Origin: an uncultured Candidatus Berkelbacteria bacterium
Lineage (GTDB): Bacteria; Patescibacteriota; UBA1384; CAILIB01
Assembly (NCBI GenBank): GCA_903834195.1
Contig: CAILIB010000029.1
Location: 7,715 to 71,714 of the forward strand
DNA length: 64,000 bases
Direction: 5' to 3'
The notes beneath the pieces are model-generated. The model ran no database searches and was not told the DNA's origin. It saw only the letters and a program-made list of their open reading frames with translations. Positions within the stretch are counted from its first letter, which is position 1; each line of letters starts with the position of its first letter. The translations under genes and the position numbers were made by a program. Below, piece after piece: positions 1-64,000 of this stretch.

Positions 1-264
1 AAGCTTTTGGCGAATTCTGAACTAATTGAGTCACCGAGGAAGAATTCCTATGCCGAATAACAAGAAATGTGGCCGTTATTACGGACACAACTACTACTGA
101 AACTGAAATTGCGATTAATACCCGACGCATATGATGTTAGTTTGGCAGAAAGTCCTTGAAAATAAAAAGGAACTCGAGAGCATTGTCAGATTGGCTGTTT
201 TCAGCTATTGTACATCAGTACCGCAGTGACGGAGAGACCCGTCCTAATTTTATAGCGCTCTTTT

Positions 265-340
265 GCGCTTGTAGCTCAGTGGATAGAGCGTCTGGTTGCG
301 GTCCAGAAGGTCGCAGGTTCGATTCCTGCCAGGCGCACCA
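265..340 (+). tRNA. tRNA-Arg, anticodon GCG, 3' CCA encoded
   Basis: Hand-folded cloverleaf: acceptor GCGCTTG/CAGGCGC, D arm GCTC-AGTGGATA-GAGC, anticodon arm TCTGG-TTGCGGT-CCAGA, T arm GCAGG-TTCGATT-CCTGC, discriminator A then CCA. Confidence 0.85.
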
Positions 341-341
341 T

Positions 342-417
342 AAAAATATATGTGTATTCATTCTTGGTCCTCCCGAAAATAGTACGGATGCGGAAGAATG
401 AATACACATATATTTTT
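342..417 (+). repeat. Long hairpin, copy 1 of the conserved-core family (directly after the tRNA)
   Basis: Perfect 24-bp stem 342-365 / 394-417 (AAAAATATATGTGTATTCATTCTT). The 28-nt apex GGTCCTCCCGAAAATAGTACGGATGCGG is related to the cores at 585-620 and 30761-30796. Confidence 0.8.
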
Positions 418-564
418 ATTTTGCAGTTGGCAAATCGAAACCAGGTTCGACCACGCCAATACAATACTTTGCGAAGCAAAGAGCGGGGGTAGCGCAACGC
501 TTCTGCACCGCTCCACATTGCGAAGCGGTGGAAGGTGGAGAAAGTGAGCGTCCGTCCTGCCAAT

Positions 565-640
565 ATAAATACACTCAGTGTTTTACTTGTCCTCCCCGTA
601 AATATTCGGGATGCGGAGGCAAAACACTGAGTGTATTTAT
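565..640 (+). repeat. Long hairpin, copy 2 of the conserved-core family (abuts the comFC stop codon)
   Basis: Perfect 20-bp stem 565-584 / 621-640 (ATAAATACACTCAGTGTTTT). The 36-nt apex is ACTTGTCCTCCCCGTAAATATTCGGGATGCGGAGGC. Confidence 0.8.
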
Positions 641-1315
641 TTAGCCGCCAAAACGATGTTTATACGCAAACGCTACACCAACAACCCTTGCAGCACCAGC
701 ATCGAGTAAAATTTTCCTACACGTTTTAAGAGTACTTCCAGTAGTTACAACATCATCAATCAAAATGTACTCAGAATTTTTTTCAACCACATAATCATCT
801 CCGATATAAAATGCAGTTTGAGCAGCTCGCTGGCGCAAGCGCCGTCCCTGGCCAACTAATGTCTTCCCTGCACGCCGATGCAAAATCTGTGTATTCATAG
901 GTAATCCAGCCCACCGGGCAAATACTCGTGCCAAAAGTTCTGCCTGATTATATCCCCTCGATTTTAATCGAGAATAACTAACCGGAACAGGAACTACGAC
1001 AGGATCTTTACTACACTGCAACGCCCGTAATAAATCTTCAGCTGAACAGGCCAGATGCAACACGTCCATCAATACTTCTGCACTTTCATACAACCCACCA
1101 TATTTTAGACCATACAAAAGTTCTCGAGCTGCACTATCCTCGTGAGCAAACAACCCGTACACTTCACTCCCAATAGGCTCAAATAGAAATCGCTCTGATT
1201 GTTTTTTAGAACAGTCCACACACAACCACGCACCACTATTCCGACACACAACACAACGTCGAGGAAAAAAGAGGTCAAGAAAAAACTGCTCCACTTGGAG
1301 AATCATCTCTACCAT
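641..1315 (-). CDS. comFC: ComF-family phosphoribosyltransferase-like protein (ComFC)
   Basis: N-terminal Cys-rich motif (RRCVVCRN...CVDC), LKYGG motif, C-terminal PRTase signature ILIDDVVTTGSTL. Confidence 0.85.
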   Translation of the reverse strand: MVEMILQVEQFFLDLFFPRRCVVCRNSGAWLCVDCSKKQSERFLFEPIGSEVYGLFAHEDSAARELLYGLKYGGLYESAEVLMDVLHLACSAEDLLRALQCSKDPVVVPVPVSYSRLKSRGYNQAELLARVFARWAGLPMNTQILHRRAGKTLVGQGRRLRQRAAQTAFYIGDDYVVEKNSEYILIDDVVTTGSTLKTCRKILLDAGAARVVGVAFAYKHRFGG

Positions 1316-1327
1316 ATAAATACTTAC

Positions 1328-2536
1328 CTAGATGACAGTTATCGCCCAAGATTGAGCTACGGGCATCCAACCCACAGCAAGCGGGAGGAAAAAGACACTT
1401 ACTGCAATTGCAATAATCAAGAATAAAATCACCCCTACCCACCACGTTTTCCATAGCTCAGATAACCAATACGTCAAAATCAACAACGCAAATCCATACG
1501 CAGGCATGTAGTGATATATAAACATCACTCGGTGAATTGGAATAAACGGCAAGTAACAGGCTGCCCACCCAATCAAAAGTACAGTAAGTGGATGATCCGC
1601 AACTGCATATTTTTGCACAAATCTTCGATACAAAAGCCAGACAAAACTAACCAGTACCATTACCCCGCTCAACCACCACACTAATGTATTGCCACGGGTA
1701 GTCATTACGTTTACCAACCCATCTGGACGAATATCGTACAAGAAAAGAACTGGCTTTCTCAGTAGTGGCCACGTCCACCAGACTGAGCTATACGGATGTG
1801 TAGCCGTTAACGTACTTTGATATACCCATGCCTGAATATTCCACCCAATACCCGACTGAATTGGATTTACTGCTCCATTAAGATACTCACCCAAAGTTAC
1901 GATTGAGACATAAATTATAAGTACCCACGGCATACCAAATAGTATCTCTTTCCAGCGAGCACGACGTATTGCCAAGTACAACACCGGCACTAGAATCGCC
2001 AGCCCCACCCACTTTATGGAAACTGTTAGCCCGAGCGCCGTTGTCACCCACACAGTAACTGAGCCAGGCTTCAACTTAAGCATCAAAAAGAATGAAAGAA
2101 AAATGAAGAAGAAGAGAATCCCGTCCATGAGCCCAGTTCGGGAGTAAATAATAAAGATGCCGTCAATCGCCATCAAAATAGCAATAATGGCTGAACCCAC
2201 CTTATCTTTAGTGAGCTGCCACCAAACTCCCGACATGAGTGGAATGATTCCAATTCCAAACAAGAGTGGAATAATACGCCAGCCAAACGGGATATTGCCA
2301 AAAATGGCAATCCCAATCGCCATCAAGAATTTACCGAGCGGTGGGTGCACATCAAACACATCCACACCGTGCAGATATTCATTGGCAAATTTAGGAAAGT
2401 ACACTTCGTCAAATACCTCCTTGCCGGGATACCCCAACTTATACATACGTACAAAGACGCCAAATATAACTGCAATGGCAGTTATGACGAGCAAAATAGT
2501 CCAGGTTTGGCGAGGAGTAAGTTTTGGTATTTTCAC
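1328..2536 (-). CDS. GT39/PMT-like membrane glycosyltransferase (polyprenyl-phosphate dependent)
   Basis: Multi-TM protein with the N-terminal loop motif DEVYFPKFA...VHPPLGK typical of the PMT/GT39 family. GTG start is preceded by TATGCT at a 6-nt gap. Confidence 0.75.
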   Translation of the reverse strand: MKIPKLTPRQTWTILLVITAIAVIFGVFVRMYKLGYPGKEVFDEVYFPKFANEYLHGVDVFDVHPPLGKFLMAIGIAIFGNIPFGWRIIPLLFGIGIIPLMSGVWWQLTKDKVGSAIIAILMAIDGIFIIYSRTGLMDGILFFFIFLSFFLMLKLKPGSVTVWVTTALGLTVSIKWVGLAILVPVLYLAIRRARWKEILFGMPWVLIIYVSIVTLGEYLNGAVNPIQSGIGWNIQAWVYQSTLTATHPYSSVWWTWPLLRKPVLFLYDIRPDGLVNVMTTRGNTLVWWLSGVMVLVSFVWLLYRRFVQKYAVADHPLTVLLIGWAACYLPFIPIHRVMFIYHYMPAYGFALLILTYWLSELWKTWWVGVILFLIIAIAVSVFFLPLAVGWMPVAQSWAITVI

Positions 2537-2660
2537 TCAACTAGCATACCATTATTTTTAATATTTCCACTGACTTCGAAAACCTGACTAATCTCTTGCG
2601 TCTTACCTGTTCATGATCCATACTAGAACTGATTAGTTGTTAAATTAAGGAGGCGTGAAT

Positions 2661-3056
2661 ATGAACAACCACCCCGCCCAAGAACCGAATCCTCTCGTTG
2701 ATCCAACAGAGTGGATGGAAGAGTACGAAGGCCAGTTGGCGATTGATGTGTACCAAACCCCAGAAAATATCATTATCAAAGCCCCTATTGCTGGAGTTCA
2801 GCAAGAAGACCTTGAAGTGAGTATTACTGATGAACAAATCAGTATTAAGGGTGAGCGTCACGATGCTCAAAGTGAATCTGTAGAATCGTACATGGTTCAA
2901 GAGTGCTACTGGGGATCATTTTCACGTGTCTATCGCCTCCCTGTTGCTGTAGACTCTGACAAAGCACAGGCACACCTGATCAATGGTATTCTGACTGTTA
3001 CAATTCCAAAAACTGCCAAAACTCGAACTCGAACACTCTCAGTTCAAGTAGGCTAG
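2661..3056 (+). CDS. Hsp20/alpha-crystallin small heat-shock protein
   Basis: ACD-like sequence (AIDVYQT..IIIKAPIAGV...GILTVTIPK). AAGGAGG lies 7 nt upstream of ATG 2661. The track ORF starts at GTG 2655, only 1 nt after the SD. Confidence 0.9.
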   Translation: MNNHPAQEPNPLVDPTEWMEEYEGQLAIDVYQTPENIIIKAPIAGVQQEDLEVSITDEQISIKGERHDAQSESVESYMVQECYWGSFSRVYRLPVAVDSDKAQAHLINGILTVTIPKTAKTRTRTLSVQVG

Positions 3057-3147
3057 TGTTTTTGTACCTTCTTCTCAATTGCTCAATAACTCGCAATAGC
3101 TCGAACAATTTCACTGCTTCGAATAAGGTACAAAAACCAACACATAA

Positions 3148-4032
3148 ATGAATGGTATGAAAAAGATCAAAAAAATTGTCATTCCAGTAGCTGGTTACGG
3201 AACCCGCTTTTTGCCGTTTACCAAGTCCATCCCTAAAGAGATGCTTCCGATCGTTGATCGTCCTGTTATTCAGTACATCGTTGAAGAAGCAGTGGAAGCT
3301 GGCATCGAAGAAGTTATCTTGATTACTGGGTATAGCAAGCGTGCAATTGAAGATTATTTTGATTACAACGTAGAACTTGAATACCTCCTCGAGAAGAAGG
3401 GTAAATTAGAACAAAAGAAATTGATTCGCGATATTTCTGATATCGCCAAGTTTGTGTACGTGCGCCAAAAAGAAATGCGCGGACATGGCCATGCAGTTCT
3501 TCAAGCCAAAGAAGTTGTTGGTGATGAGCCTTTTGTTGTGATGTGGGGAGATGATATGTACCGTGGTAAACCATCAAAACTACAACAGCTGATTGCTGCA
3601 TACGAGCGATTAGAAGCTCCTGTACTCTTCACCATGAAACGCGATGCACCTGGAGACGGTGACAAGTACGGGTACATCGAAGTTGCTGAAGACATGGGTA
3701 ATGGATCTTTTCGAATTGCAAACATGGTTGAAAAACCTGGCGACATAAATAAACCTTCCCCATACGCATCCCTTGGGTGCTTTATTTTAACTCCAGATAT
3801 CTTTCCACTCCTTGAAGAACAGCAACCGGGGCTTGGTGGTGAAATTGTTACCCTAGACGCAGTCAATCGACTTGCAAAGCAACGGCCAGTTTACGCGCAG
3901 GAGTGCACTGGACTAAGTTATTATGATTGTGGTGATCGACTTGGATATATGAAAGCAGCAGTTGAATTTGCACTTGATCGCGAAGATATCGGACAAGATT
4001 TCCGCAAATACCTTAAAGATCTTAACGTATAA
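3148..4032 (+). CDS. galU: UTP--glucose-1-phosphate uridylyltransferase
   Basis: Motif VIPVAGYGTRFLPFTKSIPKEMLPIVDRPVIQY and overall GalU-like length. The start could instead be ATG 3157. Confidence 0.9.
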   Translation: MNGMKKIKKIVIPVAGYGTRFLPFTKSIPKEMLPIVDRPVIQYIVEEAVEAGIEEVILITGYSKRAIEDYFDYNVELEYLLEKKGKLEQKKLIRDISDIAKFVYVRQKEMRGHGHAVLQAKEVVGDEPFVVMWGDDMYRGKPSKLQQLIAAYERLEAPVLFTMKRDAPGDGDKYGYIEVAEDMGNGSFRIANMVEKPGDINKPSPYASLGCFILTPDIFPLLEEQQPGLGGEIVTLDAVNRLAKQRPVYAQECTGLSYYDCGDRLGYMKAAVEFALDREDIGQDFRKYLKDLNV

Positions 4033-4036
4033 AACC

Positions 4037-5473
4037 ATGAAGGCAGAGGGGCGCACACAAGTAATAGAGAGGCTACGGATCGTAGGATCACTTGGTGCGC
4101 TTGCGCTATTTGGTTTCCTTGCAACTGGATGTAGTTTACGCGGGAGTAGTTCAGTAACTACTTCAAGTGGGCCATACCAAGTTCGTGTATGGCGTGTAGA
4201 CCAAGATGTTGACCCACTCAAATCATCAATTAGTAATTTCAATTCTGATAACCAAGGAATTGCACAGGTTACGTACGTAAAAAAGAGTTCTCAAGGATAC
4301 GAACTCTCTGCACTAAAATCATTAGCTGCTCGTACTGGTCCAGATATTTGGAGCATTCCAAACACCTGGCTCGGAGATCATGTTGCCCGAATTCAACCTC
4401 TTCCAGATACATACTTCAATAACCTTGAGTCAACCGCTACCCTCGGAGCAGTTGATGCAGTAAAGAAACTGTATCCTGCAGGTATTGCTGAACAACTTAT
4501 TAGCACAGATGGAAAATCTGTACTTGGTGCTCCAGGTGGTGTTGATGTACTCAAGCTGTACTACAACCAAGACATCTTCGATTCTGCAATAAATGAGTTC
4601 AAGCTATCACTCGGAGATAATTTTGACGATAGTGTTTTCACCCCTGTTCGCCAATTATTGAGCAACCCACCAGACACTTGGAGTACACTAGATAACCAAG
4701 TAAAATACCTGACTAAGCGAAGTGGTAACACCATTATCCGCAGCGCTATTGCAATGGGCACTGCTGATAACGTACCTGCAGGTGAAGAAACATTACAGCT
4801 TCTTATGATGCAGGATGGTACCCGTATCGTGAGTAGCGATCGTACACGTGCAATGTTCCACATCACAACATCAACATCTTCATTATCGACCACCCGACCA
4901 GGAGCTAACGCACTTAATTACTTCGCCTCATTTTCCAATCCAAACAAACCTACGTATTCTTGGAACCCTTCAATGCCCCAGGCTCTGGATGCATTTGCTC
5001 AGGGTAAAGTTGCAATGATAATCGGCTTCTCAGATGTTGGTGATACATTGAAAATTAAATATCCTAATTTTCACTTTGATACTGCACCAGTACCTCAATT
5101 AACACTTAATGGCCTCCAAAAAGACGTTAACCTGATCAAGTTTGATGTCGAAACAGTTACTAAAAGCGCGGATAGTTATGAAGCATCGTGGCGCTTTATG
5201 CAGCGCTATACGCAACCAGACGTTATGAACGATGTTGCAAATGTACAAGGTCGTCAAACACCATACCTTGCTGACCTCACTACTCGCTCCGACAGCTTCC
5301 CGCAGAAGCAGATTCTAAGCGGACAAGCTGTATTTGAGAAAAATCGTGATCAATTTGATGGTGCGTTTCGTCAAATGATTGTTGACGTAAGCCAGAACGG
5401 TATTCCAGTTGATCAGTCACTCGATAACGCGGCAGAAGTTGTGAATGGACTATTAGCAACTCCAGACGAGTAA
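4037..5473 (+). CDS. Extracellular solute-binding (ABC-type, sugar-binding-like) lipoprotein
   Basis: Start moved to ATG 4037 to avoid overlapping galU. The resulting N-terminus has a lipobox (LATGC). Size and composition fit a family-1 SBP. Confidence 0.65.
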   Translation: MKAEGRTQVIERLRIVGSLGALALFGFLATGCSLRGSSSVTTSSGPYQVRVWRVDQDVDPLKSSISNFNSDNQGIAQVTYVKKSSQGYELSALKSLAARTGPDIWSIPNTWLGDHVARIQPLPDTYFNNLESTATLGAVDAVKKLYPAGIAEQLISTDGKSVLGAPGGVDVLKLYYNQDIFDSAINEFKLSLGDNFDDSVFTPVRQLLSNPPDTWSTLDNQVKYLTKRSGNTIIRSAIAMGTADNVPAGEETLQLLMMQDGTRIVSSDRTRAMFHITTSTSSLSTTRPGANALNYFASFSNPNKPTYSWNPSMPQALDAFAQGKVAMIIGFSDVGDTLKIKYPNFHFDTAPVPQLTLNGLQKDVNLIKFDVETVTKSADSYEASWRFMQRYTQPDVMNDVANVQGRQTPYLADLTTRSDSFPQKQILSGQAVFEKNRDQFDGAFRQMIVDVSQNGIPVDQSLDNAAEVVNGLLATPDE

Positions 5474-5808
5474 TGGTACGCACGCCACAAAAATTCTCGC
5501 TTCGTAATATACTCGCTGCCGGCTTGATATCTTTTCCGACTCCACTTTTTGATACAACGGATAAAAATCCAAGTGGCGCAACCACTCCGCAAAATCTTGC
5601 TAACCACATTGCTAACATTCTGACTGCCCTAGTTATACCTATTGCCGTAGTTGGCATAATTTACTCTGCATACATTCTGATTAGTTCCCAAGGCAACCCT
5701 GATGCGTATAAAGTAGTGAAGAAGAATATGAGCTACTTAATCGGTGGAATTGCGATTATCTTATTTGCAACGTACATATTTAACTTCGTTGTCGGATTTT
5801 TCCAATAG
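5473..5808 (+). CDS. Small two-TM VirB2/TrbC-like 'pilin' family membrane protein (paralog 1, divergent)
   Basis: TM - SSQGNPDAYKVVKK - TM architecture, the same as the 6669, 7125 and 13390 paralogs. TAATG overlap with the upstream SBP gene. Confidence 0.6.
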   Translation: MVRTPQKFSLRNILAAGLISFPTPLFDTTDKNPSGATTPQNLANHIANILTALVIPIAVVGIIYSAYILISSQGNPDAYKVVKKNMSYLIGGIAIILFATYIFNFVVGFFQ

Positions 5809-5811
5809 CGT

Positions 5812-6672
5812 ATGGCTACTACATTTCTCGGAAAACCAGTTCCTACAAAAACTCCGGCACACAAACCGAAGAGGAAAAAAGCTCGACACCGCTGGGAAGT
5901 ACTTCTCGTTTTACCAGTTGTTTTTTGCGGTGGCTTACTTGCATTACAAAAAACTACATTGGATTCGAGTGTTGCTGAACGATCAACTGGTGCCGCTCTA
6001 TCCCGAGCACTGAATCAACAACCAGAAAATAGCGCCTCACCAACAAATACACTGGAAAGTATTACACTTGCTCAACAACAACCTCAGACAGGTAGTGGTG
6101 GAACTGGAACAAATGGAACTACAACTCAATCAGGAACCAAAGCAACTACTCCCGCTACCACAACTCAAGTAGACGGCACCACATACTGCAGCCCAGCCAA
6201 AGTTAAGCCCGTGTTCTTTGATGCAAATAATAACCTCATTTCAATCTTTCCTATTATCCCAAATGGGGTACGTGGACTTGATTCTTCAGGAAACCTATCT
6301 CCTACGGTCTGCAGCCCCGCCTATTGGGGACGCGATGTTCTCTATTTCTTCGTATACAAAGGTCTGGCAGTGCTGAACTGGTTTGCTGAAGCATTAGCGA
6401 TTATCTTAACACTCTATGCAGGCATCCTCTACATGACCGGATTTTACAATGAAGGCAACGTTAAGACAGCCAAGACCATGCTCATTGGTGTGTACACTGG
6501 CCTCGCAATTGTTCTCCTTGCTAAAACTATTGTGTATAGCGGAATAAATTTGGCGGTTAAGAATGATCCAAGTACTGTAATTAAGAGTTCGGCACCAATT
6601 CCTGGATTAGATAGTAGTAGCGGCACCTCGGGTAGCGGAACAACAACTGGTACAGGTACAGGAGGAAAATGA
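5812..6672 (+). CDS. Membrane protein with Thr/Gln/Gly-rich extracellular region and C-terminal pilin-like two-TM module
   Basis: N-terminal TM anchor, low-complexity T/Q/G stretch, two Cys-containing segments. The C-terminal module is TM - GFYNEGNVKTAKT - TM. Confidence 0.6.
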   Translation: MATTFLGKPVPTKTPAHKPKRKKARHRWEVLLVLPVVFCGGLLALQKTTLDSSVAERSTGAALSRALNQQPENSASPTNTLESITLAQQQPQTGSGGTGTNGTTTQSGTKATTPATTTQVDGTTYCSPAKVKPVFFDANNNLISIFPIIPNGVRGLDSSGNLSPTVCSPAYWGRDVLYFFVYKGLAVLNWFAEALAIILTLYAGILYMTGFYNEGNVKTAKTMLIGVYTGLAIVLLAKTIVYSGINLAVKNDPSTVIKSSAPIPGLDSSSGTSGSGTTTGTGTGGK

Positions 6673-7055
6673 TTCGACGCATCAACCAACTCTTACTCCT
6701 ACTTGCACTCACACTCGCAGCTCATCCACTTTCTGCACGAGCTGATTTAATTCCACCAATTGAGAGCAATCGCATTTCTCAGCGACAACCCTCAACAACT
6801 CTCAATGGAACGTTCGACTGGCTTCAGGGACGGGTTAGTTCAGTCATCTTTTTACTTCTTGGGGGAATGGCTGTGATCTATCTAATTTGGTCTGGTATAC
6901 AGTACATTACTGCGGCTGGAAACGCCGAACAAACCAAGAAAGCCCGTGAATCAATCATTCACATCGTACTCGGAATAATCCTTCTCGTTTCAACGTATTA
7001 CATCCTTCGCATACTCATTGGTATACCTTCCCTTTTCGTTCCAGGGAGCTCATAA
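6669..7055 (+). CDS. VirB2/TrbC-like pilin family protein (paralog 3)
   Basis: Signal peptide (..HPLSARA), then TM - GIQYITAAGNAEQTKKARESI - TM. ATGA overlap with the upstream gene. Confidence 0.7.
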   Translation: MIRRINQLLLLLALTLAAHPLSARADLIPPIESNRISQRQPSTTLNGTFDWLQGRVSSVIFLLLGGMAVIYLIWSGIQYITAAGNAEQTKKARESIIHIVLGIILLVSTYYILRILIGIPSLFVPGSS

Positions 7056-7124
7056 CGGAGAATTAATTTGACAGGTGAAAATATAGACCAGTACAATAGA
7101 AACAACACATCTCTAAGGAGGATA

Positions 7125-7535
7125 ATGAAAAAACTTATTTACGCATACGTAATGGCAAGTACAGCAGTAGCTGGCTTTTTAGCTGCCCCTGCATTTGCAG
7201 CATCAAATGACCCAGGTGCCATTCAGCCAAGTGGTAGCATCGACTCAAGTGCATCAGCCTTTACTTGGGCTAGCATCAAGACTCTCGCAGGAAGCGTGAT
7301 TACAATCATGCTCTTCATTGCAGGTTTCGTCGCAGTGGCATACCTAGTGTACAACGGTATACAATACATCACATCGGCTGGTAACGCTGATAAGGTGAAG
7401 GCAGCGCGCGCAGGTATCATTAATGCAGTTATCGGTATTGCTGTTATCTCCGCTGCGTACTTTATCGTCAACTTTGCAATCGGTATTGGAAAAGGAGCGA
7501 GCCAGATCGTTAACTCTCCAACCACTATTAAATAG
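7125..7535 (+). CDS. VirB2/TrbC-like pilin family protein (paralog 4)
   Basis: AAGGAGG lies upstream of ATG 7125. Signal peptide ..APAFA, then TM - GIQYITSAGNADKVKAARAGI - TM. Confidence 0.75.
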   Translation: MKKLIYAYVMASTAVAGFLAAPAFAASNDPGAIQPSGSIDSSASAFTWASIKTLAGSVITIMLFIAGFVAVAYLVYNGIQYITSAGNADKVKAARAGIINAVIGIAVISAAYFIVNFAIGIGKGASQIVNSPTTIK

Positions 7536-7557
7536 TTCTCACGTAAGAAAATAAAAA

Positions 7558-7585
7558 GGTGTGGGAGTATCCCGCACCTTTTTTT
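7558..7585 (+). terminator. Rho-independent terminator of the SBP-pilin operon
   Basis: GGTGTGGGA-GTA-TCCCGCACC stem-loop followed by T7. Confidence 0.85.
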
Positions 7586-7621
7586 GTATTCATCACCCGA
7601 GCTTCAAGTTATACTTATTGC

Positions 7622-8677
7622 ATGTCACCCATAAAAATCTTGCACGTTGTTGCTGATAGTACACAGACTGGCGCACCGCTCCAGGTGTATTACTTATGCA
7701 AAGGGTTGAGTGAAACGCACTCAGTACACCTTGCCTGCCCAAATGGCTGGCTGGCAGACATTGCAGAAAAAGCAGGTATACAGGTATACCGCCTCCCTGT
7801 CACACCTTGGAAAACGTCTCAGATAAAGTACATTAATTATGTAATTTCTTCTGTAAAACCAGCACTTGTGCACTGCCATGGAGTACGAGCCGGGCTATGG
7901 ACTCGACTTGCCCCAACAAGTGGTCATCGACCCATTGTATACACTGAACATCTCTGGACAGGTGATTTTCATTTGAAGAGTCGACTTCGTGAGTTGATAC
8001 AACTTTCAACACTACGACAACTAGGACACAAAACATCCTACACAATCGGAGTGTCAGACTCAGTAACAACCTTCATGCGTGCGCAAGGATGCACTACCAA
8101 GGAGCGCTCTGAAACTATTTATTGCGGACTAGAACCACACGATGTATTACAACCCTCAAGTGACTCACTTCACATCGGCACATTAGGAAGCCTAACGTAC
8201 ATTAAGAATGTAGCAGCACTTATTGAAGCTACTGCCCTTGTTCAACAATCTACTCCCCTTACACTTCACATCGGTGGAGACGGACCAGACATGGAGGAAT
8301 TAAAAACACTTGCAAAGGAAAATAGTGTACACACAGTCTGGCACGGACAACTTCAAGACAGCGCTACATTTTTCAAAAATCTCACCATTTACGTTCAGCC
8401 TTCGCTGAGCGAGTCATTTGGAATTGCAGCGTTAGAAGCTATGAGTTGTGGCATTCCAACTATTCTCTCAAATCGTGGAGGTCTTAAGGAAGTAGGTGGA
8501 GATGCAGTTCTCTATTCTGAACCAGATACAATTCAGCTTGCTGCAACTATTCAACGACTTTCTGAAGATACTACGCTTCAAAAACAACTCCGAACTCGTG
8601 GACCTAAACGTGCGCACGAATTTTCAGTAGAACGCATGGTTACTGCACATGTACAGGTATACAAAAAACTTTTATGA
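7622..8677 (+). CDS. GT4-family glycosyltransferase
   Basis: N-terminus KILHVVADS..GAP and the C-terminal motif ESFGIAALEAMSCGIPTI typical of Glycos_transf_1. ATG 7622 lies 6 nt after TATACT. Confidence 0.85.
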   Translation: MSPIKILHVVADSTQTGAPLQVYYLCKGLSETHSVHLACPNGWLADIAEKAGIQVYRLPVTPWKTSQIKYINYVISSVKPALVHCHGVRAGLWTRLAPTSGHRPIVYTEHLWTGDFHLKSRLRELIQLSTLRQLGHKTSYTIGVSDSVTTFMRAQGCTTKERSETIYCGLEPHDVLQPSSDSLHIGTLGSLTYIKNVAALIEATALVQQSTPLTLHIGGDGPDMEELKTLAKENSVHTVWHGQLQDSATFFKNLTIYVQPSLSESFGIAALEAMSCGIPTILSNRGGLKEVGGDAVLYSEPDTIQLAATIQRLSEDTTLQKQLRTRGPKRAHEFSVERMVTAHVQVYKKLL

Positions 8678-9453
8678 ACCGACTCCGAACCCTTGCACAA
8701 CGAGCACTTACGGTACAACAGATTGTTGGATTGAAACAGGCAATAGAATTTCTCTCTTTCGACACTTCTACACGAATTGATTCACTAAATCAGGGTGCCC
8801 AAAGAACTGTTCTGGTTATTGCTCCTCATCCAGATGATGAGGTATTTGGGTGCGGAGGTGCAGTCGCACTTCACCGTGAAATAAACGACATTGTGCATGT
8901 ACTCTACGTAGCAAATGGAGCTGCAGGAACACGCGATGGTAAAACTGATGCCAATCTCATACATATACGAGAAAAAGAAGCTAAAGCAGGACTTGAGCTT
9001 CTAGGTGGAGCGCAATCACTTTTTTGGGATATTCCAGATGGTACTGTTTCACCTACAGCTCAAAATATCGACAAGCTTCGCACTCTGATTGAAAAGATAA
9101 ACCCACAACTAATATATACGCCATGGGTTCACGATAATCACCCAGACCACCAAGCAGCAACCAAAATACTTCTTGCAACAATACAACCATCTGATACGTA
9201 TACTGTTCGACAGTATGAAATTTGGTCACCCCTCATTCCAAATACGTATGTACCGATTAAATCTGTTATCAAAAAAAAGCTAGACGCTTGTTACGCACAC
9301 GAAAGCCAGCTCATTACACGTGGATATGCAGATGGCATTATTGGATTAAATTCCTACCGCGGTATGCAGGCTGGTATTGATGGCCCTGCCGAAGCCTACC
9401 TTGAGCTTAATGCACCCCAAACACTTCAACTTAGCCGTTCTTTTTCCCATTAA
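8674..9453 (+). CDS. PIG-L/LmbE-family deacetylase
   Basis: Motif VIAPHPDDEVFGCGG plus downstream HPDH. Confidence 0.85.
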   Translation: MNRLRTLAQRALTVQQIVGLKQAIEFLSFDTSTRIDSLNQGAQRTVLVIAPHPDDEVFGCGGAVALHREINDIVHVLYVANGAAGTRDGKTDANLIHIREKEAKAGLELLGGAQSLFWDIPDGTVSPTAQNIDKLRTLIEKINPQLIYTPWVHDNHPDHQAATKILLATIQPSDTYTVRQYEIWSPLIPNTYVPIKSVIKKKLDACYAHESQLITRGYADGIIGLNSYRGMQAGIDGPAEAYLELNAPQTLQLSRSFSH

Positions 9454-9841
9454 GGAGAAAGTCGATCCACTGACGCCAGTACGGAATATTCTCTTTACTT
9501 ACTTCTTGAGTATCACTTGCAAGTACATCCTGCGCAGGAGTGACACTAATACTTGATTCAGGAAGTGCGTACACTGTCTCGTTCGGCATCTTTAAGAGAA
9601 GTGCCCGACGCAATTCCTTTTCCTTGTAATCATCACTTTGGTAGTACACCACCAGCGCCTGAAGCCTCGTTTGTTCCTGCTGTTTCAAATCCAACTGTGC
9701 CTGGAGTGCTTTTGTATCTTGATCTGAGGTATAACTTCGCAGCACAGACTGAACAGTTAATACACTGAGGTAAATCGCTAAAACTACCAGCCAGAGGTAG
9801 CTAAACGAATTTCGAAAAAAGGTAAATACACGCAGAATCAT
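9431..9841 (-). CDS. FtsB/DivIC-like septum formation initiator
   Basis: N-terminal TM followed by a Q/L-rich coiled coil (ALQAQLDLKQQEQTRLQAL) and a YKEKELRR segment. TATACT lies 6 nt upstream of the ATG. Confidence 0.6.
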   Translation of the reverse strand: MILRVFTFFRNSFSYLWLVVLAIYLSVLTVQSVLRSYTSDQDTKALQAQLDLKQQEQTRLQALVVYYQSDDYKEKELRRALLLKMPNETVYALPESSISVTPAQDVLASDTQEVSKENIPYWRQWIDFLLNGKKNG

Positions 9842-9892
9842 GGTACTAGTATACCATGATCACTCGAGCAAAAACCCCTTATTTTGACGCTT

Positions 9893-10456
9893 TTAGCGAC
9901 TAGCAAACATTTGCACAGTAAAGAGAGCAGGATTGCCATTTTCATCAGTCCCCTCGATATCTGCAAATCCAACATCAGTATACTTAGGTGAAAGAAGATT
10001 TGCCCGGTGTGCAGGACTATTTAACCAAGCGGTTGTGATTGCCTGAACTGAATGAAAGCCGCGTGCCAAATTTTCTCCTGCAACTCGATATGTGTACCCT
10101 GCTTCATCGATAAAATCCCATGGAGCTTTATGGTCTGAAGGACGAAAGTGATCCCAATAACCAAACTCTTTCATATCAATTGCCTTCGCCATTGCTGCAT
10201 GTTCAAGCTGAACATCAAGGCGAAGTGGGGCAATTCCTGCAGCAACACGTGCAGCATTAGTTGCTGCAAGAAAATCAGTGTCATTGAGCGGCTGTGCAGC
10301 AACAACAGCGTGATCAGCAGCGTACGCAGTATCTACGCCCTGCAACTGTAAAAGTACTCCAAGTGAAGCTGAACTTGTTAGAGTTAACATTCGCCCAGCA
10401 AGCAAGAACGGTACAATACGATTGAAAGCAGTCCGGAAAGGACGAGCTGAAGCCAT
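9893..10456 (-). CDS. CAP/SCP (YkwD-like) domain secreted protein
   Basis: Signal-like N-terminus. CAP motifs GENLARGF and WLNSPAHRANLLSPKYTDVGFA. Confidence 0.8.
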   Translation of the reverse strand: MASARPFRTAFNRIVPFLLAGRMLTLTSSASLGVLLQLQGVDTAYAADHAVVAAQPLNDTDFLAATNAARVAAGIAPLRLDVQLEHAAMAKAIDMKEFGYWDHFRPSDHKAPWDFIDEAGYTYRVAGENLARGFHSVQAITTAWLNSPAHRANLLSPKYTDVGFADIEGTDENGNPALFTVQMFASR

Positions 10457-10652
10457 TACTATTTTTTTATTTTTTTTGTTTTGAAGAAATTAAATAAGTA
10501 TACGTCAATCTGATGAAACAGTCAATTAGCTCGTAAACGCCATGCTAAATAAACACCTCCTGAAGTACACTTTTTCATAAGAAAATAAGCCCGCGAATGT
10601 TTTAATTATTTATTGTTGCAGTGAAGATCTTGAGCAAATAACCCTGTATACT

Positions 10653-12368
10653 ATGTATATGAATGATATTTTCTCAGAGGTTGGGGCCATAATTGCCGTC
10701 GCTACGGCGTGTGCGTTATTAGTCCGATTACTTAAGCAGCCACCTTTATTTGGCTACATTGTAGCCGGTGTTATTTTAGGTCCACTTGTTACAGGACTTG
10801 TTCAAAGCACAGCCACACTCGATGCCATGCGACAAATAGGTGTTGCACTTCTACTCTTCCTAGTAGGACTTGAGTTAGATTGGAGTAAAACACGACATCA
10901 GTTAAAAACTGCTTTTATCGTTGCACTAATTCAGGTTGCCGGTAGTTTTGTTATTGGAGTAGGTGCAGCACTCCTTACTGGCCTACCAGTACTTACCGGC
11001 GTATACATTGGTACGATTCTCTCGTTTTCTTCAACAGTTATCGTCGTAAAATTCCTCTCCGAAAGTCGCGATCTCAACTCACTCCACGGACGACTTGCCT
11101 TAGGTATCCTTATTGTGCAAGACATACTTGCCATTGTTGCACTCGTTATTCTTGGAGGAGTAACAGGTCATTCAACCCTCGGTGTTGGAAACCAAGTTAT
11201 CGTACTTATTGTGAAAGTTGCAGCACTCCTTTCACTCGTTTGGATACTCTCACAATATGTTCTTCCACCACTCTTTGCTAAAATCGCCCGCTCTACTGAA
11301 CTCTTGTTCATGTCGAGCATTGCGTGGTGCTTCTGCTTTGCTATTCTGATTAATCAATTTGATTTTCCATTAGAAACTGGTGCCTTTTTAGCAGGTATAA
11401 CACTCGCATCTCTCCCATATGGCCTTGATATTGTAAACCGGCTACGGTCTCTACGAGACTTCTTCGTTGTAATATTCTTTGTAAGTTTAGGCTTAAGTCT
11501 GCAATTACCAAGTGGATCCTACCTGATTCTTACTGGTGCCTTTCTTCTTTTCACAGTATTTGGCAAGCCAATTATTACATTCTTATCCCTCAGTTTGTAT
11601 GGATATCGAAGTCGGACATCACTATTGGCTGGTATTACTCAGAGTCAGCTCTCTGAATTCTCACTGATTTTGATTGCCCTCGGTATGGCACGTGGAAATA
11701 TCTCCCCCGAGTTAGGTTCTGCACTTACATTTACTGCAATTATTTCCATCGTATTCTCAACAATTGTTCACGGAGTACGAAACCCACTGTTCCGATCACT
11801 TCGTGGAATGCTCAGGATTGCAGAACGTAAACACCACCACACTGAACATGTAAGTGAGGAAATGGAACAGCGCCTCGATAATCATATTATTATCTTTGGA
11901 TACCACCGCATGGGCTATCACATTCTCAAGAAGCTTCATGAGCTTGGTCACCGAGTAATGGTGGTAGATTTTAATCCTGACATCATCAGAAAGCTCCGTG
12001 AACAAAGCATCGACTGTGTGTATGGAGATATTGAAGATGAAGAAATCTTCGACGCCATTCACCTTGAACGAGCATCCATGGTTGTCTCAACCGTTCCACA
12101 CCGCGACGAAACGAGCTACTTAATTGAGCAAGTTAAAAAGCGCAAGGGTAGTGCGAATTTGATCGTAACTGCACATGATATCGATGACGCACTGCACTAT
12201 TACCAAGTTGGAGCTGATTACGTCATCCTTCCCCATCTGTTAGGCGGAGAACACGTGGCTGAACTCATTACCCATTACCAAGAACACAACCTCGGGCAGT
12301 ATATGAAACACCGAGCTGAGGAACTAAAGCTACTTCGCACCAAGAAGCATGCTCTCTACTTCGATTAG
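10653..12368 (+). CDS. Kef-type (CPA2) cation:proton antiporter with C-terminal TrkA-N/RCK domain
   Basis: About 12 TM segments followed by the Rossmann-like segment IIIFGYHRMG..V.VVD. The likely start is ATG 10659, 6 nt after TATACT. Confidence 0.85.
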   Translation: MYMNDIFSEVGAIIAVATACALLVRLLKQPPLFGYIVAGVILGPLVTGLVQSTATLDAMRQIGVALLLFLVGLELDWSKTRHQLKTAFIVALIQVAGSFVIGVGAALLTGLPVLTGVYIGTILSFSSTVIVVKFLSESRDLNSLHGRLALGILIVQDILAIVALVILGGVTGHSTLGVGNQVIVLIVKVAALLSLVWILSQYVLPPLFAKIARSTELLFMSSIAWCFCFAILINQFDFPLETGAFLAGITLASLPYGLDIVNRLRSLRDFFVVIFFVSLGLSLQLPSGSYLILTGAFLLFTVFGKPIITFLSLSLYGYRSRTSLLAGITQSQLSEFSLILIALGMARGNISPELGSALTFTAIISIVFSTIVHGVRNPLFRSLRGMLRIAERKHHHTEHVSEEMEQRLDNHIIIFGYHRMGYHILKKLHELGHRVMVVDFNPDIIRKLREQSIDCVYGDIEDEEIFDAIHLERASMVVSTVPHRDETSYLIEQVKKRKGSANLIVTAHDIDDALHYYQVGADYVILPHLLGGEHVAELITHYQEHNLGQYMKHRAEELKLLRTKKHALYFD

Positions 12369-13225
12369 AGATCTTTTAAGAGCTGGGTTGCTGTAAACCC
12401 TGGATTAATACGAAGTCGATTCAAAGCATACATATCATCGCTATGATGAACATCACCCGGATGTGTTGTTGTTGCTGAAGTAAAACCTGCCTGTTTAACG
12501 AGAGCTTCAGTTACTGTCGTATACTTTCCAGACGGGTAACAAAAAGATGTAACCGTACCTCCAAGATGACTTTCTAAGTCCTGTTTGCTCTGAGTAATTT
12601 CTTTACGTTGAGTTGCTTCAGATGCCGTCGATAAATCGATGTGATTTATCGTGTGTGCACCAATCTCAATCCCCGCTGCCTTCATTTCTTTGAGATCATC
12701 CCACGTCATATAATTGCCACCAATCATGCCTGTGATGATATAAATTGTGGCCGTCCAATTATATTTTTTCAAAATTGGATATGCAGTAGTCTTAAAGTCT
12801 TCGTACCCATCATCAAACGTCATTACCACACTTTTAGCATCACCTTTTCCCGCAACATAGTCTGCCATCGTAATTGAGGTGTACCCCGCTGCCTTCATAG
12901 CAGCAATTTGTGCATCCAACTCATTAGGAGGAACTGATAATCCATACCCAACAGGGTCGGTTTTTTGATTTACTCCCGATTGAATGTAGTGATACATCAA
13001 TACATGAGATGCATCAGTACTCTTAGTAATCGGGCTAGCCGAAGCACTCGGAGTTGGGGAGGTGTCAGGTGATGCAGATGGTGTTAGGGTTGATGAATCA
13101 ACCTGAGGTGTCACTTTGGTATATGAATGCCACCCCGCAAAAGACGCATATCCAATGAGCAAACCAACAAGGGCTGCAATAAAAGGAGGGAGTAACTTTC
13201 TTAGAATCTTATTCATGATACTCAT
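12365..13225 (-). CDS. Polysaccharide deacetylase (NodB homology domain), membrane anchored
   Basis: TM anchor, S/T/P linker, NodB motifs MTFDDGYEDF and GAHTINH. Confidence 0.85.
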   Translation of the reverse strand: MSIMNKILRKLLPPFIAALVGLLIGYASFAGWHSYTKVTPQVDSSTLTPSASPDTSPTPSASASPITKSTDASHVLMYHYIQSGVNQKTDPVGYGLSVPPNELDAQIAAMKAAGYTSITMADYVAGKGDAKSVVMTFDDGYEDFKTTAYPILKKYNWTATIYIITGMIGGNYMTWDDLKEMKAAGIEIGAHTINHIDLSTASEATQRKEITQSKQDLESHLGGTVTSFCYPSGKYTTVTEALVKQAGFTSATTTHPGDVHHSDDMYALNRLRINPGFTATQLLKDL

Positions 13226-13389
13226 CGTATCACGTATATTTTACAGATCAAAATTTACATTTCATATAGTATCATACAAATCAAATGCCCTGTTCGGTTT
13301 CTGACATAACGTAGTTTTCCACAGGTGGATAACCATTGAATAACTTTCTGCCAGTGGTACTTGTTGGTTACGAACCGTATACTAAATGT

Positions 13390-13728
13390 ATGCAAAATAT
13401 TTTCGCTGCATCTATTGCCCACGCAGCCAACGTTACCCCCCTTGGTACGATAAAACCTGGCCAAGATCCAACAAAAATAGTAGGCCCACTTTTAGGGCAG
13501 GTTATCTACGTACTTACTTGGGTGGCAGGTTTTCTTGCAGTCTTCTACCTGATCCGCTCAGGAATTCTGTACATCACCTCTGCGGGAGATCCAGACAAAG
13601 CAAAGGCAGCTCGTTCAGGTATATTGAACGCAGTAATTGGAATTATAGTAATCGTTGCTGCTTATCTCATAATCAATAAGGCAATTGGAATTGGCACTCT
13701 AATTTCTTCAGGCGCTACCCCGTCCTAG
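13390..13728 (+). CDS. VirB2/TrbC-like pilin family protein (paralog 5, unlinked)
   Basis: TM - GILYITSAGDPDKAKAARSGILNAVIG - TM, close to the 7125 paralog. ATG 13390 lies 6 nt after TATACT. The track start at TTG 13336 is less likely. Confidence 0.7.
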   Translation: MQNIFAASIAHAANVTPLGTIKPGQDPTKIVGPLLGQVIYVLTWVAGFLAVFYLIRSGILYITSAGDPDKAKAARSGILNAVIGIIVIVAAYLIINKAIGIGTLISSGATPS

Positions 13729-13732
13729 TCTT

Positions 13733-14296
13733 CTAGCGCTTAATGCGCGGATGCCATTCAATATCAGGCTGTTCAAGCCTATGGTTTGCAATACGCGCAG
13801 CAACAAAGAGTAAATCTGAAAAACGATTTAAATACTGTAATACCTTAGGATCAACAGACTCTTCAGTTGCAAGCTCAACTACTGCCCTCTCCGCGCGTCG
13901 TGAGACTGCTCGTGCCAAGTGTAAAAAGGAACTCTCAACACTTCCACCCTGCAAAATAAAGGCTCGCAACGGTGCTAGCTCACTTTCCCATGTATCAATA
14001 GCAGACTCGAGGTATAAAATATCGGAATCCTGTAATACTGGATCCTTTCGCTTCTCTTCGGTTTCAGTACGTGCAAGTTCAGCACAGATTGTAAAACTTA
14101 CCCACTGCACCTGTGTAAGCACTTCCACGACGTCAATAAATATATCATCTGTAAGATGAGCCAAAGCAACCCCGATCACAGCTTGCAATTCATCGACTTC
14201 CCCGTAGGAATGTACTCGAATATTGGATTTCGATCTTCTCTCTCCGCCATACAGCGAAGTAGTACCTTCATCACCAGTTTTTGTATAGATTTTCAT
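13733..14296 (-). CDS. PduO-type ATP:cob(I)alamin adenosyltransferase
   Basis: N-terminus MKIYTKTGDEGTTSL.GG.R..K is diagnostic of the family. Confidence 0.85.
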   Translation of the reverse strand: MKIYTKTGDEGTTSLYGGERRSKSNIRVHSYGEVDELQAVIGVALAHLTDDIFIDVVEVLTQVQWVSFTICAELARTETEEKRKDPVLQDSDILYLESAIDTWESELAPLRAFILQGGSVESSFLHLARAVSRRAERAVVELATEESVDPKVLQYLNRFSDLLFVAARIANHRLEQPDIEWHPRIKR

Positions 14297-14370
14297 GCAC
14301 CTACCTTACCACATACAGAAAAATACTCCAGATAATCTATATACATCGATGGTCTATACTATATATTATA

Positions 14371-14874
14371 CTAAGAAAGTACCTTTTCTAACCTGTTAGA
14401 TGTGTGATTAGTTTTATTGGTCGAGGTAACGTACTCACTACCTTCTAAAATGAATTGAGTGATCTTAGCTGTATCACCTGGCGAACTACACAGTACTCGA
14501 CCACCTTGTAAGCCTTGCTCTGCTACGATTTGGTGAGCAGCACCAGAAAAAACAATAGGCTTCCCCTGATCAAAGAACTCTCTTACTAGTGATATCGCCT
14601 CTGACATCGAGCAGATTGCATCAATACTTTCCATTCCTTCCGGAACTACAAGCGCATCAAAGAGGTCGCATGTCACTAACTCAATAGGCAAATCGATAAA
14701 TACTTCCTTACCTCGATGATCGTTGTCATATGTTTCTATAACAAGCTGAGGTAGTGCTGTAGTTGTAAAAACTTCTGCCCCCTCTCTTTCAACTGTACGT
14801 CGTATCTTGGTTAAATCTACTTCGTCCACACCATCACTAAGTAAAATTACTATTCGTTTTGCAAGTAAATTCAT
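14371..14874 (-). CDS. DJ-1/PfpI-like domain protein
   Basis: Size and the pattern VILLSDGV..V.. / ALVVPEG fit the family. I could not confirm a nucleophile-elbow Cys. Confidence 0.5.
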   Translation of the reverse strand: MNLLAKRIVILLSDGVDEVDLTKIRRTVEREGAEVFTTTALPQLVIETYDNDHRGKEVFIDLPIELVTCDLFDALVVPEGMESIDAICSMSEAISLVREFFDQGKPIVFSGAAHQIVAEQGLQGGRVLCSSPGDTAKITQFILEGSEYVTSTNKTNHTSNRLEKVLS

Positions 14875-14889
14875 ATATTTAATTACTAC

Positions 14890-15423
14890 TTAAACTTTTT
14901 TGAAGTGGGAACGGAGAGTGCTTAAAGCATTCTGGATATATGTCATAACATGGTAGAACTCAACAAGGACAAGAAATAAGAATGTAATTCCACACACTAA
15001 AAGAAATCCACCCGGAGTATGCTCCAGAGAAAATATGTACCCTAGCAATGGAATAACTTCAATTACCCTACCCTTTACTTGATCAGGTTCCACTTTACCT
15101 AAATCGCCATTGGAGTTTGCATCACCCTTTGTTGTAAACACCTCCGTTCCATCACTGCCATATGAAAGCTGAGTTATCCTGTGCGTTATTTCTGTTCCAT
15201 TACCATCTTTCAATGAGTATGAAATTACATCACCAACAACATACTGATTCGTTGGAAGAGACCGAGTAATTACGACACTACCAGCAGGAATAGCTGGCTG
15301 CATACTACTTGTGAGCACAATCTGAGCTGAGAAACCTCGGTATGAACTCCGAATCAAAAATGCCGAAGACAGTATTATGATAAAAAATGTGAGAGAAATT
15401 GCAGCGTACACTCGGCGCATCAT
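14890..15423 (-). CDS. sipW: SipW-type (S26B) signal peptidase I
   Basis: TM then SSMQPAIPAGS (Ser box), ITHRI (His box), TKGDANS. It sits directly downstream of a TasA-like substrate gene. Confidence 0.8.
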   Translation of the reverse strand: MMRRVYAAISLTFFIIILSSAFLIRSSYRGFSAQIVLTSSMQPAIPAGSVVITRSLPTNQYVVGDVISYSLKDGNGTEITHRITQLSYGSDGTEVFTTKGDANSNGDLGKVEPDQVKGRVIEVIPLLGYIFSLEHTPGGFLLVCGITFLFLVLVEFYHVMTYIQNALSTLRSHFKKV

Positions 15424-15431
15424 ATGAACTC

Positions 15432-15995
15432 CTAGGATGGTTCTGGTATATGCTGAGTACCAGTAAATGTAAGGTCAAAAACCATAGACTGGTTTTGTTC
15501 AGTTACAGATGGGCTCAACGTAACCTTAAGGACGTATCGCTGAGTACTATCACTGGGTAATATAAGGCCCGTACCGCGAGCTGCTTGCAGGTCAGCAATA
15601 GTTCCTGTGTACCCCGCCTGAGTTGCCAAACCTGTATCATCTACCGGAAATATTCCTATAGTTACTTTGTCACCTATATTTGTACCATCCTTAACTGAAG
15701 CTGTAAGACTAAGATCAAAATCAACCACTCCTGTGGCAACATTCTTTAGAAAAATGTACCGCTGATCTGTCTCACCAGGCACAAGTGTAAAACTAAAGCC
15801 AGGCCGAGTTGTTTCGAACAACGACGAAGAACCATTCTGCGAATTACTAACGAGAAGATTTGCACTTCCTGAATTAATTGTACTTCCAGCCAAAGTTGCA
15901 CTCGCTGAAAATAACGCATGAGTTCCATCTACAACAAAACCTAACCAAAGCAGCACAATTAAAAGACTAAAAAAGAATCGTTTTGGTATACGCAT
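15432..15995 (-). CDS. TasA/camelysin-like secreted protein with SipW-dependent-type signal peptide
   Basis: Signal peptide ending GTHALFSASA (compare GT.A.FSD of SipW substrates). Beta-rich mature part. Confidence 0.65.
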   Translation of the reverse strand: MRIPKRFFFSLLIVLLWLGFVVDGTHALFSASATLAGSTINSGSANLLVSNSQNGSSSLFETTRPGFSFTLVPGETDQRYIFLKNVATGVVDFDLSLTASVKDGTNIGDKVTIGIFPVDDTGLATQAGYTGTIADLQAARGTGLILPSDSTQRYVLKVTLSPSVTEQNQSMVFDLTFTGTQHIPEPS

Positions 15996-16112
15996 GTGCA
16001 GTACGAATTAGTTACTATACAACAATCTGTATCGACCAGGCTGACGCCTTACAGTTGTATACCAACACTAATTCCTAGACTGAACCAAAAACCGATACAA
16101 AACGTGAAAACT

Positions 16113-16964
16113 CTATGAACGTACTAAATATCCAGTCTGTAAAAGGTTTTTCGAAACAGACTCTTCAAGGCAAAGTGAATAGAGACTCAATGGTAGCTGC
16201 GTAACTATAGATTGAGTAAGGCGAAAAATAGCTTCAGGGTATATTTCAGTAGCGTAAAAATTCAAAAGGAAACCAAGTGGCTTTTCCGAAAATATCTGAC
16301 CTAAATCGCTGAGCAATAATGGAAGATGTTCTTCTAACCGCCAGATTTCTCCCTGACTGCCACGCCCAAAAACAGGTGGATCTAACAATATAATATCGTA
16401 TGTATTACCACGACGAATTTCACGAGCAATAAACTTCCGCACATCATCAACTATCCAACGAATACTTTCAGAAGCCACTTTTGAAGCGCGAGAATTTTCA
16501 CTTGCCCAGTGTACTACGCCCTTCGAGGCATCTACATGACAGACGTCTGCACCGGCAAGTGCCGCGGCAATACTCGCACCTCCTGTGTAGGCAAACAGGT
16601 TCAAAACACGAGGCTTAACCCCTTTCTTAACTGAGTCCTGAATTATCTTTGTAAGCCACTCCCAATTTGCAGATTGCTCTGGGAAAATACCAACGTGACG
16701 AAATGGAGTCGGTTTAAGAGCAAACTCAACACCTTGCCACTTCATATTCCACCCCTTTGCAGATGGCTCTCTAGTCCACTCACCTTGTTCAAATATACCC
16801 TGCGCGGTTTTCCAACCAGCATGATGTTCTGTTATGTGCCACAACGCATTCGATTCAGGCCGAGAAATAATATTTTGTCCAAAGCGTTCTAGCCGTCGCC
16901 CATCACCCGACTGTAACAATTCGTAGTCTGACCAATTCTGGGCGATGATTGTTTCAAGTGACAT
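16113..16964 (-). CDS. Class I SAM-dependent methyltransferase (RlmI/RlmK-like catalytic domain)
   Basis: Motifs VLNLFAYTGGASIAAA, HVDASK, DIILLDPPVFGRG. Confidence 0.75.
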   Translation of the reverse strand: MSLETIIAQNWSDYELLQSGDGRRLERFGQNIISRPESNALWHITEHHAGWKTAQGIFEQGEWTREPSAKGWNMKWQGVEFALKPTPFRHVGIFPEQSANWEWLTKIIQDSVKKGVKPRVLNLFAYTGGASIAAALAGADVCHVDASKGVVHWASENSRASKVASESIRWIVDDVRKFIAREIRRGNTYDIILLDPPVFGRGSQGEIWRLEEHLPLLLSDLGQIFSEKPLGFLLNFYATEIYPEAIFRLTQSIVTQLPLSLYSLCLEESVSKNLLQTGYLVRS

Positions 16965-17135
16965 ATATGTTGTTTGATTTATAGAGAACTAACCTGGTCC
17001 GATTCTAGTTGAAAGAGCTATTAAAAGAAATACTCTAGCAGGACGACCGCTCTATCCGCTGAGCTGCGGGCGTGAGCGAGGAATCTTATTCAAATACTCC
17101 TGTAGCCTAACAAAAAATGTGCTACGATACGATAG

Positions 17136-18098
17136 ATGCGCATGTCACTATCAAATATTCTACGAGTCGTATTTACGATTATCCTCACTGTACTGGGGAT
17201 ACTTTTCTTTCGCTCCACAAGCCATGAAGTACGCTCAGGATACGACATACTCAAGCAAGCTAACGGTTGGTACGTTATTGGCTGCGCTATTCTAACTATC
17301 GCCCTCATCCTCTCTCAAGCTTATGCATTCTGTCTTTGCTATAACTCTATAGGTAAAGAGGTGAGTCTTACAAAATGTATCAGCCTCTTCCTTAAACGCT
17401 TCTTCCTCTCCCCGTTTATTCCTGGTGGATTTTCGGTTGCACAGTACACTCTCAACCAAGACCTTGAAGAGTACAACATCACAAAATCTGAGAATGCCTT
17501 TGTATCCACATCATTTATATTAGGTGGGCAGTTTTCATACGTCCTCATTCTCGTCCCAACTTTTCTTATCACAATATACAACGGTACAATTCAGGATTCC
17601 TCTCAACTGTACAACGGCTTAATTATCTTTGCGGTTGCGGTTTTTATTCTCTGCCTAGTACTGTACCTTTTCCGTCGTGAACTTCTCAGTAAACTCAGAG
17701 TTTGGCTCCATCCCCATGTTGGCAGTTTCAACATTCGTCCAATTATTGAAGCCGTTGCATTCAGCCTGATGGCAGACATATTTGGCATACTTACACTCTG
17801 GACCGCACTACGTGCAATTGGAGTAGATGGCAATCTTGTAACAGCTTCGATGGGATACATCATTACAATCTTTATCATTACACTCTCGCCTCTGTTTCAA
17901 GGACTTGTTGTGGTTGAGGGGGCGCTTGTCTTCACGCTCAAGGCGCTCGGAGTTGATGAAAGCCAAGCAATCGCTGGAGCTCTGGTCTTCCGTTCTTTCC
18001 AATTATGGATGCCCCTCATACTTGGGGGCATCGTATACATTGTTCCTATCATGCTACGGTGGCTGAAAAAGGGACATGCCCACCTCACTCAATCTTGA
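17136..18098 (+). CDS. Polytopic membrane protein (possibly UPF0104/flippase-like family)
   Basis: About 8 predicted TM helices. The family assignment is from overall architecture only. Confidence 0.45.
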   Translation: MRMSLSNILRVVFTIILTVLGILFFRSTSHEVRSGYDILKQANGWYVIGCAILTIALILSQAYAFCLCYNSIGKEVSLTKCISLFLKRFFLSPFIPGGFSVAQYTLNQDLEEYNITKSENAFVSTSFILGGQFSYVLILVPTFLITIYNGTIQDSSQLYNGLIIFAVAVFILCLVLYLFRRELLSKLRVWLHPHVGSFNIRPIIEAVAFSLMADIFGILTLWTALRAIGVDGNLVTASMGYIITIFIITLSPLFQGLVVVEGALVFTLKALGVDESQAIAGALVFRSFQLWMPLILGGIVYIVPIMLRWLKKGHAHLTQS

Positions 18099-18307
18099 CA
18101 CGCCTAGTCATCGGCGGTATAACGATGCCACTTGACCTTGGTGCGGAAGCATATGCTAGCAGTAAGGAAGAAGTACATCTACGTATGTTGCCCAGGCGAC
18201 ATACGTAGACGTTCCTCATCAACTAATCCCTTTTACACGGGGTTTTTCTTTCAGCTATAGACTATACGTACGGTAATCGCTCCTATTCACTACAAAGCAC
18301 CGTTGAT

Positions 18308-20689
18308 ATGCCCAACCAAGACGTTAGAACATTCCTGGCAGAAGCCAGTACAATTCTCCTCTCGTCTCTCGACTACGAAGCAACACTCGCACGCGTAGCA
18401 GATCTCGTTGTACCAAAGTTCGCCGACTGGTGCACTGTCAGTATTATTGATCCAAATACTGGCAACCGAAGCAATCTATTTGCAAAACACGTCGATCCTA
18501 AAAAGGTTCGTCTTGCTGAATTATGGCGAACAAAAACTCCGTATGATCCGAATGCAATAGGCGGTGAAAGTGCGGTTCTTCGTACGGGTAAATCTGAAAT
18601 ATTCCCTCTGGTCACTCCTGACATGATTACGAGTGCACCTCTCTTAGGTGAAGATATTAAAGATCTCATTTTAAAACTCCAGTTACACTCCTATGTTTGT
18701 GTCCCCCTAAAAGTACGTGAACGCGTACTGGGAACGTTAAGTATTATCTGGGCAGACTCAAATAATACGTATAGTGAACAAGACTTGGCCATGTTCGAAA
18801 ACCTAGCAAGTATTGCAGCTATCGCAATCGACAATGCCCAACTGTATACCGCTGCCCAAGAACAAATCTCTTCTCGAACCATTGCTCAAGATGAATTGAG
18901 TAAACAAATCGAACAGCAACACATTATTGCTCAGCTAGGCCAACAAGCCCTTTCCGGTATATCAATTGAGGAATTGATGCATGACTCTGTGAAACTGATT
19001 GCAGCAACCCTAGAAACAGAGTACGTACATATCTTAGAGAAACTTCCTGAAGAAGATGAATTTTTACTTCGTGCGAGCACTGGCTGGCCTAAGTTTCTTA
19101 CTGGAAATCTTAAAGTGAGCACTGACCCTAGCATGCCAATTGGGCAAGCATTTTCCTCTAATCGTCCTGTAGTAATTACTAATCTCACAAAACAAAAACG
19201 CTTCAAAAATCAGGATTTCTTAAGCCAGCAAGGTATTACAAGTAGCGTAACTATTACAATTGGTGGTAAACAGGATATCTGGGGAACCTTAGGTGCACAC
19301 ACTAAAAATAAGCGCGTATTCAGCAAAAATGATATTCAGTTTCTTCAGTCAGTTGCCAATGTACTTGCCCTCTCACTTGATCGTGTTGAGGCTGAAGAGC
19401 GCATGCGCTTCCACGCGTTTCATGATACGGTAACCGGCATTCCTAACCGTGCACTTCTCCAAGATCGACTCGAACTTGAAATCGCCCGAGCCAAACGAAA
19501 TAACAGCCAAGTTGGTATTCTTTTTCTCGATCTAGATCGGTTCAAACACATTAACGACAGCTTAGGTCACGCAGTAGGCGATCTCGTTCTCAGAGAAGCT
19601 GCAGACCGTCTCAAAATATGCACCCGCCCTGGTGATACTATTGCTCGCTTTGGTGGTGATGAATTTGTAATGGTTCTTCCCGATATACTAAATACCGACG
19701 AATTAGAAGTTATCGCAAAACGCACACTCGCAAGCTTCGAACCGAGCTTTGTGATTAACTCACGCGAACTCAGTATCAATGTAAGTATTGGAATTGCACT
19801 CTATCCCCACGACGGTGAAAGTGTTGAGGACATCATCATGAATGCTGACACTGCACTCTACCGAGTCAAAGAGTTAGGGCGCAATGGGTACCGTTTGTAT
19901 ACTCAAACCATGAACCTGCGTTCCTCTGAACGACTCACTCTGGAGAGTGAGCTGCGCAAAGCTCTCGAACAGCATCAGTTTGAACTCTGGTATCAACCAG
20001 TGGTAGATATCGCGCGCAACAAAATTATTTCTGGTGAAGCCCTACCGCGTTGGCGACATCCTACTCTTGGCATAATTTACCCAGGCGATTTTTGGGAACT
20101 CGCCGAAGACACCGGCTTAAGTATTCCTCTTTTTGAGTGGAGTCTAGAAACCGCTGCCAATCAAATCGCAGCCTGGAATAGCGAAGATTTTCCCCCTGTA
20201 ACCATTGCTATAAACCTTTCAGCCCGTCAGCTCGAACACCCAAACCTAATCGAAAAGTGTAGGAGTATTATTTCAAAAACAGGCATTTCAGCCAACCGAA
20301 TCGAGATTGAGGTCACTGAAACCATGGCCATGCAAAACATTGATCGCACCGTAGAAACACTTAAAGAGCTGCGTAATCTTGGGTTTAGCACTTCGGTGGA
20401 CGATTTTGGTATCGGCCATTCTTCCCTTAACTACTTAAAACGATTACCAGTTAGTAAATTAAAAATTGATCGCTCCTTTATAAGTGATTGCATCGATAAT
20501 CCACAAGATGCTGCAATTGTTCGAGCAATTATTTCACTTGCTCAAACTCTAAACTTCAAAGTTACCGCTGAAGGAGTTGAGAATAATGATCAGCTCTCAT
20601 TTCTTCTCTCATTGGGATGTAATTCAGCGCAAGGATATCTCTTTAATCCAGCCCTTCCTGCAGTTGCATTTACCGAGTTACTTCAGTAG
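18308..20689 (+). CDS. GAF-GAF-GGDEF-EAL c-di-GMP turnover protein
   Basis: Two GAF-like regions. Diguanylate cyclase motif RFGGDEF. EAL-domain motifs EALPRW, DDFGIGHSSLNYL, KIDRSF, AEGVE. Confidence 0.9.
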   Translation: MPNQDVRTFLAEASTILLSSLDYEATLARVADLVVPKFADWCTVSIIDPNTGNRSNLFAKHVDPKKVRLAELWRTKTPYDPNAIGGESAVLRTGKSEIFPLVTPDMITSAPLLGEDIKDLILKLQLHSYVCVPLKVRERVLGTLSIIWADSNNTYSEQDLAMFENLASIAAIAIDNAQLYTAAQEQISSRTIAQDELSKQIEQQHIIAQLGQQALSGISIEELMHDSVKLIAATLETEYVHILEKLPEEDEFLLRASTGWPKFLTGNLKVSTDPSMPIGQAFSSNRPVVITNLTKQKRFKNQDFLSQQGITSSVTITIGGKQDIWGTLGAHTKNKRVFSKNDIQFLQSVANVLALSLDRVEAEERMRFHAFHDTVTGIPNRALLQDRLELEIARAKRNNSQVGILFLDLDRFKHINDSLGHAVGDLVLREAADRLKICTRPGDTIARFGGDEFVMVLPDILNTDELEVIAKRTLASFEPSFVINSRELSINVSIGIALYPHDGESVEDIIMNADTALYRVKELGRNGYRLYTQTMNLRSSERLTLESELRKALEQHQFELWYQPVVDIARNKIISGEALPRWRHPTLGIIYPGDFWELAEDTGLSIPLFEWSLETAANQIAAWNSEDFPPVTIAINLSARQLEHPNLIEKCRSIISKTGISANRIEIEVTETMAMQNIDRTVETLKELRNLGFSTSVDDFGIGHSSLNYLKRLPVSKLKIDRSFISDCIDNPQDAAIVRAIISLAQTLNFKVTAEGVENNDQLSFLLSLGCNSAQGYLFNPALPAVAFTELLQ

Positions 20690-20723
20690 GGTATTTGAAT
20701 ATATGTGTTAGCAGCTTATATTA

Positions 20724-20752
20724 TTGACTAATCTATTTAGATACAGTAAAAT
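20724..20752 (+). promoter_or_regulatory. Sigma70-type promoter of the marR-MFS operon, leaderless geometry
   Basis: TTGACT (20724-29) - 17 nt - TAAAAT (20747-52), then ATG at 20759 after a 6-nt gap with no SD. The palindrome ATCTA-TT-TAGAT lies in the spacer. Confidence 0.65.
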
Positions 20753-20758
20753 GGCTGC

Positions 20759-21211
20759 ATGACACGTTCAGACCTCCTCAAAGAATTCTTCGAATCACTT
20801 ATACCGTTCCAACGCCTGGTCCGTACCCAGAAGGAACGATTCTTTAAGGATCTCGAAATTTCCCCCACTCACCTTGAGCTTCTCTATTTTCTTAAACATA
20901 GTGAAAAATCTACAGTAAAGGATGTTGCCAGCCGATTAAACATCACAAGTAGCGGTGCCACCCAAGTAATCGAAGAAGCTGTCCAACATGAACACATTGA
21001 ACGCACTACAGATGAAATAGACCGGCGGGTTGTGCACCTAACAATCACACCTAAAGGCGCTGCATTCGCCAAGGAACTCGGTAAAAAACACATGCACCAA
21101 ATGGAAGAATGCTTCGCCGAAGTTACTGACGAAGAGATCATCGCTCTCACCGCACTCTACACAAAAATCATCCCCCACCTTCGTAAAAATTTAGCTCACA
21201 TCAATGACTAA
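20759..21211 (+). CDS. MarR-family transcriptional regulator
   Basis: Winged-HTH region (STVKDVASRLNITSSGATQVIEEAV..IDRRVVHLTITPKG). Confidence 0.85.
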   Translation: MTRSDLLKEFFESLIPFQRLVRTQKERFFKDLEISPTHLELLYFLKHSEKSTVKDVASRLNITSSGATQVIEEAVQHEHIERTTDEIDRRVVHLTITPKGAAFAKELGKKHMHQMEECFAEVTDEEIIALTALYTKIIPHLRKNLAHIND

Positions 21212-22871
21212 TCCAGAACACCCAAAGCCGCAGCACCAATCGTTCCTCAAACACTGGGGTAGTTTAGTTGTACTAAGTCTAGCGCTGGCGATCATAGTTA
21301 TTGATACAACACTCTTGAATGTATCACTGACCACGATCATCAACGACCTCAAAACCGATATTCAACACCTACAATGGGTGATTACTGCCTACGCTCTTAC
21401 ACTGGCTGCACTCACTATTACTGGTGGCCGCCTCGGTGACTTTTTTGGTCGCAAGAAGATGTTCATTCTCGGTGCTATTCTCTTTGCCATCGGCTCGCTT
21501 ACTGCATCATATAGCACCAACTTTGTTACGCTTCTCCTGGGTGAATCTCTGATTGAAGGTATCGGTGCCGCACTGATGATGCCCGCAACAGCTTCGTTAC
21601 TTGTGAACAACTTCCATGGCCGCGATCGCGCTATTGCCTTCGGTGTTTGGGGTGGGATTGCTGGCGCAGCTGCTGCTATAGGACCTGTTCTTGGTGGATA
21701 CCTCACTGCCCACTACTCGTGGCGTTGGGGCTTCCGGATTAACGTTTTCGTAGTTCTTATTTTACTTGCCTTCTCATACTTAGTGAAAGAAGCAAAGGGA
21801 GAAAAGAAAAAGATTACCCTTGATATTACCGGTGTATTTCTCTCGGCTTTTGGCCTTCTTAGCGTCGTATTCGGTATTATCGAATCTACAACCTACGGCT
21901 GGTGGCAAGCCAAAGAAACCTTTACAGTGTACGGTCACGCGATAACCTTTGGCAACCTGTCAGTCACCCCAATTAGCATGCTGATTGGTGCAATTCTACT
22001 CACTATTTTCTTCTGGTGGGAGAACGTAGTTGAAGCTAAAGGAAAGACTCCGCTTATTTCGATGCACATCTTTGCAAATAAGGCTTTCAGTGCTGGTTTA
22101 GTTACTGTGAGTGTTATTTCTCTTGGTATGTCTGGTATTTTCCTCGCTATCCCAATTTTCCTTCAGACAGTGCGTGGCATGGACTCACTCCAAACTGGGT
22201 ATGCTCTCTTACCAATGTCACTCGCACTTCTGATTGTGTCTCCAATTGGCGCAGTGCTTAGTCATAAAGTATTACCAAAGTACCTAGTACAAGCTGGATT
22301 ACTTTTGAACGTAGTGGCACTATTCTACTTTAACCGCCTATTTGGACCAGATACTACTGCTGCACAACTTATTGCTCCACTCGCAATCTACGGTGTTGGC
22401 ATGGGTCTGGTAATGTCACAAATTAACAATATTATTTTGTCGGCACTTCCTGTTCAATACGCCGGTGAAGCATCTGGTATTAACAGTACAATGCGCCAGC
22501 TCGGCTCAACACTTGGCTCAGCTATTATTGGTGCAGTTATCATTTCTTCACTCAGTAGCCATATCACCAGTGGAATTCAAAATAGTACAGTTATCCCAAC
22601 TGCTGCTAAACCACAAATTATTGCTCAAGCAGCTGCGGAAGGTTCAAATATCGAGTTTGCTGGACCAAGTAAGGTCAACTCAACTACCTCCCCTGTCATA
22701 GCCACAGAAATGACATCTATTAGTCACAACGCAATTGCTCAATCTGACGTTGATGCAACCCTCTACACAATTGGTTTTGGAATCCTTGGTTTTGTGCTTT
22801 CATTCCTCCTCCCAAGCGAGCGTCCAAAAACCCACGGACCAGCAGAAAAACAACCCGCTGCAGGTCACTAG
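21204..22871 (+). CDS. MFS transporter, DHA2 (EmrB/QacA-like, 14-TM) family
   Basis: Motif GGRLGDFFGRKK after TM2, about 14 TM segments, overlaps marR by 8 nt. Confidence 0.85.
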   Translation: MTNPEHPKPQHQSFLKHWGSLVVLSLALAIIVIDTTLLNVSLTTIINDLKTDIQHLQWVITAYALTLAALTITGGRLGDFFGRKKMFILGAILFAIGSLTASYSTNFVTLLLGESLIEGIGAALMMPATASLLVNNFHGRDRAIAFGVWGGIAGAAAAIGPVLGGYLTAHYSWRWGFRINVFVVLILLAFSYLVKEAKGEKKKITLDITGVFLSAFGLLSVVFGIIESTTYGWWQAKETFTVYGHAITFGNLSVTPISMLIGAILLTIFFWWENVVEAKGKTPLISMHIFANKAFSAGLVTVSVISLGMSGIFLAIPIFLQTVRGMDSLQTGYALLPMSLALLIVSPIGAVLSHKVLPKYLVQAGLLLNVVALFYFNRLFGPDTTAAQLIAPLAIYGVGMGLVMSQINNIILSALPVQYAGEASGINSTMRQLGSTLGSAIIGAVIISSLSSHITSGIQNSTVIPTAAKPQIIAQAAAEGSNIEFAGPSKVNSTTSPVIATEMTSISHNAIAQSDVDATLYTIGFGILGFVLSFLLPSERPKTHGPAEKQPAAGH

Positions 22872-22872
22872 T

Positions 22873-23529
22873 CTAGAGAATATTTACACTACGTGCAGCG
22901 AGCAGAGTAATGATCGTAAGTGATACTCCAGCTTGTACAATCATGAGAATCTTAGCCCAACGAGAGATTGGAGCTGTGTCGGTAGTAGAAAACGCTGCGC
23001 TCGTATTAAACGATAAATACAGGTAGTCAACGAAGAGCGGTTTCCATGTCATTAACATGAGCCGCTCTTTTACGTGTACGTCCAACATCATAGGTTGAAA
23101 AAGAAAGGCACCACTGACATGTTCAGGTTTAATTGCCCGAATATGCGGACCACCTGCATCCAATCGCCAGTACCAATTCGCAAAGATGAGGATATTTGTC
23201 ACCCAAAGTAACACCGCTGAACGAAGTAGTTGCACAGGCTCAATACTGTGCTGTGGCAGTGCAGATATAAGAAGTGCAATTGAAAATACAAGAAACAGAG
23301 TGAGCACACTCAAGAGTAGGTAACTCACCGACTGTGCATGACCATGTTTTCCTTTTCGATGATAAAAGAAGATTGGCACTGAACAAACTAGAGCAATACC
23401 CAACGGTAGCCAAGCTGGACCAATCAACAAATTATCCGGTAGCGCAGCATACAAACCAACAATAGAGAGTGTAGCCAGTACCGACGGCCAGTGAGGTTCG
23501 TGTTCAGTTTTCATGTACCAATGATACAC
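22873..23529 (-). CDS. Membrane protein, DUF1345-like
   Basis: Six TM helices and a YLYLSFNTSAAFSTTD segment resembling that family. Confidence 0.45.
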   Translation of the reverse strand: MYHWYMKTEHEPHWPSVLATLSIVGLYAALPDNLLIGPAWLPLGIALVCSVPIFFYHRKGKHGHAQSVSYLLLSVLTLFLVFSIALLISALPQHSIEPVQLLRSAVLLWVTNILIFANWYWRLDAGGPHIRAIKPEHVSGAFLFQPMMLDVHVKERLMLMTWKPLFVDYLYLSFNTSAAFSTTDTAPISRWAKILMIVQAGVSLTIITLLAARSVNIL

Positions 23530-23553
23530 GTAAATAGGAAGTTGGGAGAAGCC

Positions 23554-24858
23554 CTATTTTGCAGTAAGGTAGAAGAAATCTCGATCTATATCATGGAGAT
23601 ATGAGTAAAAATCTCCGTTTTGCGCACCTTTCATGAGTACCTGTGATACATATTGCCCAGGTTTACCACTTGGATTAAAAAAGTTAAAACGTACCCAGAA
23701 CGGGTTAATATCGAGCTGCATAGCATTAACTGCACCAGCACTCTTAAGGGCATAGGCTAAGGTAGTTGGAGTAAGAGCATTCCCCATCGCAAAGACAAGA
23801 TTTCCATCTGCTGTTATACCAACTCCACTTCGCCAGGTATAAATATCAGAAGTAAGAGTACGACCCCACAGTTTTTTGTTACGTTCTCCTTGTGTCCCAA
23901 TCTCACCATTTTCAATGAGCATTGGGCAGTTTTGTCGAGCAAAAATAACATCCGAACCAAAGGCTTGACCCTGGTATCTTTCAATTGTGACATGACCATC
24001 GGTATGACCAATAATAGTTGCAGCATCCGTCTGCATTGCATTGTATGTCACCCCATTCAAGTACATTCCATAATTACCATCAATGACTTGAAATCCCCCA
24101 TCAAACGCCGCAACTAATTTGCCAGATTTAAGAACAGTATCTTGAATAGTACCCGAGCCTGGATGAGCCTTTCCACCTGGCTCAAGCCGACCTGCAACTT
24201 CACCCAATCGAAATACCGACATATCTACTTTCACCAGCGTTGCAAACGCATAACTACGATCGGCGTCAGGGCGGATAAATGTATCTGCCATAACTTCACT
24301 TCCCGGAACCACATCAACCGTATGATTTGCCCACACACCTTCTCCTGCTAATGGAGTAAAGAATGTAGTTGGAATAGTATCTAGGTTAAGTTTAGACTTT
24401 TCAGGGGCCTGCTTAGTTTGCGGAGAATCAGCTATCTGCGGAGCTTCAACTGTTTTATATTTGTACTGTTCCTGCTGAATTTTATCAGCAAAATTAAACA
24501 GTATTCGCTCCATCGCTACCGTACGATCAACTCCAATAACTGGGCGCAAATAATGATCTGCGATAAGCGCGGCCAACTCTGGATTATTCTTTACTTGAAC
24601 TAACGCATAACTAAGTGCTCCAATAAAAATAACTGGAACTGCACTCCAAATGTACACCCACCAATAAATCTTTTGTTTTTTGCGCCCATAGCGAACATTT
24701 TGTGGAACTTCAAAAGCTCCTCGCGGTAATGGTTTCCGATATGTTTTCTCGGATGAGCGCGAGTTAGTCTTAGGAGCTAATTTTAGTGGTGTTCTCTTTT
24801 TAGTCACTAGTATATTATACCTGAACAGTGGTTTTTCCTTTACCCGGAAAATGCTCAA
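23554..24858 (-). CDS. Membrane-anchored phosphodiester glycosidase (DUF2233)-like protein
   Basis: N-terminal basic region plus TM. C-terminal motifs AAFDGGF, RSGVGITADGNLVFAM, AMQLDINP. Overlaps the upstream gene by 44 nt, so GTG 24807 is an alternative start. Confidence 0.55.
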   Translation of the reverse strand: MSIFRVKEKPLFRYNILVTKKRTPLKLAPKTNSRSSEKTYRKPLPRGAFEVPQNVRYGRKKQKIYWWVYIWSAVPVIFIGALSYALVQVKNNPELAALIADHYLRPVIGVDRTVAMERILFNFADKIQQEQYKYKTVEAPQIADSPQTKQAPEKSKLNLDTIPTTFFTPLAGEGVWANHTVDVVPGSEVMADTFIRPDADRSYAFATLVKVDMSVFRLGEVAGRLEPGGKAHPGSGTIQDTVLKSGKLVAAFDGGFQVIDGNYGMYLNGVTYNAMQTDAATIIGHTDGHVTIERYQGQAFGSDVIFARQNCPMLIENGEIGTQGERNKKLWGRTLTSDIYTWRSGVGITADGNLVFAMGNALTPTTLAYALKSAGAVNAMQLDINPFWVRFNFFNPSGKPGQYVSQVLMKGAQNGDFYSYLHDIDRDFFYLTAK

Positions 24859-25558
24859 CTTGATGGGTCAATGCTTCAACAAGTACTTCTGAGAGTGCTT
24901 TTCCTTTTACGGTATCTATTGTTATTTTAACATTCTTTTCTAGCACTCCATTCTCTGATAATTCACGTACAGAATATAGTGAAAGCAATCCACCCCCTGG
25001 GTATGGGTGTAGATTCTGAATGGTCTTCTCTTTGGTTTTTTGTACCTCAGGTCGCAAATAATAGAGTAATGAAGTTTCAGTACTTCCCCCATGAGTATCA
25101 GAAACTCCAAAAAGATCTTTCGCACGTGCGCGTACGGCAGGAGTATAGGCAAACATACTCACAACTTTGAGTGAACTTTGCCGACTAAACTCTTCGCAAA
25201 TGGTTGCAGCTAAATTCACATTGCCGCCGTGGGCATTGTACAAAATTGCTTTGCTAAATCCGCTCTTTGCCAACCATTCAAACAAGTTTTGAAGCACATG
25301 CATCATGTCAAATGCATTTACTGAGAGTGTTCCATCAAATCCATCATGCTCAATTGAGTCACCAAACCACACAGCTGGATAGAGCATTACACCTGTTGGA
25401 TTACTTGCTTCGACCATCGATGCAATACTCTCGGCAATGTATGTATCGGTCAGCAGAGGAAGGTACGGACCATGTTGTTCAAACGCACCAAAAGGAATAA
25501 TCGCCACAGCATTTTTGTGTGATTTTATTTCTTCGGTGGTTAAATTTCCTGCAATCAT
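24815..25558 (-). CDS. Creatininase-family amidohydrolase
   Basis: AIIPFGAFEQHGPYLPLLTD and GDSIEH, HGGN motifs. Confidence 0.8.
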   Translation of the reverse strand: MIAGNLTTEEIKSHKNAVAIIPFGAFEQHGPYLPLLTDTYIAESIASMVEASNPTGVMLYPAVWFGDSIEHDGFDGTLSVNAFDMMHVLQNLFEWLAKSGFSKAILYNAHGGNVNLAATICEEFSRQSSLKVVSMFAYTPAVRARAKDLFGVSDTHGGSTETSLLYYLRPEVQKTKEKTIQNLHPYPGGGLLSLYSVRELSENGVLEKNVKITIDTVKGKALSEVLVEALTHQVEHFPGKGKTTVQV

Positions 25559-26316
25559 TGGTGGGTAATCACAATAAATAGGTAAGAACGGAGGAATGGA
25601 ACAAGCAATGGCACAAGCGCATATAGAAAGGCTAGAGGGTACGGTATGCGCGTAGGAAACGCGCCTCGCACAAGTGCTTTTTCACTACCAGCAATATACC
25701 CCTTTTTCTCAACGTTGAAACCAGCTTTTTGCACGACTTCCAGCAATTCAGCCATCGAATACTCGTGATGATGTAACTGTTTACGAGTTGGACCTTCATG
25801 AACAGGGTAAATCGGCCGACCAAAAATTACCCGAATCCGATTTGCCAGATTACAGATATTTGGGGTGGTAAGAATTACTCTCCCCTCTGGCGAAAGTACG
25901 CGCTTTAACTCCGATACGCAGTGCTCAGGACCGTCTTCAAAATGCTCAATAACTTCTGTGAATAAAATTACATCAACACTTTTATCGGCAATTGGTACTA
26001 CTTCATGCTCGACATCACACTGCACAATTTCTAATCCCTGAGCTTCTAATGCAGATTGAGTGTTGAACCGATTAGGATCGTAATCCACACCAATAACTCG
26101 AGTTGCTCCAAATCGTTTACAACTGAGTGCAAGGTGACACGGAAGCGTACCAATATCCAGCACAGTTTTTCCCACTACCTGACTCTGAGAAAGAAGTCGT
26201 AACGTATCTACATACCTACTACGGTGGAGACGAAAATACTCAAGCTCGGCTGAGTTATCAGGTTTAATCTGGCGAATAAGTGTATATGCAGTGGATCGAT
26301 TCATACTACTCAGCAT
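25555..26316 (-). CDS. Class I SAM-dependent methyltransferase
   Basis: Motif I VLDIGT.PC, DVILFTEVIEH, and a Methyltransf_11-like layout. Confidence 0.75.
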   Translation of the reverse strand: MLSSMNRSTAYTLIRQIKPDNSAELEYFRLHRSRYVDTLRLLSQSQVVGKTVLDIGTLPCHLALSCKRFGATRVIGVDYDPNRFNTQSALEAQGLEIVQCDVEHEVVPIADKSVDVILFTEVIEHFEDGPEHCVSELKRVLSPEGRVILTTPNICNLANRIRVIFGRPIYPVHEGPTRKQLHHHEYSMAELLEVVQKAGFNVEKKGYIAGSEKALVRGAFPTRIPYPLAFLYALVPLLVPFLRSYLFIVITHQ

Positions 26317-27490
26317 CTAAAAAGTGTTTCCCTTTTAGCTCATCGGGCAACATCTCGCCCTCTGTATACATTTCGTACCCATCGCCATACCCAAGTTCCT
26401 TCATTAACCCAGTTGGCGCGTTGCGTAATTTAAAAGGAACTGGCAGATTTCCTGTTTCTTTTACAACCTGTTGAGCGCGCCGTAACCCATCGTAGGCGCG
26501 ACGATCTTTCTTACAACTGGCCAAATATGCCACCCCATGCGCCAAATTAATGGACGCCTCCGGGTAGCCAATTGATCGAACCGCCTCAAATACAGCATTC
26601 GCCACTACCAGTGCAGTTGGCTGGGCGAGTCCAACATCTTCCGAGGCAAACACCACCATACGCCGCGCAATAAAGACTGGATCTTCCCCGGCTTCGATCA
26701 TGCGTGCCAGGTAGTAGAGCGCAGCATCAGCATTACTGGCGCGCATACTTTTTATGAAGGCTGAGATTGTATTGTAATGTTCCTCACCTGTTTTGTCGTA
26801 GCGCAAGCGAACCTGACCAGCTTGCTCAACTGTTTTCTGAGTAACTTCTCCATATAACGCGTGTGCCGAATCAATTAACCCAATCAATTGCCGAGCATCC
26901 CCACTCGTGAGGGTGGTGAGCCATTTTTTAGCTTCTGCATCTTGCACGAGTTGAGTACGCTCAATTACTAAGCCCATTTCATCAGGAGTAAGCGATTGCA
27001 ACACAAACACACGACAGCGCGAGAGCAAGGCTGGAATCACTTCAAAGCTCGGATTTTCGGTGGTGGCACCAATTAAGGTTAATTTGCCTGATTCAACCCA
27101 TGGCAGGAGAAAATCTTGTTGCGATTTATTAAAACGGTGAATTTCATCCAAAAATAGAATGGTCGGCTGAAGATCGTTTTCAGCTTGCAGAAGGATTTTG
27201 CGAATATCGTCTTTACCGGCTGAAACAGCTGAGAGCTCGTATAGCGTTGCTTCTACTGCCTCAGCGTAAATGCGGGCAATAGTAGTTTTACCCACACCTG
27301 GCGGACCCCAGAGAATAAATGACAGGAGACGCTTAGATTCAACAGCTACCCTTAGCGGTTTTCCGGAGCCTATAAGATGCTGCTGACCTACCACTTCATC
27401 CAGATTTTTTGGACGCAATCGAGAAGCTAGCGGCTGTTTGCCGATATGTTCGGGGAAAACGCTTACTTGTTCGGCTTTCTTTCGGTTCAT
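26306..27490 (-). CDS. rarA: Replication-associated recombination protein A (AAA+ ATPase)
   Basis: Walker [20 protein letters not shown], a MgsA C-terminal domain-like sequence. TATGCT lies 6 nt upstream of the ATG. Confidence 0.9.
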
Positions 27491-27568
27491 ACCAGTAGCA
27501 TACCACGTTTTTATCTAATTTCCATCTCGTTATTAGCGCATAATTATATCAATAATTGGCTATGGTAA

Positions 27569-27597
27569 TTGACAAATCGTATAAATGTGTGTATATT
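27569..27597 (+). promoter_or_regulatory. Consensus sigma70-type promoter with no annotated gene downstream
   Basis: TTGACA (27569-74) - 17 nt - TATATT (27592-97). Confidence 0.7.
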
Positions 27598-27603
27598 GTC
27601 GAG

Positions 27604-27885
27604 ACTCAAGGAGGTCACAACATGGGTTTCTAGCACAACTAGAATCGGCGTTCGGCGCTCGAGATAGGTACAACCCTTCTCCAGCGCCCTCGTAAACCAT
27701 GATCTGCACCACCGAATGAGAAAAGCAAAAGATACCACACAAATAGGAGGTGTGTTATGAGCTACAACTAAAACCGCGCTAAGCGCATAAACAAATCAGG
27801 ACTAATGTCCGGATCAAAAAAAGAAGCCATTTAGGCACCTTGGGACCCATAGCACGCAACGAAGCAGCTAGGGTCCCTTTTATTT
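27604..27885 (+). ncRNA. Candidate ~280-nt small RNA / mini-ORF transcript (unknown family)
   Basis: Bounded by the consensus promoter above and the terminator GGGACCC(27842-48)...GGGTCCC(27871-77)+TTTTATTT. Internal hairpins at 27630-42, 27654-88, 27776-86 and 27796-813. Two SD-led mini-ORFs (27622-33 MGF*, 27757-71 MSYN*). Confidence 0.5.
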
Positions 27886-28651
27886 ACTTCTCTTTTCTCA
27901 ACTTTGCCCCATCCCACGCCAGTGAAAAAATCTGCGCAACTGTATTGGCAATTTCTGGGCTTTGAATCAGTACACCAAAGTGGTTTTTATTTGTGTAATT
28001 GAAAAACTTAATTCCCCAATCTGTGAACACTGTTAATGAACCTTCAAGAAGTAGCTCCCCCGGCAAAAAGTGAATTGCCTCACGGAGCTCTTTTTTATTT
28101 TGAGCTTCAGTAAGCATTTCCTTGCTTACATAAATAACCTTAGAGTGGATTCCTCGTTCTACTCGAGTATTAACCGTCTGTTTACGTTGCTGGGGAAACG
28201 TTTCTACCACAATATCCAAAGGAGAAATGGTAAGCATCTCAGTATCAGAGGTCATCTGATCACTGCCGTAGTTCTCAAGCTCAACCAACCCATCTTTACC
28301 CTCAAAGAACCGAACTACGGGCTTATCAGAGCGAAAATTGTACATCGCCTCAAGCTGGGTGATATTTGCCTTCAGGTCAGAACGATGTGCCTCAAGCTCA
28401 GCAATATGAGTATCAACCAACTGTTCGAGAACTGCTGGGTGCTCGGCACGGAAGTAACTTCGCTTACCTTCAGGTGCTTCTTTCAAAAGACCAAGTTTGG
28501 AGAGACGCTCCAAAATAACGTACACCGTGACCCGCTTAATACCGGTTTTTGTAGCCACATCTTGCACACTAGCTGTACCCAACTGCAAAAGTGCCAAGTA
28601 GGTAGCTGCTTCTTTGTCTGAAAGCCCAAGTTTTTGTAAGAGTTCTTGCAT
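27884..28651 (-). CDS. TrmB-family transcriptional regulator
   Basis: N-terminal wHTH LLQKLGLSDKEAATYLALLQLGTASVQDVA..GIKRVTVYVILERL. The start is set to ATG 28651, which fits the promoter geometry. Confidence 0.8.
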   Translation of the reverse strand: MQELLQKLGLSDKEAATYLALLQLGTASVQDVATKTGIKRVTVYVILERLSKLGLLKEAPEGKRSYFRAEHPAVLEQLVDTHIAELEAHRSDLKANITQLEAMYNFRSDKPVVRFFEGKDGLVELENYGSDQMTSDTEMLTISPLDIVVETFPQQRKQTVNTRVERGIHSKVIYVSKEMLTEAQNKKELREAIHFLPGELLLEGSLTVFTDWGIKFFNYTNKNHFGVLIQSPEIANTVAQIFSLAWDGAKLRKEK

Positions 28652-28657
28652 GAATAC

Positions 28658-28686
28658 AGTATACATAATCCGTATACTTTTATCAA
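28658..28686 (-). promoter_or_regulatory. Promoter of the TrmB gene, leaderless geometry
   Basis: On the minus strand: TTGATA (28686-81) - 17 nt - TATACT (28663-58) - 6 nt - ATG 28651, with no SD. Confidence 0.65.
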
Positions 28687-28757
28687 TAAGTGACAATATT
28701 AAATATACTTTCTAATCTTTAAAGTATAAATAAAATACATTGTAATTATAAAACCTC

Positions 28758-28786
28758 TTGACATAATTCAATTTTGCGGGTATACT
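28758..28786 (+). promoter_or_regulatory. Consensus sigma70-type promoter, divergent from the TrmB gene
   Basis: TTGACA (28758-63) - 17 nt - TATACT (28781-86). Confidence 0.7.
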
Positions 28787-28902
28787 GCCGTTTGTCAGTT
28801 GAAAAGGGAGTGAGTACGCAATGAACCGGCCTAAACAATTATCGGCTTGGCTTGCCTCACCCTTTTCAACAAAAGACGAGCTCATTAAAAACTCGACCAC
28901 CT

Positions 28903-28952
28903 GGAGGCGCTGGCGCTTTTCTAAGTCAGGTTCGATTCCTGCCGCCTCTCCA
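28903..28952 (+). other. tRNA-like minihelix (acceptor stem + T arm + CCA) lacking D and anticodon arms
   Basis: GGAGGCG (28903-09) pairs with CGCCTCT (28943-49). The T-arm-like CAGG-TTCGATT-CCTG is identical in loop and most of the stem to the tRNA-Arg T arm at 311-327. It is followed by CCA (28950-52). Confidence 0.5.
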
Positions 28953-29097
28953 ATCTTCGGCTGTCCGTTCCAGACTGCCCCTCCTTCCAGCTTATAAAAA
29001 TTTCTAAGTTGAAAGGAGGGGTCAGTGATGGAGTCTAAAAGATGCGATGCGACTTGTTCGTAACCCTCTATGTATGACAACTCATACCTGGAGCGTT

Positions 29098-29493
29098 ATG
29101 AACAAAATCGTATCCCTCATTTTCGTCACTGCCTTGGGTTTCAGCCTCATGGGATGCGATAATGCCCCGAAGCTGAACGTGCATCGCCTCGACGGCATCA
29201 CTGCCGCACAGCTTCCGGTCTCCCCCCAGGCCGAAAGCGATGAGCCGCTGGCATCAGGTGCCTTGAAGGGCCTGTACAGCATGGGGGCTGGTATCCCAAA
29301 TACCAAGGAAGTACCCGACCTTCGCGTCCGTCAGGTTACTTCGAATCGAAAGACGCGTTGCGCCGTCGAGATCATTGATAAGGATGGAAACATCCTGATG
29401 CATGAAGTCTACGATAAGCAGTTGGATGGTCAGGAAACCGCTGAGAATGATGCAGTGGAATTCGCCAACCGCTATCGACGGCGTAAAAGGTGA
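29098..29493 (+). CDS. Small lipoprotein, orphan (GC3-rich codon usage)
   Basis: MNKIVSLIFVTALGFSLMGC lipobox. GGAG lies upstream. Codon choice (CTG, GCC, CCG) differs from neighbouring genes. Confidence 0.6.
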   Translation: MNKIVSLIFVTALGFSLMGCDNAPKLNVHRLDGITAAQLPVSPQAESDEPLASGALKGLYSMGAGIPNTKEVPDLRVRQVTSNRKTRCAVEIIDKDGNILMHEVYDKQLDGQETAENDAVEFANRYRRRKR

Positions 29494-29573
29494 CCGTTTT
29501 TCCCTTCAGAGAATTGCTCGTGGCATTCTCTGCTTACCTGAGCTCCTCAACATATTGAGTGGTTCAGCGAGTA

Positions 29574-29767
29574 TGGGTAAAACCAACAAGGGCCGCGGGG
29601 TCCGTATTCCCGCCGAGTATTCTGGATTACTCGAAAACAATCCAGCGTTGGCAGCGCAGATCCGTAAAATCTACGCCGAGTTTCCGGAGTATAGAGGGAA
29701 ACCTCGCCGGGTTCTCACCACCCCGCCAACACCCGGTTCACGCCGGTATCCTTACCTTAAAAAGTAA
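29574..29767 (+). CDS. Small basic hypothetical protein (64 aa)
   Basis: ATG 29574 within track ORF 29402..29767. No recognisable domain. Confidence 0.35.
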
Positions 29768-29916
29768 GCGGAAGTAGACCGGATCTACACCCCCTGAGGC
29801 GGCGAAAGCTGTTCCTCTCTGTCCCCGGGTACCGGGCTGAAGAGTTGGTGAAATCCTAACGAAACAGGGTCAGATGCGCATCAGTACTGATGCAAGATCT
29901 GAAAGGAGGAAAATCG

Positions 29917-30057
29917 ATGCAGATAACAAGTGTCTATATGCCCGGCATTGGGACGCTACGCTTTCTTGATAGAAACGGGGAAACCAGATTCTACAGCAAG
30001 GAAGACCCCCGTTTGTTCTCCCTTCAACTAGATAGTCCAATTATTGGAAGCTCTTGA
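29917..30057 (+). CDS. Small hypothetical protein (46 aa)
   Basis: AAAGGAGGA lies 6 nt upstream of ATG 29917. Below the ORF-track size cutoff. Confidence 0.4.
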   Translation: MQITSVYMPGIGTLRFLDRNGETRFYSKEDPRLFSLQLDSPIIGSS

Positions 30058-30302
30058 GAAGCCCCATGAAAAATTAATGAAAATGAAATTAATAGATTAT
30101 GAAAGCGTATTATTTGCCCACGGACCTGGACAAATACAATAAACTATGCTACTATGTCACAGTCTTACCGTGCCATATCCTTCCATATAAATTTGCGCCT
30201 GAAACGCGCTGGTCGAAAGTAGTATGAGATTGAGGGAAGCATTATCGTAAGCGTTAGCTAACCTATTTTTATTATCTTATACTGCTCGTATATTAAACTC
30301 GT

Positions 30303-30680
30303 ATGAAGAAACTTTACATCGGCAATTTGTCGTACAACACAACTGAAGATACCATCGTTGCCTTTTTGGCATCAGTCCTTCCAGAAGGAACAGACGCTAC
30401 TACGGTTATCACCAAAGTAGAACTGATCCCTGGTGAGACTACTCCTAACAAGGGGTTTGGTTTCGCAGAAATCGCTGACGACGCGATTGCAGAAACAATG
30501 ATCCAACAGCTTGACGGTCAAGAAGTTGACGGTCGCCCACTACGTATTAACGAGGCTCGTCCAAAGACAGATCGTCCACGTACTGGTGGTGGTTACAATG
30601 GCGGCGGCGCAAGTCGTGGCGGTTATAACGGCGGTGGTTCATCATCGTCTTACGGCGGCGGAAATCGTCGTAGCTACTAA
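30303..30680 (+). CDS. RRM-type RNA-binding protein with Gly-rich tail
   Basis: RNP2 LYIGNL, RNP1 KGFGFAEI, C-terminal GGGYNGGG repeats. Confidence 0.9.
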   Translation: MKKLYIGNLSYNTTEDTIVAFLASVLPEGTDATTVITKVELIPGETTPNKGFGFAEIADDAIAETMIQQLDGQEVDGRPLRINEARPKTDRPRTGGGYNGGGASRGGYNGGGSSSSYGGGNRRSY

Positions 30681-30700
30681 TCCCTCTGGATTAGAAAGCG

Positions 30701-30733
30701 AAAAAGAGGCTCCTCACGGAGCCTCTTTTTTTG
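30701..30733 (+). terminator. Rho-independent terminator of the RBP gene
   Basis: AGAGGCTCC-TCAC-GGAGCCTCT followed by T6, with an A-tract upstream. Confidence 0.85.
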
Positions 30734-30740
30734 TTCTACG

Positions 30741-30818
30741 GAAGTAGCATATCTTTCACTGCCTCCGCATCCCGAGTACTTTCGGGGAGGACAAGTAGTG
30801 AAAAGATGTACTACTTTT
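30741..30818 (-). repeat. Long hairpin, copy 3 of the conserved-core family (core inverted)
   Basis: Imperfect ~20-bp stem (30742-60 / 30797-816). The core at 30761-30796 is the reverse complement of ACTTGTCCTCCCCGAAAGTACTCGGGATGCGGAGGC. Confidence 0.75.
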
Positions 30819-31041
30819 TCGTACGGATCATCTCAAGCTCAAGGTGAATATATCCAATCCCCATCACCACTATTCCCGCAATAAACTTTGCGAGCGGGTT
30901 ATGAAATGAATAATCGCCAAAGTAATTAAATAACCATTCAACACCACCAAGTGCAAAAATTGTTGCACCAATCAGAATAAACCCTAAGGCAACTGGGTAA
31001 AAATAAGCTTTGTCCGCTTCAAATTTGTGGTACTTGTACAT
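30811..31041 (-). CDS. Small two-TM membrane protein
   Basis: 76 aa, two hydrophobic helices, no recognised family. Confidence 0.5.
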   Translation of the reverse strand: MYKYHKFEADKAYFYPVALGFILIGATIFALGGVEWLFNYFGDYSFHNPLAKFIAGIVVMGIGYIHLELEMIRTKK

Positions 31042-31116
31042 ACGTAATGTGTTATATATTTACCAATACTATACGCCTGCCGTAGAAAAGTACGTAATTT
31101 CTGCTACCATCTCACC

Positions 31117-32034
31117 ATGTCACTTCACAAAAACCCGCGTCGCGCTGCCCTAGTCATAAACACTCACTCTCGCAAGGCAGAGCGAACATTTTTTATGGTG
31201 TTAGATAAACTTGAAGCTGCCGGTGTCATTGTTACCGACTTGTTTCCAGTCCGTAACCCAGATCATCTTTCCAAAGCAGTTGAAAAAGCTATTGCCCAAG
31301 GCAATCAATTAATAATTATTGGTGGTGGAGATGGGACAATTAGCGCTATGTCGGGTCACTTTGTAAACCGAGATGTAACTCTCGGCATCCTACCGCTTGG
31401 CACAGCAAATAGTTTCATTAAAAGTCTTGGTATCCCGACAGGAATTGACGCAGCGATATCTGTACTAGCACAAGGCAAAGAAGAGCGAATTGATGTGGGA
31501 AGCATTAATGGAACCTACTTTGCTAACGCCCTCTCCTATGGATACACAACACTCGTTGCGTACAATACTTCCACCCGCATGAAACGTGTACTTGGAATTG
31601 CAGCGTACGCACTTGAAGGCTTTATTCAGGCGCTTCGTGCTCGCCCATTCACAATTGATGTAACGTGTGACGGAGTTGCGACACGTCTAACTACCTACCA
31701 GGCGATTGTGGCAAACGGAACGTTTTACGGACCCACAACACTGGCACGCTCGGCCACACTAAATAGTGGAAAACTCGTACTGCTTACAATGCAAAACATG
31801 CACCGCCGCACCCTCCTTCACGCATGGATTACTACCCTATTCGGCAAAAGCCTAGCAAGCCAAACAACCCTTACCATAACAGGTAAAGAAATTGAAATAA
31901 CACCAAAACCAGCTCAAGCCATTACAGTTGATGGTGAAATACTTCACGCGAATACGTTAATCCTCAAAATTCATCCAGAAGCGATTAAGGTACTCGTTCC
32001 AGCAAACTTCCAGAAGAAAAAGCGGGCCTCTTAG
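31117..32034 (+). CDS. YegS/BmrU-family lipid (diacylglycerol) kinase
   Basis: DAGK catalytic motif LIIIGGGDGTISA and GILPLGTANSF. Confidence 0.85.
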   Translation: MSLHKNPRRAALVINTHSRKAERTFFMVLDKLEAAGVIVTDLFPVRNPDHLSKAVEKAIAQGNQLIIIGGGDGTISAMSGHFVNRDVTLGILPLGTANSFIKSLGIPTGIDAAISVLAQGKEERIDVGSINGTYFANALSYGYTTLVAYNTSTRMKRVLGIAAYALEGFIQALRARPFTIDVTCDGVATRLTTYQAIVANGTFYGPTTLARSATLNSGKLVLLTMQNMHRRTLLHAWITTLFGKSLASQTTLTITGKEIEITPKPAQAITVDGEILHANTLILKIHPEAIKVLVPANFQKKKRAS

Positions 32035-32327
32035 CGCCGAGGTGGACGAATACACACTCGAGCAACTCCTACAAAAAGCAGGCAAATACCCACCCAAGCT
32101 AACGTCACCCAAAGTGCAGCAGCAACGTATGGCAAACCTGCAAGTTCAAAGAAGAGTGCAAGACTCAACCCTGCAAGTACCCACAACATACAAAATGCAG
32201 CAACAACTGCAGCACCTACACCGGTAAGCAATCGGCGCAGGTACGGAGCAACCGGCGCAAAGGCACGACGAAGTGAACTTTCAATGAGATCTGGAATCTG
32301 ACTGAATAATGAATCGAAGAGAGCCAT
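32031..32327 (-). CDS. YqjE/holin-X-like small membrane protein
   Basis: Two TM helices. Follows a DUF883-like gene, as in yqjD-yqjE arrangements. Confidence 0.5.
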   Translation of the reverse strand: MALFDSLFSQIPDLIESSLRRAFAPVAPYLRRLLTGVGAAVVAAFCMLWVLAGLSLALFFELAGLPYVAAALWVTLAWVGICLLFVGVARVCIRPPRR

Positions 32328-32330
32328 CTC

Positions 32331-32651
32331 CTACTCCTTCTTACGATTCATCATCATTACTCCAACAACTGCACCTGCAACCGCGGCAGCTACTGCGGCA
32401 ACTTGCCAAGGATTTTCTTCAACATACTCAGCCGCTTGTTTACTGAGAGTTTGCGCCTTTTTCTTAGCATCACTCCCAGCATCTTTAAGATGATCTACAA
32501 CATCCTTTACCCAAGCATCTGCAGAATCTACATACGAATCTGCAACCTCTTCAGCGTGATCGATTTTCTGTGAACTAAGCACTTTAAGCTTCTCTGCCAT
32601 ACTCGCAACTTGAGCTCGAAGTTCTTCTATCTCTTTCTGATGTTTGTCCAT
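32331..32651 (-). CDS. DUF883 (ElaB/YqjD-like) tail-anchored protein
   Basis: Helical N-terminus, ENPWQVAAVAAAVAGAVVGVMM C-terminal anchor. Confidence 0.65.
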   Translation of the reverse strand: MDKHQKEIEELRAQVASMAEKLKVLSSQKIDHAEEVADSYVDSADAWVKDVVDHLKDAGSDAKKKAQTLSKQAAEYVEENPWQVAAVAAAVAGAVVGVMMMNRKKE

Positions 32652-32867
32652 GGTACTCCTTGGTTAGTTGTACTATACCCTAGTGCTACACCTCTGGACT
32701 CGATCCGTCAAGGAATATTATCGGCTTTCTTCAAAAAATACTCGAGACGTGCTAGAGTGTTTCTATACTCCCGATGCAAGATCTCCTTCTCAGCATATTC
32801 TCAGTATGACCTTCTTTACTTATACAGGATTCAGAACTACATCTAACCTGAATGGAATTCCACGACG

Positions 32868-33101
32868 ATGAAGCAAATTTCACTGCCAAAGATCTCAACT
32901 CGCTCATCCTTGTGGTTATTAGTGCCACTCGTTTTTACGCCTCATTTTGCCCACGCCTACCTTGATCCAAATACAGGTAGTTACGCAATTCAAATTGCCG
33001 TTGGAGCACTTTTCGGCGCAGCATACGGCTTTCGAACCTTCTCCGCCCGCGTTGTAAGTTGGTTTAAAGGAACCCGCAAGAAGAAAAATCCTGATGCCTG
33101 A
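32868..33101 (+). CDS. Small membrane protein with YLDPNTGS motif
   Basis: Signal/TM, then YLDPNTGSYAIQ, a second TM and a basic tail. Overlaps the next gene by 8 nt. Confidence 0.55.
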   Translation: MKQISLPKISTRSSLWLLVPLVFTPHFAHAYLDPNTGSYAIQIAVGALFGAAYGFRTFSARVVSWFKGTRKKKNPDA

Positions 33102-34476
33102 ACGCCCTGTCCTTCCCCATCCGGCCTCGTTCCGAGATCCGAGTGGGTACATTTTTACCCAACAGGGCAGTATTTTTCGTGCAGTGTCAAAATCGTACCA
33201 ATCAGAGTACGATCTTTTGATGTCGAGTAACCTTTATGTCCACCTGATTGAACAAAACGTACTCATCCCCCACCAAGAAGTTTCGACACCAACGGTTCGA
33301 GATGCGTACAAGGTTCTCAAACCTGAAATGGTTCAGTTTATTTCTTACCCATACGAATGGTCGTTTAGTCAGCTGAAAGATGCTGCGCTTACAACCTTAG
33401 AAATTCAAACTCAGGCACTGAACCATGGCATGTCACTTAAAGATGCGAGTGCCTATAATATTCAGTTTCACAACGGCACGCCAACACTTATCGATACTCT
33501 TTCGTTTGAATCATACAAAGAGGGCCAACCTTGGGTGGCATACCGCCAGTTCTGTCAGCATTTCCTCGCTCCACTTGCTCTCATGGCGCATGTAGATCTT
33601 CGTCTTGGGACACTCTCGGCGAAATACATCGATGGCGTGCCACTCGACCTCGCAGTGAGTCTTCTTCCCGGTAAAACAAAATTCTCTCTTGGTCTTGGAA
33701 CACATATTCATCTCCATGCACGGAGCCAACACAAGTACGCTGACACATCACTCAAATCTACTCCTAAAGGTCAGTTACACAAAAACCAGTTAAACGGGTT
33801 ACTCCTTAGTTTACGATCGTCAATTTCAGCACTTACTCTGCCAAAACAGAAAACTGAGTGGGGAAATTACTACGACAACACAAACTACACCGATAACAGT
33901 CGAACGATAAAAGAAAAAACTGTACGTGAATGGATCACAGCACAGAAACCAAAAACAGTCTGGGATGCCGGTGCAAATGACGGTACATTCAGTCGACTTG
34001 CATCAGCACAGGGAATTTTTACCGTAGCAAGCGATATAGACCCGCTCGCAGTTGAGCGGTCCTATCAACATAATAAGCAAAGTGGCGAACGCTTGTTACT
34101 TCCGCTCATTATCGACCTTACCAATCCAAGTCCGGCTATTGGCTGGAGAAATACCGAGCGAGACTCATTCTTAAAGCGCGGTCAGCATGATTTAACACTC
34201 GCACTTGCTCTTATTCACCACCTAGCAATTGCAAACAACCTTCCCCTGGAACACATTGCTGATTTCTTCCATTCTCAAACCAAGAATCTTATTATTGAGT
34301 TCGTTCCCAAAGAAGATTCAAACACTCAACGCCTTCTTAGCGCACGAGAAGATATTTTCCCGAACTATACTGTTGAAGGTTTTGAGAAAGCGTTTAGCAC
34401 TCACTTCACCACCAAAAAACGTCTAAAAATTAAAGATAGTAGCCGCATACTCTATCTATTAGAGTCAAAGCCGTAA
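33094..34476 (+). CDS. SAM-dependent methyltransferase-like protein with a large N-terminal domain
   Basis: C-terminal half has motif I VWDAGANDGTFS and ASDIDP. The N-terminal domain is of unknown function. Confidence 0.6.
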   Translation: MPERPVLPHPASFRDPSGYIFTQQGSIFRAVSKSYQSEYDLLMSSNLYVHLIEQNVLIPHQEVSTPTVRDAYKVLKPEMVQFISYPYEWSFSQLKDAALTTLEIQTQALNHGMSLKDASAYNIQFHNGTPTLIDTLSFESYKEGQPWVAYRQFCQHFLAPLALMAHVDLRLGTLSAKYIDGVPLDLAVSLLPGKTKFSLGLGTHIHLHARSQHKYADTSLKSTPKGQLHKNQLNGLLLSLRSSISALTLPKQKTEWGNYYDNTNYTDNSRTIKEKTVREWITAQKPKTVWDAGANDGTFSRLASAQGIFTVASDIDPLAVERSYQHNKQSGERLLLPLIIDLTNPSPAIGWRNTERDSFLKRGQHDLTLALALIHHLAIANNLPLEHIADFFHSQTKNLIIEFVPKEDSNTQRLLSAREDIFPNYTVEGFEKAFSTHFTTKKRLKIKDSSRILYLLESKP

Positions 34477-36245
34477 TGCGCTCGTTTCGAAAAATTCTTA
34501 CCCCCGAAACCCGGCTTGGATCATGGGTTCGACTCTGGATTCCGATGTTTATGTTGGCCATTTTTGATGTTCTCGCTGCGTGGCAAGATAATCGATACCA
34601 AGTCTTTGCTGTAGATCTCGTTATACCAATCATCCTCTGCGTTCTCATTGCCAGTATCACAAGTTTGATATTCATTAAAACCTATCGCCGTGAACCCCTT
34701 ACTGGTTTTATTGGTGCAAGCATTGCAACGCTCCTCTTTTCTGGTGATTTCGAAAGTAGGGTAAGCAGTGTTTCATCGATCCTAAAAGCATTTAATCCAA
34801 TTCATCAGCTCTATTCCTGGGAAAGCGTAGTGTATGCGATTATTTTTGCTACTCTCTGCGTATTCCTAAGCCTTTGGATTGGAAGAAAAGTAAACAATTT
34901 CTGGATTCATAAAAACTGGAGCATACCTAACTTTCTCGGTGGAGTTACTGTTACAATTGGAGTAATCTTTGCCCTACAAGCACTTCCCGTTATCTTTTCA
35001 ATTGGCTCCGAATGGCAGCAATTTAGTTATATACCGCCTGCACTTCCAAATACTGCCCATGTCACATCTGACAAGGGTAAACCTGATATCTACTACATCG
35101 TACTAGATAGATACGCCAGTCAGAGCGTATTACAGAATCAATTTGGTTATGACAATTCAAAATTCATTTCTTTCCTGCATGATCAGGGTTTTTCGGTAGA
35201 CCCAAATGCCCACCAAAACTACCCGTACACAACCATGTCCATTGCTTCAACAATGAACGCCAATTATCTGACCGATATTGTTCAACGTTTTGGAGGGAGT
35301 AGTAACCAAACAATTGATCCTTTTCATCAAGCAATTCGAAACGGGGCAGTTATTCAACAACTCAAGTCACTTGGGTACACCTACGATGAGCTCGGTAGCT
35401 GGTATGAAGCGAGTAACTTCTCACCTCTTGCAGACAAACTCTTTCAGCCCGATGAACAGCTCACTATTTTTGGAGAGACGTTGACGGTAAACACGTTCAC
35501 CCGCAACGCACTTACCTCAAGTATATTCTGGCGATTCCTTCAGCACGGGCTTTCGTTTGGGAACACCGACGTTCTCACCTACAACACAATTAACGAAGTG
35601 AGCGCCACACAGTATAAACTAAGCACACTCCACACTCTTGCCACCCAGGCCAGTGGTGGACGCTTCATTTTTGCCCATATTCTTGTGCCTCATGACCCCT
35701 ACTACTTTAATGCCGACGGTTCGCTTAATCCGAATGGTGGTAATGACAATGTAGGAGAGCAAATCAAACAAAAGTACGTCAACCAAGTTGAGTACATAAA
35801 TTCACAAATCACCAGCGTGATCACGGATATTAATACAGCAAGCAAGGGGAATGCTGTAGTGATTGTACAATCTGACGAAGGGCCATATCCAAATTTCCTC
35901 AACGACAACGATTCAGACGGTACAGCAGTAGACGAAGAACTTGCCTCTGGTAGCATGCTCGACTGGTCCAATCTCGATCTCCAAATGAAATACGGCAACT
36001 TGGCAGCATATAAAGTTCCCGCAGCAACACCTGAAGCAATTCAAAATGGCGGCGATAACGTTAACATCTTCCGTGTTGTTTTAAATAGCTACTTTAATGA
36101 CACTCTTCAGTATTTACCACATTGCTACTACGGCTATAAAAATGGCCGTGAAGAATCATTTAACTTCACGAACATTAACCAGCAATTAACTGGTTCAACT
36201 AATCCTGCCTGCGCGCCGGATAGTAATTTTAGTAAAAAATTCTAA
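34476..36245 (+). CDS. Membrane protein with extracytoplasmic sulfatase/alkaline-phosphatase-superfamily-like domain
   Basis: About 5 N-terminal TM helices, then PDIYYIVLDRY, AHILVPHDPYYF, VQSDEGP. Paralog of 50021..51469. Confidence 0.6.
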   Translation: MRSFRKILTPETRLGSWVRLWIPMFMLAIFDVLAAWQDNRYQVFAVDLVIPIILCVLIASITSLIFIKTYRREPLTGFIGASIATLLFSGDFESRVSSVSSILKAFNPIHQLYSWESVVYAIIFATLCVFLSLWIGRKVNNFWIHKNWSIPNFLGGVTVTIGVIFALQALPVIFSIGSEWQQFSYIPPALPNTAHVTSDKGKPDIYYIVLDRYASQSVLQNQFGYDNSKFISFLHDQGFSVDPNAHQNYPYTTMSIASTMNANYLTDIVQRFGGSSNQTIDPFHQAIRNGAVIQQLKSLGYTYDELGSWYEASNFSPLADKLFQPDEQLTIFGETLTVNTFTRNALTSSIFWRFLQHGLSFGNTDVLTYNTINEVSATQYKLSTLHTLATQASGGRFIFAHILVPHDPYYFNADGSLNPNGGNDNVGEQIKQKYVNQVEYINSQITSVITDINTASKGNAVVIVQSDEGPYPNFLNDNDSDGTAVDEELASGSMLDWSNLDLQMKYGNLAAYKVPAATPEAIQNGGDNVNIFRVVLNSYFNDTLQYLPHCYYGYKNGREESFNFTNINQQLTGSTNPACAPDSNFSKKF

Positions 36246-36856
36246 ACCTGACACTCAGCGTGACGGAAACAGGTTACAAGGTGATCATTCACCAAGCCAG
36301 CACCCTGCATAAAGGCGTAGCAAATAGTTGATCCACAGAACTTAAATCCCCGCTTTTTTAGATCCGCAGCAAGGGCATCAGATTCTGGTGACGTCGCCGC
36401 AACATGTGAGTTCTCTCTATTCTGATTAACACGAGGATTTCCTCCGACAAATCTCCAGATATAGTTTGAAAAACTACCAAATTCTTTTTGGATTTCTATA
36501 AAGTGCTGAGCGTTGGTCACCATAGCTTTTAGTTTAAGACGATTACGAATAATCCCTTTCTCCTGCATCAAGCGAAGCACATCTTCATCAGTAAATCGTG
36601 CAACTTTTTCAACTTCAAAGTGTGCAAATTCTCGTCGCATATTTTCACGCTTATCCAAGACTATCTTCCAACTTAAACCGGCCTGCATTGTATCGAGCAC
36701 TACATACTCAAATAAGATTTTATCGTCATGCTGTGGCATTCCCCACTCAGTATCGTGGTAGGCCACCATTAACTCGTCTGATCCTGGCCAACTGCACCTG
36801 ATACGCTCACTCATACATAGTTCTGTTACGGTTCTAATGTCAGTGTACAACTTCAA
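36242..36856 (-). CDS. tag: DNA-3-methyladenine glycosylase I
   Basis: CSW...YHD.EWG.P..DD..LFE...L...QAGLSW motif. The start is probably ATG 36814. Confidence 0.9.
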   Translation of the reverse strand: MKLYTDIRTVTELCMSERIRCSWPGSDELMVAYHDTEWGMPQHDDKILFEYVVLDTMQAGLSWKIVLDKRENMRREFAHFEVEKVARFTDEDVLRLMQEKGIIRNRLKLKAMVTNAQHFIEIQKEFGSFSNYIWRFVGGNPRVNQNRENSHVAATSPESDALAADLKKRGFKFCGSTICYAFMQGAGLVNDHLVTCFRHAECQV

Positions 36857-36892
36857 TAAAAAAAGAGAAGCTCGAAATATGGTATCCGAGCC

Positions 36893-37411
36893 TCATGATG
36901 TGTATCCCTTTCCAAGGATCATATCTACAGTTACTTCTTCTTCAAGGAGGTCTGCCTGACGATATGCCGCAACCCAAGCAGTATGAATCTTATTTTCTTG
37001 ATTTTGCTGCTCAATTAAGTCCTTCTTCATCCAGTACTTTCGGTACTGTTTATAATGAAAAATAACCTCCCCAAACTTCTGTGTTTGGCACATATACAAT
37101 ACGTACACAAAGGTCGACCGTCCCAGAATCTTGTATCGACCCCAGGCATAGTGCCCATGTAATGCTGTATCAAATAGGATTACACCTAGAGCTACCAAGG
37201 CAGGTATCTGCTCACTTTTGTCACAGCAAAAAGCATAGGAAAGCCAAAACAAATCGGTCGATACGAAAATGAAAGTAATCGTGATCCAAGTCCGCAACTC
37301 TAGAAATCTGCGCGCAACAGTTGGACCGTCAACTATATCCCTTTTAACCACACGAAGTGGTCGTTTTTTAATGAACAATTTCCACCTCTTTTGATGATTG
37401 AAAGATAGCAA
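36893..37411 (-). CDS. Hypothetical membrane protein
   Basis: ORF with 2-3 hydrophobic segments, no recognisable family. Confidence 0.4.
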   Translation of the reverse strand: MLSFNHQKRWKLFIKKRPLRVVKRDIVDGPTVARRFLELRTWITITFIFVSTDLFWLSYAFCCDKSEQIPALVALGVILFDTALHGHYAWGRYKILGRSTFVYVLYMCQTQKFGEVIFHYKQYRKYWMKKDLIEQQNQENKIHTAWVAAYRQADLLEEEVTVDMILGKGYTS

Positions 37412-37478
37412 TATCTCTCTGGAAATACAAACAAACCCGACACTTTCGTGCCGGGTTTGTACATTCTAAAGAGGAAAA

Positions 37479-38018
37479 TTACCGAATATCGATACTTAGT
37501 GCTTGAATAACACCATTACTATCTGGATTACCAGAAACGACCAATATATCACCTACTTGGAGATCAGATTGTTTCGCAATAACACCTGCTTTGTAGTACG
37601 AGGTTGAACTCGTTACTGCAACTGTCTCATCGGTACCACGTACGTGAACTGTAAGCGTATTACCATCAATCTTTGTCAGGGCTCCGAGAGTACCTCGTGC
37701 AGCTGATCCATGCACCGAGCCACGACCCATTGCACCACGCCTACCCATCATTCCACCCTGAATACCTGGCTGACCACCACCTGGACCTGCCTGCATCATA
37801 CCTTGAGCGTATCCACCAGAATATGCACGATCACGGCGCATCATACGGCCATGAACCGCTACTGTGGCAACGCAAGCCACTATAACGATTACTCCAACAC
37901 CTGTAATAATCATCCAGGGCGAACTCCACATTCGAACTGGTCGAACAGGATTCACCGATTCTGTAGCATTTTTAGTTTCTTCTTTTCCACTTTCTTCTGT
38001 GTGTTCCATATAATTCAT
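37479..38018 (-). CDS. Membrane-anchored protein with Gly/Met-rich region and DUF5666-like C-terminal domain
   Basis: TM anchor, a GGYAQGMMQAGPGGGQPGIQGGMMGRRGAMGRG stretch, and C-terminus GNTLTVHV....VAVTS.T.Y.... Confidence 0.5.
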   Translation of the reverse strand: MNYMEHTEESGKEETKNATESVNPVRPVRMWSSPWMIITGVGVIVIVACVATVAVHGRMMRRDRAYSGGYAQGMMQAGPGGGQPGIQGGMMGRRGAMGRGSVHGSAARGTLGALTKIDGNTLTVHVRGTDETVAVTSSTSYYKAGVIAKQSDLQVGDILVVSGNPDSNGVIQALSIDIR

Positions 38019-38073
38019 TACGAGTATTCAAAATGAAAGTACAGAGCTATCCTGAGAAATGACTTAGAGCCCG

Positions 38074-38541
38074 TTGCCTTCGCGCAAATCATCCTCCATA
38101 CTCACTACTATGCACGTCAAAATAAAACAATTTGATATCACCCTACCACTGCCGAAGTACCAGTCAAAAGGCGCTGCCTGTGTGGATTTATGTGCCCGCC
38201 TAGAAACTAAAATTGAAGCTAAGTCGATTGGGTATATTCCTCTCAATATTGCCCTTGAGATTCCTGAAGGGTACTGGGTTCTGCTTGCTGCTCGTAGTTC
38301 AACCCACAAAACTGGTCTTATGCCCGCAAATGGCATCGGTATCATCGACTGGGATTTTCACGGTGATAACGATGAGTACTTCTTCCCGGTCTACAATTTC
38401 ACCGATACCGAAGTAACAATAGAACGCGGTCAGCGCATCGCCCAACTCATTATCTCAAAGTATGAAAAGATTGAATTTGAAGTAGTAGAACACCTTGAGG
38501 GCGAGGATCGAGGCAAATTTGGTTCAACTGGGCACAAGTAG
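38074..38541 (+). CDS. dut: dUTP diphosphatase
   Basis: GAACVDL, ARSS, GIIDWDF.GD, RIAQL, RG..GFGSTG motifs. The start is possibly ATG 38110. Confidence 0.85.
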   Translation: MPSRKSSSILTTMHVKIKQFDITLPLPKYQSKGAACVDLCARLETKIEAKSIGYIPLNIALEIPEGYWVLLAARSSTHKTGLMPANGIGIIDWDFHGDNDEYFFPVYNFTDTEVTIERGQRIAQLIISKYEKIEFEVVEHLEGEDRGKFGSTGHK

Positions 38542-38588
38542 GGAATCCCTGAACACTTTAGTGGTACAATAATAGAGATAAAAACCAC

Positions 38589-39506
38589 ATGAAGAAGAAC
38601 CTCAAAGTTATCTTTGGAATCTTGATTGGCACCCTAACCGTTGCCCTCTTTGTTGGTATTCTGCGCAATTCCAACTTTGAAGTACTCAACCCGGCTGGGA
38701 TGATTGCGACTAAAGAGCGCAACTTAATGTCACTAGCTGCAATTTTAATGCTCGTAGTGGCAATTCCAGTTTTTGTCATGACATTTACAATTGCCTGGAA
38801 GTACCGCGCCAGCAACACCAAGGCAACCTACCAACCAAATTGGGACCATAACACCTTGGCCGAGGTTATTTGGTGGGGCATCCCATGTATCATCATCGCC
38901 ATACTAAGTGTTGTAACCTGGAACAGTTCTCACGAGCTTGATCCGAGCCAATCTATCGTATCTTCAAAAGCACCAATTACTATCCAAGTAGTCGCACTGC
39001 AATGGAAGTGGCTATTTATATATCCAGAACAGGGTATTGCCACAGTTAACTACCTCGAATTTCCAGAAAACACTCCTGTACATTTTGAAGTTACGTCTGA
39101 TGCACCGATGAACGCCTTTTGGATTCCACAGCTTGGAAGCCAAATCTACGCCATGCCAGGTATGTCGATGCCACTTCACTTAATTGCTGACAAAACCGGA
39201 AGTTACGATGGCCTTTCTGCAAACATTAGCGGCGCCGGGTTTGCTGGAATGAAGTTCAAGGCCACTTCTGCATCTGCTGCAGACTTTAATAGCTGGGTAG
39301 AATCTGTGCAACAATCCCCTGATGCACTCACCTCATACAGCTACACAACGCTAGCCGAGCCAACTATTAACACCCCACCAACTTCCTTTGCCTCTGTTCC
39401 TGGTGGACTCTACAACCAAATCGTTATGAAATACGTCATGCCAATGCGAGCGCTTGATGATGCATCATTGAACGGCATGATTATGAACAACAATCACATC
39501 CAATGA
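38589..39506 (+). CDS. cyoA: Cytochrome bo3-type quinol oxidase subunit II
   Basis: The segment [50 protein letters not shown] is close to the E. coli CyoA segment as I recall it. No CuA Cys-x-x-x-Cys ligands. Confidence 0.9.
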
Positions 39507-41470
39507 ACGTACTTTTCGGCAACCTCACACTTTCTGCCTTTCAACACGACCCAGTTCAACTTGGTGGTGTAGTGTTCATGTTCTTGGGCATTATTGGCGT
39601 ACTCGGGCTGATCACATATTTAAAACGCTGGAAGTGGATTTGGACTGAATGGGTTACAACCACCGACCACAAAAAGATCGGTGTCATGTACATCATTATT
39701 GCGGTTGTCATGTTACTGCGTGGGTTAATGGACGCCTCAATACTCCGATTACAACAGGTTTTATCGGTCGGAAGCTCAAACGGAGTACTTACCTCTGACC
39801 ACTTCCAACAGATTGTCACTGCACACGGCACGATTATGATTTTCTTCGTGGCTATGGGACTTCTCTTTGGAATCATAAATTTGGTCGTCCCACTTCAGAT
39901 TGGTGCGCGTGATGTTGCCTTTCCATTCTTGAATTCAACCAGTTTCTGGCTCTATGCATTGGGAGCCGTGCTGATTAATATGTCACTATTCGTGGGAGAA
40001 TTCGCCGCAACTGGATGGCTCGCCTACCCACCTCTTTCTGAACTCGCCTACAGCCCAGGCGTCGGTGTCGATTATTATATTTGGGCACTGCAGATCTCTG
40101 GCGTAGGCAGCCTACTCTCAGGTGTAAACTTCCTCGTCACCATTTTCAAAATGCGCTGTCAGGGGATGAGTCTGATGAAAATGCCTATGTTCGTTTGGTC
40201 GGTAATCGGTAGCATGAGCCTGGTTGTATTCGCCTTTCCAATCCTTACAGCCACATTAGCAATGCTCTCACTCGATCGTTTCTTCGGAATGCACTTCTTT
40301 ACCGCCGGTATGGGTGGCAATCCAATGATGTACGTTAATCTGATCTGGGCATGGGGACATCCTGAGGTGTATATTCTCGTTCTTCCAGCTTTTGGAATCT
40401 TCTCAGAAATTGTCGCCACCTTTTCGCAAAAACGACTCTTCGGCTACAAGTCGATGGTTTGGGCAATTATGTCGATTACCTTCCTCTCGTTTGTAGTTTG
40501 GCTACACCACTTCTTCACCATGGGAGCCGGCGCCGATGTGAACTCGTTCTTCGGTATTATGACGATGATTATTGCAATTCCTACAGGTGTAAAGGTATTT
40601 AACTGGCTCTTCACGATGTACCGTGGACGGGTTCATTTTACTACGCCAATGCTCTGGTTCTTGGGCTTTGTTACTACCTTTACTATTGGTGGAATGACCG
40701 GTGTTCTCATGGCCTCTCCTCCTGCTGATTTCCAACTACATAACAGCCTGTTTCTAGTCGCCCACTTTCACAACATGATTATTGGCGGTGTTGTCTTTGG
40801 CTTCTTCGCTGGCATTACGTATTGGTTTCCTAAGTACTTTGGCTTTAAACTCAACGAAAAAATTGGCGCCTATGCCTTCTGGTGCTGGATTGTCGGCTTC
40901 CTCCTTGCCTTTGTCCCGCTCTATATCCTCGGTCTAATGGGTGCTACGCGACGCCTTGATCACTATGACCCATCAATGGGATGGCAGGGGCTGTTCATTG
41001 TTTCTGGAGTTGGATTGATGATTATTTTCCTCGGTGTAGCTCTGCAAATTCTTCAATTCGCAGTTAGCATCTGGCAACGCAAACAGAATCGTGACCTCAC
41101 TGGTGATCTATGGAACGGTCGCACACTCGAGTGGTCCACCACATCTCCACCACCTCATTACAACTTTGCAATTCTTCCTGTAGTCGAAGATCGAGATCCA
41201 TTCTGGGTAGCTAAAGAAAAAGGCGCCCCACTTACTTCACGGCATTATGAAGATATCGTTATGCCGAAGAATACCCCACTGGGACTGTATATCGCTACCT
41301 TCGCCTTCTTGTTTGGTTTTGCAATGGTTTGGCATATGACCTGGCTGGCAATCGTAGGAGTAATTGGAGTAATTACCGTTCTGGCCATTCGTTCGTTTGA
41401 TGACGATACTCATTACACTATTACAGCTGCCGAAGTTGCCCATATTGAATCAGGAGCACACCATGAGTAA
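39503..41470 (+). CDS. cyoB: Cytochrome bo3-type quinol oxidase subunit I
   Basis: Heme-copper oxidase signatures [27 protein letters not shown]. Confidence 0.95.
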
Positions 41471-42038
41471 GGTTCTACACCAACCAGAAGGAACGCTAAA
41501 ATTTGGCTTCTGGGTCTATCTAATGACTGACTGCGTCCTCTTCGCCAGCTTCTTCGCAACATACATCGTCCTCCGTAATAACACCTTTGGTGGACCTGCA
41601 GGACACGATATTTTCAACCTCAATTACGTTCTCGTTGAAACTATTATCTTGCTCATCAGTAGTTTTACTTCTGGACTAGCAATGTTAGCCGTGCAAAACA
41701 AAGAAAAGGGTCAGGCACTGATGCTTTTCGGTGTTACACTTCTCCTTGGTCTTACGTTTCTCTTCATGGAAGTAAGCGAGTTCCGAAATCTCATCGCCGA
41801 TGGTAACGGACCTGCTCGCAGTGGATTTCTTTCAAGTTACTTCTCTCTGGTTGGACTTCACGGTCTTCACATTGCCGCAGGTTCAATTGCCATGGCTATT
41901 GGCATGTTCCAGATTATGAAGAAAGGTCTCACTGAAAGCATTTCCGAACGACTCAACTGTCTGAGTCTATTTTGGCACTTCCTTGATATCATCTGGATCT
42001 TCATTTTCACCATTGTGTACCTAATGGGAGCACTCTAA
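41463..42038 (+). CDS. cyoC: Quinol oxidase subunit III
   Basis: Five-TM subunit III-like sequence. ATG 41463 overlaps the cyoB stop (ATGAGTAA). Confidence 0.85.
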
Positions 42039-42400
42039 TGCCACACACTCCGCACACCCACTCTGAACACGGTAACCTTCATTCCTACCAACTTGGCTTT
42101 GTACTCTCAATTGGCCTGACCATTGCAGCGTTTTACATCGTAACAAATCACCTCTTTAGTACGAATGGAATCATTGCCAGTATCTTCGGATTAGCCGTTG
42201 TGCAACTTGTGGTTCAACTAGTCTTCTTCCTTCACCTCGATAAAGAATCCAAACCTCGGATGAACTTAATGGCATTTCTCTTTGCTCTCATGGTTGTACT
42301 TATTATTGTTGGAGGTTCACTCTGGGTGATGTACCACATGAACTACACCATGACCCCTTCTGAGATGAACAACTATATGGTTGGCCAAGAAGGACTATAA
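42038..42400 (+). CDS. cyoD: Quinol oxidase subunit IV
   Basis: Small three-TM protein in the canonical operon position. TAATG overlap with cyoC. Confidence 0.8.
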   Translation: MPHTPHTHSEHGNLHSYQLGFVLSIGLTIAAFYIVTNHLFSTNGIIASIFGLAVVQLVVQLVFFLHLDKESKPRMNLMAFLFALMVVLIIVGGSLWVMYHMNYTMTPSEMNNYMVGQEGL

Positions 42401-42408
42401 ACACCGGT

Positions 42409-43272
42409 TTGAGCAAGCTTTTCAAACAGTATTACGTACTGACTAAGCCGGGCATTATCTACGGCAACTCTATTGCTGTAATTGGTGGCTTTTTTCTGGC
42501 TGAACGTGGTCATTTTAACCTACAGCTTTTTTTGGCTACTCTTTTGGGCAGTGCATTAATTATGGCATCAGCCTGCGTGTTCAATAATTACATCGACCGA
42601 GATATTGATGTGCTAATGAAACGCACCAAAATACGCGCACTTGTCACCGGCGAAGTTACCACACTTAGTGCACTAGTATATGCCAGTATTCTCGGAATAC
42701 TCGGTGTAACCAGCTTAATCGTTTTCACAAACTACCTAACAACACTCATAGGTATCATCGGATTCATAACCTACGTGATTATCTATGGCTGGTGGAAGCG
42801 TCGTTCAGCCTTCGGAACTATTATTGGTAGCATCGCTGGAGCCGTGCCACCACTCGCCGGATATACTGCAGTAACTAATCACCTCGACATTGGTGCGGTG
42901 CTCGTTTTTCTCATCATGGTACTTTGGCAAATGCCTCACTTTTACTCCATTGCCATCTTCCGCCGAGATGATTACACACATGCCTCTATTCCGGTACTGC
43001 CAGTCTCGCGTGGCGTTGAAACAACTAAGCGTCATATCCTTGCGTATCTAATTGCATACTTGCTTGTAAGCCCTCTCCTTACGCTCTTCGGGTACACGGG
43101 CTACACATACGCCGCCGCAGTACTTTTAATGAGCATGCTTTGGCTCTGGCGGTACTATAGTGGGCTTCATACTACCGATGCCAAATTATGGGCACGTAAA
43201 CTCTTTACGACCTCCTTGATTGTCATGCTTATCTCGAGCGTTATGCTTTGCCTCGGTCCAGTGTTACCATAG
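42409..43272 (+). CDS. cyoE: Protoheme IX farnesyltransferase (heme O synthase)
   Basis: UbiA-family motif NNYIDRDIDVLMKRTKIRAL, about 9 TM, TTG start. Confidence 0.9.
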   Translation: MSKLFKQYYVLTKPGIIYGNSIAVIGGFFLAERGHFNLQLFLATLLGSALIMASACVFNNYIDRDIDVLMKRTKIRALVTGEVTTLSALVYASILGILGVTSLIVFTNYLTTLIGIIGFITYVIIYGWWKRRSAFGTIIGSIAGAVPPLAGYTAVTNHLDIGAVLVFLIMVLWQMPHFYSIAIFRRDDYTHASIPVLPVSRGVETTKRHILAYLIAYLLVSPLLTLFGYTGYTYAAAVLLMSMLWLWRYYSGLHTTDAKLWARKLFTTSLIVMLISSVMLCLGPVLP

Positions 43273-43294
43273 TAGTATGTAATTAATCTTTATT

Positions 43295-43552
43295 ATGCTT
43301 TTGATACTCCACATCGCTATTGCCCTTTCTAGCCTCGGATACACAACGTATCTATACAACACACCGTCGCGCGCAGGTGTTAACACCGCCCTGACACTCG
43401 TTGGAACAACACTTGTAAGTGGTACCGCACTTGTTGCCGTAACACACAGCAACATCCTCTCAACCTGTGTAACTGGATTAGTGTACCTTGGCGCTGTTTC
43501 ATTCGGAATTGTTGCAGCTCGTGGCAAACTCTCCAAAGCGCTCAACCAGTAA
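43295..43552 (+). CDS. Small three-TM membrane protein downstream of cyoE
   Basis: 85 aa hydrophobic ORF, unknown family. Confidence 0.45.
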   Translation: MLLILHIAIALSSLGYTTYLYNTPSRAGVNTALTLVGTTLVSGTALVAVTHSNILSTCVTGLVYLGAVSFGIVAARGKLSKALNQ

Positions 43553-44915
43553 GCGCGAACCTTTTTCTCGGAAGAAGAAGGTACTGATCGGGTGCCTTAT
43601 CTTTATTGTATTTGCAGCTTTTTTTCCGTTACCGGGAAAGTCAGCATTTCCTACACTTGATACCAGTCATTTTATGGCATTTCCAGATGGCTTTCTTTGG
43701 GGTGCTGCCACTGCATCTCACCAGGTTGAAGGCAACGATACCAGCGACTGGACACGTTGGGAAAAAGCAAATTCATCTCGCCTCTCCAGCATCTCCCCAA
43801 GTGTGTGGGGAAATTTGCCCAACTGGTCGAACATTTCTGGTCAAGCGACTGATCCTGCTAACTACATCTCCGGCAAAGCTGATGATGAGTATAATTTGTA
43901 CCCCACCGATATTGGCCTTGCCCACAGCCTCGACATGAACACGTATAGGTTCTCAATCGAGTGGTCACGGATTGAGCCAAGCGAAGGCGTGTTTGACGAC
44001 GCAGCTATCCAACATTACAAAGACGAGGTTGCACTCTTAAAAAGTGATCAGATGACACCCTTTGTCACACTCTGGCACTGGACACTTCCAACCTGGTTGG
44101 CAGATAAAGGTGGCTGGGAAAGTCCCGATTCTACCCGCTTCTTTACCGAGTATGTGCAAAAGGTTGTGCAAAACCTGGGGACAGATGTTCAGTTTTGGGT
44201 GACGCTTAACGAGCCGCAAGTGTATACCGCAAACTCATACCTAACCGGCATATGGACACCTCAAAAAAAGAATCCGATTACGGCAATTTCGGTATACAAA
44301 ACACTTATTTCTGCCCACCAATCAGCCTATACAGCGATTAAGGCAATTAATCCGGCGGCACAAGTTGGCATTGCCAGTCACAACATCGATTTTGACGCCT
44401 ACAACAACACCCTCCTCAACCAGTTTATCGCCGGGCAATCGAACTACTGGTGGAATGAGTACTTCCTCAATCAAATTCAAAATTACGACGATTATATTGG
44501 CGTAAATTTTTACTTTCGCCATACCCTTAACCTTGGCATGGAAGTATCAAACGGCGGTGCAAAAAATGATCTAGGCTGGGAACTAAGTCCTGAAGGAATT
44601 TATCCGGTATTGATGAATTTAAAAACCTATAATAAGCCCATCTTCATCACCGAGAATGGCCTCGCCGATTCACAGGATACTCAGCGAGCCAATTATCTTA
44701 AAACTACGCTGGAGTATGTTCACCAAGCGATTCAGGATGGCGCCAACGTGCGCGGGTACATGCACTGGGCCCTGATTGATAACTTTGAATGGTCAAGTGG
44801 GTTCTGGCCTCGATTTGGCCTCATTGCCGTAGATTATTCCACTGAAGCTCGCACGATTCGCCCGAGTGCACAGGTGTATGCCAGCTTTATTAAAGCCAAT
44901 GGAATCCAACCGTAA
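43488..44915 (+). CDS. GH1 beta-glucosidase with N-terminal basic/TM extension
   Basis: FPDGFLWGAATASHQVEG, TLNEP, ITENG catalytic motifs. The N-terminus RKKKVLIGCLIFIVFAAFF looks like a signal anchor. The exact start is uncertain (ATG 43488 or GTG 43521). Confidence 0.85.
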   Translation: MALFHSELLQLVANSPKRSTSKREPFSRKKKVLIGCLIFIVFAAFFPLPGKSAFPTLDTSHFMAFPDGFLWGAATASHQVEGNDTSDWTRWEKANSSRLSSISPSVWGNLPNWSNISGQATDPANYISGKADDEYNLYPTDIGLAHSLDMNTYRFSIEWSRIEPSEGVFDDAAIQHYKDEVALLKSDQMTPFVTLWHWTLPTWLADKGGWESPDSTRFFTEYVQKVVQNLGTDVQFWVTLNEPQVYTANSYLTGIWTPQKKNPITAISVYKTLISAHQSAYTAIKAINPAAQVGIASHNIDFDAYNNTLLNQFIAGQSNYWWNEYFLNQIQNYDDYIGVNFYFRHTLNLGMEVSNGGAKNDLGWELSPEGIYPVLMNLKTYNKPIFITENGLADSQDTQRANYLKTTLEYVHQAIQDGANVRGYMHWALIDNFEWSSGFWPRFGLIAVDYSTEARTIRPSAQVYASFIKANGIQP

Positions 44916-45009
44916 GATGGCTCTTTTGTAATTGAAAAATTGCTGGTAGCATAGATACACGATCAAATAAAAATTGGTCAGAAACACCTGAAGGGGAAGG
45001 AGGGTTTGA

Positions 45010-45270
45010 TTTTCTTCATGGTAGGCATCGAACGACACGGACGGCGTCCACGTGACGCACCTACACGTCGAAGGCTACTCGACGTATTCGGCTTTTGCCG
45101 AACCGACCCTAACAAGGTCATCGATCGCATTCGAGTCTTGTGCTCGAATGGACTATGCAATTCAATCACTGGGCCGAACTGTTTCTCTGCGATACCAAAT
45201 GGTTAGTGGAGTGATCCAGTGAACCTAACCCCGACCGTCTCACTCGAAACGGCCGGGGTGGTTTTTATTT
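45010..45270 (+). ncRNA. Candidate structured RNA (or Arg/Cys-rich 62-66 aa ORF 45006/45018..45206) ending in a terminator
   Basis: Serial perfect hairpins at 45067-83, 45087-102 and 45128-50, and 45167-72 pairing with 45216-21. Terminator CCCCGACCGT(45229-38)/ACGGCCGGGG(45249-58) plus a T-run. Confidence 0.4.
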
Positions 45271-45313
45271 AGAGTAAAAAAATTGGGGCCCACCTGCTGG
45301 CGAGCCCACATGA

Positions 45314-45874
45314 CTAGTTCCTTCGAGATAATTCTTCGAAGTACATACGATACATTTCATTGACGATAATCGGAATGTTAAACCTGTTGGAACACATTCC
45401 TTGAACAGCCTTTTCAAGGGCCTTCTTCGGATTAGTCTTTGGCTCGCTGAGTGCAATAAACAGCTCTGCAATCCGCTCAGCCGATCTACTACAGGTGCAG
45501 GCAGTCTCAATACACTGATCTACAACGTAGTCATCAAGAACAGATTTAAGTTCATCGAGCGTTGGAAACATACTCCCAACAGACCATTTAATAATCCCTG
45601 TTTCTTTTGACTTTTTGTACCTACCTTTTGGCGTACACACTTGAATTGCGCCCTCTCGCTCAATCAACCGTACGACATAACGATATGTCGATTCATGACC
45701 GGAGATTTTTGCTTTGAAATACGGCATCCCAAATGTGGGTTGAACTCGGGTAAATACAATAACCTGCTTAACCCCCTCACCACTCACGTGCTGATATCTT
45801 TCAGCTTTCCTCGGCCTTTTCCCAGCTGCCACATATGGCAATTGAGAAAGAGTATCCAAAAGCGACGAAGACAT
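45314..45874 (-). CDS. Hypothetical protein (186 aa)
   Basis: GAAGGAG lies 7 nt upstream of ATG 45874 (the track start 45946 is less likely). No recognisable domain. Confidence 0.55.
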   Translation of the reverse strand: MSSSLLDTLSQLPYVAAGKRPRKAERYQHVSGEGVKQVIVFTRVQPTFGMPYFKAKISGHESTYRYVVRLIEREGAIQVCTPKGRYKKSKETGIIKWSVGSMFPTLDELKSVLDDYVVDQCIETACTCSRSAERIAELFIALSEPKTNPKKALEKAVQGMCSNRFNIPIIVNEMYRMYFEELSRRN

Positions 45875-45946
45875 GAAATAACTCCTTCTAAATATTCGCC
45901 CCAAAGGGCATGCACTGGTTGTAGCAGAAAACAACCAAATAACCAA

Positions 45947-46588
45947 CTATTTACGGCCTTTTTGCCCAGTAAGTGTTCGATACAGCCAATCAGTTGGCTT
46001 CACAAGCAAATTCCACGTTTTGGTATCAATCGGAATAAAGTAAATGAGCGGACCAGCAATCAAAAAGGCTATTCCTAATCGAGGATTAATAAACGTAGCT
46101 CCAATCGCCAAAACATACATCACAACGGGCAAGAGGATCTTTGTTGCTACATTTCGTTTAAACTCCAAACTTGGTGCCTGAGTAAAAAATTCAGGGCGCA
46201 AAAGGGCGTAATGAATCGTATTAAAAATCATCAACCCACAAAGTGCTAAATCAGTTGCATACACCACCTGTGCCGTATGACTCAAGGGATGAGCACCCAA
46301 AAGACTTGCAACAAAAGGTACTAAACTTACTGGCAAGAAGAAGTAAATACTCCTCCAGACAAAGCTTAATGTAATCTCTTTTATCCTAGCTAAAAGCATG
46401 TGCTGAGCACTCCAGTAAATCGCCAATATAACAAAGCTAACTACTAAACTAAACAGCTTTGGCCACAAGGCAAAAACATCAGCACGCAAATTATCTGCAA
46501 GTTCAGGTACGTGCAAATCGAGAACTAAGAGGGTCATGGCAATGGCAAATATGCCATCAGCCAAACCTTCAATGCGGGATACTTTCAT
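45947..46588 (-). CDS. TMEM175/DUF1211-family potassium channel-like membrane protein
   Basis: N-terminal RIEGLADGIFAIAMTLLVLDL motif, 6 TM. Confidence 0.75.
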   Translation of the reverse strand: MKVSRIEGLADGIFAIAMTLLVLDLHVPELADNLRADVFALWPKLFSLVVSFVILAIYWSAQHMLLARIKEITLSFVWRSIYFFLPVSLVPFVASLLGAHPLSHTAQVVYATDLALCGLMIFNTIHYALLRPEFFTQAPSLEFKRNVATKILLPVVMYVLAIGATFINPRLGIAFLIAGPLIYFIPIDTKTWNLLVKPTDWLYRTLTGQKGRK

Positions 46589-46659
46589 GAAAAAAGTATA
46601 TCACGGTAAAATTTGTCTGCATAAAAACGGGGCTCACCAATTGTGGCAAACCCCTAAAC

Positions 46660-47226
46660 TCATGTCGTTTTCTGTAGTTCATCGTAGTACAAGGTATGAA
46701 GCGTGATCACAGTGCTGTACACTCTCATAATCTGAGATTTTGACAGAGATTTTGTACACTCAGCAATAACATCTGTGCCATTGTTCAAAAAGTCGTTATT
46801 TCCTACGTAAATCTCAAGTAATCGCTGAACACTCTCACGCTCAATATGAGAAGAAATTCCTTTTTGAATATGCGTCTCAATAGCTTCACTTCCGAGCACC
46901 TCAATCAGCATTTGCAGTGTTGGTAATGATTCACCAGTTCGACACTCAATTTCCCAGCAACCTCCATCTTTTTTATAGTTAACCTCTAACCCTTCAGTTA
47001 AATACTGGGACAAACGAACAATAATATGGTGAATCCACTCATTGTCACCAACTACTATCGCCACAATTACGGGTTGCAAAAGTGGTATAACAGTGTGATA
47101 AAAGCGAGCAGAGCATTCACCAACTTCGTAGTCAAAAAAACAATCTGGACCAACCTCTCTTCCGAGAGGGATTATTGGCAGATTTATTAAGTTCTCAAAA
47201 TCCTTGTCTAAAATGGTACACCTCAC
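46660..47226 (-). CDS. Hypothetical protein (188 aa)
   Basis: Long ORF with a downstream hairpin plus T-run. No recognisable domain. Confidence 0.5.
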   Translation of the reverse strand: MRCTILDKDFENLINLPIIPLGREVGPDCFFDYEVGECSARFYHTVIPLLQPVIVAIVVGDNEWIHHIIVRLSQYLTEGLEVNYKKDGGCWEIECRTGESLPTLQMLIEVLGSEAIETHIQKGISSHIERESVQRLLEIYVGNNDFLNNGTDVIAECTKSLSKSQIMRVYSTVITLHTLYYDELQKTT

Positions 47227-47293
47227 AACAATTCAAAGAAACGAACATACCTTGTTCTACCAGAAAAGCATGGGATAAACCAATAAACACCCC

Positions 47294-47322
47294 TTGTAAC
47301 ACCCAGCAACCCACGGTACACT
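47294..47322 (+). promoter_or_regulatory. pyrG promoter, leaderless geometry
   Basis: TTGTAA (47294-99) - 17 nt - TACACT (47317-22) - 7 nt - ATG 47330, no SD. Confidence 0.55.
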
Positions 47323-47329
47323 ACATAGG

Positions 47330-48958
47330 ATGGCTACCCAGTTCCGCACGATTATCGTTACCGGTGGCATCGTCTCAGGCATAGGCAAAGGAATAACAGC
47401 GGCATCGCTTGGACGCCTTTTACAAAATCGCGGGTTTACCGTTTTTCCTGTAAAAGCAGACCCCTACCTAAACCGAGACGCTGGCACAATGAATCCCTTC
47501 CAACACGGGGAGGTGTTTGTCACCAACGACGGTGCTGAAACAGATCTCGATCTCGGTCACTACGAACGTTTTTTGAACATCAATTTGAGTCGGCTGGCCA
47601 ACTTCACCAGCGGAGCTGTTTTTCATACAGTTATGGAGCAAGAACGTGAAGGTGACTACCTAGGCGAAGATATTCAAATTATTCCCCATGTTACCGATGA
47701 AATTAAGCGTCGCATTTACGAAGCCGGAAAAGCGAGTAAAGCCGATTTTCTCTCGGTAGAAATTGGTGGCACTGTAGGTGATATCGAAGCCCTACCCTTC
47801 CTCGAAGCTATCCGACAATTTCGCGATGAAAACCGCGACCGCACTGTGCATGTGCACGTGGTTAAAATGGATTATCTCTACCCATCCGATGAGGGTAAGA
47901 CAAAACCAATTCAGCACGCGGTTATTAGTGTGCGCTCACATGGATTGCAGCCTGATATTTTAGTTGTTCGCTGCAAGCGTCCCCTGGCACCTCACGAAAA
48001 AGAGAAGATTGCCCTATTTTGTGGAGTTTCTCCTGAATACATTATTCCCGCCATGGACGCCGAGTCCCTCTATGCAATTCCAGAAAATATGGAGGAGGCC
48101 GGGTTTGCTACAGCTGTTCTCGATCACTTTGGTGTGAAACCTAAACATGCACCAAATGGTGCAGCAGCTCGATGGGCAGCTATGCGGAAAAATGAGCGAA
48201 CCCGTAAAGGCACTATTCGCGTAGGTCTTGCAGGTAAGTATATAACGTCCAGCGATGCATACCTTTCAGTAATTGAAGCGGTTAAACATGCAGGTATTCG
48301 TCACCGCGTTCACACTGAAATTATTCCAATTGATACCGAAGAGCCAGGTTTGGCCGATAAAGTTCGTCGCGTAGATGCCCTCATTGTTCCAGGTGGATTT
48401 GGCGCCCGTGGTGTTGAAGGTAAAATCCTCGCTATTGCCACAGCCCGTAAGAACAAAATCCCCTTCTTGGGCATTTGTCTTGGCTTGCAAATGGCAGTCG
48501 TCGAGTATGCCCGCTCAGTTGCCAAACTAAGTAGTGCCACTAGTCAAGAATTTGACGAAAAAGCACTTCATAAAGTCATCGCATTCCTTCCTGGCCAGGA
48601 AGACATTCACCGTAAAGGAGGCACAATGCGCCTCGGTTCCTACCCTACCCTACTTAAGTCTGGAAGTATGGCCGAAAAACTTTACAAAAAGTATCGTCCC
48701 GACGAGATCGTTGACCATGTAATAAATGAGCGCCACCGTCATCGTTACGAGGTTAACCCAGAGTATCAAGACGCCCTTATTAAGGCTGGACTCATTATTT
48801 CTGGAACCCTCCCCGAACGCGGTCTTGTTGAATTTATCGAACTACCAAAAGAAGTCCACCCATACTTTATTGCTACACAGGCCCATCCAGAGTTCCGCAG
48901 CCGTCCTGATGAGCCTCACCCACTTTTTGCCGGACTTATAGAGGCTGCACAAAAGTAA
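47330..48958 (+). CDS. pyrG: CTP synthase
   Basis: N-terminus IVTGGIVSGIGKGI, GATase motif GICLGLQ, HRHRYEVN. Confidence 0.95.
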   Translation: MATQFRTIIVTGGIVSGIGKGITAASLGRLLQNRGFTVFPVKADPYLNRDAGTMNPFQHGEVFVTNDGAETDLDLGHYERFLNINLSRLANFTSGAVFHTVMEQEREGDYLGEDIQIIPHVTDEIKRRIYEAGKASKADFLSVEIGGTVGDIEALPFLEAIRQFRDENRDRTVHVHVVKMDYLYPSDEGKTKPIQHAVISVRSHGLQPDILVVRCKRPLAPHEKEKIALFCGVSPEYIIPAMDAESLYAIPENMEEAGFATAVLDHFGVKPKHAPNGAAARWAAMRKNERTRKGTIRVGLAGKYITSSDAYLSVIEAVKHAGIRHRVHTEIIPIDTEEPGLADKVRRVDALIVPGGFGARGVEGKILAIATARKNKIPFLGICLGLQMAVVEYARSVAKLSSATSQEFDEKALHKVIAFLPGQEDIHRKGGTMRLGSYPTLLKSGSMAEKLYKKYRPDEIVDHVINERHRHRYEVNPEYQDALIKAGLIISGTLPERGLVEFIELPKEVHPYFIATQAHPEFRSRPDEPHPLFAGLIEAAQK

Positions 48959-49055
48959 AACGCCCTCACACCGGGTAGGTGCAAGGGCGGTCGAGGGAAG
49001 GCGGCGATCATGCCATCTTCACGAGGATAGTTCGCTGAATAGAACGAGAATATTC

Positions 49056-49937
49056 TCAACTATTTCTTCGTCGTTCCTCCAGGGCACTCTTAGCCTTTTT
49101 TTCAAGTTTGTACTTCTGTAGCGAGTCAAAGTAACGAACAGGTTGTCGAGGCGGGTCGATAGCTTGGTCATTGTAACAAACTTCCTCTCCTAAAAGCGGA
49201 ATGCGCTTAGGGAGTAGAATTGTTCCGAGTACATAATCCGGGATTGCAATCCCCCAGAATCCAACAATCGCCATATTTGTCTGTTCATTCCAGTGATGAA
49301 TCAGGTGAAAAGTGTACGTTCGTCGAACGAACTTACTTCTTTCTAAGCCCTTCTTCCAGAACTTATCAAATGGCAGGTGCAAAATTGCATGCCAAATTTC
49401 ATAGTAAGAGTAATACACCGTAACGGCCACTAGAAATCCGATCCATATCGGAGCATTTGGAAAAAAGATCGAAAACGGGATTCCAAGAGTTACTGCAAAG
49501 ATAAGATAGAAGACCTGAAGGCTCCAGAAAGGGAAGTGCATCGCTTTTTCCTGCTCTCTGAGGGTAATAGGATATATGAAACGTAAAACTCGAACGAGCT
49601 TTGTAGGATTTTTACGATCGACAGGCACATACGCAGGCGTTAGCCCATGGTGCAGAGTATGCGCAACGTACTGGGAACGAAGAAACGGAATAACCACTGC
49701 ATGTAAGACATACCTGTGGTAAAAGTACTCAAAGAAACTGAGTGGAATACCCATGAGAAGTGCAACTCCGAGAATCGGGCCTATCCCCATTCCCAATTCA
49801 ACATGCAATCGATTTGGTGCTAACTTCCAGAACAGTCCGACTGGTACCGAAATATTCAGTACCAAAGAGATAATGAATCTCACCCAAGGAAATCCCTTGG
49901 ACTTCTCCTCAAGTGACGATAAAGTGTGATTGCTCAT
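49056..49937 (-). CDS. Fatty acid hydroxylase/sterol desaturase-superfamily membrane protein
   Basis: His boxes HRYVLH, HTLHH, HLIHH. GGAGA lies 7 nt upstream of ATG 49937 (the track start is TTG 50006). Confidence 0.55.
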   Translation of the reverse strand: MSNHTLSSLEEKSKGFPWVRFIISLVLNISVPVGLFWKLAPNRLHVELGMGIGPILGVALLMGIPLSFFEYFYHRYVLHAVVIPFLRSQYVAHTLHHGLTPAYVPVDRKNPTKLVRVLRFIYPITLREQEKAMHFPFWSLQVFYLIFAVTLGIPFSIFFPNAPIWIGFLVAVTVYYSYYEIWHAILHLPFDKFWKKGLERSKFVRRTYTFHLIHHWNEQTNMAIVGFWGIAIPDYVLGTILLPKRIPLLGEEVCYNDQAIDPPRQPVRYFDSLQKYKLEKKAKSALEERRRNS

Positions 49938-50020
49938 TAAAATGTCTCCAAATTGGCAAAGTACAAACCCACTATGCACTATCAACAGAGTAACACAGAT
50001 CACCAAATGTAAATCAAGAC

Positions 50021-51469
50021 CTATTTGGCGACAAATCCCAAACTATTCTGAACAATTGTCGTAACATCTTTTGCAGTATTAATATCGTAGACACCTGTAA
50101 GGAGGCGATTATTATCCGGAAGAACTGGCAGATTAGCCCCAAAATACTGCTGAAAAACTACCCGAAACGTATTCACTGACGTAATGGTCGGATAGAGTAA
50201 CGAATAGTTTTTATCTGGAAAATAAAACGCATTCAGAATAGAGTACTTCTCCTCAAACGACTGAGGAACTGCATCAACTGATGACGGAGCATCATACTTC
50301 AGCTCATTCCCCTCATCCGACTGCACAATAATAATTGGCGGCGTCGCCGACTTTTTTTGAATCTGCTCAACCATTGCCAAAATAGTCTTATTCGCACAAC
50401 GAACCTGGTTCAAATATGCTTCCTGATTATTATCGGCATACCCTTTACCTGAAACGTCCTGGCAATTTGCCCCATATACATTCGGCGCATGTGGCAGAAG
50501 AATATGAGCAAATACAAATTTAGGACCAAAATTTTGACCGGCAAGATTCGTCACAGACTCTACCTGATTCGGCACCGTACTCGTATCTTGAGAAACTGGA
50601 TACAACTGATTCATCACCGGTTGAAGAATCGTGTTATCTACTAAGAAATGATCGGCAAAAAGCGGCAGATTAAGAAGATCAGGTTGTGCTTGAAAATTAG
50701 TTGTAGCCTCAATATTTGATCGAGTTGGATTCCACCATGAACCAACCTGGTAGAACTTATATCCGCTATTTTTCAGAGCTGATACAACTGCATTCTTCTG
50801 AATCAGACTTTCAAGTAAAACCGGATCGTAGCTTTTACTGGTAGCAATATTTGTAAATGATTTCAAATAGTTCAGGTTGAAAATCGAATCAATTGAATGC
50901 AGTGAGCCAAAGTAATTACTCGTACTGTTAGAGGCTACATAAAACCCTTTATCAGCTAATGCCTGAGTAAAACTACTATCGTCAAAACCATACAAGTCGT
51001 TCAGTGCACGTGGTCCAGTGTATTCATCAAACATCAAGAAATAGATATCAGGTTGAGATGCAGTAGAAAGAACTGGAACTTGTTGCACAGTCAACGCACG
51101 TGAAGTCTCAGCAAAGCCAAATGCAGCTTGGGCAAGTGAAACCGCAATAAGCAACACCGCAAGCATGTTCAAGAACTTAAACGTTTTGATTTCTACCGTT
51201 GCACGAAGAGTGCGCCAAATAAGTACCACAGCAAGCACAAGAACTAATATCGGCACCCCGTGAAATGGTGTAATTAGGTTCAATAATGGGATGCTACTGA
51301 TCGTCTGGGAAATAATTGCGTAGAGCAAAACCACAAGGACGCATATGGTTGAAACAATACCTCGATGGGCAGTATCTTTAATCCAAAACGAGAGCATTCC
51401 CTGAATCAGTGCTGTAAGTAACACCACAATCAGTACAGTCAAAAAGTACTGATAAAAATGTTGCCTCAA
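50021..51469 (-). CDS. Membrane protein with sulfatase/alkaline-phosphatase-like domain (paralog of 34476..36245)
   Basis: N-terminal TM helices, then PDIYFLMFDEY, AHILLPHAPNVY, VQSDEGN, parallel to the other copy. Confidence 0.6.
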   Translation of the reverse strand: MRQHFYQYFLTVLIVVLLTALIQGMLSFWIKDTAHRGIVSTICVLVVLLYAIISQTISSIPLLNLITPFHGVPILVLVLAVVLIWRTLRATVEIKTFKFLNMLAVLLIAVSLAQAAFGFAETSRALTVQQVPVLSTASQPDIYFLMFDEYTGPRALNDLYGFDDSSFTQALADKGFYVASNSTSNYFGSLHSIDSIFNLNYLKSFTNIATSKSYDPVLLESLIQKNAVVSALKNSGYKFYQVGSWWNPTRSNIEATTNFQAQPDLLNLPLFADHFLVDNTILQPVMNQLYPVSQDTSTVPNQVESVTNLAGQNFGPKFVFAHILLPHAPNVYGANCQDVSGKGYADNNQEAYLNQVRCANKTILAMVEQIQKKSATPPIIIVQSDEGNELKYDAPSSVDAVPQSFEEKYSILNAFYFPDKNYSLLYPTITSVNTFRVVFQQYFGANLPVLPDNNRLLTGVYDINTAKDVTTIVQNSLGFVAK

Positions 51470-51713
51470 AGTAACTTGAACTCAAGTATCCAGCTACAGT
51501 GGTTAGTGCGAAAAGATATGGAAGCGCCGGAAATAATCTCCACATTCCTGAAATAGCGCGCGAATTTAATATTTTTTTCACCATGTCTTCGGTTACTAAT
51601 ATCTGTATGCTACATATTCTTTTCTGAAAAATAAATAACCAGCTCCAGAATTCATATTTTTTGTAATAGTGTCCGCTTCTGCTATTCTTTAAAGACATAG
51701 AAGGGAGTCTCAT

Positions 51714-52982
51714 ATGACAAGTCGATCATCAACTATCATTGACCCAATTTACGATCGAGTACCGTTTAATCGGGCACTCAACGTCGTTGGACATCATTTA
51801 TTCCAGCTATTGAAAGGGAAACAGCAACTCGGACAGGCGCTCGAAGTCTTCCCAAGTGGCTCAATTACTCGACAAGCGCACAGCTTCGGCGTTGCATACA
51901 TCGTACTTCTGCGAATGTCACGACTCCTTACTGAAGGTAAATGCACTGAACAGGACGTTCAAAACGCCTACCTCGCAGGATTACTTCACGACATTGGCCA
52001 TTGGCCGCTTTCACACCTGCCGGAAGCAATTCTTGGCAGCCACAGCAAACGTGGAATTCGGCTCATACTATCCGACTTACGAGAAGCAATTATTGCCGAT
52101 GGTGGTCAACCTGAAGTTATCGTTGAGATTCTAGAAAGTAAGCATTGGCTCAGTCCACTCGTGGTCAAAAGCATCGTTTCGGGAGATAAAATCGACTACA
52201 TGGCTCGAGATGTACACCATATTTCTGGTGAAAATCACTCAATTCTAAAAGGGTTCCGAGTCGACTACATTGGTATTAGCCCTGAAAACGGTATTTACGT
52301 TGATCAGCGTTACATTAACGAAGTAACCGATCTAATTACCCTGTTTTGGAGTAAATACATTGATATTTATTACGATCCACCTTTGCGGGCAGTTGAGCGA
52401 TTCACTGAACAACTTATCTGGCTTGGCTTTGCTGCAATACCAGAATTACGTGAGGAAGCTGAGTACACTGGTGATAGCTACCTTCTCGGTAGTATCCAAC
52501 GGTTCGCCTACAAACACCCGGAAAGTGAACTTGCAATCAGACAAAATTTGATCAACTCACGAAAGCACCCATTTATCGGATATTGCTTCTCAATGCAACC
52601 AGATGCAGCAATTGCTCGCAGTCACCAGAGAGTTGTGAAAATGGATAAAGACGTCATACTTCGTAGTTCAAGATGGACTCCGGAAGAAGTTACTCGTCGA
52701 GAACACCTTCTCGCGAATGCGCTCAATGTTGATCCTTGGCAACTGAGTATATGTAGTTCACCAGATTTCTCACGTTGGAGCATTCCGAAACTCCTCATTC
52801 GTTCTATAGATGGAACGTATAAAGATGTAAGTGTCGTTGTGCCGGCACTAAAATCAGTATCGGAATACAAGACCGCACTAGGCTGCACAATCTTGGTTAA
52901 CTTTGCAAGTGAGATTCATGAGCGCATGGTCTCAGACAAAAAGGTGCAAAAGATTGTTACTGAAATCATTACAACCCCTTAG
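51714..52982 (+). CDS. HD-domain phosphohydrolase, SAMHD1/dNTP triphosphohydrolase-like
   Basis: RQAHSFGV, GLLHDIGHWPLSH, DKIDYMARD motifs. GAAGGGAG SD. Confidence 0.7.
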   Translation: MTSRSSTIIDPIYDRVPFNRALNVVGHHLFQLLKGKQQLGQALEVFPSGSITRQAHSFGVAYIVLLRMSRLLTEGKCTEQDVQNAYLAGLLHDIGHWPLSHLPEAILGSHSKRGIRLILSDLREAIIADGGQPEVIVEILESKHWLSPLVVKSIVSGDKIDYMARDVHHISGENHSILKGFRVDYIGISPENGIYVDQRYINEVTDLITLFWSKYIDIYYDPPLRAVERFTEQLIWLGFAAIPELREEAEYTGDSYLLGSIQRFAYKHPESELAIRQNLINSRKHPFIGYCFSMQPDAAIARSHQRVVKMDKDVILRSSRWTPEEVTRREHLLANALNVDPWQLSICSSPDFSRWSIPKLLIRSIDGTYKDVSVVVPALKSVSEYKTALGCTILVNFASEIHERMVSDKKVQKIVTEIITTP

Positions 52983-53016
52983 TTACAAATCTGCCAGCTG
53001 TGATACCATTAATGTA

Positions 53017-54378
53017 ATGAACAAAGAAGTTGTTGAGTACATCAAGAAAAGCATGGACGACGGCTTTTCTGTTCCAGCAATAATTGCAGAACTCCAGAAG
53101 AGCGGTCACACCGAAGCTGATATTGACGCTGGATTTCGCCACGCTTCTCACTCAAAATCTGAGCCAACTCCCCGTAAAGCGACTCTTGAACACAATCAAG
53201 ATGCAACAAAAGTCTTTACAGTTATCGGAGGAGTACTCGTTGTTGTAGCCATCCTCATCGTAATTATTACCCAGTGGGATTCAGCTGGTTCACTCGGTCA
53301 CATCCTCTTTTCAGGTATTCCAACCTTTCTCCTCCTTGGTTTAGCCTTCTATTACTGGGAAACAAATACCTATAAAGTTCTTCGAGATGGCAGCCTCATA
53401 ACTGGCTGTATTCTTTTCCCATTTTTTGTCGGAGTACTTCTTTCAGAACTGTCATTATTTAGCGATAATACTCAGCTATTCTTTTTGACTATCTTCTTGG
53501 CAAGCTCAGCATTAACCGCCCTTCTCGAGTTCTCAGGTCGAAAACCAATTCTCAGCATCCTTACTCTTATTAGTGCGTATGGACTTGCAATTAATATTTT
53601 CGAATTTTTTGACACAAGCTTCACCACCAATCTCTGGCATTTCTTAACGATTTTCTCGATTGCAATTAGTGCATTGGGTATATACCTCCTCAAGAAGAAA
53701 CACCAAAGTGCAGATACCTATGCAGCAGCTGGCATCGTATTAACTGCAGCTTCAATCCCAGCTTCGGTGTTTGCAATCCTCACTGGAGGAGATTGGGGAG
53801 TAACTAGTGCAACATTTGTGTACACAACGGCAATACTTGGTCTTCTCTACCTCTACGGTAGTGTTTTGTTATATAAATTGAACCAGCATTTTCATAGTCA
53901 CGGCATACACAGCGCAAAACGACTCATTGAGGAAGTTGCAGTATTTATGGTTCTCATTCCTTTTGTTGCTGAAGGTATAAACGATGGATTATACGCAATT
54001 TTAGCTCTTATACTCTGCTTTGCCGCTATTATACTGAGCATACCAATTCGACTGCGCGCACTCTTCCCCATGGGACTTGTAGGGGTTGTTGTCAGTATCA
54101 TTTGCATTGGTACACAGTACTTTGCTAATTCAATTAGTTGGCCACTCGCAGTACTTCTTGCTGGCTTTGCGATGTTTGGCATTGGGTATGCCATCCGTAG
54201 TGTTAAAGAAAAGGGGAAGTTACTCTTTAAAAACTTCAGGTACTTTGGACTTGGTGAAAGCCCTCACGAAGAAAAACTTGCCCAACAACAGTTTTCTTGT
54301 GTGCGAGTATTACTATTTCTCCTGGCCATTCCATTCATTCTTGCGTTTATCTTTCGTCTAATGTATTTCAGCTTTTAA
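53017..54378 (+). CDS. Polytopic membrane protein with small soluble N-terminal domain
   Basis: ATG 53017 avoids overlap with the HD gene. About 11 TM helices, family unknown. Confidence 0.55.
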   Translation: MNKEVVEYIKKSMDDGFSVPAIIAELQKSGHTEADIDAGFRHASHSKSEPTPRKATLEHNQDATKVFTVIGGVLVVVAILIVIITQWDSAGSLGHILFSGIPTFLLLGLAFYYWETNTYKVLRDGSLITGCILFPFFVGVLLSELSLFSDNTQLFFLTIFLASSALTALLEFSGRKPILSILTLISAYGLAINIFEFFDTSFTTNLWHFLTIFSIAISALGIYLLKKKHQSADTYAAAGIVLTAASIPASVFAILTGGDWGVTSATFVYTTAILGLLYLYGSVLLYKLNQHFHSHGIHSAKRLIEEVAVFMVLIPFVAEGINDGLYAILALILCFAAIILSIPIRLRALFPMGLVGVVVSIICIGTQYFANSISWPLAVLLAGFAMFGIGYAIRSVKEKGKLLFKNFRYFGLGESPHEEKLAQQQFSCVRVLLFLLAIPFILAFIFRLMYFSF

Positions 54379-54598
54379 AAGAAGGTTGCACCACGTATGG
54401 GCAACCTTCGAGGTCGAGCACCTATCCTTATTTCTTGGCCGCCTCACCAATCCAGTGCCCCAGCCAACCATTCATTTCTGGCAGGTCTTTGAGTTCAAGG
54501 ATTTTTTGGAGCTCAAGAGTAACATCTCATCAGGCGCAATTACCCAGAGAAATATAGTTGACAATGTTAAAAATACATGACATTGTGTTAAAAATAGT

Positions 54599-54817
54599 TT
54601 GCATATGTCCCAACCAAGCCTGACAACTAACATCCGCCAACTCCGTCTCATGGCCAACATGACCCAGGAGGAGCTTGCTGATGCAGTTGGGGCAGTTCGC
54701 CAAACTATTGCCTATCTGGAAAAGGGTGAATACATGCCCTCCCTTGCTCTAGCCTGGCGCATAGCACAGATATTTAATAAATCTATTGAGGAGGTTTTTA
54801 CCTTCACAATTCTATGA
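54599..54817 (+). CDS. XRE-family HTH transcriptional regulator
   Basis: [42 protein letters not shown]. The start is probably ATG 54605. Confidence 0.85.
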
Positions 54818-55710
54818 ACACCATTAAGCTTGCCCTTGCTCGCCTTCGCGTTAGTCTGACCGTGGTTAAATCCCACAAAGTCCTGATCTGGTTCGCCATC
54901 ATCAACATTCTCCTTTTTGTTGCAGTTCTTGGTGTAGCAGGATGGAGTGTTGGTAACATGCCGATTCCAAGTGACTACTTCGCGCAACAATCAGCTATTG
55001 GCGCAGTATTTCTCGCAGTCTTTTTTATACTCAACCTGATCGGGATATTTTTCGCTGCCACTTTCTTTAGCGCGGCAAGTACTGCACTTGCAGGTGAAAA
55101 GGTGAGATTCAGTGAAGCATTTGGTGCTGCATGGGCACGTCGCAAATACCTGGCGCAATGGTGGCTGTTCACCAGTGGAATCTTTATTGTGATTTTTATA
55201 ATCCAGTTTGGCTTAGAAAAAGTCCTTTCTGTATTTGGTAAAGGCGCAAGTACTCTAATTTCCACTCTTACCGGCGGTGTTTTACAGACTGGCTGGAGCC
55301 TTGCAGCCTACTTTGCAGTTCCTGTAATTATGACTCATCCAGATTCACCAATCCCAACTATTAAACGCTCAGCAAGCCTCTTTAAAAGAAGTTTTGGGGA
55401 AGATGTAACCGCTCAAGGAAGCTTATTCTTGCTTGGTGTATTTATTTTCTGGCTGTCAGGATGTCTAGTAGGACTGATTAACTTCACTATTTTTACCATA
55501 AATCCTGCTATCGATACGTTAATATTTGGCATAGTTGCTGGATCAATATTTGGCACCGTCTTGGCCACACTGGTCATTATCGGAACAACTACCCGAGCAG
55601 TGTTTTACGCATCTTTGTACCGTTTTGCTGAAACAGGCGATTATGTTGGACCATTTAATCAAGAGATTATTTCCGGAGCTTTTGCAAAGAAAAAGACTAA
55701 GTTCTTTTAA
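54814..55710 (+). CDS. Polytopic membrane protein co-transcribed with the XRE regulator
   Basis: ATGA overlap with the regulator gene, about 7 TM, family unknown. Confidence 0.55.
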
Positions 55711-55724
55711 ACGGATAAAAAATT

Positions 55725-55752
55725 AGCTCCGGGTAGTATGCCGGAGCTTTTC
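55725..55752. terminator. Bidirectional terminator hairpin
   Basis: AGCTCCGG-8 nt-CCGGAGCT with an A-tract upstream and TTTT downstream, between convergent genes. Confidence 0.8.
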
Positions 55753-55769
55753 GAATTCGCAGGGTTGCG

Positions 55770-56249
55770 TCATTTCATCCCAGAGATCTTGTGAATAACC
55801 CGCAACTTATCCTCAGGCTGTTTCGAAGATCTCTTTAGCGCAAGAATCATCAAGTTGAGACATTGGTCGACACTCAGCTCTTGCCGCTTCGGAAGTGAAG
55901 CGCCCATACCTCTTGGCATAGCTCTCAACTCACGCATGGATGGAGGGTTCGCAGCAAACTGTTTGATCACATCTGGCTTATGCACAATTGTAATTGTCCT
56001 ACTGCCTTCCTTTCCACGTTTCCCCATAGGGTTCTCAAGTATTGAAACCGGCGTGCTTCGTTGGAGTATTTTTTGTAATATTCCAAGGTGACAAAGCTCC
56101 AATACATACTCTGAATCTGCATTGTTGTCATGACCTGGATATGTTGGATACCTATGGTTATTCCAATACCAGACCTCTCCATGTATTTCCATAGTTTTCA
56201 GAATATTCAAACAAATATTCTGAATATGTTGCTGAGAAGTATAATTCAT
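55770..56249 (-). CDS. Hypothetical protein (159 aa)
   Basis: AGGAGG lies 7 nt upstream of the ATG. No recognisable domain. Confidence 0.55.
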   Translation of the reverse strand: MNYTSQQHIQNICLNILKTMEIHGEVWYWNNHRYPTYPGHDNNADSEYVLELCHLGILQKILQRSTPVSILENPMGKRGKEGSRTITIVHKPDVIKQFAANPPSMRELRAMPRGMGASLPKRQELSVDQCLNLMILALKRSSKQPEDKLRVIHKISGMK

Positions 56250-56358
56250 TCCCTATCCTCCTGCCCTTTGGCTACCAGCTGTGTATATCAGAAAAAAGCA
56301 CCAGGAAAAACAAAAAAGGGACGCATTGCGTAAAACAATGTATCCCTCAGGGGAGCGG

Positions 56359-56751
56359 CTATTTCTTCACCGCCCCGATAATGTATCCGTGATATGTTGG
56401 CTGGTCTGACCCGGTGCAGGACATCCAATATATCCTGTACTTCCGATCAGAGAGTTTCGACCTTAGAAAGTGCCCGTGCACTTTCTTGCCTGAAACTTGG
56501 ACCTTCCACCCTTTCTGTTGGTGGACAAATTCACATCCGTCCTCGATGGCGGTACTAAACCGAAGTTCAATTCCTTTCGAGTCGACAGGAATGAGGTATT
56601 TCCCCTCAATCCTTACCATTCCTGCAATCTGCTCGGAAGCAGGCGCCGGTCCAGTCTCGATTGGCATTCGCATGCCGTGAAGAAGACGACTATTCTGCGC
56701 GAATCCCATTGCCGAAATCGCCATCAGGGCGATAAGAGTAAATAATTTCAT
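56359..56751 (-). CDS. Secreted hypothetical protein (130 aa)
   Basis: Signal peptide MKLFTLIALMAISAMGFAQ. GGAGG SD. Own promoter TTGACA(56836-31)-17-TAGTAT(56813-08) and a downstream hairpin plus T-run. Confidence 0.6.
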   Translation of the reverse strand: MKLFTLIALMAISAMGFAQNSRLLHGMRMPIETGPAPASEQIAGMVRIEGKYLIPVDSKGIELRFSTAIEDGCEFVHQQKGWKVQVSGKKVHGHFLRSKLSDRKYRIYWMSCTGSDQPTYHGYIIGAVKK

Positions 56752-56856
56752 GTTGCCTCCTTAGGGCAGCGCTTTTCACCAGGTCGCCCTGTAAAAGCTG
56801 ATGGCCAATACTACCACAAATTGACCAAAATGTCAATCCTATGTACGGGATCACCC

Positions 56857-57240
56857 TCAATGAGACTTTGTTAGTGTTTCTAAGTATTGCAGCGGCGAGA
56901 GCCGCTGTCCAGCGGGACCTAAGGCCCGGTGGACACGTTTAGAATTGTAGAAGGTAAGCCAGGTTTCTAATTGAAGATTAAAGATCTCTGGCTCAAGGGC
57001 TAGGCTCTGCTTGTGCCAGTCTCAAAACTCTTCCTGAATCGTGCGGTTGAATCGTTCAATCCAGCCTTGGTACTTCGGTTGTTTCACCCAGTTGTGGAAG
57101 TGAATGAGAGAGGCAGCTTCTGCTGCCTCTCTAAACTCTTTCATGAATTCCGAACCATTGTCTGTTTGGATGTGTGAGATGGGAAATGGTGCCCGTCTCA
57201 GAAGTTCTGAAAGGAAGTTTGCTCCGTTCCTTGAGGAAGC
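56857..57240 (-). pseudogene. 3' remnant of an rve/DDE (IS481/IS3-like) transposase gene
   Basis: Minus-strand translation: ..FLSELLRRAPFPISHIQTDNGSEFMKEF...QPKYQGWIERFNRTIQEEF*DWHK...FYNSKRVHRALGPAGQRLSPLQYLETLTKSH*. It lacks the N-terminal part and has an in-frame TGA at 57022-24. Confidence 0.75.
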
Positions 57241-57312
57241 TGAAACTAAACGTAACTTTGATGACGTGATAAAATAGTAAAGTAATCAAAGTATAATCAT
57301 TGCGTTAATTTT

Positions 57313-57894
57313 ATGGAAAAACATCCAAATCCAAAACGTGCATACACTGTAGCGGTGATTCTTATTTTACTCATCGCAGGTGGAGCCTACCTGTTTGTTC
57401 ATTCAAAAGCAGATGATTCTTCCACATCTACCGCCACCGTTGTAACAACAAGTACACCCGTACCTACAACAACATATACCAACACTGCATACGGCTTCTC
57501 ATTGAAGTATCCAAAAGCCTATACATTGAGTGGGGTTAGCGCCTTCCCAAGTATTACTGAGATTACACCTACTTCTACGTCCTTAGTTGTTACAACAACA
57601 CCTAACACCACAGAAGATTATTCTGGAATTTTTAACCTGAACACTGTAGACAACTTAACCAACTTTACACAATCAGGTGTAGTTACATTTGAATATAATG
57701 GCAAGGAACCTCTTACAGGTGTAACGAGCACTAGTACAACCATTGGTGGGAAACAAGCCTATAAAGTTACTGACACCGCAAGTGTTTCAAAATCAACTAC
57801 GTACTATGTAAAAAACAGCAAAACTGTTTTACAGATTAATGTACAAGATAACAATTCAGCCGCTTCAGATATTCTTGCCAGTATTTCGTTCTAG
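57313..57894 (+). CDS. Membrane-anchored/secreted Thr-rich hypothetical protein
   Basis: N-terminal TM, T/S-rich mature region, no recognisable family. Confidence 0.55.
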   Translation: MEKHPNPKRAYTVAVILILLIAGGAYLFVHSKADDSSTSTATVVTTSTPVPTTTYTNTAYGFSLKYPKAYTLSGVSAFPSITEITPTSTSLVVTTTPNTTEDYSGIFNLNTVDNLTNFTQSGVVTFEYNGKEPLTGVTSTSTTIGGKQAYKVTDTASVSKSTTYYVKNSKTVLQINVQDNNSAASDILASISF

Positions 57895-57917
57895 AAAATC
57901 TTTAGAATTCACTTGCC

Positions 57918-58244
57918 TTACTTGGAAAAGAGTTCTCCTAAAACCTGGAGAACTCTTTTTTGTGTCTCCGTATGCACTTCACCCAGCTTTTTGACAAGTC
58001 GAACTGAATCAACAGTGCGGATCTGATCAAGAACTATTTGACCTTCCTTTCCCTGAAATTCGCAAGAAACCCGAGTCGGATACTGTCTTCCTCTAGTTAT
58101 CATTGGCGCCACGATAACCGTTCGAATTGTGTGATTCATTTCATCAGGTGATATCACCAAACAAGGGCGAGTCTTCTGTATTTCATGCCCAATAGTTGGG
58201 TCGAGGTTCACCAGCCAAAACTCAAACCTACTTACCACTGCCAC
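57918..58244 (-). CDS. mazF: MazF/PemK-family type II toxin (endoribonuclease)
   Basis: FWLVNLDPTIGHEIQKTRPCLVISPDEMN is a typical PemK motif. Confidence 0.85.
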   Translation of the reverse strand: MAVVSRFEFWLVNLDPTIGHEIQKTRPCLVISPDEMNHTIRTVIVAPMITRGRQYPTRVSCEFQGKEGQIVLDQIRTVDSVRLVKKLGEVHTETQKRVLQVLGELFSK

Positions 58245-58477
58245 TCCTGATCATCCCACTCTGTAGATACTGCCTCGAGCAATGTATCATCACCCTTTAC
58301 GGCCATGTGTTTAAACTTTTCAGTCCAACCTACTCTGGCTTCCTCAACAGGACTTAGAACGAGACTGTTTTTCTCCACCGAAAGCTCTAACTCATCACTG
58401 AAACCAACCTGTTCAAGTACGGTTTTAGGTATGCGGATACCGCGCGAATTACCAATTGTGATAATGGGAATCTTCAT
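58232..58477 (-). CDS. mazE: AbrB/MazE-family antitoxin
   Basis: SpoVT/AbrB-type N-terminus IGNSRGIRIPKTVLEQVGF. Overlaps mazF by 13 nt. Confidence 0.8.
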   Translation of the reverse strand: MKIPIITIGNSRGIRIPKTVLEQVGFSDELELSVEKNSLVLSPVEEARVGWTEKFKHMAVKGDDTLLEAVSTEWDDQEWQW

Positions 58478-58502
58478 ACAAGTGATATTAAAATGTAGTC
58501 AC

Positions 58503-58531
58503 ATTGTAATTACGTATTTCAAATTTGTCAA
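58503..58531 (-). promoter_or_regulatory. mazEF promoter
   Basis: Minus strand: TTGACA (58531-26) - 17 nt - TACAAT (58508-03). Confidence 0.65.
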
Positions 58532-58649
58532 CCTACTTGGCCTACCGAAAATACCAATCAGATTTACGTGATGGTTATCACGGAACACCACTTCCATTAC
58601 CGATATAGTGAACTCGAAATACATCTTTAGAGTATCCCAAGGGTTTCAC

Positions 58650-59603
58650 ATGAAAAGAATACTACCCCAATTTGCTGCGATCATAGGCATTACCGCGCTA
58701 ATGCTCAGTCTTTTTCAGTTTAATTTAGCCAAGGCAGCCCTAACTGTACCGCTTGGCACTGCAGAAAGTTTCGCAATTTTGGGCGGATCTACCGTAACCA
58801 ATACTGGTTCAAACGTTATCACTGGCGATCTTGGGCTAAGCCCTGGAACTTCGGTTACCGGGTTTCCACCAGGTTTGATTAACGGCACACAGTACATCAC
58901 AGACGCAGTTGCTGCTCAGGCACAGGCTGATTTAACCATTGCATACGACAATGCAGCCGGGCAAACACCGGTCACACAAGTTTCAACTGAGCTAGGAACT
59001 ACTATTAAACAGGCAGGTATCTACGACAGTGCCGATGGTACATTCGGAATCACAGGAACCCTTACCCTGGATGCTCAAAATGACCCTGCAGCGGTTTTTA
59101 TCTTCAAAACCGCCTCATCACTTATTACCGCATCTTCAAGCAGTGTACACCTTATTAACGGCGCTCAAGCCTGTCACGTTTTCTGGCAAGTTGGGAGCTC
59201 AGCTACACTTGGTACAGACTCAATATTTAAGGGAAATATCCTTGCCCTTAGTGCAATAACACTTACGCACGGAGCAAATGTTGAAGGCCGTGTTTTAGCC
59301 CGTACCGCAGCAGTAACTCTAGATAATAATGCAGTAACGGTTCCTACATGTTCACCAAGCACACCCACTCCAACTCCAGACCCCACACCAACCCCAACAG
59401 CTATAATCACCCTCACCAGTAGCCCTACCCCAACTAGTACAGCGTTATCAGCTGGAGCAGTTAGTACCAGTCCACCAAAATTTCCCCATACTGGATTTGC
59501 ACCTGCAGAGAATAAAAGTCCATGGGAAACTGTCGCCTTACTCACTTTTGCTACGCTCTTTGTAAGCTCACTTGCTGTCGTCGTTAGAAAACGAAGTAGT
59601 TAG
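58650..59603 (+). CDS. DUF3494 (ice-binding-like fold) surface protein with C-terminal sortase sorting signal
   Basis: [40 protein letters not shown], a PT-rich linker, then FPHTG + hydrophobic helix + RKRSS. The start is set to ATG 58650. Confidence 0.75.
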
Positions 59604-59609
59604 GACTTT

Positions 59610-60245
59610 GTGAAAATACCTCTTGAATGGTGTGTTTTAGGTGTAAGCACATTCGGAATTGCGTTCATTTTGTTCGCACCCTTTTTTACACCCTCAACAC
59701 CCTTCACTCCGCGACCTGTAATTGAACCAGTTTGGTCACCTACCACACAAGTAAAAAGACTCTTTACATCTAAACCGGTTATTATTCCCGCTATTCTCGA
59801 TGCGGCCCCAAATCGATTGCTCATTCAGGTTCTTGGCATAGATGCACCAATTGAACAGGTTGGTCTTACCATGGAAGGAGCAATGGATACACCTCAAAAT
59901 CCAGAAGATGCTGCTTGGTTTAGAGACGGAATCCTCCCTGGCCAGATCGGAACAGCCGCCATCGATGGACACCTCGACTGGATACACGGAGAGCCAGCAC
60001 TTTTTACACATCTCAGCGCACTACACAAAGGGGATTATATCCAGGTTAGAGATGAAAATGGGCATGTCACAACGTTTGTGGTAACGAGTTTGCACACCTA
60101 CAACAAAAGCGAAAGTACTATGGGTGTATTTAGCTCAAATGATGGAATTTCACACCTCAACCTTATTACGTGTGAAGGTACGTGGAATGCAAAATTACAA
60201 ACCTACACCGACAGACTTGTAGTTTTTAGTGACAGAGTACATTAG
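59610..60245 (+). CDS. Sortase (class F-like cysteine transpeptidase)
   Basis: N-terminal TM. Catalytic His in AAIDGHLDW, Cys in NLITCEG, Arg in TDRLVVF. Confidence 0.8.
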   Translation: MKIPLEWCVLGVSTFGIAFILFAPFFTPSTPFTPRPVIEPVWSPTTQVKRLFTSKPVIIPAILDAAPNRLLIQVLGIDAPIEQVGLTMEGAMDTPQNPEDAAWFRDGILPGQIGTAAIDGHLDWIHGEPALFTHLSALHKGDYIQVRDENGHVTTFVVTSLHTYNKSESTMGVFSSNDGISHLNLITCEGTWNAKLQTYTDRLVVFSDRVH

Positions 60246-60300
60246 TCCAAAAAAGCACAATCTCTTGACAAAATATACATATACGTATAAATATATGTAT

Positions 60301-60810
60301 ATGCCTACCAAAACCATTTACGTCAGCGATCAAGATGCACCAGTTTTTGAGGAAGCCCGCGCGATCGCCGGGGAAACCCTCTCTTCTATTATCGTCCGCT
60401 CTCTGCGCGAGTTTCTCGCCAGACAAGCTCAAAAAGAGAGTGGCCTGAAAGAAATCAAAGTCCGTACTGGCAGTCGAAACTCCGAACAGGAGCAACGATT
60501 TTACGGCACTAAAGTGGGTGACTGGCGCGGCTTTAGCGACGACCAAGAGTGGTGGATGCAGGCAGAAGTCTACCATACCCAAAAGAGTAATTGGGCTGTT
60601 CTTCTTACCCAGGTTTGTAAAGCCAGTCTCCTCACCGACAAAAAAAGGTGGCGCGAGAGTGGCGACTACTTACTCGATGTCCGTCACAGCGAATTACTCG
60701 TTGTAGCTAAACCAGAGGAACTCAATGACAAGGTTCCTTCTGACGTACTACGCGTGGTTAAAGAGCTAGCAGCTCATACTGACCAACCGGCCACGTTTCT
60801 CGATATATAA
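60301..60810 (+). CDS. EXLDI-like protein
   Basis: The C-terminus ends ..ATFLDI. The RHH-like N-terminus (TIYVSDQDAPVFEEARAIAG) and the size fit my recollection of the EXLDI family. Confidence 0.4.
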   Translation: MPTKTIYVSDQDAPVFEEARAIAGETLSSIIVRSLREFLARQAQKESGLKEIKVRTGSRNSEQEQRFYGTKVGDWRGFSDDQEWWMQAEVYHTQKSNWAVLLTQVCKASLLTDKKRWRESGDYLLDVRHSELLVVAKPEELNDKVPSDVLRVVKELAAHTDQPATFLDI

Positions 60811-60822
60811 CAAAACCATCCT

Positions 60823-60981
60823 ATGAACCATACCGATCACCTTGATGACCTCGCACGTTTAAGCGCGATTCACGATATTAGCCGTTGGGACAACTGGGGC
60901 TCGCCCGTTGGTCTGATTATTTTCTTCAATGGAATGGCACTGTTTGCGATTCTTGTGCGCTACGCCATTTTGATGAAATAG
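60823..60981 (+). CDS. Possible small membrane protein (52 aa)
   Basis: ATG 60823 lies 13 nt after the EXLDI stop. One hydrophobic helix, no SD. Confidence 0.3.
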   Translation: MNHTDHLDDLARLSAIHDISRWDNWGSPVGLIIFFNGMALFAILVRYAILMK

Positions 60982-61043
60982 CCTCACGATTTCTCCTCCG
61001 CGCCCTGGTTTACAAAATGCATTAAAGTGTATACACTGTATAC

Positions 61044-61298
61044 ATGCATACAGTTCAGTATACAATTCGAAATATTCCCAAAAGTGTAGACCAAGTAATC
61101 CGAAAAAGAGCTCAAGAAAGCGGCACTTCTTTTAACCAAACAGTGGTTGACCTGCTTACATTACAAACGCTCGGAACCACGACTCCTCAAGAGGAGAGTA
61201 ATTTTAATTGGCTGTTCAATTCGAATACCCTCGATGAGAGCTTCGACAGCGCTTTGCACGACCTCAATCAAGTAGACACCACCCTGTGGCAGGCGTAG
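61044..61298 (+). CDS. vapB: Ribbon-helix-helix antitoxin (VapB/FitA-like)
   Basis: N-terminus YTIRNIPKSVDQVIRKRAQESGTSFNQTVVDLL. Overlaps the PIN gene. Confidence 0.7.
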   Translation: MHTVQYTIRNIPKSVDQVIRKRAQESGTSFNQTVVDLLTLQTLGTTTPQEESNFNWLFNSNTLDESFDSALHDLNQVDTTLWQA

Positions 61299-61690
61299 AA
61301 AAAATTCTACTCGATACAAGTGCATATTCGGCGTTCAACCGCGGGGATGCACGGCTTCAACCCTGGTTTAAAAGTAGTTTGGAAATTTGTACGCCACTGA
61401 TTGTTATTGGCGAATTACGCGCAGGCTTTGCAGCAGGTTCTCGTCGAGCTGAAAATGAAGCTCTGTTACGTCGTTTTTTGGATGCGCCAAATGTATCTCA
61501 ACTAACCTTGTCTGCAACAACAACTGAGCACTTTGCAGCACTTTATCTTAAGCTTCGACAAGGCGGTGTGACTGTCAGTACAAATGACCTTTGGATCGCT
61601 GCACTTTCTATTGAACATAACCTTGCAATTCTTTCCCTGGATGAGGATTTTTCACGGATTCCAGGTGTACGTATTGTGAAGTTTTCTTAA
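61286..61690 (+). CDS. vapC: PIN-domain toxin VapC
   Basis: ILLDTSAY (first acidic residue), IGELR, TNDLWIAA, SLDEDF. GTG start. Confidence 0.8.
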   Translation: MAGVEKILLDTSAYSAFNRGDARLQPWFKSSLEICTPLIVIGELRAGFAAGSRRAENEALLRRFLDAPNVSQLTLSATTTEHFAALYLKLRQGGVTVSTNDLWIAALSIEHNLAILSLDEDFSRIPGVRIVKFS

Positions 61691-61741
61691 TAAATATTGA
61701 ATTTCAAAAACCGCCACACTTCCTTGTGCAGCGGCATATAA

Positions 61742-62464
61742 TCACATCTTCCTCGCTTTGAAATATCCTAACTCAGTCCGCTCGAGATAATCTCCCCAGA
61801 AATCCCTACCCATTGCTCGTATGCCTTCAGCAGAAATATGCGGCTTCACCCAAGTGAACCGAGTAAATCCAACCCTACGACACATATCCTGAACAGTTTC
61901 CGGCCGATAGTATGTTGCAGAATAGGTATCAATGGAACGTCCTTCGTTAAATAATTCAATCTGCAAAGGTGCACCATCACCAGTACCGCACGGCAGTGTT
62001 TTACGTGCGCCAAAGTGTGAATTATCATTTCCCGATGGTAGATCTATTACACCGATCAACGCACCTTTCTCATTCAGAGCTTCGTAAAATCTACCAAGTA
62101 AATATTCCAATTGTTCTACCGTTTCCGGATAGTTCAGAACGAATGGTGCAACAATACAATCAACTGCAGGTAAATCATATGTAAACATGTCGCCAAGCAG
62201 ATATTCACACTCTGCATGATACGAATTTTGAGCTAATTTAATCTGTTCTTCAGAGTCATCTAAGCCGATCACCCGCTGAGCACCTTTTATAGCCAAAGGT
62301 TCGGTGAAGAACCCACTGCCACAACCCACATCAAGTGCACGTTTACCTACGAGGCTTCCTGTCATATGCAGAACCGTTGGCAATATTGAAAACAATTTAT
62401 CTGGTTTTTCATTAGTCTGCTGATACCTGAGCGCCAAACGATTAAAATCATTTTTTCTTTCCAT
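61742..62464 (-). CDS. Class I SAM-dependent methyltransferase
   Basis: Motif I ALDVGCGSGFFT, motif II VIGLDDSEEQI. Confidence 0.75.
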   Translation of the reverse strand: MERKNDFNRLALRYQQTNEKPDKLFSILPTVLHMTGSLVGKRALDVGCGSGFFTEPLAIKGAQRVIGLDDSEEQIKLAQNSYHAECEYLLGDMFTYDLPAVDCIVAPFVLNYPETVEQLEYLLGRFYEALNEKGALIGVIDLPSGNDNSHFGARKTLPCGTGDGAPLQIELFNEGRSIDTYSATYYRPETVQDMCRRVGFTRFTWVKPHISAEGIRAMGRDFWGDYLERTELGYFKARKM

Positions 62465-62578
62465 AATCCCTCTTTTTCAAAGTTCAATTGATATCGGAAT
62501 TTATCATAGTAAAATAGTATTTGTCAATATATAATGGTTAAATAAGATATTTTGTAAAGTTACAATTTACATATTTAT

Positions 62579-63331
62579 ATGGTTTCCAACAAAAATATTA
62601 CTCTCCTTACTTCCCTGGGTCTTACTCCAAGCGAATCCCAACTGTACCTCAAGGCTATTCCGCTTGGGTCGGCAACAATTATTCAGCTCGCTAAGCAGGT
62701 AAACATGACCCGTCAGGGTATCTACCTAATCATTGACCGGATGGTAAGCCTTGGTTTCATGAAAGAAACGCTTTCTGATTCAGGTAAACGACTCTACCAA
62801 GCAGTAAGTCCCGACATTCTCACAGACAAAGCGCAGTCGATTACTTCGCAAATAGATGCCCTTGTACCTGTTCTGAAGACCCAGGAGGCCGCTAATACCT
62901 CGCTCCCGAGCATTTCTGTGTATGAAAATCCTATCGCCATGCGTGAGTGGTACCGCGAGTTTATGAGCAAAGCCAAACCAAACGAAGAACTTCTGGTGTG
63001 GGCAACAAACAAAGCGTGGTACAGTGTTGATCCTGAATTTCTTGCAAGTTTTATTGAATTCAAAAAAAGAACTGGGACAGCTGACCGGATCATTGCACCA
63101 GATACTGCTGAATCCAGGCTTTTCACTCAAGAAAATGTACAGCCAAATGCTGAGTTTCGATTTTCTCCTGACCACTGGCAAACTGACACCGAAAAATGGG
63201 TGTGGCGAGATACGGTTTCCTACCTAACCATTCGAGAGAATGCTACTAACCTGATTGTTATTCGTTCTGCACAGCTTGCGGCACTAGAACGGTTTAGTTT
63301 TGAGAGGATTTGGCTGGGGCTGGAGAAATAA
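62579..63331 (+). CDS. TrmB-family transcriptional regulator (paralog of 27884..28651)
   Basis: N-terminus LLTSLGLTPSESQLYLKAIPLGSATIIQLAKQVNMTRQGIYLIIDRM. Same length class as the other copy. Confidence 0.75.
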   Translation: MVSNKNITLLTSLGLTPSESQLYLKAIPLGSATIIQLAKQVNMTRQGIYLIIDRMVSLGFMKETLSDSGKRLYQAVSPDILTDKAQSITSQIDALVPVLKTQEAANTSLPSISVYENPIAMREWYREFMSKAKPNEELLVWATNKAWYSVDPEFLASFIEFKKRTGTADRIIAPDTAESRLFTQENVQPNAEFRFSPDHWQTDTEKWVWRDTVSYLTIRENATNLIVIRSAQLAALERFSFERIWLGLEK

Positions 63332-63336
63332 AAAGT

Positions 63337-63367
63337 CTCCCCCTGGAACAACTGTAACCAGGGGGAG
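63337..63367. terminator. Terminator hairpin between convergent genes
   Basis: CTCCCCCTGG-11 nt-CCAGGGGGAG. A T-run follows on the minus-strand reading. Confidence 0.75.
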
Positions 63368-63372
63368 TGGGG

Positions 63373-63696
63373 CTAAATCTCGAAACGTTTGGAACTCGAA
63401 CCTTTTTTCGGATCCGGATCTGGATCTGGGTCGTTAGCAGCAACTGGAGCACCGCCAGTGTCACCTGGTCTATTCTTTAAGACGAGCACCCTCTTATCCT
63501 CAGGAAGAGGAAGGGACGATTTAAACGGCGGAGCTTTTTGAGTAATGCGTAACCAAACGTAAATCGCTACTGAAAACATGAAGAACCCGAATATCGTCCA
63601 ATCCATCGAGTGGGTAGTTATAAGAGTAAATAACCCCCCAAAAGCACAGATCACGATCGCGAGCAAGAACAGTGGCGCTGCAAACTTTCTAATCAT
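63373..63696 (-). CDS. Small membrane protein with DPDPDPDP tail
   Basis: AAGGAGG lies 5 nt upstream of ATG 63696 (the track ORF extends to 63951 without support). Three TM helices. Confidence 0.55.
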   Translation of the reverse strand: MIRKFAAPLFLLAIVICAFGGLFTLITTHSMDWTIFGFFMFSVAIYVWLRITQKAPPFKSSLPLPEDKRVLVLKNRPGDTGGAPVAANDPDPDPDPKKGSSSKRFEI

Positions 63697-63829
63697 ATGT
63701 CCCTCCTTTGCAGATTGACCGCATGAACATGCCTGCACTGTATCAAATTTTTCAGGAATAACAACATATTTATTGACACAAATACATTTTCTGAAATACT
63801 CAAAACAGTTCTCTATGGAGGTGAAGGTT

Positions 63830-64000
63830 ATGGGGGCAACGCCCTGGACGTGGGAGGACGTAAAAGCATTTGGTATCGTTATTATCATTTTTGGCGCTAT
63901 TATCGGCGGAGGAATCTTCGGGATTCGCTTTTTTCGAAAGCCACCTGACAATTCAATACCTCAAGTTCAGCGTTTTGTTGCTCCACAACAAGCAGCTGCA
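63830..64000 (+). CDS. Small membrane protein, 3' end outside the window (partial)
   Basis: GGAGGTGAAGG lies upstream of ATG 63830. MGATPWTWEDVKAFGIVIIIFGAIIGGGIFGI.., open to the window end. Confidence 0.45.
   Translation, partial: MGATPWTWEDVKAFGIVIIIFGAIIGGGIFGIRFFRKPPDNSIPQVQRFVAPQQAAA

What the first reader, a model, noticed from the sequence alone, without database searches (positions are those of the whole stretch)
342..640. Two very long hairpins with unrelated stems but a shared ~30-nt apical core, bracketing the tRNA-Arg / comFC junction
Copy 1 (342-417) has a perfect 24-bp stem and copy 2 (565-640) a perfect 20-bp stem. The stem sequences are completely different (AAAAATATATGTGTATTCATTCTT versus ATAAATACACTCAGTGTTTT).

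The apices are homologous:
- Copy 1: GGTCCTCCCG-AAAATAGTA-CGGATGCGG
- Copy 2: TTGTCCTCCCCG-TAAATATT-CGGGATGCGGAGG

The core itself folds (CCTCC/GGAGG and CC(C)G/C(G)GG with an asymmetric GATGC bulge). Copy 1 has lost one C on the left and one G on the right, which is a compensatory change.

A conserved centre with variable flanking inverted repeats is the opposite of a MITE/REP layout. It suggests one of two things:
- a ~30-nt element that targets the loops of pre-existing terminator hairpins, or
- a structured protein-binding apex grafted onto terminators.

The core carries both an anti-SD-like CCUCC and an SD-like GGAGG. I do not recognise it as a known motif.
Basis: seen in the sequence. 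Interest (0 to 1): 0.62.

Follow-up and report, generated by a model that had tools for sequence, protein, structure and literature searches.

The report
Shared 36-nt tip on terminator hairpins
One uncultured small-genome bacterium (probably Patescibacteria) carries the same ~36-base bulged mini-hairpin at the tips of three otherwise unrelated long hairpins at gene 3' ends; it matches no known repeat or RNA family, but only three copies can be seen, so its role is unresolved.

Summary
Hairpin 1 (342-417, 24-bp perfect stem) and hairpin 2 (565-640, 20-bp perfect stem) have unrelated stems and a homologous apex. I found a third copy on the minus strand (core 30761-30796, hairpin 30742-30816).

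Copies 2 and 3 share two identical 14-nt blocks, ACTTGTCCTCCCCG and CGGGATGCGGAGGC, and differ only in the 8-nt apical loop.

- **Position:** all three abut the 3' end of a real gene or transcription unit.
- **Orientation:** it follows transcription, not the replication strand.
- **Relatives:** they have ordinary terminators in the same two slots, and a 17-bp tetraloop hairpin right after tRNA-Arg CCA. The long trailer hairpin at the tRNA is therefore ancestral and the core is an addition to its tip.
- **Distribution:** no copy in Rfam, 185,579 species genomes, JGI metagenomes, IMG/VR, phages, plasmids or five relative loci.
- **Mobility genes:** no transposase or HUH gene in the 72-kb contig.

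Best reading: a young, lineage-restricted dispersed module copied into the dyad centre of palindromic 3'-end hairpins and transcribed as an apical recognition platform. A purely selfish REP-like mini-element is nearly as likely. With three copies, covariation and mechanism cannot be tested. Interest is moderate.

The parts
265..340 (+). tRNA-Arg (anticodon GCG). Its CCA end is 1 nt from the first base of hairpin 1.
   Evidence: ARAGORN; Rfam tRNA 71.9 bits. Orthologous tRNA-Arg(GCG) genes are present in L146 and L147.
342..417 (+). Hairpin 1: 24-bp perfect AT-rich stem with a 28-nt interior, followed by a U-rich tail (TTTTTATTTT). It occupies the slot of the tRNA-Arg trailer hairpin/terminator seen in relatives.
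   Evidence: -34 kcal/mol, z = -7.9. The relatives' 17-bp tetraloop hairpins sit at the same position.
363..396 (+). Core copy 1: CTTGGTCCTCCCGAAAATAGTACGGATGCGGAAG. Relative to copies 2 and 3 it has +G, -C, a 9-nt loop, -G, G>A and C>A.
   Evidence: (nhmmer 25 bits; the model was built from these same three copies, so this score is circular).
434..451 (+). 18-nt stem-loop ATCGAAACCAGGTTCGAC between the two hairpins, identical in relative L146. It is probably the body of a small transcription unit that hairpin 2 ends.
   Evidence: Alignment; fold.
565..640 (+). Hairpin 2: 20-bp perfect stem with a 36-nt interior. Its last base abuts the stop codon of the convergent comF-like gene (641-643). 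It occupies the slot of L146's second terminator, which is co-directional with the tRNA.
   Evidence: (-36.8 kcal/mol, z = -8.3).
585..620 (+). Core copy 2: ACTTGTCCTCCCCG-TAAATATT-CGGGATGCGGAGGC.
   Evidence: (nhmmer 39.6 bits; circular, as for copy 1). The same sequence appears in an independent Logan contig.
641..1315 (-). ComF/ComFC-like phosphoribosyltransferase gene, convergent with the tRNA-Arg unit.
   Evidence: Pfam DZR_2 and Pribosyltran, both below their cutoffs. Homologues are named ComF family.
30742..30816 (-). Hairpin 3: imperfect ~18-bp stem (8+6+4 bp) with a 36-nt interior. Its 5' arm contains the TAG stop of ORF76. It has no U-tract of its own.
   Evidence: -33 kcal/mol, z = -5.0.
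30761..30796 (-). Core copy 3: ACTTGTCCTCCCCG-AAAGTACT-CGGGATGCGGAGGC.
   Evidence: (nhmmer 38.9 bits; circular, as for copy 1).
30811..31041 (-). ORF76, a small two-TM membrane protein and a real conserved gene. Hairpin 3 lies in its 3' UTR.
   Evidence: 54 cluster representatives with full-length matches at 40-54% identity; hydropathy.
30701..30730 (.). Classic bidirectional intrinsic terminator, AAAAAGAGGCTCC-GTGA-GGAGCCTCTTTTT. It is shared by ORF76 and the convergent RRM-protein gene, so hairpin 3 sits between the stop codon and this terminator.
   Evidence: I13, 13 nt, 100%; RRM_1 Pfam hit for 30303-30680.

Best explanation
The core is a young, lineage-restricted dispersed module of about 36 nt, an imperfect palindrome: ACTTG-TCCTCCCCG / 8-nt A/U-rich loop / CGGG-ATGC-GGAGGC. 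It has been copied at the DNA level into the exact dyad centre of long palindromic hairpins that end transcription units. Deleting it leaves perfect palindromes with T^A at the centre.

It is then transcribed in the sense direction with the upstream tRNA, small RNA or mRNA. There it forms a small bulged helix on top of the long 3' stem. The two invariant strands, UCCUCCC and GGAUGCGGA, serve as a recognition platform for a protein or a complementary RNA. The long stem supplies termination or 3'-end protection.

**Shown:**
- Homology of the three cores.
- Their central position in unrelated stems.
- Their location at gene 3' ends in terminator slots.
- At the tRNA-Arg site, the relatives' tetraloop hairpin in the same position shows the long hairpin pre-dates the core.
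- Absence of the core from relatives and from the databases searched.

**Inferred:**
- Transcription of the hairpins.
- Which strand is functional.
- That the apex is bound by a factor.
- The means of dispersal: centre-of-palindrome insertion, or conversion between hairpin tips.
For: 1. **Common descent.** Three cores found against 0 expected. Copies 2 and 3 are 28/28 identical in the blocks although 30 kb apart in unrelated stems. This cannot be convergence.
2. **Central position.** Each core lies at the centre of a hairpin whose outer pairs all differ yet stay paired. Nine of the 10 outer pairs show both-side changes.
3. **Gene 3' ends.** Hairpin 1 starts 1 nt after the tRNA CCA, hairpin 2 ends at the comF stop, and hairpin 3 includes the ORF76 stop.
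4. **Relatives.** L146 has two plain terminators, both with U-tracts on the tRNA strand, in the slots of hairpins 1 and 2. L146 and L147 have 17-bp tetraloop hairpins right after the tRNA-Arg CCA.
5. **Orientation.** All three cores are sense to the upstream unit. GC skew is negative across the whole window, so it is one replichore, yet copy 3 is on the opposite strand.
6. **Rate heterogeneity.** All 3 differences between copies 2 and 3 fall in the 8 loop positions of 36 (P = 0.008). Copy 1's C and G deletions are on opposite sides of the inner helix.
7. **Association with long stems.** In the window, the only near-perfect stems of 17 bp or more with a 28-36-nt interior are the three that carry the core. 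One other long-stem hairpin (3058-3137) has a larger, unrelated 46-nt interior.
Against: - Only three copies are visible, and nothing is conserved beyond this one genome. Any function must therefore be young or dispensable.
- There is no covariation inside the core.
- The isolated sense core is no more stable than shuffles. The antisense strand folds into a cleaner structure, with a conserved U-G where the sense strand has C-A.
- Copies 2 and 3 lie between convergent genes, so 'sense' depends on assuming the 418-564 unit is transcribed on the + strand.
- Loop positions may simply be more mutable.
- There are no expression data, and no candidate binding protein beyond a neighbouring RRM gene.
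Confidence: 0.45

Rival explanations
1. A purely selfish, non-autonomous mini-element, REP- or MITE-like in size. A trans-acting enzyme encoded elsewhere in the genome inserts it into the single-stranded tip or cruciform centre of long palindromes. It has no host function, and the hairpins are simply its landing pads.
For: - Identical blocks in unrelated stems, absent from all relatives and all databases, which suggests recent spread.
- Precise central T^A position in perfect palindromes.
- It is a 36-nt imperfect palindrome with a bulge, the size and form of REPs and of IS200/IS605 subterminal hairpins (PMC2817692, PMC3333891).
- There is precedent for IS elements that insert specifically into REP hairpins (PMC1525189).
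Against: - No transposase, HUH or integrase gene in the 72 kb.
- No target-site duplication and no terminal inverted repeats.
- No GT(A/G)G head.
- Orientation does not follow the replication strand, as an ssDNA lagging-strand mechanism would predict.
- Differences between copies are confined to the loop (P = 0.008).
Confidence: 0.3
2. A DNA-level protein-binding or structural site on extruded cruciforms or hairpins, acting independently of transcription. Examples would be a recombination, replication-pausing, nucleoid or DNA-uptake signal.
For: - The perfect 20-24-bp arms are more typical of DNA palindromes kept perfect by template-switch correction than of RNA stems, which tolerate G-U pairs. 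There are none in hairpins 1 and 2.
- The asymmetric centre would stabilise long palindromes.
- The organism has competence genes (comF).
Against: - Density is about 1 per 24 kb, far below that of known uptake sequences (my own knowledge).
- All copies are confined to gene 3' ends and follow the direction of transcription.
- The blocks are not a symmetric operator: there is a 4-5-nt insertion in one arm.
Confidence: 0.1
3. A trans-acting anti-Shine-Dalgarno module. The C-rich strand UCCUCCCC, displayed at a hairpin tip, pairs with ribosome-binding sites of target mRNAs, as in cuckoo/CcsR-type sRNAs. The module is released as a 3'-derived small RNA.
For: - Cuckoo RNAs have exactly this layout: a conserved CCUCCUCCC anti-SD motif at hairpin loops, highly variable stems and multiple copies (PMC4615179).
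- The core contains UCCUCCC.
- In the sense ensemble the block is only partly paired, with unpaired probability roughly 0.2-0.6.
Against: - The C-rich strand faces a built-in GGAGG/CGGG partner, so it is largely self-sequestered.
- These are single hairpins with 18-24-bp stems, not tandem short hairpins with open loops.
- The equally invariant GGAUGCGGA block is unexplained by this model.
- No promoter is evident.
Confidence: 0.08
4. Chance similarity, an assembly artefact, or a one-off local duplication with no family behind it.
For: Copies 1 and 2 are only 223 nt apart, and no copy was found outside this genome.
Against: - The third copy is 30 kb away on the other strand with 28/28 identical block positions.
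- The flanks of the copies share no other homology.
- Hairpin 2 was recovered in an independent read set.
- ComF-bearing contigs from this organism are on record in several assemblies.
Confidence: 0.02

Closest known systems
Cuckoo / CcsR (RSs0680, SmelA075-type) sRNA family of alpha-proteobacteria
   Same: A conserved C-rich, anti-SD-like motif at hairpin apices; stems that vary freely through compensatory change; several copies per genome in different contexts (PMC4615179).
   Different: - Cuckoo RNAs are independent genes made of 2-4 tandem short hairpins with the 9-nt motif unpaired in the loop.
- Here single 18-24-bp hairpins at gene 3' ends carry a 36-nt self-paired module with a second invariant strand (GGAUGCGGA).
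- The phylum is different.
- No Rfam hit at E <= 10.
REP / REPIN elements mobilised by RAYT (Y1 HUH) transposases
   Same: A short (~20-40 nt) imperfect palindrome dispersed in intergenic regions at gene 3' ends, often between convergent genes. It can act as an mRNA 3' stabiliser or terminator (PMC2817692, PMC3333891).
   Different: - REPs have a GT(A/G)G head and are GC-rich.
- They occur in tens to hundreds of copies.
- They themselves form the stem, and a rayt gene is flanked by them.
- Here there is no GTAG head, the copy number is unknown, no rayt gene is in reach, and the repeat is the tip of a larger unique hairpin.
IS elements that insert specifically into REP hairpins (IS1397, ISKpn1, IS621, ISPpu9)
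   Same: Precedent for DNA insertion aimed at a hairpin-forming palindrome rather than at a plain sequence (PMC1525189).
   Different: - Those are kb-sized autonomous IS elements that recognise a conserved REP sequence.
- Here the insert is 36 nt and non-coding.
- Its three targets share no sequence apart from being palindromes with T^A at the dyad.
Rho-independent (intrinsic) terminators
   Same: Same genomic slots as the relatives' terminators. Hairpins 1 and 2 are followed by U-rich tails.
   Different: - The stems are 18-24 bp and AT-rich with a 28-36-nt structured interior, compared with 8-17 bp stems and 4-nt loops in the relatives.
- Hairpin 3 has no U-tract and is followed by a separate classic terminator.
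Apical protein-binding hairpins such as the iron-responsive element or phage coat-protein operators (from my own knowledge)
   Same: A conserved loop and bulge on a stem whose sequence is free. Recognition is by shape plus a few bases.
   Different: No binding factor is known here, and there is no evidence beyond the conservation pattern among three copies.

Membership tests
REP / RAYT system | GT(A/G)G head 5' of the palindrome (PMC2817692) | tested here: not met
   Neither strand of the core has GTAG or GTGG at its head (core sequences).
REP / RAYT system | GC-rich imperfect palindrome that itself forms the stem-loop | tested here: inconclusive
   The core is an imperfect palindrome (CCUCC-CCG / CGG-GAUGC-GGAGG), but the isolated fold is no better than shuffles. 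It sits inside a much larger unique hairpin.
REP / RAYT system | A rayt (Y1 HUH transposase) gene flanked by two inverted REPs | not testable with these tools
   No such gene in the 72-kb contig.
REP / RAYT system | High copy number (tens to hundreds per genome) | not testable with these tools
   Three copies in 72 kb. Extrapolation to the whole genome is unverified.
MITE | Terminal inverted repeats conserved between copies, plus a target-site duplication | tested here: not met
   The ends ACTTG and GAGGC are not inverted repeats. The flanks are inverted, not direct, repeats, are unique to each copy, and show no TSD.
Cuckoo / CcsR sRNA | 2-4 adjacent hairpins, each with CCUCCUCCC unpaired in the loop (PMC4615179) | tested here: not met
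   These are single hairpins. The motif is UCCUCCC(C), flanked by a complementary strand. No Rfam match at E <= 10.
Intrinsic terminator | A short GC-rich stem, a 3-8-nt loop, then a U-tract | tested here: inconclusive
   The consensus scan did not call them because the interior is 28-36 nt and the stems are AT-rich. Hairpins 1 and 2 do have U-rich tails and sit in the relatives' terminator slots. Hairpin 3 has no U-tract.
IS200/IS605-type subterminal hairpin (ssDNA, lagging-strand insertion) | Copies co-oriented with the replication strand; tnpA or tnpB nearby | tested here: not met
   Uniform GC skew indicates one replichore, yet copy 3 is inverted relative to copies 1 and 2. No tnpA or tnpB in the window.
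CRISPR repeat (solitary repeat unit) | Arrayed repeats separated by unique spacers, or a cas locus; repeat of 28-37 nt with an internal stem | tested here: not met
   No arrays in the window. All collection hits are single chance matches. The flanks are inverted copies of each other, not spacers. The resemblance to type I-E repeats (GUxxUCCCCG...CGGGGAU) is from memory only.
Any Rfam family | Covariance-model match | tested here: not met
   At the gathering threshold only the tRNA matches. At E <= 10 the only other hits are generic long-hairpin miRNA models, far below their gathering scores.

The most novel reading that the evidence does not exclude
The core is a new kind of minimal mobile or convertible module. 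It homes to the dyad centre (T^A) of long palindromic terminators whatever their sequence, so its target is a DNA or RNA shape rather than a sequence. It has been exapted as a factor-binding cap on transcript 3' ends in a lineage of ultra-small bacteria.
Probability: 0.2. Interest if true: 0.7.

Novelty: new variant of a known kind. Interest (0 to 1): 0.42.

Why it matters
Short dispersed palindromes such as REPs, MITEs and BIMEs are normally recognised by conserved stems or termini. Here the conserved part is the tip and the stems are free, which implies either shape-directed insertion at hairpin centres or selection for an apical recognition module on 3'-end hairpins.

Both possibilities would be informative for Patescibacteria-type organisms, whose RNA processing and mobile-element biology are almost unknown and whose genomes have little room for neutral sequence.

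The case is also practically useful. Such hairpins break short-read assemblies: the Logan contig ends inside one.

The significance is capped for now because only three copies in one metagenome-assembled genome are visible, and nothing shows function.

Tried and rejected
- **Loose pattern on IMG/VR.** 120 rows, all chance. This showed that collection scans need 20 or more specified bases.
- **Genome scan, TCCTCCCCGN{6,10}CGGGATGCGGA.** 23 single hits in high-GC sequence (GC 0.54-0.72), roughly half of it recognisably coding, with no stems. All chance.
- **Two metagenome scans.** The strict one gave 0 hits. The indel-tolerant one gave 20 hits, all chance with flanking complementarity of 6 nt or less.
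- **Other collections.** Viral rescan gave 0. Phage and plasmid BLAST gave only E = 1-4 hits.
- **Orthologous empty site for copy 3, via the DAG-kinase gene.** Synteny is not conserved.
- **Reaching other contigs of the same genome through pilin paralogues.** Only 3 hits, none from another contig.
- **L170.** It is a closer relative (72-76% nt identity) but only 3 kb, and it has no core.
- **MAFFT alignment of the cores.** It misplaces copy 1's indels, so I hand-aligned them for nhmmer.
- **Inverted duplication of the tRNA 3' end.** The repeat finder extended hairpin 1 to 39 nt at 87%. I rejected this reading because the TTGGCA on the right belongs to the conserved 426-460 stem-loop shared with L146.
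- **Considered and dropped on inspection:**
  - K-turn: there is no opposing G-A pair.
  - CsrA site: RGGAUG is present, but inside a helix, with the two GGA motifs only 4 nt apart.
  - Translation start after GGAGG: only 4- and 25-codon ORFs, or bad spacing.
  - Snap-back synthesis origin: the core is asymmetric inside perfect arms.
  - Integrative-element att duplication: the 17-nt T-arm repeat at 28927 diverges immediately after the T-arm.

Full report
**1.

Reading 1-1500 and the repeat scan confirm both hairpins.
- Hairpin 1: arms 342-365 and 394-417, 24 bp, perfect.
- Hairpin 2: arms 565-584 and 621-640, 20 bp, perfect.

Both fold far better than shuffled sequence on either strand (z about -8 to -10). 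The stems are unrelated except for a marginal, out-of-register GTGTATTYATT match (D8).

The apices are homologous. TCCTCCC-N8-14-GGATGCGGA occurs three times in the window against 0.00 expected. The third hit was new: on the minus strand, the core at 30761-30796 lies inside an imperfect ~18-bp stem at 30742-30816. A pattern that tolerates copy 1's indels also finds exactly these three. A hand-aligned nhmmer profile finds no weaker copies in the window, the 8 kb of contig beyond it, or the relatives' loci.

**2. Anatomy of the repeat**

Copies 2 and 3 are ACTTGTCCTCCCCG-N8-CGGGATGCGGAGGC.
- They are identical at all 28 block positions.
- They differ at 3 of the 8 loop positions (TAAATATT against AAAGTACT).
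- The chance that all three differences fall in the loop is 0.008.

Copy 1 (CTTGGTCCTCCCG-AAAATAGTA-CGGATGCGGAAG) carries one extra G, has lost one C and one G on opposite sides of the inner helix, and has GGAAG in place of GGAGG. Its outer stem (CUU/AAG) has therefore encroached on the core.

Invariant in all three copies are CTTG, TCCTCCC and GGATGCGGA.

The predicted fold has these parts, from base to tip:
- the long stem;
- a 4-6-nt 5' bulge (ACUUGU);
- a CCUCC/GGAGG helix;
- a 5-nt 3' bulge (GAUGC);
- a CCG/CGG helix;
- an 8-nt A/U-rich loop.

The isolated core is no more stable than shuffles (z +0.9 to -0.8). In the ensemble the C-rich strand is only partly paired. The antisense strand folds more sharply, with a U-G pair where the sense strand has C-A.

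When the alignment is anchored on the core, 9 of the 10 outer-stem pairs show both sides changed with the pair kept. No pair inside the core covaries.

Removing the core leaves perfect palindromes with T^A at the dyad: TT^AA, TT^AA and CT^AG. There is no target-site duplication and there are no terminal inverted repeats.

**3. Context**

The three hairpins each abut a gene end.
- Hairpin 1 starts 1 nt after the CCA of tRNA-Arg(GCG).
- Hairpin 2 ends at the base before the stop codon of the convergent ComF-like gene.
- Hairpin 3 contains the TAG of ORF76. This is a genuine conserved small membrane protein, with 54 cluster representatives and full-length matches.
- Hairpin 3 is followed 11 nt later by a separate classic bidirectional terminator at 30701-30730.

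Between hairpins 1 and 2 lies a GC-rich 147-nt segment. Its first stem-loop contains 18 nt (434-451) identical to relative L146.

No transposase, integrase or HUH gene occurs anywhere in the 72-kb contig.

The contig comes from a groundwater metagenome (ENA ERZ18638863). Its gene content includes T4SS pilins, a PMT glycosyltransferase and a cytochrome bo-type oxidase, and its ComF homologues are named Patescibacteria. This indicates a Patescibacteria/Saccharibacteria-type organism. That placement is an inference from gene content.

**4. Comparison with relatives**

The nearest genomes are distant: 48% ComF identity and 57-58% DAG-kinase identity. A 3-kb fragment, L170, is closer at 72-76% nucleotide identity.

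L146 keeps the PMT-comF-tRNA-Arg synteny. There the tRNA is followed by these elements, in order:
- a 17-bp hairpin with a GAAA loop and a U-tract;
- the conserved 18-nt stem-loop;
- a second 9-bp terminator whose U-tract is also on the tRNA strand.

L147 likewise has a 17-bp hairpin with a UCCG tetraloop starting right after the tRNA CCA.

Three conclusions follow.
- The window's hairpins 1 and 2 occupy two co-directional terminator slots.
- A long hairpin abutting tRNA-Arg is ancestral in this lineage.
- The novelty in the window is the 28-36-nt core at the tip.

None of the five relative loci (about 77 kb) has the core. None has a stem of 11-13 bp or more with a large (15-50 nt) unstructured interior: the two hits in L146/L147 are inner registers of the small-loop hairpins, and L170 was inspected by eye only.

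In the window, the only near-perfect stems of 17 bp or more with a 28-36-nt interior are the three that carry the core. One unrelated single-copy hairpin at 3058-3137 has a larger 46-nt interior.

**5. Distribution**

| Collection | Result |
|---|---|
| Rfam, gathering threshold | only the tRNA |
| Rfam, E <= 10 | only generic long-hairpin miRNA models, far below threshold |
| 185,579 GTDB species genomes | 23 single hits in high-GC sequence, no stems: chance |
| JGI metagenomes, strict pattern | 0 hits |
| JGI metagenomes, indel-tolerant pattern | 20 chance hits |
| IMG/VR | chance hits with the loose pattern, then 0 |
| Phage and plasmid BLAST | E = 1-4 only |

An independent Logan assembly from run ERR4193932 breaks inside the hairpin-2 core with identical sequence, so the structure is real. 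The family is therefore known only from this organism. These are exact-pattern scans, so diverged relatives could have been missed.

**6. Orientation**

All three cores are sense to the co-directional upstream unit: the tRNA, the 418-564 unit, and ORF76. GC skew is negative across all 64 kb, so the window lies on one replichore. Yet copy 3 is inverted relative to copies 1 and 2. This argues against a replication-strand-specific ssDNA insertion mechanism of the IS200/IS605 type and mildly favours a transcript-level role. The evidence is weak: n = 3, and two copies lie between convergent genes.

**7. Interpretation**

Twenty-eight identical bases in three unrelated hairpins cannot be convergent, so some DNA-level copying into hairpin centres must have happened. 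What is open is whether the module is merely selfish or has a role.

The following points tilt me towards a transcribed apical recognition module that spread recently (confidence 0.45):
- the loop-restricted differences between copies 2 and 3;
- the paired indels in copy 1;
- the transcription-linked orientation;
- the strict 3'-end placement.

A REP-like selfish mini-element is the main rival (0.3). DNA-level binding sites (0.1) and a cuckoo-like anti-SD sRNA module (0.08) remain possible. Chance or artefact is essentially excluded (0.02).

**8. Comparison with known systems**

- **Cuckoo/CcsR sRNA family.** This is the closest in layout: CCUCCUCCC in the loops, free stems, multiple copies (PMC4615179). 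The architecture differs and there is no Rfam match.
- **REP/RAYT.** This is the closest in size and genomic niche (PMC2817692; PMC3333891). The GT(A/G)G head is absent, the repeat forms the tip rather than the stem, and no rayt gene could be examined.
- **IS1397, ISKpn1, IS621.** These show that hairpin-directed insertion exists (PMC1525189). They are autonomous elements that recognise a conserved REP sequence.

I file the finding under none of these families. It is best described as a new variant among short dispersed palindromic repeats.

**9. Verdict**

The finding is real, and I extended it with a third copy and with empty-site-like comparisons in relatives. It is unexplained by any known family. 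It is documented by only three copies in one MAG and has no functional evidence. Interest is 0.42. The most novel reading, shape-directed homing to palindrome centres plus exaptation as a 3'-end cap, has a probability of about 0.2.

Noticed in passing
window 28758-28951 (+): A near-consensus promoter (TTGACA, 17 nt, TATACT) is followed by about 155 nt of structured sequence. It contains a 13-bp-stem hairpin with a 47-nt interior (28798-28869). It ends in a tRNA-like minihelix: a 7-bp acceptor-like stem (GGAGGCG/CGCCTCT), a T-arm and CCA. The 17-nt T-arm (28927-28943) is identical to that of tRNA-Arg (314-330). ARAGORN and Rfam call nothing here (the tmRNA model matches only 11 nt), and it was not seen next to TrmB in L168 or L169. 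It may be an unannotated tRNA-like ncRNA or a tRNA remnant.
   Followed up: partly
window 28978-29021 (+): A 21-nt-arm hairpin, CCCCTCCTTCC.../...GGAAGGAGGGG, sequesters a strong SD just upstream of the GTG/ATG starts at about 29026-29047. It looks like a translational control hairpin.
   Followed up: no
window 434-451; L146 10718-10735 (reverse strand): The 18-nt stem-loop ATCGAAACCAGGTTCGAC (TCGAA/TTCGA arms) is identical in two genomes whose ComF proteins are only 48% identical. In both it lies between tRNA-Arg and comF. It may be a conserved small RNA or an operator.
   Followed up: partly
window 467-481 and 515-530; L146 10924-10945 and 10968-10989: TTGCGAAGCAA-type mini-hairpins (GCGAAGC core) recur around tRNA-Arg. 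There are two downstream of the tRNA in the window. In L146, two 22-nt copies of GTTGCGAAGCAACGAAAGCGCG lie upstream of the tRNA. This may be a second small repeat family shared across genera.
   Followed up: no
window 3058-3137: A single-copy long hairpin (13+3-bp stem, 46-nt interior, z about -4) fills the HSP20/NTP-transferase spacer. That spacer is only 9-25 nt in L146 and L147. Long-stem, large-interior hairpins at gene 3' ends are therefore a wider habit of this genome, not restricted to the core.
   Followed up: partly
window 265-340; L146 10787-10862; L147 12518-12593: The tRNA-Arg has anticodon GCG in all three genomes. From my own knowledge, bacteria usually read CGN codons with ACG (inosine) or CCG tRNAs, so this may be a lineage peculiarity.
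   Followed up: no
window 38589-43272: A cytochrome bo-type oxidase operon (COX2, COX1, COX3 and a UbiA-family haem O synthase) sits in a small-genome, Patescibacteria-like contig.
   Followed up: no
L170 2190-2399: In the closer relative, the spacer after the pilin cluster holds four hairpins. One is a 14-bp TTGAGGAGGAGGAC/GTCCTCCTCCTCAA stem carrying a cuckoo-like CCUCCUCC strand. The corresponding spacer in the window is about 23 nt.
   Followed up: no
L001 (Logan ERR4193932 contig), 3' end: The short-read contig terminates exactly inside the hairpin-2 core. These palindromes break de Bruijn assemblies, which may be why copies are under-represented in public contigs.
   Followed up: yes

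Follow-up and report, generated by a model that had tools for sequence, protein, structure and literature searches.

Elements that act through ribosome occupancy have been known, to our knowledge, from just two settings: cis leaders that precede resistance genes, and phages, where they count as curiosities. The bar minigenes of phage lambda consist of AUG-AUA-stop with a Shine-Dalgarno (SD) sequence and are associated with peptidyl-tRNA drop-off and with sequestration of tRNA or ribosomes. They are phage-borne and are toxic only in Pth-deficient hosts. The dual-function sRNAs RNAIII/hld, SgrS/SgrT and SR1/SR1P encode conserved peptides of 26-43 aa and possess conserved base-pairing regions, and the Rgg/SHP and PrgX/PrgQ pairs use secreted precursors of 20-25 aa and RRNPP-type TPR regulators. 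The Listeria lmo0919 leader contains a three-codon uORF ribosome sensor. In the vmlR leader of B. subtilis, the functional three-codon uORF (MIN) acts purely via ribosome occupancy; induction requires translation initiation, and the uORF variants MIN, MDN, MDK and MRK are functional in Bacilli, with a loosely constrained peptide (PMC9226507).

In the 64-kb stretch of DNA analysed here (the window), whose uncultured host belongs to a sparsely sampled lineage, probably of the Patescibacteria, positions 27604-27885 of the plus strand constitute a separate gene for a small RNA, equipped with a strong promoter and with an intrinsic terminator that is constitutive. The promoter (27569-27597, +) has a -35 element TTGACA (27569-74, extended TTGACAAAT), a 17-nt spacer that ends in TG (27590-91) and thereby makes an extended -10, and a -10 element TATATT (27592-97). 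The predicted transcription start is ~27604. The initial annotation had called this the best promoter it found; with a score of 11/12 it is indeed the joint top match in the 16 kb scanned. The intrinsic terminator (27842-27885, +) consists of a hairpin (27842-77), which is present in the minimum-energy structure (RNAfold), and a U-tract TTTTATTT (27878-85). It is unidirectional, and the U-tract overlaps the stop codon (27884-86) of a TrmB-family gene on the minus strand. The terminator scan did not list it because its loop exceeds the limit of that scan. All the features previously listed for the unit, namely promoter, mini-ORFs, hairpins and terminator, were recovered at the same positions. 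Transcription and translation of the unit are predicted from these signals, as read in the sequence, and from the initiation sites described below.

The unit holds two mini-ORFs. SD1 (AAGGAGGT, 27608-27615, +) contains AAGGAGG (27608-14), 7 nt before the ATG of mini-ORF 1 (27622-27633, +), which reads ATG GGT TTC TAG (Met-Gly-Phe-stop). SD2 (AGGAGG, 27745-27750, +) is located in the loop of a CACAC/GUGUG hairpin, 6 nt before the ATG of mini-ORF 2 (27757-27771, +), which reads ATG AGC TAC AAC TAA (Met-Ser-Tyr-Asn-stop). The pattern GGAGG-N5-9-ATG-2 codons-stop was found once on the two strands of the window, at the unit, and the only two intergenic SD+ATG sites in the window with an ORF of at most 4 codons both fall inside it. 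A second site with an SD and two codons, at 53666-89 (-), runs antisense within a 491-aa ORF and was taken as chance. The exact SD+ATG+2 codons+stop pattern gave 1 and 3 matches in 1.29 and 1.37 Mb of control strand-bases, respectively (1-2 per Mb), and is present in 8 of 9 TrmB loci.

Homologues of the adjacent TrmB-family gene, with protein identities of 34-100%, led to ten independent loci, and the element, comprising SD, mini-ORF 1, a second mini-ORF and a terminal hairpin, is carried by all ten evaluable loci. The proposal of an orphan unit with a ~280-nt RNA and two SD-led mini-ORFs is thus upheld, with the mini-ORFs as its most conserved part. The first SD is strong in the homologues, typically (A)GGAGGUGA, and GGAGGT/GAGGTG is the top conserved k-mer (8/10 homologues). 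In the first mini-ORF, two sense codons (three in the most distant locus) follow the AUG before the stop is reached, and the frame usually reads Met-Gly-X: MGF in the window and MGH, MGS, MGG, MNG, MGS, MGS, MDG, MGG and MGGA elsewhere. Eight of the ten have Gly as residue 2, and eight have Gly or Ser as residue 3. Codon 3 draws on all four Gly codons and on Ser codons of both families (AGU, AGC, UCG). The spacer between SD and AUG varies in sequence while its length stays at 5-8 nt, and the stops of the mini-ORFs switch between TAG and TAA, always in frame. A second ORF of 3-5 codons lies 58-135 nt downstream of mini-ORF 1 in all ten loci; its strict form (ATG, two codons, stop) is seen in six as compared with 0.71 expected (P about 1e-5), and no good SD precedes mini-ORF 2 in four G+C-rich members. 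Overall, the mini-ORFs have three codons, occasionally four or five, and are rich in Gly, Ser, Asn and Asp codons. Only AGGAGGTGA, ATGGGT and TAAAAC were conserved above the shuffle null in the k-mer analysis of the homologues, and conservation of primary sequence in the unit is confined to the two translation-initiation regions. ORFs of three codons tend to be written off as noise; in this RNA gene, two of them make up all that is conserved in sequence. A hidden protein gene was rejected, since a six-frame comparison revealed no conserved peptide of at least 20 aa in any frame and the ORFs upstream of SD1 in L088, L093, L094 and L216 are not mutually homologous. As for promoters, TTGACAAA-N13-TGTATA is common to the window, L081, L085, L086 and L090, and L093, L094 and L216 likewise have TTGACAAAT at their upstream promoters. 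The closest consensus promoter of these three loci and of L088 lies 215-440 nt upstream; the RNA there may thus be longer or belong to a larger transcript.

Among the genes that flank the RNA, the TrmB-family gene alone is conserved; the others change between loci. In the window this gene (27884-28696, -) encodes a winged-helix regulator of TrmBL2-like architecture (PF01978, E = 6.7e-15, 55 bits). The database protein, P0001, has 260 aa, which places the gene start at 28666. The AlphaFold2 model of the regulator (pLDDT 94.7) has a helix at 79-110, its best solved-structure matches are TrmBL2 entries 5bpd and 5box, full-length at E about 1e-13 (Foldseek), and its C-terminal domain adopts a PLD-like fold matching Zucchini/PLD3. 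As in TrmBL2-like proteins, an N-terminal winged helix and a long coiled-coil helix are combined with a C-terminal PLD-like domain without the HKD motif; the His of 'HSK' in the regulator is not conserved in the family consensus. The name 'TrmB' given in the initial annotation therefore holds for a helix-turn-helix regulator of the TrmB family, and not for a tRNA methyltransferase. In every locus the partner of the RNA is a gene from a single orthologous group, which encodes TrmBL2-like DNA-binding proteins. RNA and regulator genes run convergently in nine loci, and in L216 the unit lies in tandem upstream of the regulator gene, so that the linkage is retained even where the arrangement has gone from convergent to tandem, and the unit is kept beside the same regulator gene though the identity of the regulator protein drops to 34%. 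By contrast, 80 genome loci found through RarA showed no similarity to the unit (blastn, nhmmer) and, bar one chance-like match, no mini-ORF element; the rarA neighbourhood is therefore incidental. Taken together, a conserved RNA gene, two conserved minigenes and their linkage to the regulator gene are, on this comparison, highly probable.

The plus strand of the unit folds far better than its shuffles (z = -5.5), and the minus strand likewise folds well (z = -4.0). Folding alone therefore does not fix the strand, which was assigned from the orientation of the promoter, terminator and mini-ORFs. In the minimum-energy fold, SD1 is the 5' strand of the closing helix P1 and pairs with an anti-SD strand (UGCACCACC, 27705-27713, +), which is the 3' strand. 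In helix P1b (27621-27701, +), CAUGG (27621-25) pairs with CCAUG (27697-701), so that the start codon would be sequestered, and P1b encloses two hairpins. P2 (27628-27644, +; UUCUAG/CUAGAA, loop CACAA) holds the end of mini-ORF 1, from codon 3 through the stop, and P3 (27648-27693, +) is a long G+C-rich stem with the core GGCGCU...AGCGCC at 27654-88. Two small hairpins (27776-27813, +), GCGC-UAA-GCGC at 27776-86 and UCAGGAC-UAAU-GUCCGGA at 27796-813, occupy the 3' region, which is variable among homologues (~20 to ~380 nt). SD1 and AUG1 are largely paired in the predicted folds, and pairing at the first start site exceeds that at the start sites of 13 ordinary genes (p = 0.016).

Independent minimum-energy folds yielded a three-way junction closing over SD1 and AUG1 in 8 of 10 homologues, built from differing sequences. 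Helices that contain the AUG and are equivalent to P1b, with other flanking bases, are predicted in L085, L086, L088, L090, L094 and L216. Hairpins of other sequence take the position of P2 (L085 GUAGUU/AACUAC, L090 GUAGC/GCUAC, L093 GACGGU/GCCGUC, L081 GGGCC/GGCCU), a strong hairpin of unrelated sequence takes that of P3 in all homologues, and a pyrimidine-rich strand analogous to the anti-SD closes the domain in 8 of 10. MAFFT and RNAalifold gave no consensus structure for domain 1 because the length of P3 varies; the comparison is one of per-sequence folds in a small set of ten loci, not of column covariation. Outside the translation signals, the unit thus appears to be conserved at the level of structure only, as a predicted three-way junction in which SD1 and AUG1 are paired within the closing helix.

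The unit matches no described RNA family. The initial annotation had been unable to match it by eye to tmRNA, RNase P, SRP or 6S, and neither Rfam, whose families cover these as well as riboswitches, nor ARAGORN, for tRNA and tmRNA, produced a match in it. With Rfam 15 at the gathering threshold, the whole window gave only a tRNA-Arg at 265-337, and at E<=10 the interval 27450-27950 gave two chance-level matches, of 12.7 and 17.8 bits as compared with gathering thresholds of 39 and 60. Eight homologous loci gave no Rfam match in the unit. A tmRNA was found in the window neither by ARAGORN nor, even at E<=0.5, by Rfam, and this class was rejected as the reading frames of the unit start with a canonical SD and AUG, of which the tmRNA tag frame has neither. 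Elements that resemble tmRNA in the tRNA-like domain only, none of them in the window, occur near the unit in two of the ten loci on differing relative strands; they are treated as coincidental, pending more data. A CsrB/RsmZ-type sponge, with 5-20 GGA motifs in loops, was rejected as well, because the minimal members L088 (132 nt) and L093 (160 nt) have one or two GGA and because it leaves the conserved AUG and in-frame stop unexplained. Neither the RNA nor the regulator matched collections of phages, plasmids or viral contigs, and an origin from a mobile element was discarded. Dual-function sRNAs resemble the unit in being independent sRNA transcription units with a small ORF, but the ORFs here have 3-5 codons and conservation is limited to translation signals; without a conserved peptide of at least 20 aa and with conserved k-mers restricted to the SD, AUG-GGU and stop context, that class too was rejected. 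Of the outcomes named beforehand as contrary to the unit, neither absence or lack of conservation in relatives nor an Rfam explanation was encountered when checked.

Then, how could such an RNA work? Our best explanation combines the RNA gene, its linkage and a ribosome-trap mechanism, and we give it a probability of roughly 0.45; the mechanism taken by itself is drawn by analogy and is put forward tentatively, at somewhat lower odds. The RNA would act via the ribosome, with neither an encoded protein nor a conserved seed for base pairing involved. The very strong SDs would recruit ribosomes, during transcription or once P1 opens; these would translate two or three codons and terminate while the SD is still within reach. 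An abundant RNA of this kind would be a naturally occurring 'minigene' and serve as a ribosome trap, by retaining ribosomes, by releasing short peptidyl-tRNAs, or both, and it would damp or report translational capacity in cells with very few ribosomes. The neighbouring TrmBL2-like protein would control the consensus promoter of the RNA, and at the convergent loci the regulator would perhaps also be controlled through the overlapping 3' ends. Among known mechanisms, three-codon uORF sensors such as that of vmlR and the lambda bar minigenes come nearest to it. The minigene effect is suggested by likeness to the lambda bar minigenes: in both, a strong SD and an ORF of two or three codons lie on an otherwise non-coding transcript. 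The bar minigenes, however, lack a conserved structured domain and a linked regulator, both of which the unit has, and the unit differs further in its lack of phage, plasmid or viral matches and in a last sense codon that is not fixed. Because that codon is not uniform, sequestration of one specific tRNA would be unlikely, and because SD1 and AUG1 are mostly paired, ribosome loading would be limited unless it is co-transcriptional or triggered. Of the four roles suggested in the initial annotation, a ribosome-engaging sRNA fits best. It is more doubtful that the unit represents an undescribed class of chromosomal minigene RNA, free-standing and strongly transcribed, in which ribosome capture and/or peptidyl-tRNA discharge from the two SD-led ORFs would be gated by the three-way junction and checked by the TrmBL2-like protein.

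The ribosome trap has to be weighed against other readings, of which an attenuator-type sensor is an unlikely one. Here a ribosome arrested on mini-ORF 1, by an inhibitor of initiation or of the peptidyl transferase or by lack of charged Gly-tRNA, would open P1 and alter termination or read-through at the 3' hairpin; read-through would run antisense to the trmB-like gene at convergent loci, or sense in L216, and regulate the regulator. An SD-led three-codon uORF in a helix base is precisely the sensor of the vmlR leader (PMC9226507). The unit shares with the vmlR and lmo0919 sensors the SD, AUG, two sense codons and stop in the base of an RNA helix, mini-ORF 1 being situated within P1/P1b, the closing helices of domain 1, together with a loosely constrained peptide and an action that, in the unit too, would come from the occupying ribosome. 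Gly codons are over-represented in the mini-ORFs, and the terminator abuts the trmB-like gene, with only 4-12 nt between the terminal hairpin and the stop of that gene in five of the nine convergent loci, and with the terminator ~55 nt before its start in L216. Those sensors, however, are cis 5' leaders of ~200 nt with exclusive antiterminator and terminator and a downstream resistance gene, whereas the unit has two mini-ORFs, a convergent DNA-binding protein gene and, in 9 of 10 loci (L216 is the only exception), no downstream sense gene. It also has no detectable antiterminator: when ribosome footprints on mini-ORF 1, mini-ORF 2 or both were forced unpaired, no terminator pair was lost in any of the ten homologues, and neither an antiterminator nor coupling between the two start sites was evident in this thermodynamic model, which leaves kinetics outside. 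Since the terminator is not ribosome-controlled in the folding models, the unit would be a free-standing RNA and not a classical attenuator. Moreover, between mini-ORF 1 and the terminator lie 100-500 nt of variable sequence, the regulatory sign would flip from the convergent to the tandem arrangement, and in L216 an extended -10 element, TGATATTAT, lies between the terminator and the trmB-like gene, which therefore probably has its own promoter there. Improbable to a similar degree is a base-pairing or cis-antisense sRNA whose target would be either the overlapping 3' end of the trmB-like mRNA or some other RNA in trans, with the SD and mini-ORF as no more than a ribosome-dependent 5' stabiliser. 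STAB-SD/ermC-type elements confer ribosome-dependent protection from 5' exonuclease in Gram-positive-like bacteria, and a strong SD lies near the predicted 5' end in five A+T-rich members. In the G+C-rich members, however, SD1 is 170-400 nt from the promoter, hence not 5'-proximal, and a stabiliser needs no AUG, fixed three-codon length or second internal mini-ORF, all of which are conserved here. Because the terminator works in one direction only, transcription of the trmB-like gene must continue into the sRNA gene and would yield RNA complementary to the 3' part of the sRNA, and 9 of 10 loci are convergent. The earlier suggestion of an antisense regulator of the TrmB 3' end is thus plausible for these nine loci, but not as a general mechanism, because the tandem position of the unit upstream of the gene in L216 removes the antisense overlap. 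Nor is there a conserved seed, the conserved k-mers being translation signals only.

Two further readings turn on whether the tiny ORFs are translated for their product or not translated at all. That the products themselves matter, the RNA being an mRNA for one or two (formyl-)tripeptides (fMet-Gly-X, for example) that bind inside the cell to the C-terminal domain of the regulator, is an alternative reading that would make these the smallest known functional coding genes, and it is very unlikely; we know of no functional ribosomal gene product as short as a tripeptide. It would be a leaderless analogue of the Rgg/SHP or PrgX/PrgQ pairs, which resemble the unit in combining a helix-turn-helix regulator gene with a tiny-ORF RNA, often convergent or overlapping and with antisense interplay; the would-be tripeptides, however, carry no export signals and the regulator is TrmBL2-like. 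The linkage to a ligand-type regulator gene is tight and survives rearrangement, the well-folded, non-catalytic PLD-like domain could, judging from the model, bind a ligand, and the prevalence of Gly at residue 2 and of Gly or Ser, from several synonymous codons, at residue 3 hints at selection at the amino-acid level. Yet pairing in P1b/P2 also explains a G-rich second codon, the peptides are diverse even in closer relatives (MGF, MGH, MGS, MGG; MSYN, MGW) and range from 3 to 5 residues, and TrmBL2, which the regulator resembles most in structure, is a chromatin protein that works without a ligand (5bpd description). The micropeptide genes of the initial annotation are thus possible as tripeptides, and only in that extreme sense. 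It is slightly less probable still that the SD-AUG-stop strings are untranslated, as protein- or RNA-binding motifs or as part of decaying, non-functional intergenic DNA. The base pairing of SD1 and AUG1 in the predicted folds would agree with this, but conservation across ten loci, with the linked protein at only 34-61% identity to that of the window, excludes decay, and a pure binding motif needs no in-frame TAG/TAA stop, no 5-8 nt spacing of free sequence and no wobble-preserving SD variant such as GGGGUGA in L091.

If the ribosome-trap mechanism is true, ribosome-occupancy elements also exist as stand-alone cellular regulators, and do so in a vast radiation of bacteria that is uncultured, poorly understood and minimal in its translation machinery. 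The RNA and its regulator would then be a built-in translation brake or gauge in the ultra-small cells of Patescibacteria, a module that is concrete and testable. Its signature, an extended SD, AUG-GGN-NNN-stop and a hairpin, can be used for mining Patescibacteria genomes and metatranscriptomes. A metagenome scan for promoter+SD+ATGG, used as a background estimate only, returned ordinary genes and no new homologue among the matches listed, in which an ORF of at most 6 codons followed at 3 of 120 sites.

The predicted RNA (about 27604-27885, plus strand) lies between rarA (26306-27490, minus strand), which is divergent from it, and a convergent TrmB-family regulator gene (27884-28696, minus strand). 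On the plus strand, the promoter consists of a -35 TTGACA (27569-74), a 17-nt spacer with TG at its end and a -10 TATATT (27592-97). It is followed by a Shine-Dalgarno (SD) sequence AAGGAGG (SD1, 27608-14) 7 nt before mini-ORF 1 (ATG GGT TTC TAG, 27622-33), and by AGGAGG (27745-50) 6 nt before mini-ORF 2 (ATG AGC TAC AAC TAA, 27757-71). A terminator hairpin (27842-77) and TTTTATTT (27878-85) close the unit. The initial annotation had listed the promoter, both SD-led mini-ORFs, the terminator and four small hairpins, and all are found in the sequence where it placed them. Its terminator, described as convergent with and touching the TrmB stop, indeed has a U-tract overlapping the stop codon of the regulator gene, and its best promoter match, at 11/12, is joint top in the 16 kb scanned. 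The plus strand of the unit folds with a z of -5.5 against shuffles and the minus strand also folds well (z = -4.0), so that orientation rests on the promoter, terminator and mini-ORFs.

The proposed Rfam scan found no family that explains the unit. At the gathering threshold the whole window yielded tRNA-Arg alone; permissive scans gave two chance-level matches in the flagged region and, over the whole window, nothing further inside the unit. ARAGORN found no tmRNA in the window, and the failure to match tmRNA, RNase P, SRP or 6S by eye thus holds. Immediately beyond tRNA-Arg (265-337), a long near-perfect A+T-rich inverted repeat (335-426) with sub-threshold matches to several miRNA-precursor models is probably a terminator or recombination site.

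The highest identity of RarA to any species-representative genome is 69%, and most of its best matches carry the labels Paceibacterota, Saccharibacteria or Patescibacteria group, from which the organism probably belongs to the Patescibacteria. None of 80 loci retrieved through RarA contained similarity to the unit, and relatives were therefore sought through the TrmB-family neighbour, which has 40 detectable relatives among 5.8 billion proteins; contigs of ten of these were retrieved for a small comparative set. At the nearest relative (L081-L084, 61% identity), an equal-sized gap after the gene carries, on the strand opposite to it, the same promoter as in the window (TTGACAAA-N13-TGTATA), mini-ORF 1 (AAGGAGGT-N6-ATG GGC CAT TAG), mini-ORF 2 (GGAGG-N8-ATG GGA TGG TAA) and, after these two SD-led sites, a terminator. 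All other loci with DNA past the TrmB-family gene carry the same arrangement, with mini-ORFs 1 and 2 encoding MGS* and MGG* in L085, MGG* and (TTG)SF* in L086, MNG* and MSN* in L088, MGS* and (TTG)GG* in L090, MGS* and MDG* in L091, MDG* and MNG* in L093, and MGG* and MGC* in L094. In L216, the most distant relative sampled (34% identity), the element (MGGA* and MGGGL*, with a terminator of its own) precedes the gene in the same orientation; it still adjoins the gene, and the linkage thus survives rearrangement. The other flanking genes change at each locus (rarA, a 687-aa protein, groES/groEL, glycosyltransferases, a LytR-family gene), and the RNA and the regulator gene are the sole constant pair. 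The unit is a new conserved RNA gene without an Rfam family, in support of the main interpretation of the initial annotation, and the conservation check in relatives that it suggested recovers the mini-ORF unit at TrmB-family loci down to 34% identity. Gene-free stretches of 1.3-1.65 kb, far longer than the RNA unit, adjoin TrmB-family homologues at L086:3784-5433 and at 804-2099 beside P0017 (a homologue known from protein alone), which suggests additional non-coding elements.

Of nine distinct TrmB loci, eight carry the exact pattern GGAGG-N5-9-ATG-two sense codons-stop. It occurs once in the window (128 kb counting both strands), at mini-ORF 1, once in 1.29 Mb strand-bases of RarA loci and, in pattern-selected loci, three times in 1.37 Mb. 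In the ninth TrmB locus, L091, the SD reads GGGGUGA, a variant that we infer to retain wobble pairing with the anti-SD. A strict mini-ORF 2 (ATG, two codons and stop, 30-150 nt past mini-ORF 1) is found in 6/10 units against 0.71 expected (P ~1e-5), and in the remaining four its place is taken by an SD-led variant that starts with TTG or has 4-5 codons. When a strong promoter with GGAGGT and ATGG was sought in metagenomes, 117 of the 120 listed matches started ORFs of more than 6 codons, almost all of ordinary length.

The only k-mers common to the ten units above the shuffle null are AGGAGGTGA, the extended SD; ATGGGT, the start and Gly codon; and TAAAAC, which surrounds the mini-ORF 2 stop. 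The SD-AUG spacer (5-8 nt) is unconstrained in sequence, the stop is TAG or TAA by locus and in frame every time, and at codon 3 all four Gly codons occur, as do Ser codons of both families; for these reasons the conserved pattern resembles translation signals more than an RNA motif. No conserved peptide of at least 20 aa was found in any frame, and ORFs called in some homologous gaps, considered as a shared protein gene, are not homologous to each other. In the G+C-rich L088 and L094, a 45-48-codon ORF begins 150-190 nt upstream and stops at a UGA within the SD1 string GGAGGUGA; the two are not homologous, and they may have arisen by chance or reflect termination-reinitiation coupling.

Automatic alignment failed to accommodate length variation among the units, and the shared structure consequently rests on per-sequence folds, not covariation. 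Independent minimum-energy folds of 8/10 homologues give the same first domain. In the predicted fold, the partner of SD1 is a pyrimidine-rich strand that follows about 90-105 nt later (27610-17 with 27705-13 in the window), and that of the AUG region is a CCAU-type strand (27621-25 with 27697-701). Between the arms of these two helices lie a small hairpin, P2 (27628-44), holding codon 3 and the stop, and a long G+C-rich hairpin (27648-93). Helix sequences differ between members, P2 being UUCUAG/CUAGAA, GUAGUU/AACUAC, GUAGC/GCUAC or GACGGU/GCCGUC. The first start site is more paired than those of 13 ordinary window genes (Mann-Whitney p = 0.016). The length of the 3' region ranges from about 20 nt in L088 and L093 to about 380 nt in L090, and a minimal unit comprises domain 1, mini-ORF 2 and a hairpin at its end.

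Classical attenuation is unsupported, as the terminator keeps all its pairs in 10/10 units when ribosome footprints on either or both mini-ORFs are forced single-stranded in folding; the same constrained folding revealed no coupling between the two start sites. The antisense role toward the TrmB 3' end that had been proposed stands in part. The terminator lies 4-12 nt from the regulator stop codon in 5/9 convergent loci and is unidirectional, so the regulator mRNA must run antisense into the RNA gene, and the overlap of the 3' ends may provide a further level of mutual control; it is not the core function, since L216 is without overlap. Conservation limited to very strong SDs and minimal ORFs, the lack of an output gene and the near-consensus promoter point to an RNA acting on or through the ribosome. 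We favour the reading that the unit would be a natural minigene or ribosome trap, by analogy with the lambda bar minigenes, and that it is probably controlled by the regulator encoded next to it. A direct precedent is the vmlR leader, in which the three-codon uORF(MIN) acts purely by ribosome occupancy; its MDN and MDK variants are functional, and the SD and start codon are required (PMC9226507). The building blocks of the unit have known kin in three-codon uORF sensors, minigenes and dual-function sRNAs, but it misses defining features of each. We tentatively propose, with a probability of roughly 0.3, that it belongs to a class of its own, be it a free-standing minigene RNA that engages ribosomes or a pair of genes for tripeptides.

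The regulator is a TrmB-family winged-helix protein (PF01978). Its confident AlphaFold2 model (pLDDT 94.7) matches, at full length, the archaeal chromatin protein TrmBL2 (5bpd/5box, E ~1e-13). The C-terminal domain shows a PLD-like fold (Zucchini, PLD3), and the catalytic His is not kept within the family. Judged by this model, it is a predicted DNA-binding protein and not an enzyme. The -35 is extended to TTGACAAAT at eight unit promoters (window 27569-77, L081, L085, L086, L090, L093, L094 and L216), in the form TTGACAAAA in L081; the L088 -35 region is TTGACAATT. The extension may be a trait of promoters throughout the lineage or a site bound by the linked regulator.

In 2/10 loci, and nowhere in the window, the mini-ORF unit has a compact tmRNA-like element within 1 kb: L094:2582-2665 (plus strand, 84 nt; Rfam tmRNA 51.0 bits) and L091:4351-4419 (minus strand, 69 nt; 34.8 bits). 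Both have an acceptor stem, T-arm and CCA end, with a 20-29-nt insert replacing the mRNA-like domain, and a strong promoter 280-510 nt upstream; neither is called by ARAGORN. A bacterial tmRNA of the tRNA-like domain alone would be unusual. Upstream of the TrmB-family gene in the window, a 482-nt gene-free stretch (28667-29148) holds a second near-consensus plus-strand promoter (TTGACA-17-TATACT, 28758-86). The distance from this promoter to the gene called next, a lipoprotein-like ORF with its start near 29100-29149, is about 350 nt. The stretch also holds an SD-led 11-codon ORF (ATG at 29028, MESKRCDATCS*) and is possibly a long leader or a further small RNA. The product of an ORF at 30303-30680 (plus strand), 2.4 kb from the unit, is a glycine-rich RNA-binding protein with an RRM domain (RRM_1 by the source annotation) and a possible partner of the RNA.

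Follow-up and report, generated by a model that had tools for sequence, protein, structure and literature searches.

The window analysed here is the whole 64,000-nucleotide (64-kb) stretch of DNA, and the part that concerns us is a group of genes and RNA structures around a TrmB-family regulator, with the following features.

27884..28651, - strand: gene of a TrmB-family HTH regulator (Pfam PF01978, E = 6e-15), the cluster marker, divergent from the promoter
28758..28786, + strand: sigma-70-type promoter TTGACA-17-TATACT (TTGACA 28758-63, TATACT 28781-86), divergent from TrmB
28799..28869, + strand: hairpin 1, 5'-terminal, bulged, 70-nt; 28799-28814 pairs with 28856-28869
28903..28952, + strand: tRNA-like minihelix; acceptor 28903-09/28943-49, linker 28910-25, T arm 28926-42, CCA 28950-52
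28968..29034, + strand: hairpin 2; CCCCUCCUUCCAG pairs with UUGAAAGGAGGGG, the anti-Shine-Dalgarno (anti-SD) arm sequestering the strong SD AAGGAGGGG
29028..29063, + strand: 11-codon mini-ORF MESKRCDATCS followed by a stop, read from the sequence, 8 nt past the SD of hairpin 2
29046..29114, + strand: hairpin 3, very stable, burying the GGAG and AUG (29098) of the lipoprotein gene
29098..29493, + strand: lipoprotein gene (signal peptide and LMGC lipobox), first of the operon
29573..29767, + strand: gene of a 64-aa protein with the C-terminal motif PPxPGSRRxP, a conserved cluster member
29917..30057, + strand: 46-aa ORF preceded by a strong SD (GAAAGGAGG), probably closing the operon

As originally predicted, a TTGACA-17-TATACT promoter lies at 28758-86, divergent from TrmB; it agrees with the consensus at 11/12 positions, is the best promoter-like site within 28300-30400 and recurs in relatives. 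The same promoter, with similar flanks (TTGACATAATT...TATACTGCCG/GCAG), heads the equivalent RNA in the related loci L002, L005 and L159, while in L006 the TTGACA-17 arrangement is the same but the -10 box reads TATAAT. Judging from the promoter position, transcription is expected to start near 28793, and the best explanation for the sequence that follows is a heavily folded leader of ~305 nt, located 5' of a small-protein operon that contains the lipoprotein, the 64-aa PPxPGSRRxP protein and the 46-aa ORF. The G+C content goes from 0.29-0.35 (28600-28899) to 0.50-0.585 (28800-29899).

Hairpin 1 had been described as a long bulged hairpin pairing 28799-814 with 28856-69, and it is present as such (MFE -26.9 kcal/mol, z = -3.4; equally good folds in 1/200 shuffles), with a purine-rich 5' arm and an apical part made of CCGGCC, a 12-nt A/U loop and then GGC-UU-GG. 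It also recurs in relatives: homologues are found 3' of the promoter in L002, L005, L159 and L006, having different basal-stem sequences and a similar apical stem, and there is another in L092 (z = -4.7). This comparison was made on individual folds, the MAFFT alignment not being structural and giving no structure with RNAalifold; the trimmed alignment of hairpin 1 is still one column off on the 3' side. Hairpin 2 (MFE -34.8 kcal/mol, z = -6.2) has CCUCC / AAGGAGG-type counterparts in L005, L159, L008 and L092. For the 11-codon mini-ORF, which overlaps the 5' arm of hairpin 3, we infer a translational role; its peptide is not conserved in L005 or L159. Hairpin 3 displays an MFE of -34.5 kcal/mol and a z-score of -9.6, with 0/200 shuffles folding equally well.

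TrmB homologs were collected (P0001-P0039) and the genes of the operon were compared with those of the related loci. The lipoprotein matches L002 3834-4268 by tblastn (34% identity over 135 aa, E = 8e-13) and belongs to no family in Pfam, PHROG or NCBIfam; the 64-aa protein, which has no Pfam family either, has homologues in L160 (2315-2506, E = 2e-6) and L161 (2827-3018, E = 8e-7) that match each other at 3e-10, and the 46-aa ORF has no homologue in the related loci. Both the lipoprotein and the 64-aa protein accompany TrmB even in relatives with a TrmB of just 44-61% identity. TrmB, the promoter and leader, the lipoprotein and the 64-aa protein form a cluster recurring in several Patescibacteria lineages, and this cluster is chromosomal, not phage-borne; a phage origin was considered and rejected, there being no TrmB relative in IMG/VR and no meaningful PHROG matches. 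A close relative has a different segment between the MgsA and the 460-aa/sulfatase genes.

A tRNA-like minihelix in the leader

All the parts that the original prediction had assigned to the minihelix (GGAGGCG, 16 nt, a T arm, CGCCTCT and CCA, with a terminal G.U) are present at 28903-52. GGAGGCG (28903-09) pairs with CGCCTCT (28943-49) in 7/7 positions, including the terminal G1.U72 and A3-U70, and the T arm TCAGG-TTCGATT-CCTGC (28926-42) presents a canonical loop UUCGAUU (GGUUCGAUUCC) on a stem with 4/5 pairs, the first being a U.C mismatch. Set against the tRNA family (RF00005), where a 7-bp acceptor is stacked on a T stem of 5 bp closed by a UUCRANY loop, the minihelix displays this arrangement with 7/7 and 4/5 pairs and UUCGAUU; a cloverleaf with D and anticodon arms is not formed, the 5' strand of the acceptor being separated from the T stem by just 16 nt, and this linker (CUGGCGCUUUUCUAAG) makes a weak 4-bp stem at most. 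The T arm agrees at 16/17 positions with that of tRNA-Arg(GCG), the only tRNA of the window (265-340). The element does end literally in CCA (28950-52), but this triplet comes directly after the seventh acceptor pair (1:72), without a discriminator base and one position off the tRNA register; reading C73 as the discriminator turns the tail into CAA.

The MFE fold of the 50-mer favours another register, in which the CC of 'CCA' is paired, and the stability of the region is unremarkable (z = -0.5 and +0.4). In 14% of 300 dinucleotide shuffles of the window, a canonical T-arm hairpin came with an acceptor partner that pairs 7/7 and lies no more than 60 nt away; taken alone, the minihelix is weakly above chance, and its significance comes from its recurrence in related loci. 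ARAGORN and Rfam, proposed as checks along with the element, were both run and neither calls it: ARAGORN found tRNA-Arg 265-340 alone in the window and no tmRNA, and Rfam, which likewise reported no tRNA other than tRNA-Arg, gave no minihelix match at gathering thresholds in the window, nor at E <= 10 on 501 nt (28650-29150), the RF00023 covariance model included. There was no Rfam match to GOLLD, ROOL, YrlA or 6S in the window or the related loci.

TLD-only RNAs and reduced elements in related TrmB loci

The tRNA-like domain (TLD) is the tRNA-like half of tmRNA, the ribosome-rescue RNA. Complete and reduced tmRNA-type elements were detected in other TrmB loci, as follows.

L092, 5080-5160 and 5581-5661: two TLD-only RNAs (Rfam tmRNA)
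L160, 2582-2665: TLD-only RNA (Rfam tmRNA)
L079, 4928-4860, - strand: TLD-only RNA (Rfam tmRNA)
L006, 6468-6526: reduced T-arm element
L122/L123/L126, near 4886-4930: reduced T-arm elements

The 4 TLD-only RNAs, distributed over 3 loci, have G3:U70, A73 and CCA, score 74.6 (L092b), 51.0 (L160), 34.8 (L079) and 28.5 bits (L092a) with the Rfam tmRNA model, and contain linkers of 34-49 nt with a stem. In L092 the order hairpin 1, TLD, anti-SD/SD hairpin and ORF is that of the window, and in L160 the TLD is linked to the family of the window's 64-aa protein. Compared with one tmRNA per ~1-Mb genome, TLD-only RNAs are ~10x enriched in the 0.48 Mb of TrmB loci.

Two further lineages have reduced T-arm elements, located in one of the two directly past the homologous hairpin: L006, whose TrmB is 50% identical, has its sole canonical T-arm hairpin in 10.8 kb located 54 nt past hairpin 1, and a possible acceptor strand begins 18 nt after hairpin 1, compared with 33 nt in the window. 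Between L126 and L122 there are two stem mismatches, which suggests drift in the L122-type lineage. Altogether, carriers of a tRNA-like element amount to ~6 distinct loci among ~89 TrmB loci, and the three closest relatives (L002, L159 and L005) have none in the equivalent RNA. The string 'GGCUCCAUGA' of L005/L159 was considered as a decayed TLD end and discarded, as its partner is a distant GGAGCC, with which it forms a long-range helix. The position of the minihelix after hairpin 1 matches that of the elements in L006 and L092; those of L160 and L079 are placed differently within the cluster, and because of this strict orthology is not established.

Because MAFFT did not align the 5' acceptor strands of the TLDs correctly, linker-trimmed sequences were used to build a model, R1, from the relatives' elements alone, the one in the window being left out. 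R1 ranks the minihelix first in the 64-kb window (18.3 bits, E ~0.1), level with a partial match to tRNA-Arg; its pair statistics are circular, the elements having been selected for pairing.

The stem GGAGGCG/CGCCUCU of the window differs from the tmRNA-type GGGGGCG/CGCCUCC-A-CCA, the 3' half of which is found in other bacteria, by G3>A, C72>U and the loss of A73 (12/14 stem identity), while with respect to the L079 stem GGGGCCG/CGGCUCC the pair 5:68 is swapped from C-G to G-C and pairing is kept. The original suggestion of a tmRNA-style mimic was right in direction, as related TrmB clusters hold TLD-only tmRNAs, but the window lacks what marks these: it has A3-U70 where L092a, L092b, L079 and L160 all have G3.U70, CGCCUCU-CCA where the relatives' TLDs end in ACCA, and a 16-nt linker in place of the D-loop analog and P2 helix (the SmpB-binding side). 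A permuted (two-piece) tmRNA was also considered and rejected, given that 16 nt separate the acceptor 5' strand from the T arm downstream of it, that 28787-98, ahead of hairpin 1, contains nothing complementary and that ARAGORN detects no tmRNA.

Origin and possible role of the minihelix

The reading we tentatively favour, short of real confidence, is that the minihelix is a reduced tmRNA-type TLD module in the 5' leader, acting as a tRNA-shaped processing site that separates the hairpin RNA from the mRNA. It would derive from a tmRNA-type TLD such as the complete TLD-only 'mini-tmRNAs' that the corresponding RNA carries in related clusters, and would have kept just the coaxial acceptor/T-arm stack and the canonical T loop; because the G3:U70 pair, the discriminator and the D-analog/P2 region are lost, it is probably not charged. 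An acceptor/T-arm minihelix is enough for bacterial RNase P and the CCA-adding enzyme to act on, and the stack preserved here may represent the minimal shape that the enzymes of tRNA processing recognise. The RNase P cut would fall at 28902/28903, with 3' trimming around 28949-52, and this processing would split the stable 5' hairpin RNA from the downstream mRNA. There, a two-step translation gate might operate, hairpin 2 hiding the SD of the mini-ORF and then hairpin 3 the SD and AUG of the lipoprotein gene.

Possible, if somewhat unlikely, is that the minihelix is a decaying relic, the remnant of a TLD-only mini-tmRNA gene that is transcribed in the leader under no selection. Indeed, nothing is left of the alanine identity pair, the discriminator or the P2/D-analog region, neither Rfam nor ARAGORN matches the element, its folding z-score is unremarkable, the closest relatives L002, L005 and L159 have lost it wholly and L126 shows stem mismatches with L122. 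However, the acceptor remains 7/7 paired, the 5:68 swap relative to L079 is compensated and the T loop GGUUCGAUUCC is perfectly canonical, features that a neutral copy is expected to lose in a lineage with a TrmB as diverged as this one (46-61% identity).

A broader reading, unlikely as a whole, would make TrmB the centre of a previously undescribed, RNA-rich Patescibacteria cluster with functional tRNA-like modules, the window element being a non-chargeable specialised variant. Two strongly promoted, highly structured RNAs would flank the TrmB gene, accompanied by tiny conserved proteins, and one of these RNAs would carry, across lineages, alanine-type TLD-only mini-tmRNAs (sometimes two), reduced minihelices and candidate hammerhead ribozymes; the modules would be excised by tRNA enzymes and then act on SmpB/ribosome or control the downstream small proteins.

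Mere chance resemblance, meaning a T-loop-like hairpin that happens to lie beside a complementary heptamer in a G+C-rich leader and is unrelated to the other TLDs, is decidedly unlikely. It could accommodate the 14% of shuffles with a T arm and a 7/7 partner within 60 nt, the E of ~0.1 for the R1 match and the different register of the MFE fold, but it leaves aside that the motif appears in exactly the transcript that has T-arm/TLD elements in L006, L092, L079, L160 and the L122-type loci, that TLD-only RNAs are ~10x enriched in TrmB loci and that the stem is 12/14 identical to the tmRNA-type acceptor stem.

We consider it very unlikely that the element works as an active tmRNA-like RNA, either as a processed minihelix that acts in trans on ribosome rescue (for example by titration of SmpB, as reportedly occurs with TLD-only molecules) or as one that is still aminoacylated. 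The relatives' TLD-only RNAs do retain every alanine-acceptor feature, yet the window has A3-U70 rather than G3:U70, no discriminator and no D-analog/P2a region, which is the SmpB contact in tmRNA; moreover, ARAGORN found no tmRNA gene in the window and an unsystematic search identified no SmpB there.

Scarcely any credence is given to the att or islet-edge remnant of the original prediction, that is, a duplicated tRNA/tmRNA 3' end dating from the arrival of the G+C-rich islet on an integrative element, and this reading can be regarded as already refuted, if weakly. What speaks for it is the 20-mer GGTTCGATTCCTGCCGCCTC, which L048 and L067 contain in an additional copy at 1-6 kb from an intact tmRNA gene and which also exists as orphan copies in Archangium and Actinomycetes, typical island att sites, together with the difference from the close relative in the MgsA to 460-aa/sulfatase segment. 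Nevertheless, the minihelix owns a 5' acceptor strand, which att duplicates lack, and is placed within the variable segment instead of at an edge of it; flanking direct repeats were not found, the 3' half occurs just once in 64 kb and the neighbouring genes examined (18.3-36.2 kb) include no integrase. In distant relatives the 'islet' genes are again found together with TrmB, and the cluster is absent from viral contigs. The proposed search for a tRNA sharing the 3' half was run on the 64-kb window and on 185,579 genomes other than the source genome and yielded no parent: the 20-mer matched tRNA-Sec, tRNA-Gln, tmRNA ends, att copies and coding sequence of unrelated phyla, so that the 3' half is generic. 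Two inverted repeats involving the minihelix, one with the TrmB coding sequence (I4) and one with the upstream RNA (I14), were at noise level among 17 pairs and were discarded.

Least credible of all is a small protein, since, although the 58-codon ORF pointed out originally (28821..28997) does exist, as do a 51-codon and an antisense 122-codon ORF, none of the three has a tblastn match in related TrmB loci, where true operon genes do match, and the 58-aa ORF has no Pfam family and no SD ahead of 28821, crosses three conserved RNA structures and is matched in position by an unrelated 94-aa ORF in L002.

Comparison with known systems

YrlA, a bacterial Y RNA-like RNA with a tRNA-like module, resembles the leader as a non-coding RNA that joins a long stem to an acceptor/T-arm mimic. 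In the window, however, the long hairpin is a separate 5' domain and is not made by the two ends of the RNA, Rfam gives no match, and there is no Ro (Rsr) gene among the annotated neighbours. The duplicates of tRNA/tmRNA 3' ends used as att sites have the same 20-nt T-loop/acceptor 3' sequence, beside tmRNA genes of other phyla, but they have no 5' acceptor strand and mark island borders, with an integrase nearby, whereas the minihelix is a complete helix in a conserved leader.

Comparable in view of the processing role that we favour are the tRNA-like modules that act within longer transcripts, such as the mascRNA at the MALAT1 3' end, the tRNA punctuation of mitochondria and the RNase P sites of bacterial polycistronic mRNAs. 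As in those cases, a tRNA-shaped element lies inside a longer transcript, and its minimal acceptor/T-arm shape could recruit RNase P and 3'-end enzymes that would divide the transcript into separate RNAs; unlike the minihelix, those examples have a complete or almost complete cloverleaf, or else an unrelated structure. We know of none among these modules that is tmRNA-derived or known from Patescibacteria. Should processing of the minihelix occur, a bacterial mRNA leader would contain a 'punctuation' element derived from tmRNA.

Patescibacteria combine minimal genomes with an unusual translation machinery. CDS-less ('TLD-only') tmRNAs, of ~65-85 nt, are known from jakobid mitochondria, two Mallomonadaceae plastids, mycobacteriophage DS6A and three Patescibacteria entries (PMC11915505, PMC4131195), this being the only named bacterial phylum listed with 'Standard NoCDS' (3 in 6765 genomes; PMC11915505, Supplementary Table 2); the 2025 tmRNA database lists the three Patescibacteria forms and their context is not discussed (PMC11915505). 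The minihelix shares with them an acceptor stem on a T arm, the absence of an anticodon arm and of a tag reading frame, its shortness and the phylum, and bona fide cases occur in the same TrmB-linked cluster (L092, L160 and L079). It differs in lacking G3:U70, A73 and the D-analog/P2 stub, in being 50 nt long, in showing no RF00023 match at E <= 10 and in being located in an mRNA leader and not in a separate gene. Records of a tmRNA lacking the messenger half come almost exclusively from organelles and a single phage; what is added here is the presence of tag-less tmRNAs and further reduced derivatives in a recurring cluster that also comprises a dedicated regulator, small proteins that are conserved, and possibly ribozymes. 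Were the element a relic, the series from intact TLD to reduced T-arm element to nothing would document the decay of such RNAs; either way, the TrmB cluster provides a concrete entry point to the role of tag-less tmRNAs in bacteria.

The minihelix by itself

The tRNA-like minihelix at 28903-28952 (+) contains the parts originally ascribed to it: GGAGGCG (28903-09) pairs 7/7 with CGCCTCT (28943-49), enclosing a 16-nt linker and a T arm (TCAGG-TTCGATT-CCTGC, 28926-42) which is identical at 16 of 17 positions to that of tRNA-Arg(GCG) at 265-340, the only tRNA of the window. Of the predicted CCA end, the CCA itself is found at 28950-52, but the discriminator base that should precede it is absent. 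The T stem opens with a U.C mismatch, the MFE fold favours another register using the CC of "CCA", and the region folds much as its shuffles do (z = -0.5 and +0.4). When the window was shuffled with dinucleotides preserved, 14% of the shuffles had a canonical T arm and, no more than 60 nt away, a 7/7 partner; ARAGORN called nothing at the minihelix, nor did Rfam return anything there at gathering thresholds or at E <= 10. Taken alone, the minihelix is thus a weak signal. It is classed neither as a tRNA, failing that definition by the lack of the D and anticodon arms, nor as a tmRNA, lacking G3:U70, A73, P2 and any model match; what it keeps is the acceptor/T-arm stack and the canonical T loop.

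tRNA-like elements at related TrmB loci

Neighbourhoods of TrmB homologs were scanned for canonical T arms outside real tRNAs. Adjoining these homologs, on metagenomic Patescibacteria-like contigs, are four RNAs consisting of the tRNA-like domain (TLD) of tmRNA without the messenger part:

TLD-only RNAs beside TrmB homologs, with Rfam RF00023 scores
L092, 5581-5661: TLD-only RNA, 81 nt, 74.6 bits
L092, 5080-5160: TLD-only RNA, 81 nt, 28.5 bits
L160, 2582-2665: TLD-only RNA, 84 nt, 51.0 bits (above gathering)
L079, 4928-4860 (-): TLD-only RNA, 69 nt, 34.8 bits

All four, from three loci, display G3.U70, A73 and CCA, and they are unmistakably tmRNA TLDs with a short capped stem in place of the messenger part; none was called by ARAGORN. 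The two RNAs of L092 lie 500 nt apart, while in L160 a gene with the motif PPxPGSRRxP comes first and the TLD follows. In L122, L123 and L126 the minihelix is reduced as in the window, with a 7-bp acceptor, a 9-10-nt linker, a T arm and no CCA. The closest positional match is in L006 (TrmB 50% identical), where the sole such hairpin in 10.8 kb (GAAGG-UUCGACU-CCUUC) lies 54 nt past hairpin 1, with a possible 6/7 acceptor stem carrying G3.U70 that starts 18 nt past that hairpin; the MFE fold of this element prefers to extend an internal 12-bp hairpin.

Compared with the stem implied by CGCCUCC-ACCA, a 3' end found in other bacteria by a 20-mer scan with the minihelix 3' half, the window stem GGAGGCG/CGCCUCU shows G3>A, C72>U and deletion of A73; against the L079 acceptor it shows a compensated swap at pair 5:68. 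A covariance model built from the relatives' elements alone, with linkers trimmed, ranked the minihelix first in 64 kb (18.3 bits, E ~0.1, level with part of tRNA-Arg), and detected no further elements across 89 TrmB loci.

A Faecousia sp. MAG has an odd tRNA-like sequence (L050, ~18-110, minus strand; GGAGGCGCUGGGCGUGGCGCCC...CGCAGGUUCGAUUCCUGCCGCCUCCUCCA), which shares the first 11 nt and the 3' half of the window element, has an aberrant middle and receives no ARAGORN call. The type III hammerhead ribozyme model was matched over its full length inside long non-coding stretches adjoining TrmB homologs, in L006 (7162-7225, 29.3 bits), L083 and L084 (5594-5654; 34.4 and 31.7 bits), all below the Rfam gathering score of 48.5; the L006 candidate has a textbook core (CUGAUGAG...CGAAAC) and a GUC cleavage site.

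Leader and genes of the TrmB cluster

The predicted promoter is present, with TTGACA (28758-63), a 17-nt spacer and TATACT (28781-86); scoring 11/12, it is the top sigma-70-like site of the region. The bulged hairpin expected after it (hairpin 1, 28799-28814 pairing with 28856-28869) has an MFE of -26.9 kcal/mol and z = -3.4. In L002, L005, L159 and L006, too, one long hairpin lies 10-21 nt downstream of a consensus promoter; in L002 (TrmB 61% identical) the same divergent promoter has near-identical flanks and the hairpin differs in sequence. Basal stems of these homologs vary with pairing kept, and the group has purine-rich 5' arms (GUUGAAAAGGG, GGUAAGAGAG, GUUAGGAAGUG, UUGAGAGAG) and a recognisably shared apex (CCGGCC, an 11-14-nt A/U loop, GGC-NN-GG). 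Equivalent hairpins occur in L092 (z = -4.7) and the L122 group (z = -7.8), and the order in L092 (hairpin 1, TLD, small hairpin, anti-SD/SD hairpin, ORF) mirrors that of the window. The leader is conserved as architecture.

Hairpins 2 and 3 are statistically much stronger than hairpin 1. The former (28968-29034, z = -6.2), in which CCCCUCCUU pairs with AAGGAGGGG, masks the SD of a mini-ORF of 11 codons (29028-29063); anti-SD/SD hairpins of this type are also found in L005, L159, L008 and L092. In the exceptionally stable hairpin 3 (29046-29114, +; -34.5 kcal/mol, z = -9.6) the GGAG and AUG (29098) of the lipoprotein gene are sequestered, and the mini-ORF overlaps the 5' arm of this hairpin; the arrangement resembles a translational gate with two steps.

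L005 (~4857-4320, minus strand) and L159 (~2150-1660, minus strand) are among the closest relatives; in both, promoter and hairpin 1 lead into a G+C-rich, ORF-free RNA of ~500 nt ending in a clear intrinsic terminator. With neither a tRNA-like element nor an Rfam match, it could represent a structured RNA not described before.

All the closest homologs of the TrmB-family regulator (27884-28651, minus strand; Pfam PF01978) come from metagenomes and MAGs, and viral contigs contain none of its relatives. Among named entries, the neighbouring MgsA/RarA protein is matched best in Candidatus Spechtbacteria, Doudnabacteria and "Patescibacteria group"; the window is accordingly assigned to a Patescibacteria (CPR) bacterium. 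The genes around the cluster are of ordinary chromosomal kinds (methyltransferase, creatininase-family, MFS transporter, GGDEF-EAL, DAG kinase, sulfatase), with no integrase among the neighbours examined. The G+C content does rise downstream as noted originally, from ~0.3 to 0.50-0.585. Among the fetched TrmB neighbourhoods, L002 carries after its hairpin an unrelated 94-aa ORF and then a homolog of the lipoprotein gene 29098-29493 (34% identity, E = 8e-13), and the 64-aa protein (29573-29767, motif PPxPGSRRxP) has homologs in L160 (TrmB 49% identical) and L161 (44%). Since both genes accompany TrmB in relatives, the G+C-rich stretch, the islet noted originally, is a structured leader plus small genes travelling with TrmB, and not a fresh insertion. 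The 58-codon ORF across the minihelix, mentioned as a possible small protein, has no counterpart in related TrmB loci, and the same holds for two other ORFs, one of 51 codons and an antisense one of 122. The position of the cluster is variable: between MgsA and the 460-aa/sulfatase pair a close relative carries different genes, and in L005, L159 and L006 the cluster is near DnaB, AAA_5 or GroES.

A second strong promoter (TTGACA 27569-74, 17-nt spacer, TATATT 27592-97) drives an RNA at 27569-27885 (+), convergent with the TrmB 3' end. This RNA has an SD (AAGGAGGU, 27608-15) before a 3-codon ORF (AUG GGU UUC UAG, 27622-33); a further SD, with MSYN*, comes next, followed by G+C-rich sequence and a terminator (GGGACCC...GGGUCCC and UUUUAUUU, 27842-85). 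The same arrangement recurs on the minus strand of L006 (~6215 to 5790; SD GGAGGUG, AUG GGU GGC UAA), and TrmB is therefore flanked by two conserved, strongly promoted RNAs. Directly downstream of the operon, 30303-30680 (+) encodes an RRM-domain RNA-binding protein (Pfam RRM_1) with a glycine-rich tail.

Origin and possible role of the minihelix

Judging from sequence comparison, the minihelix is read most economically as a reduced tmRNA-type tRNA-like module inherited along with the TrmB cluster; of the original explanations the tmRNA-style module is retained, and those of an att remnant and a small protein are not. The main rival, a decaying relic of the same origin, appears rather unlikely: L002, L159 and L005, the closest relatives, have no such element and drift is seen in L126, against which stand the intact stems of the minihelix and one compensated pair. 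Chance resemblance is less probable still, as the shuffle rate and the covariance-model E value would permit it but it leaves unexplained why the motif is in the same transcript that bears TLDs elsewhere. An att remnant is poorly supported, the element being single-copy in the window, without flanking repeats and followed by syntenic genes, whereas true att copies of the same 20-mer in other phyla lack the 5' strand and sit at island borders. Those copies (L048 1015-1034, tmRNA 6821-7184; L067 4806-4825, tmRNA 3408-3768) are extra tmRNA 3' ends 1-6 kb from intact tmRNA genes in Acidobacteriota and Gaiellaceae MAGs, typical genomic-island attachment duplicates in contrast to the minihelix.

The acceptor/T-arm stack is the minimal shape for RNase P and the CCA-adding enzyme. 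Because the reduced module retains this stack, we propose that it may act as a tRNA-shaped processing site: cutting at this point would release the 5' hairpin RNA from the mRNA, translation of the freed mRNA would be gated by hairpins 2 and 3, and hairpin 3 would open when the mini-ORF is translated. We consider the TrmB-linked RNA cluster more interesting than the reduced minihelix, which is moderately so.

CDS-less tmRNAs have been catalogued in mitochondria, two plastids and phage DS6A (2025 tmRNA database, PMC11915505), Patescibacteria being the sole bacterial phylum named under "Standard NoCDS", with 3 in 6765 genomes (PMC11915505, Supplementary Table 2). According to PMC4131195, tmRNA is strongly inhibited by a molecule like the DS6A TLD-only RNA, whether or not it can be charged, and SmpB titration may be the cause. 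Neither a TrmB-linked context nor reduced derivatives within mRNA leaders turned up in our literature search. Set beside TLD-only tmRNA-like RNAs, the minihelix would be a reduced variant of that known kind.
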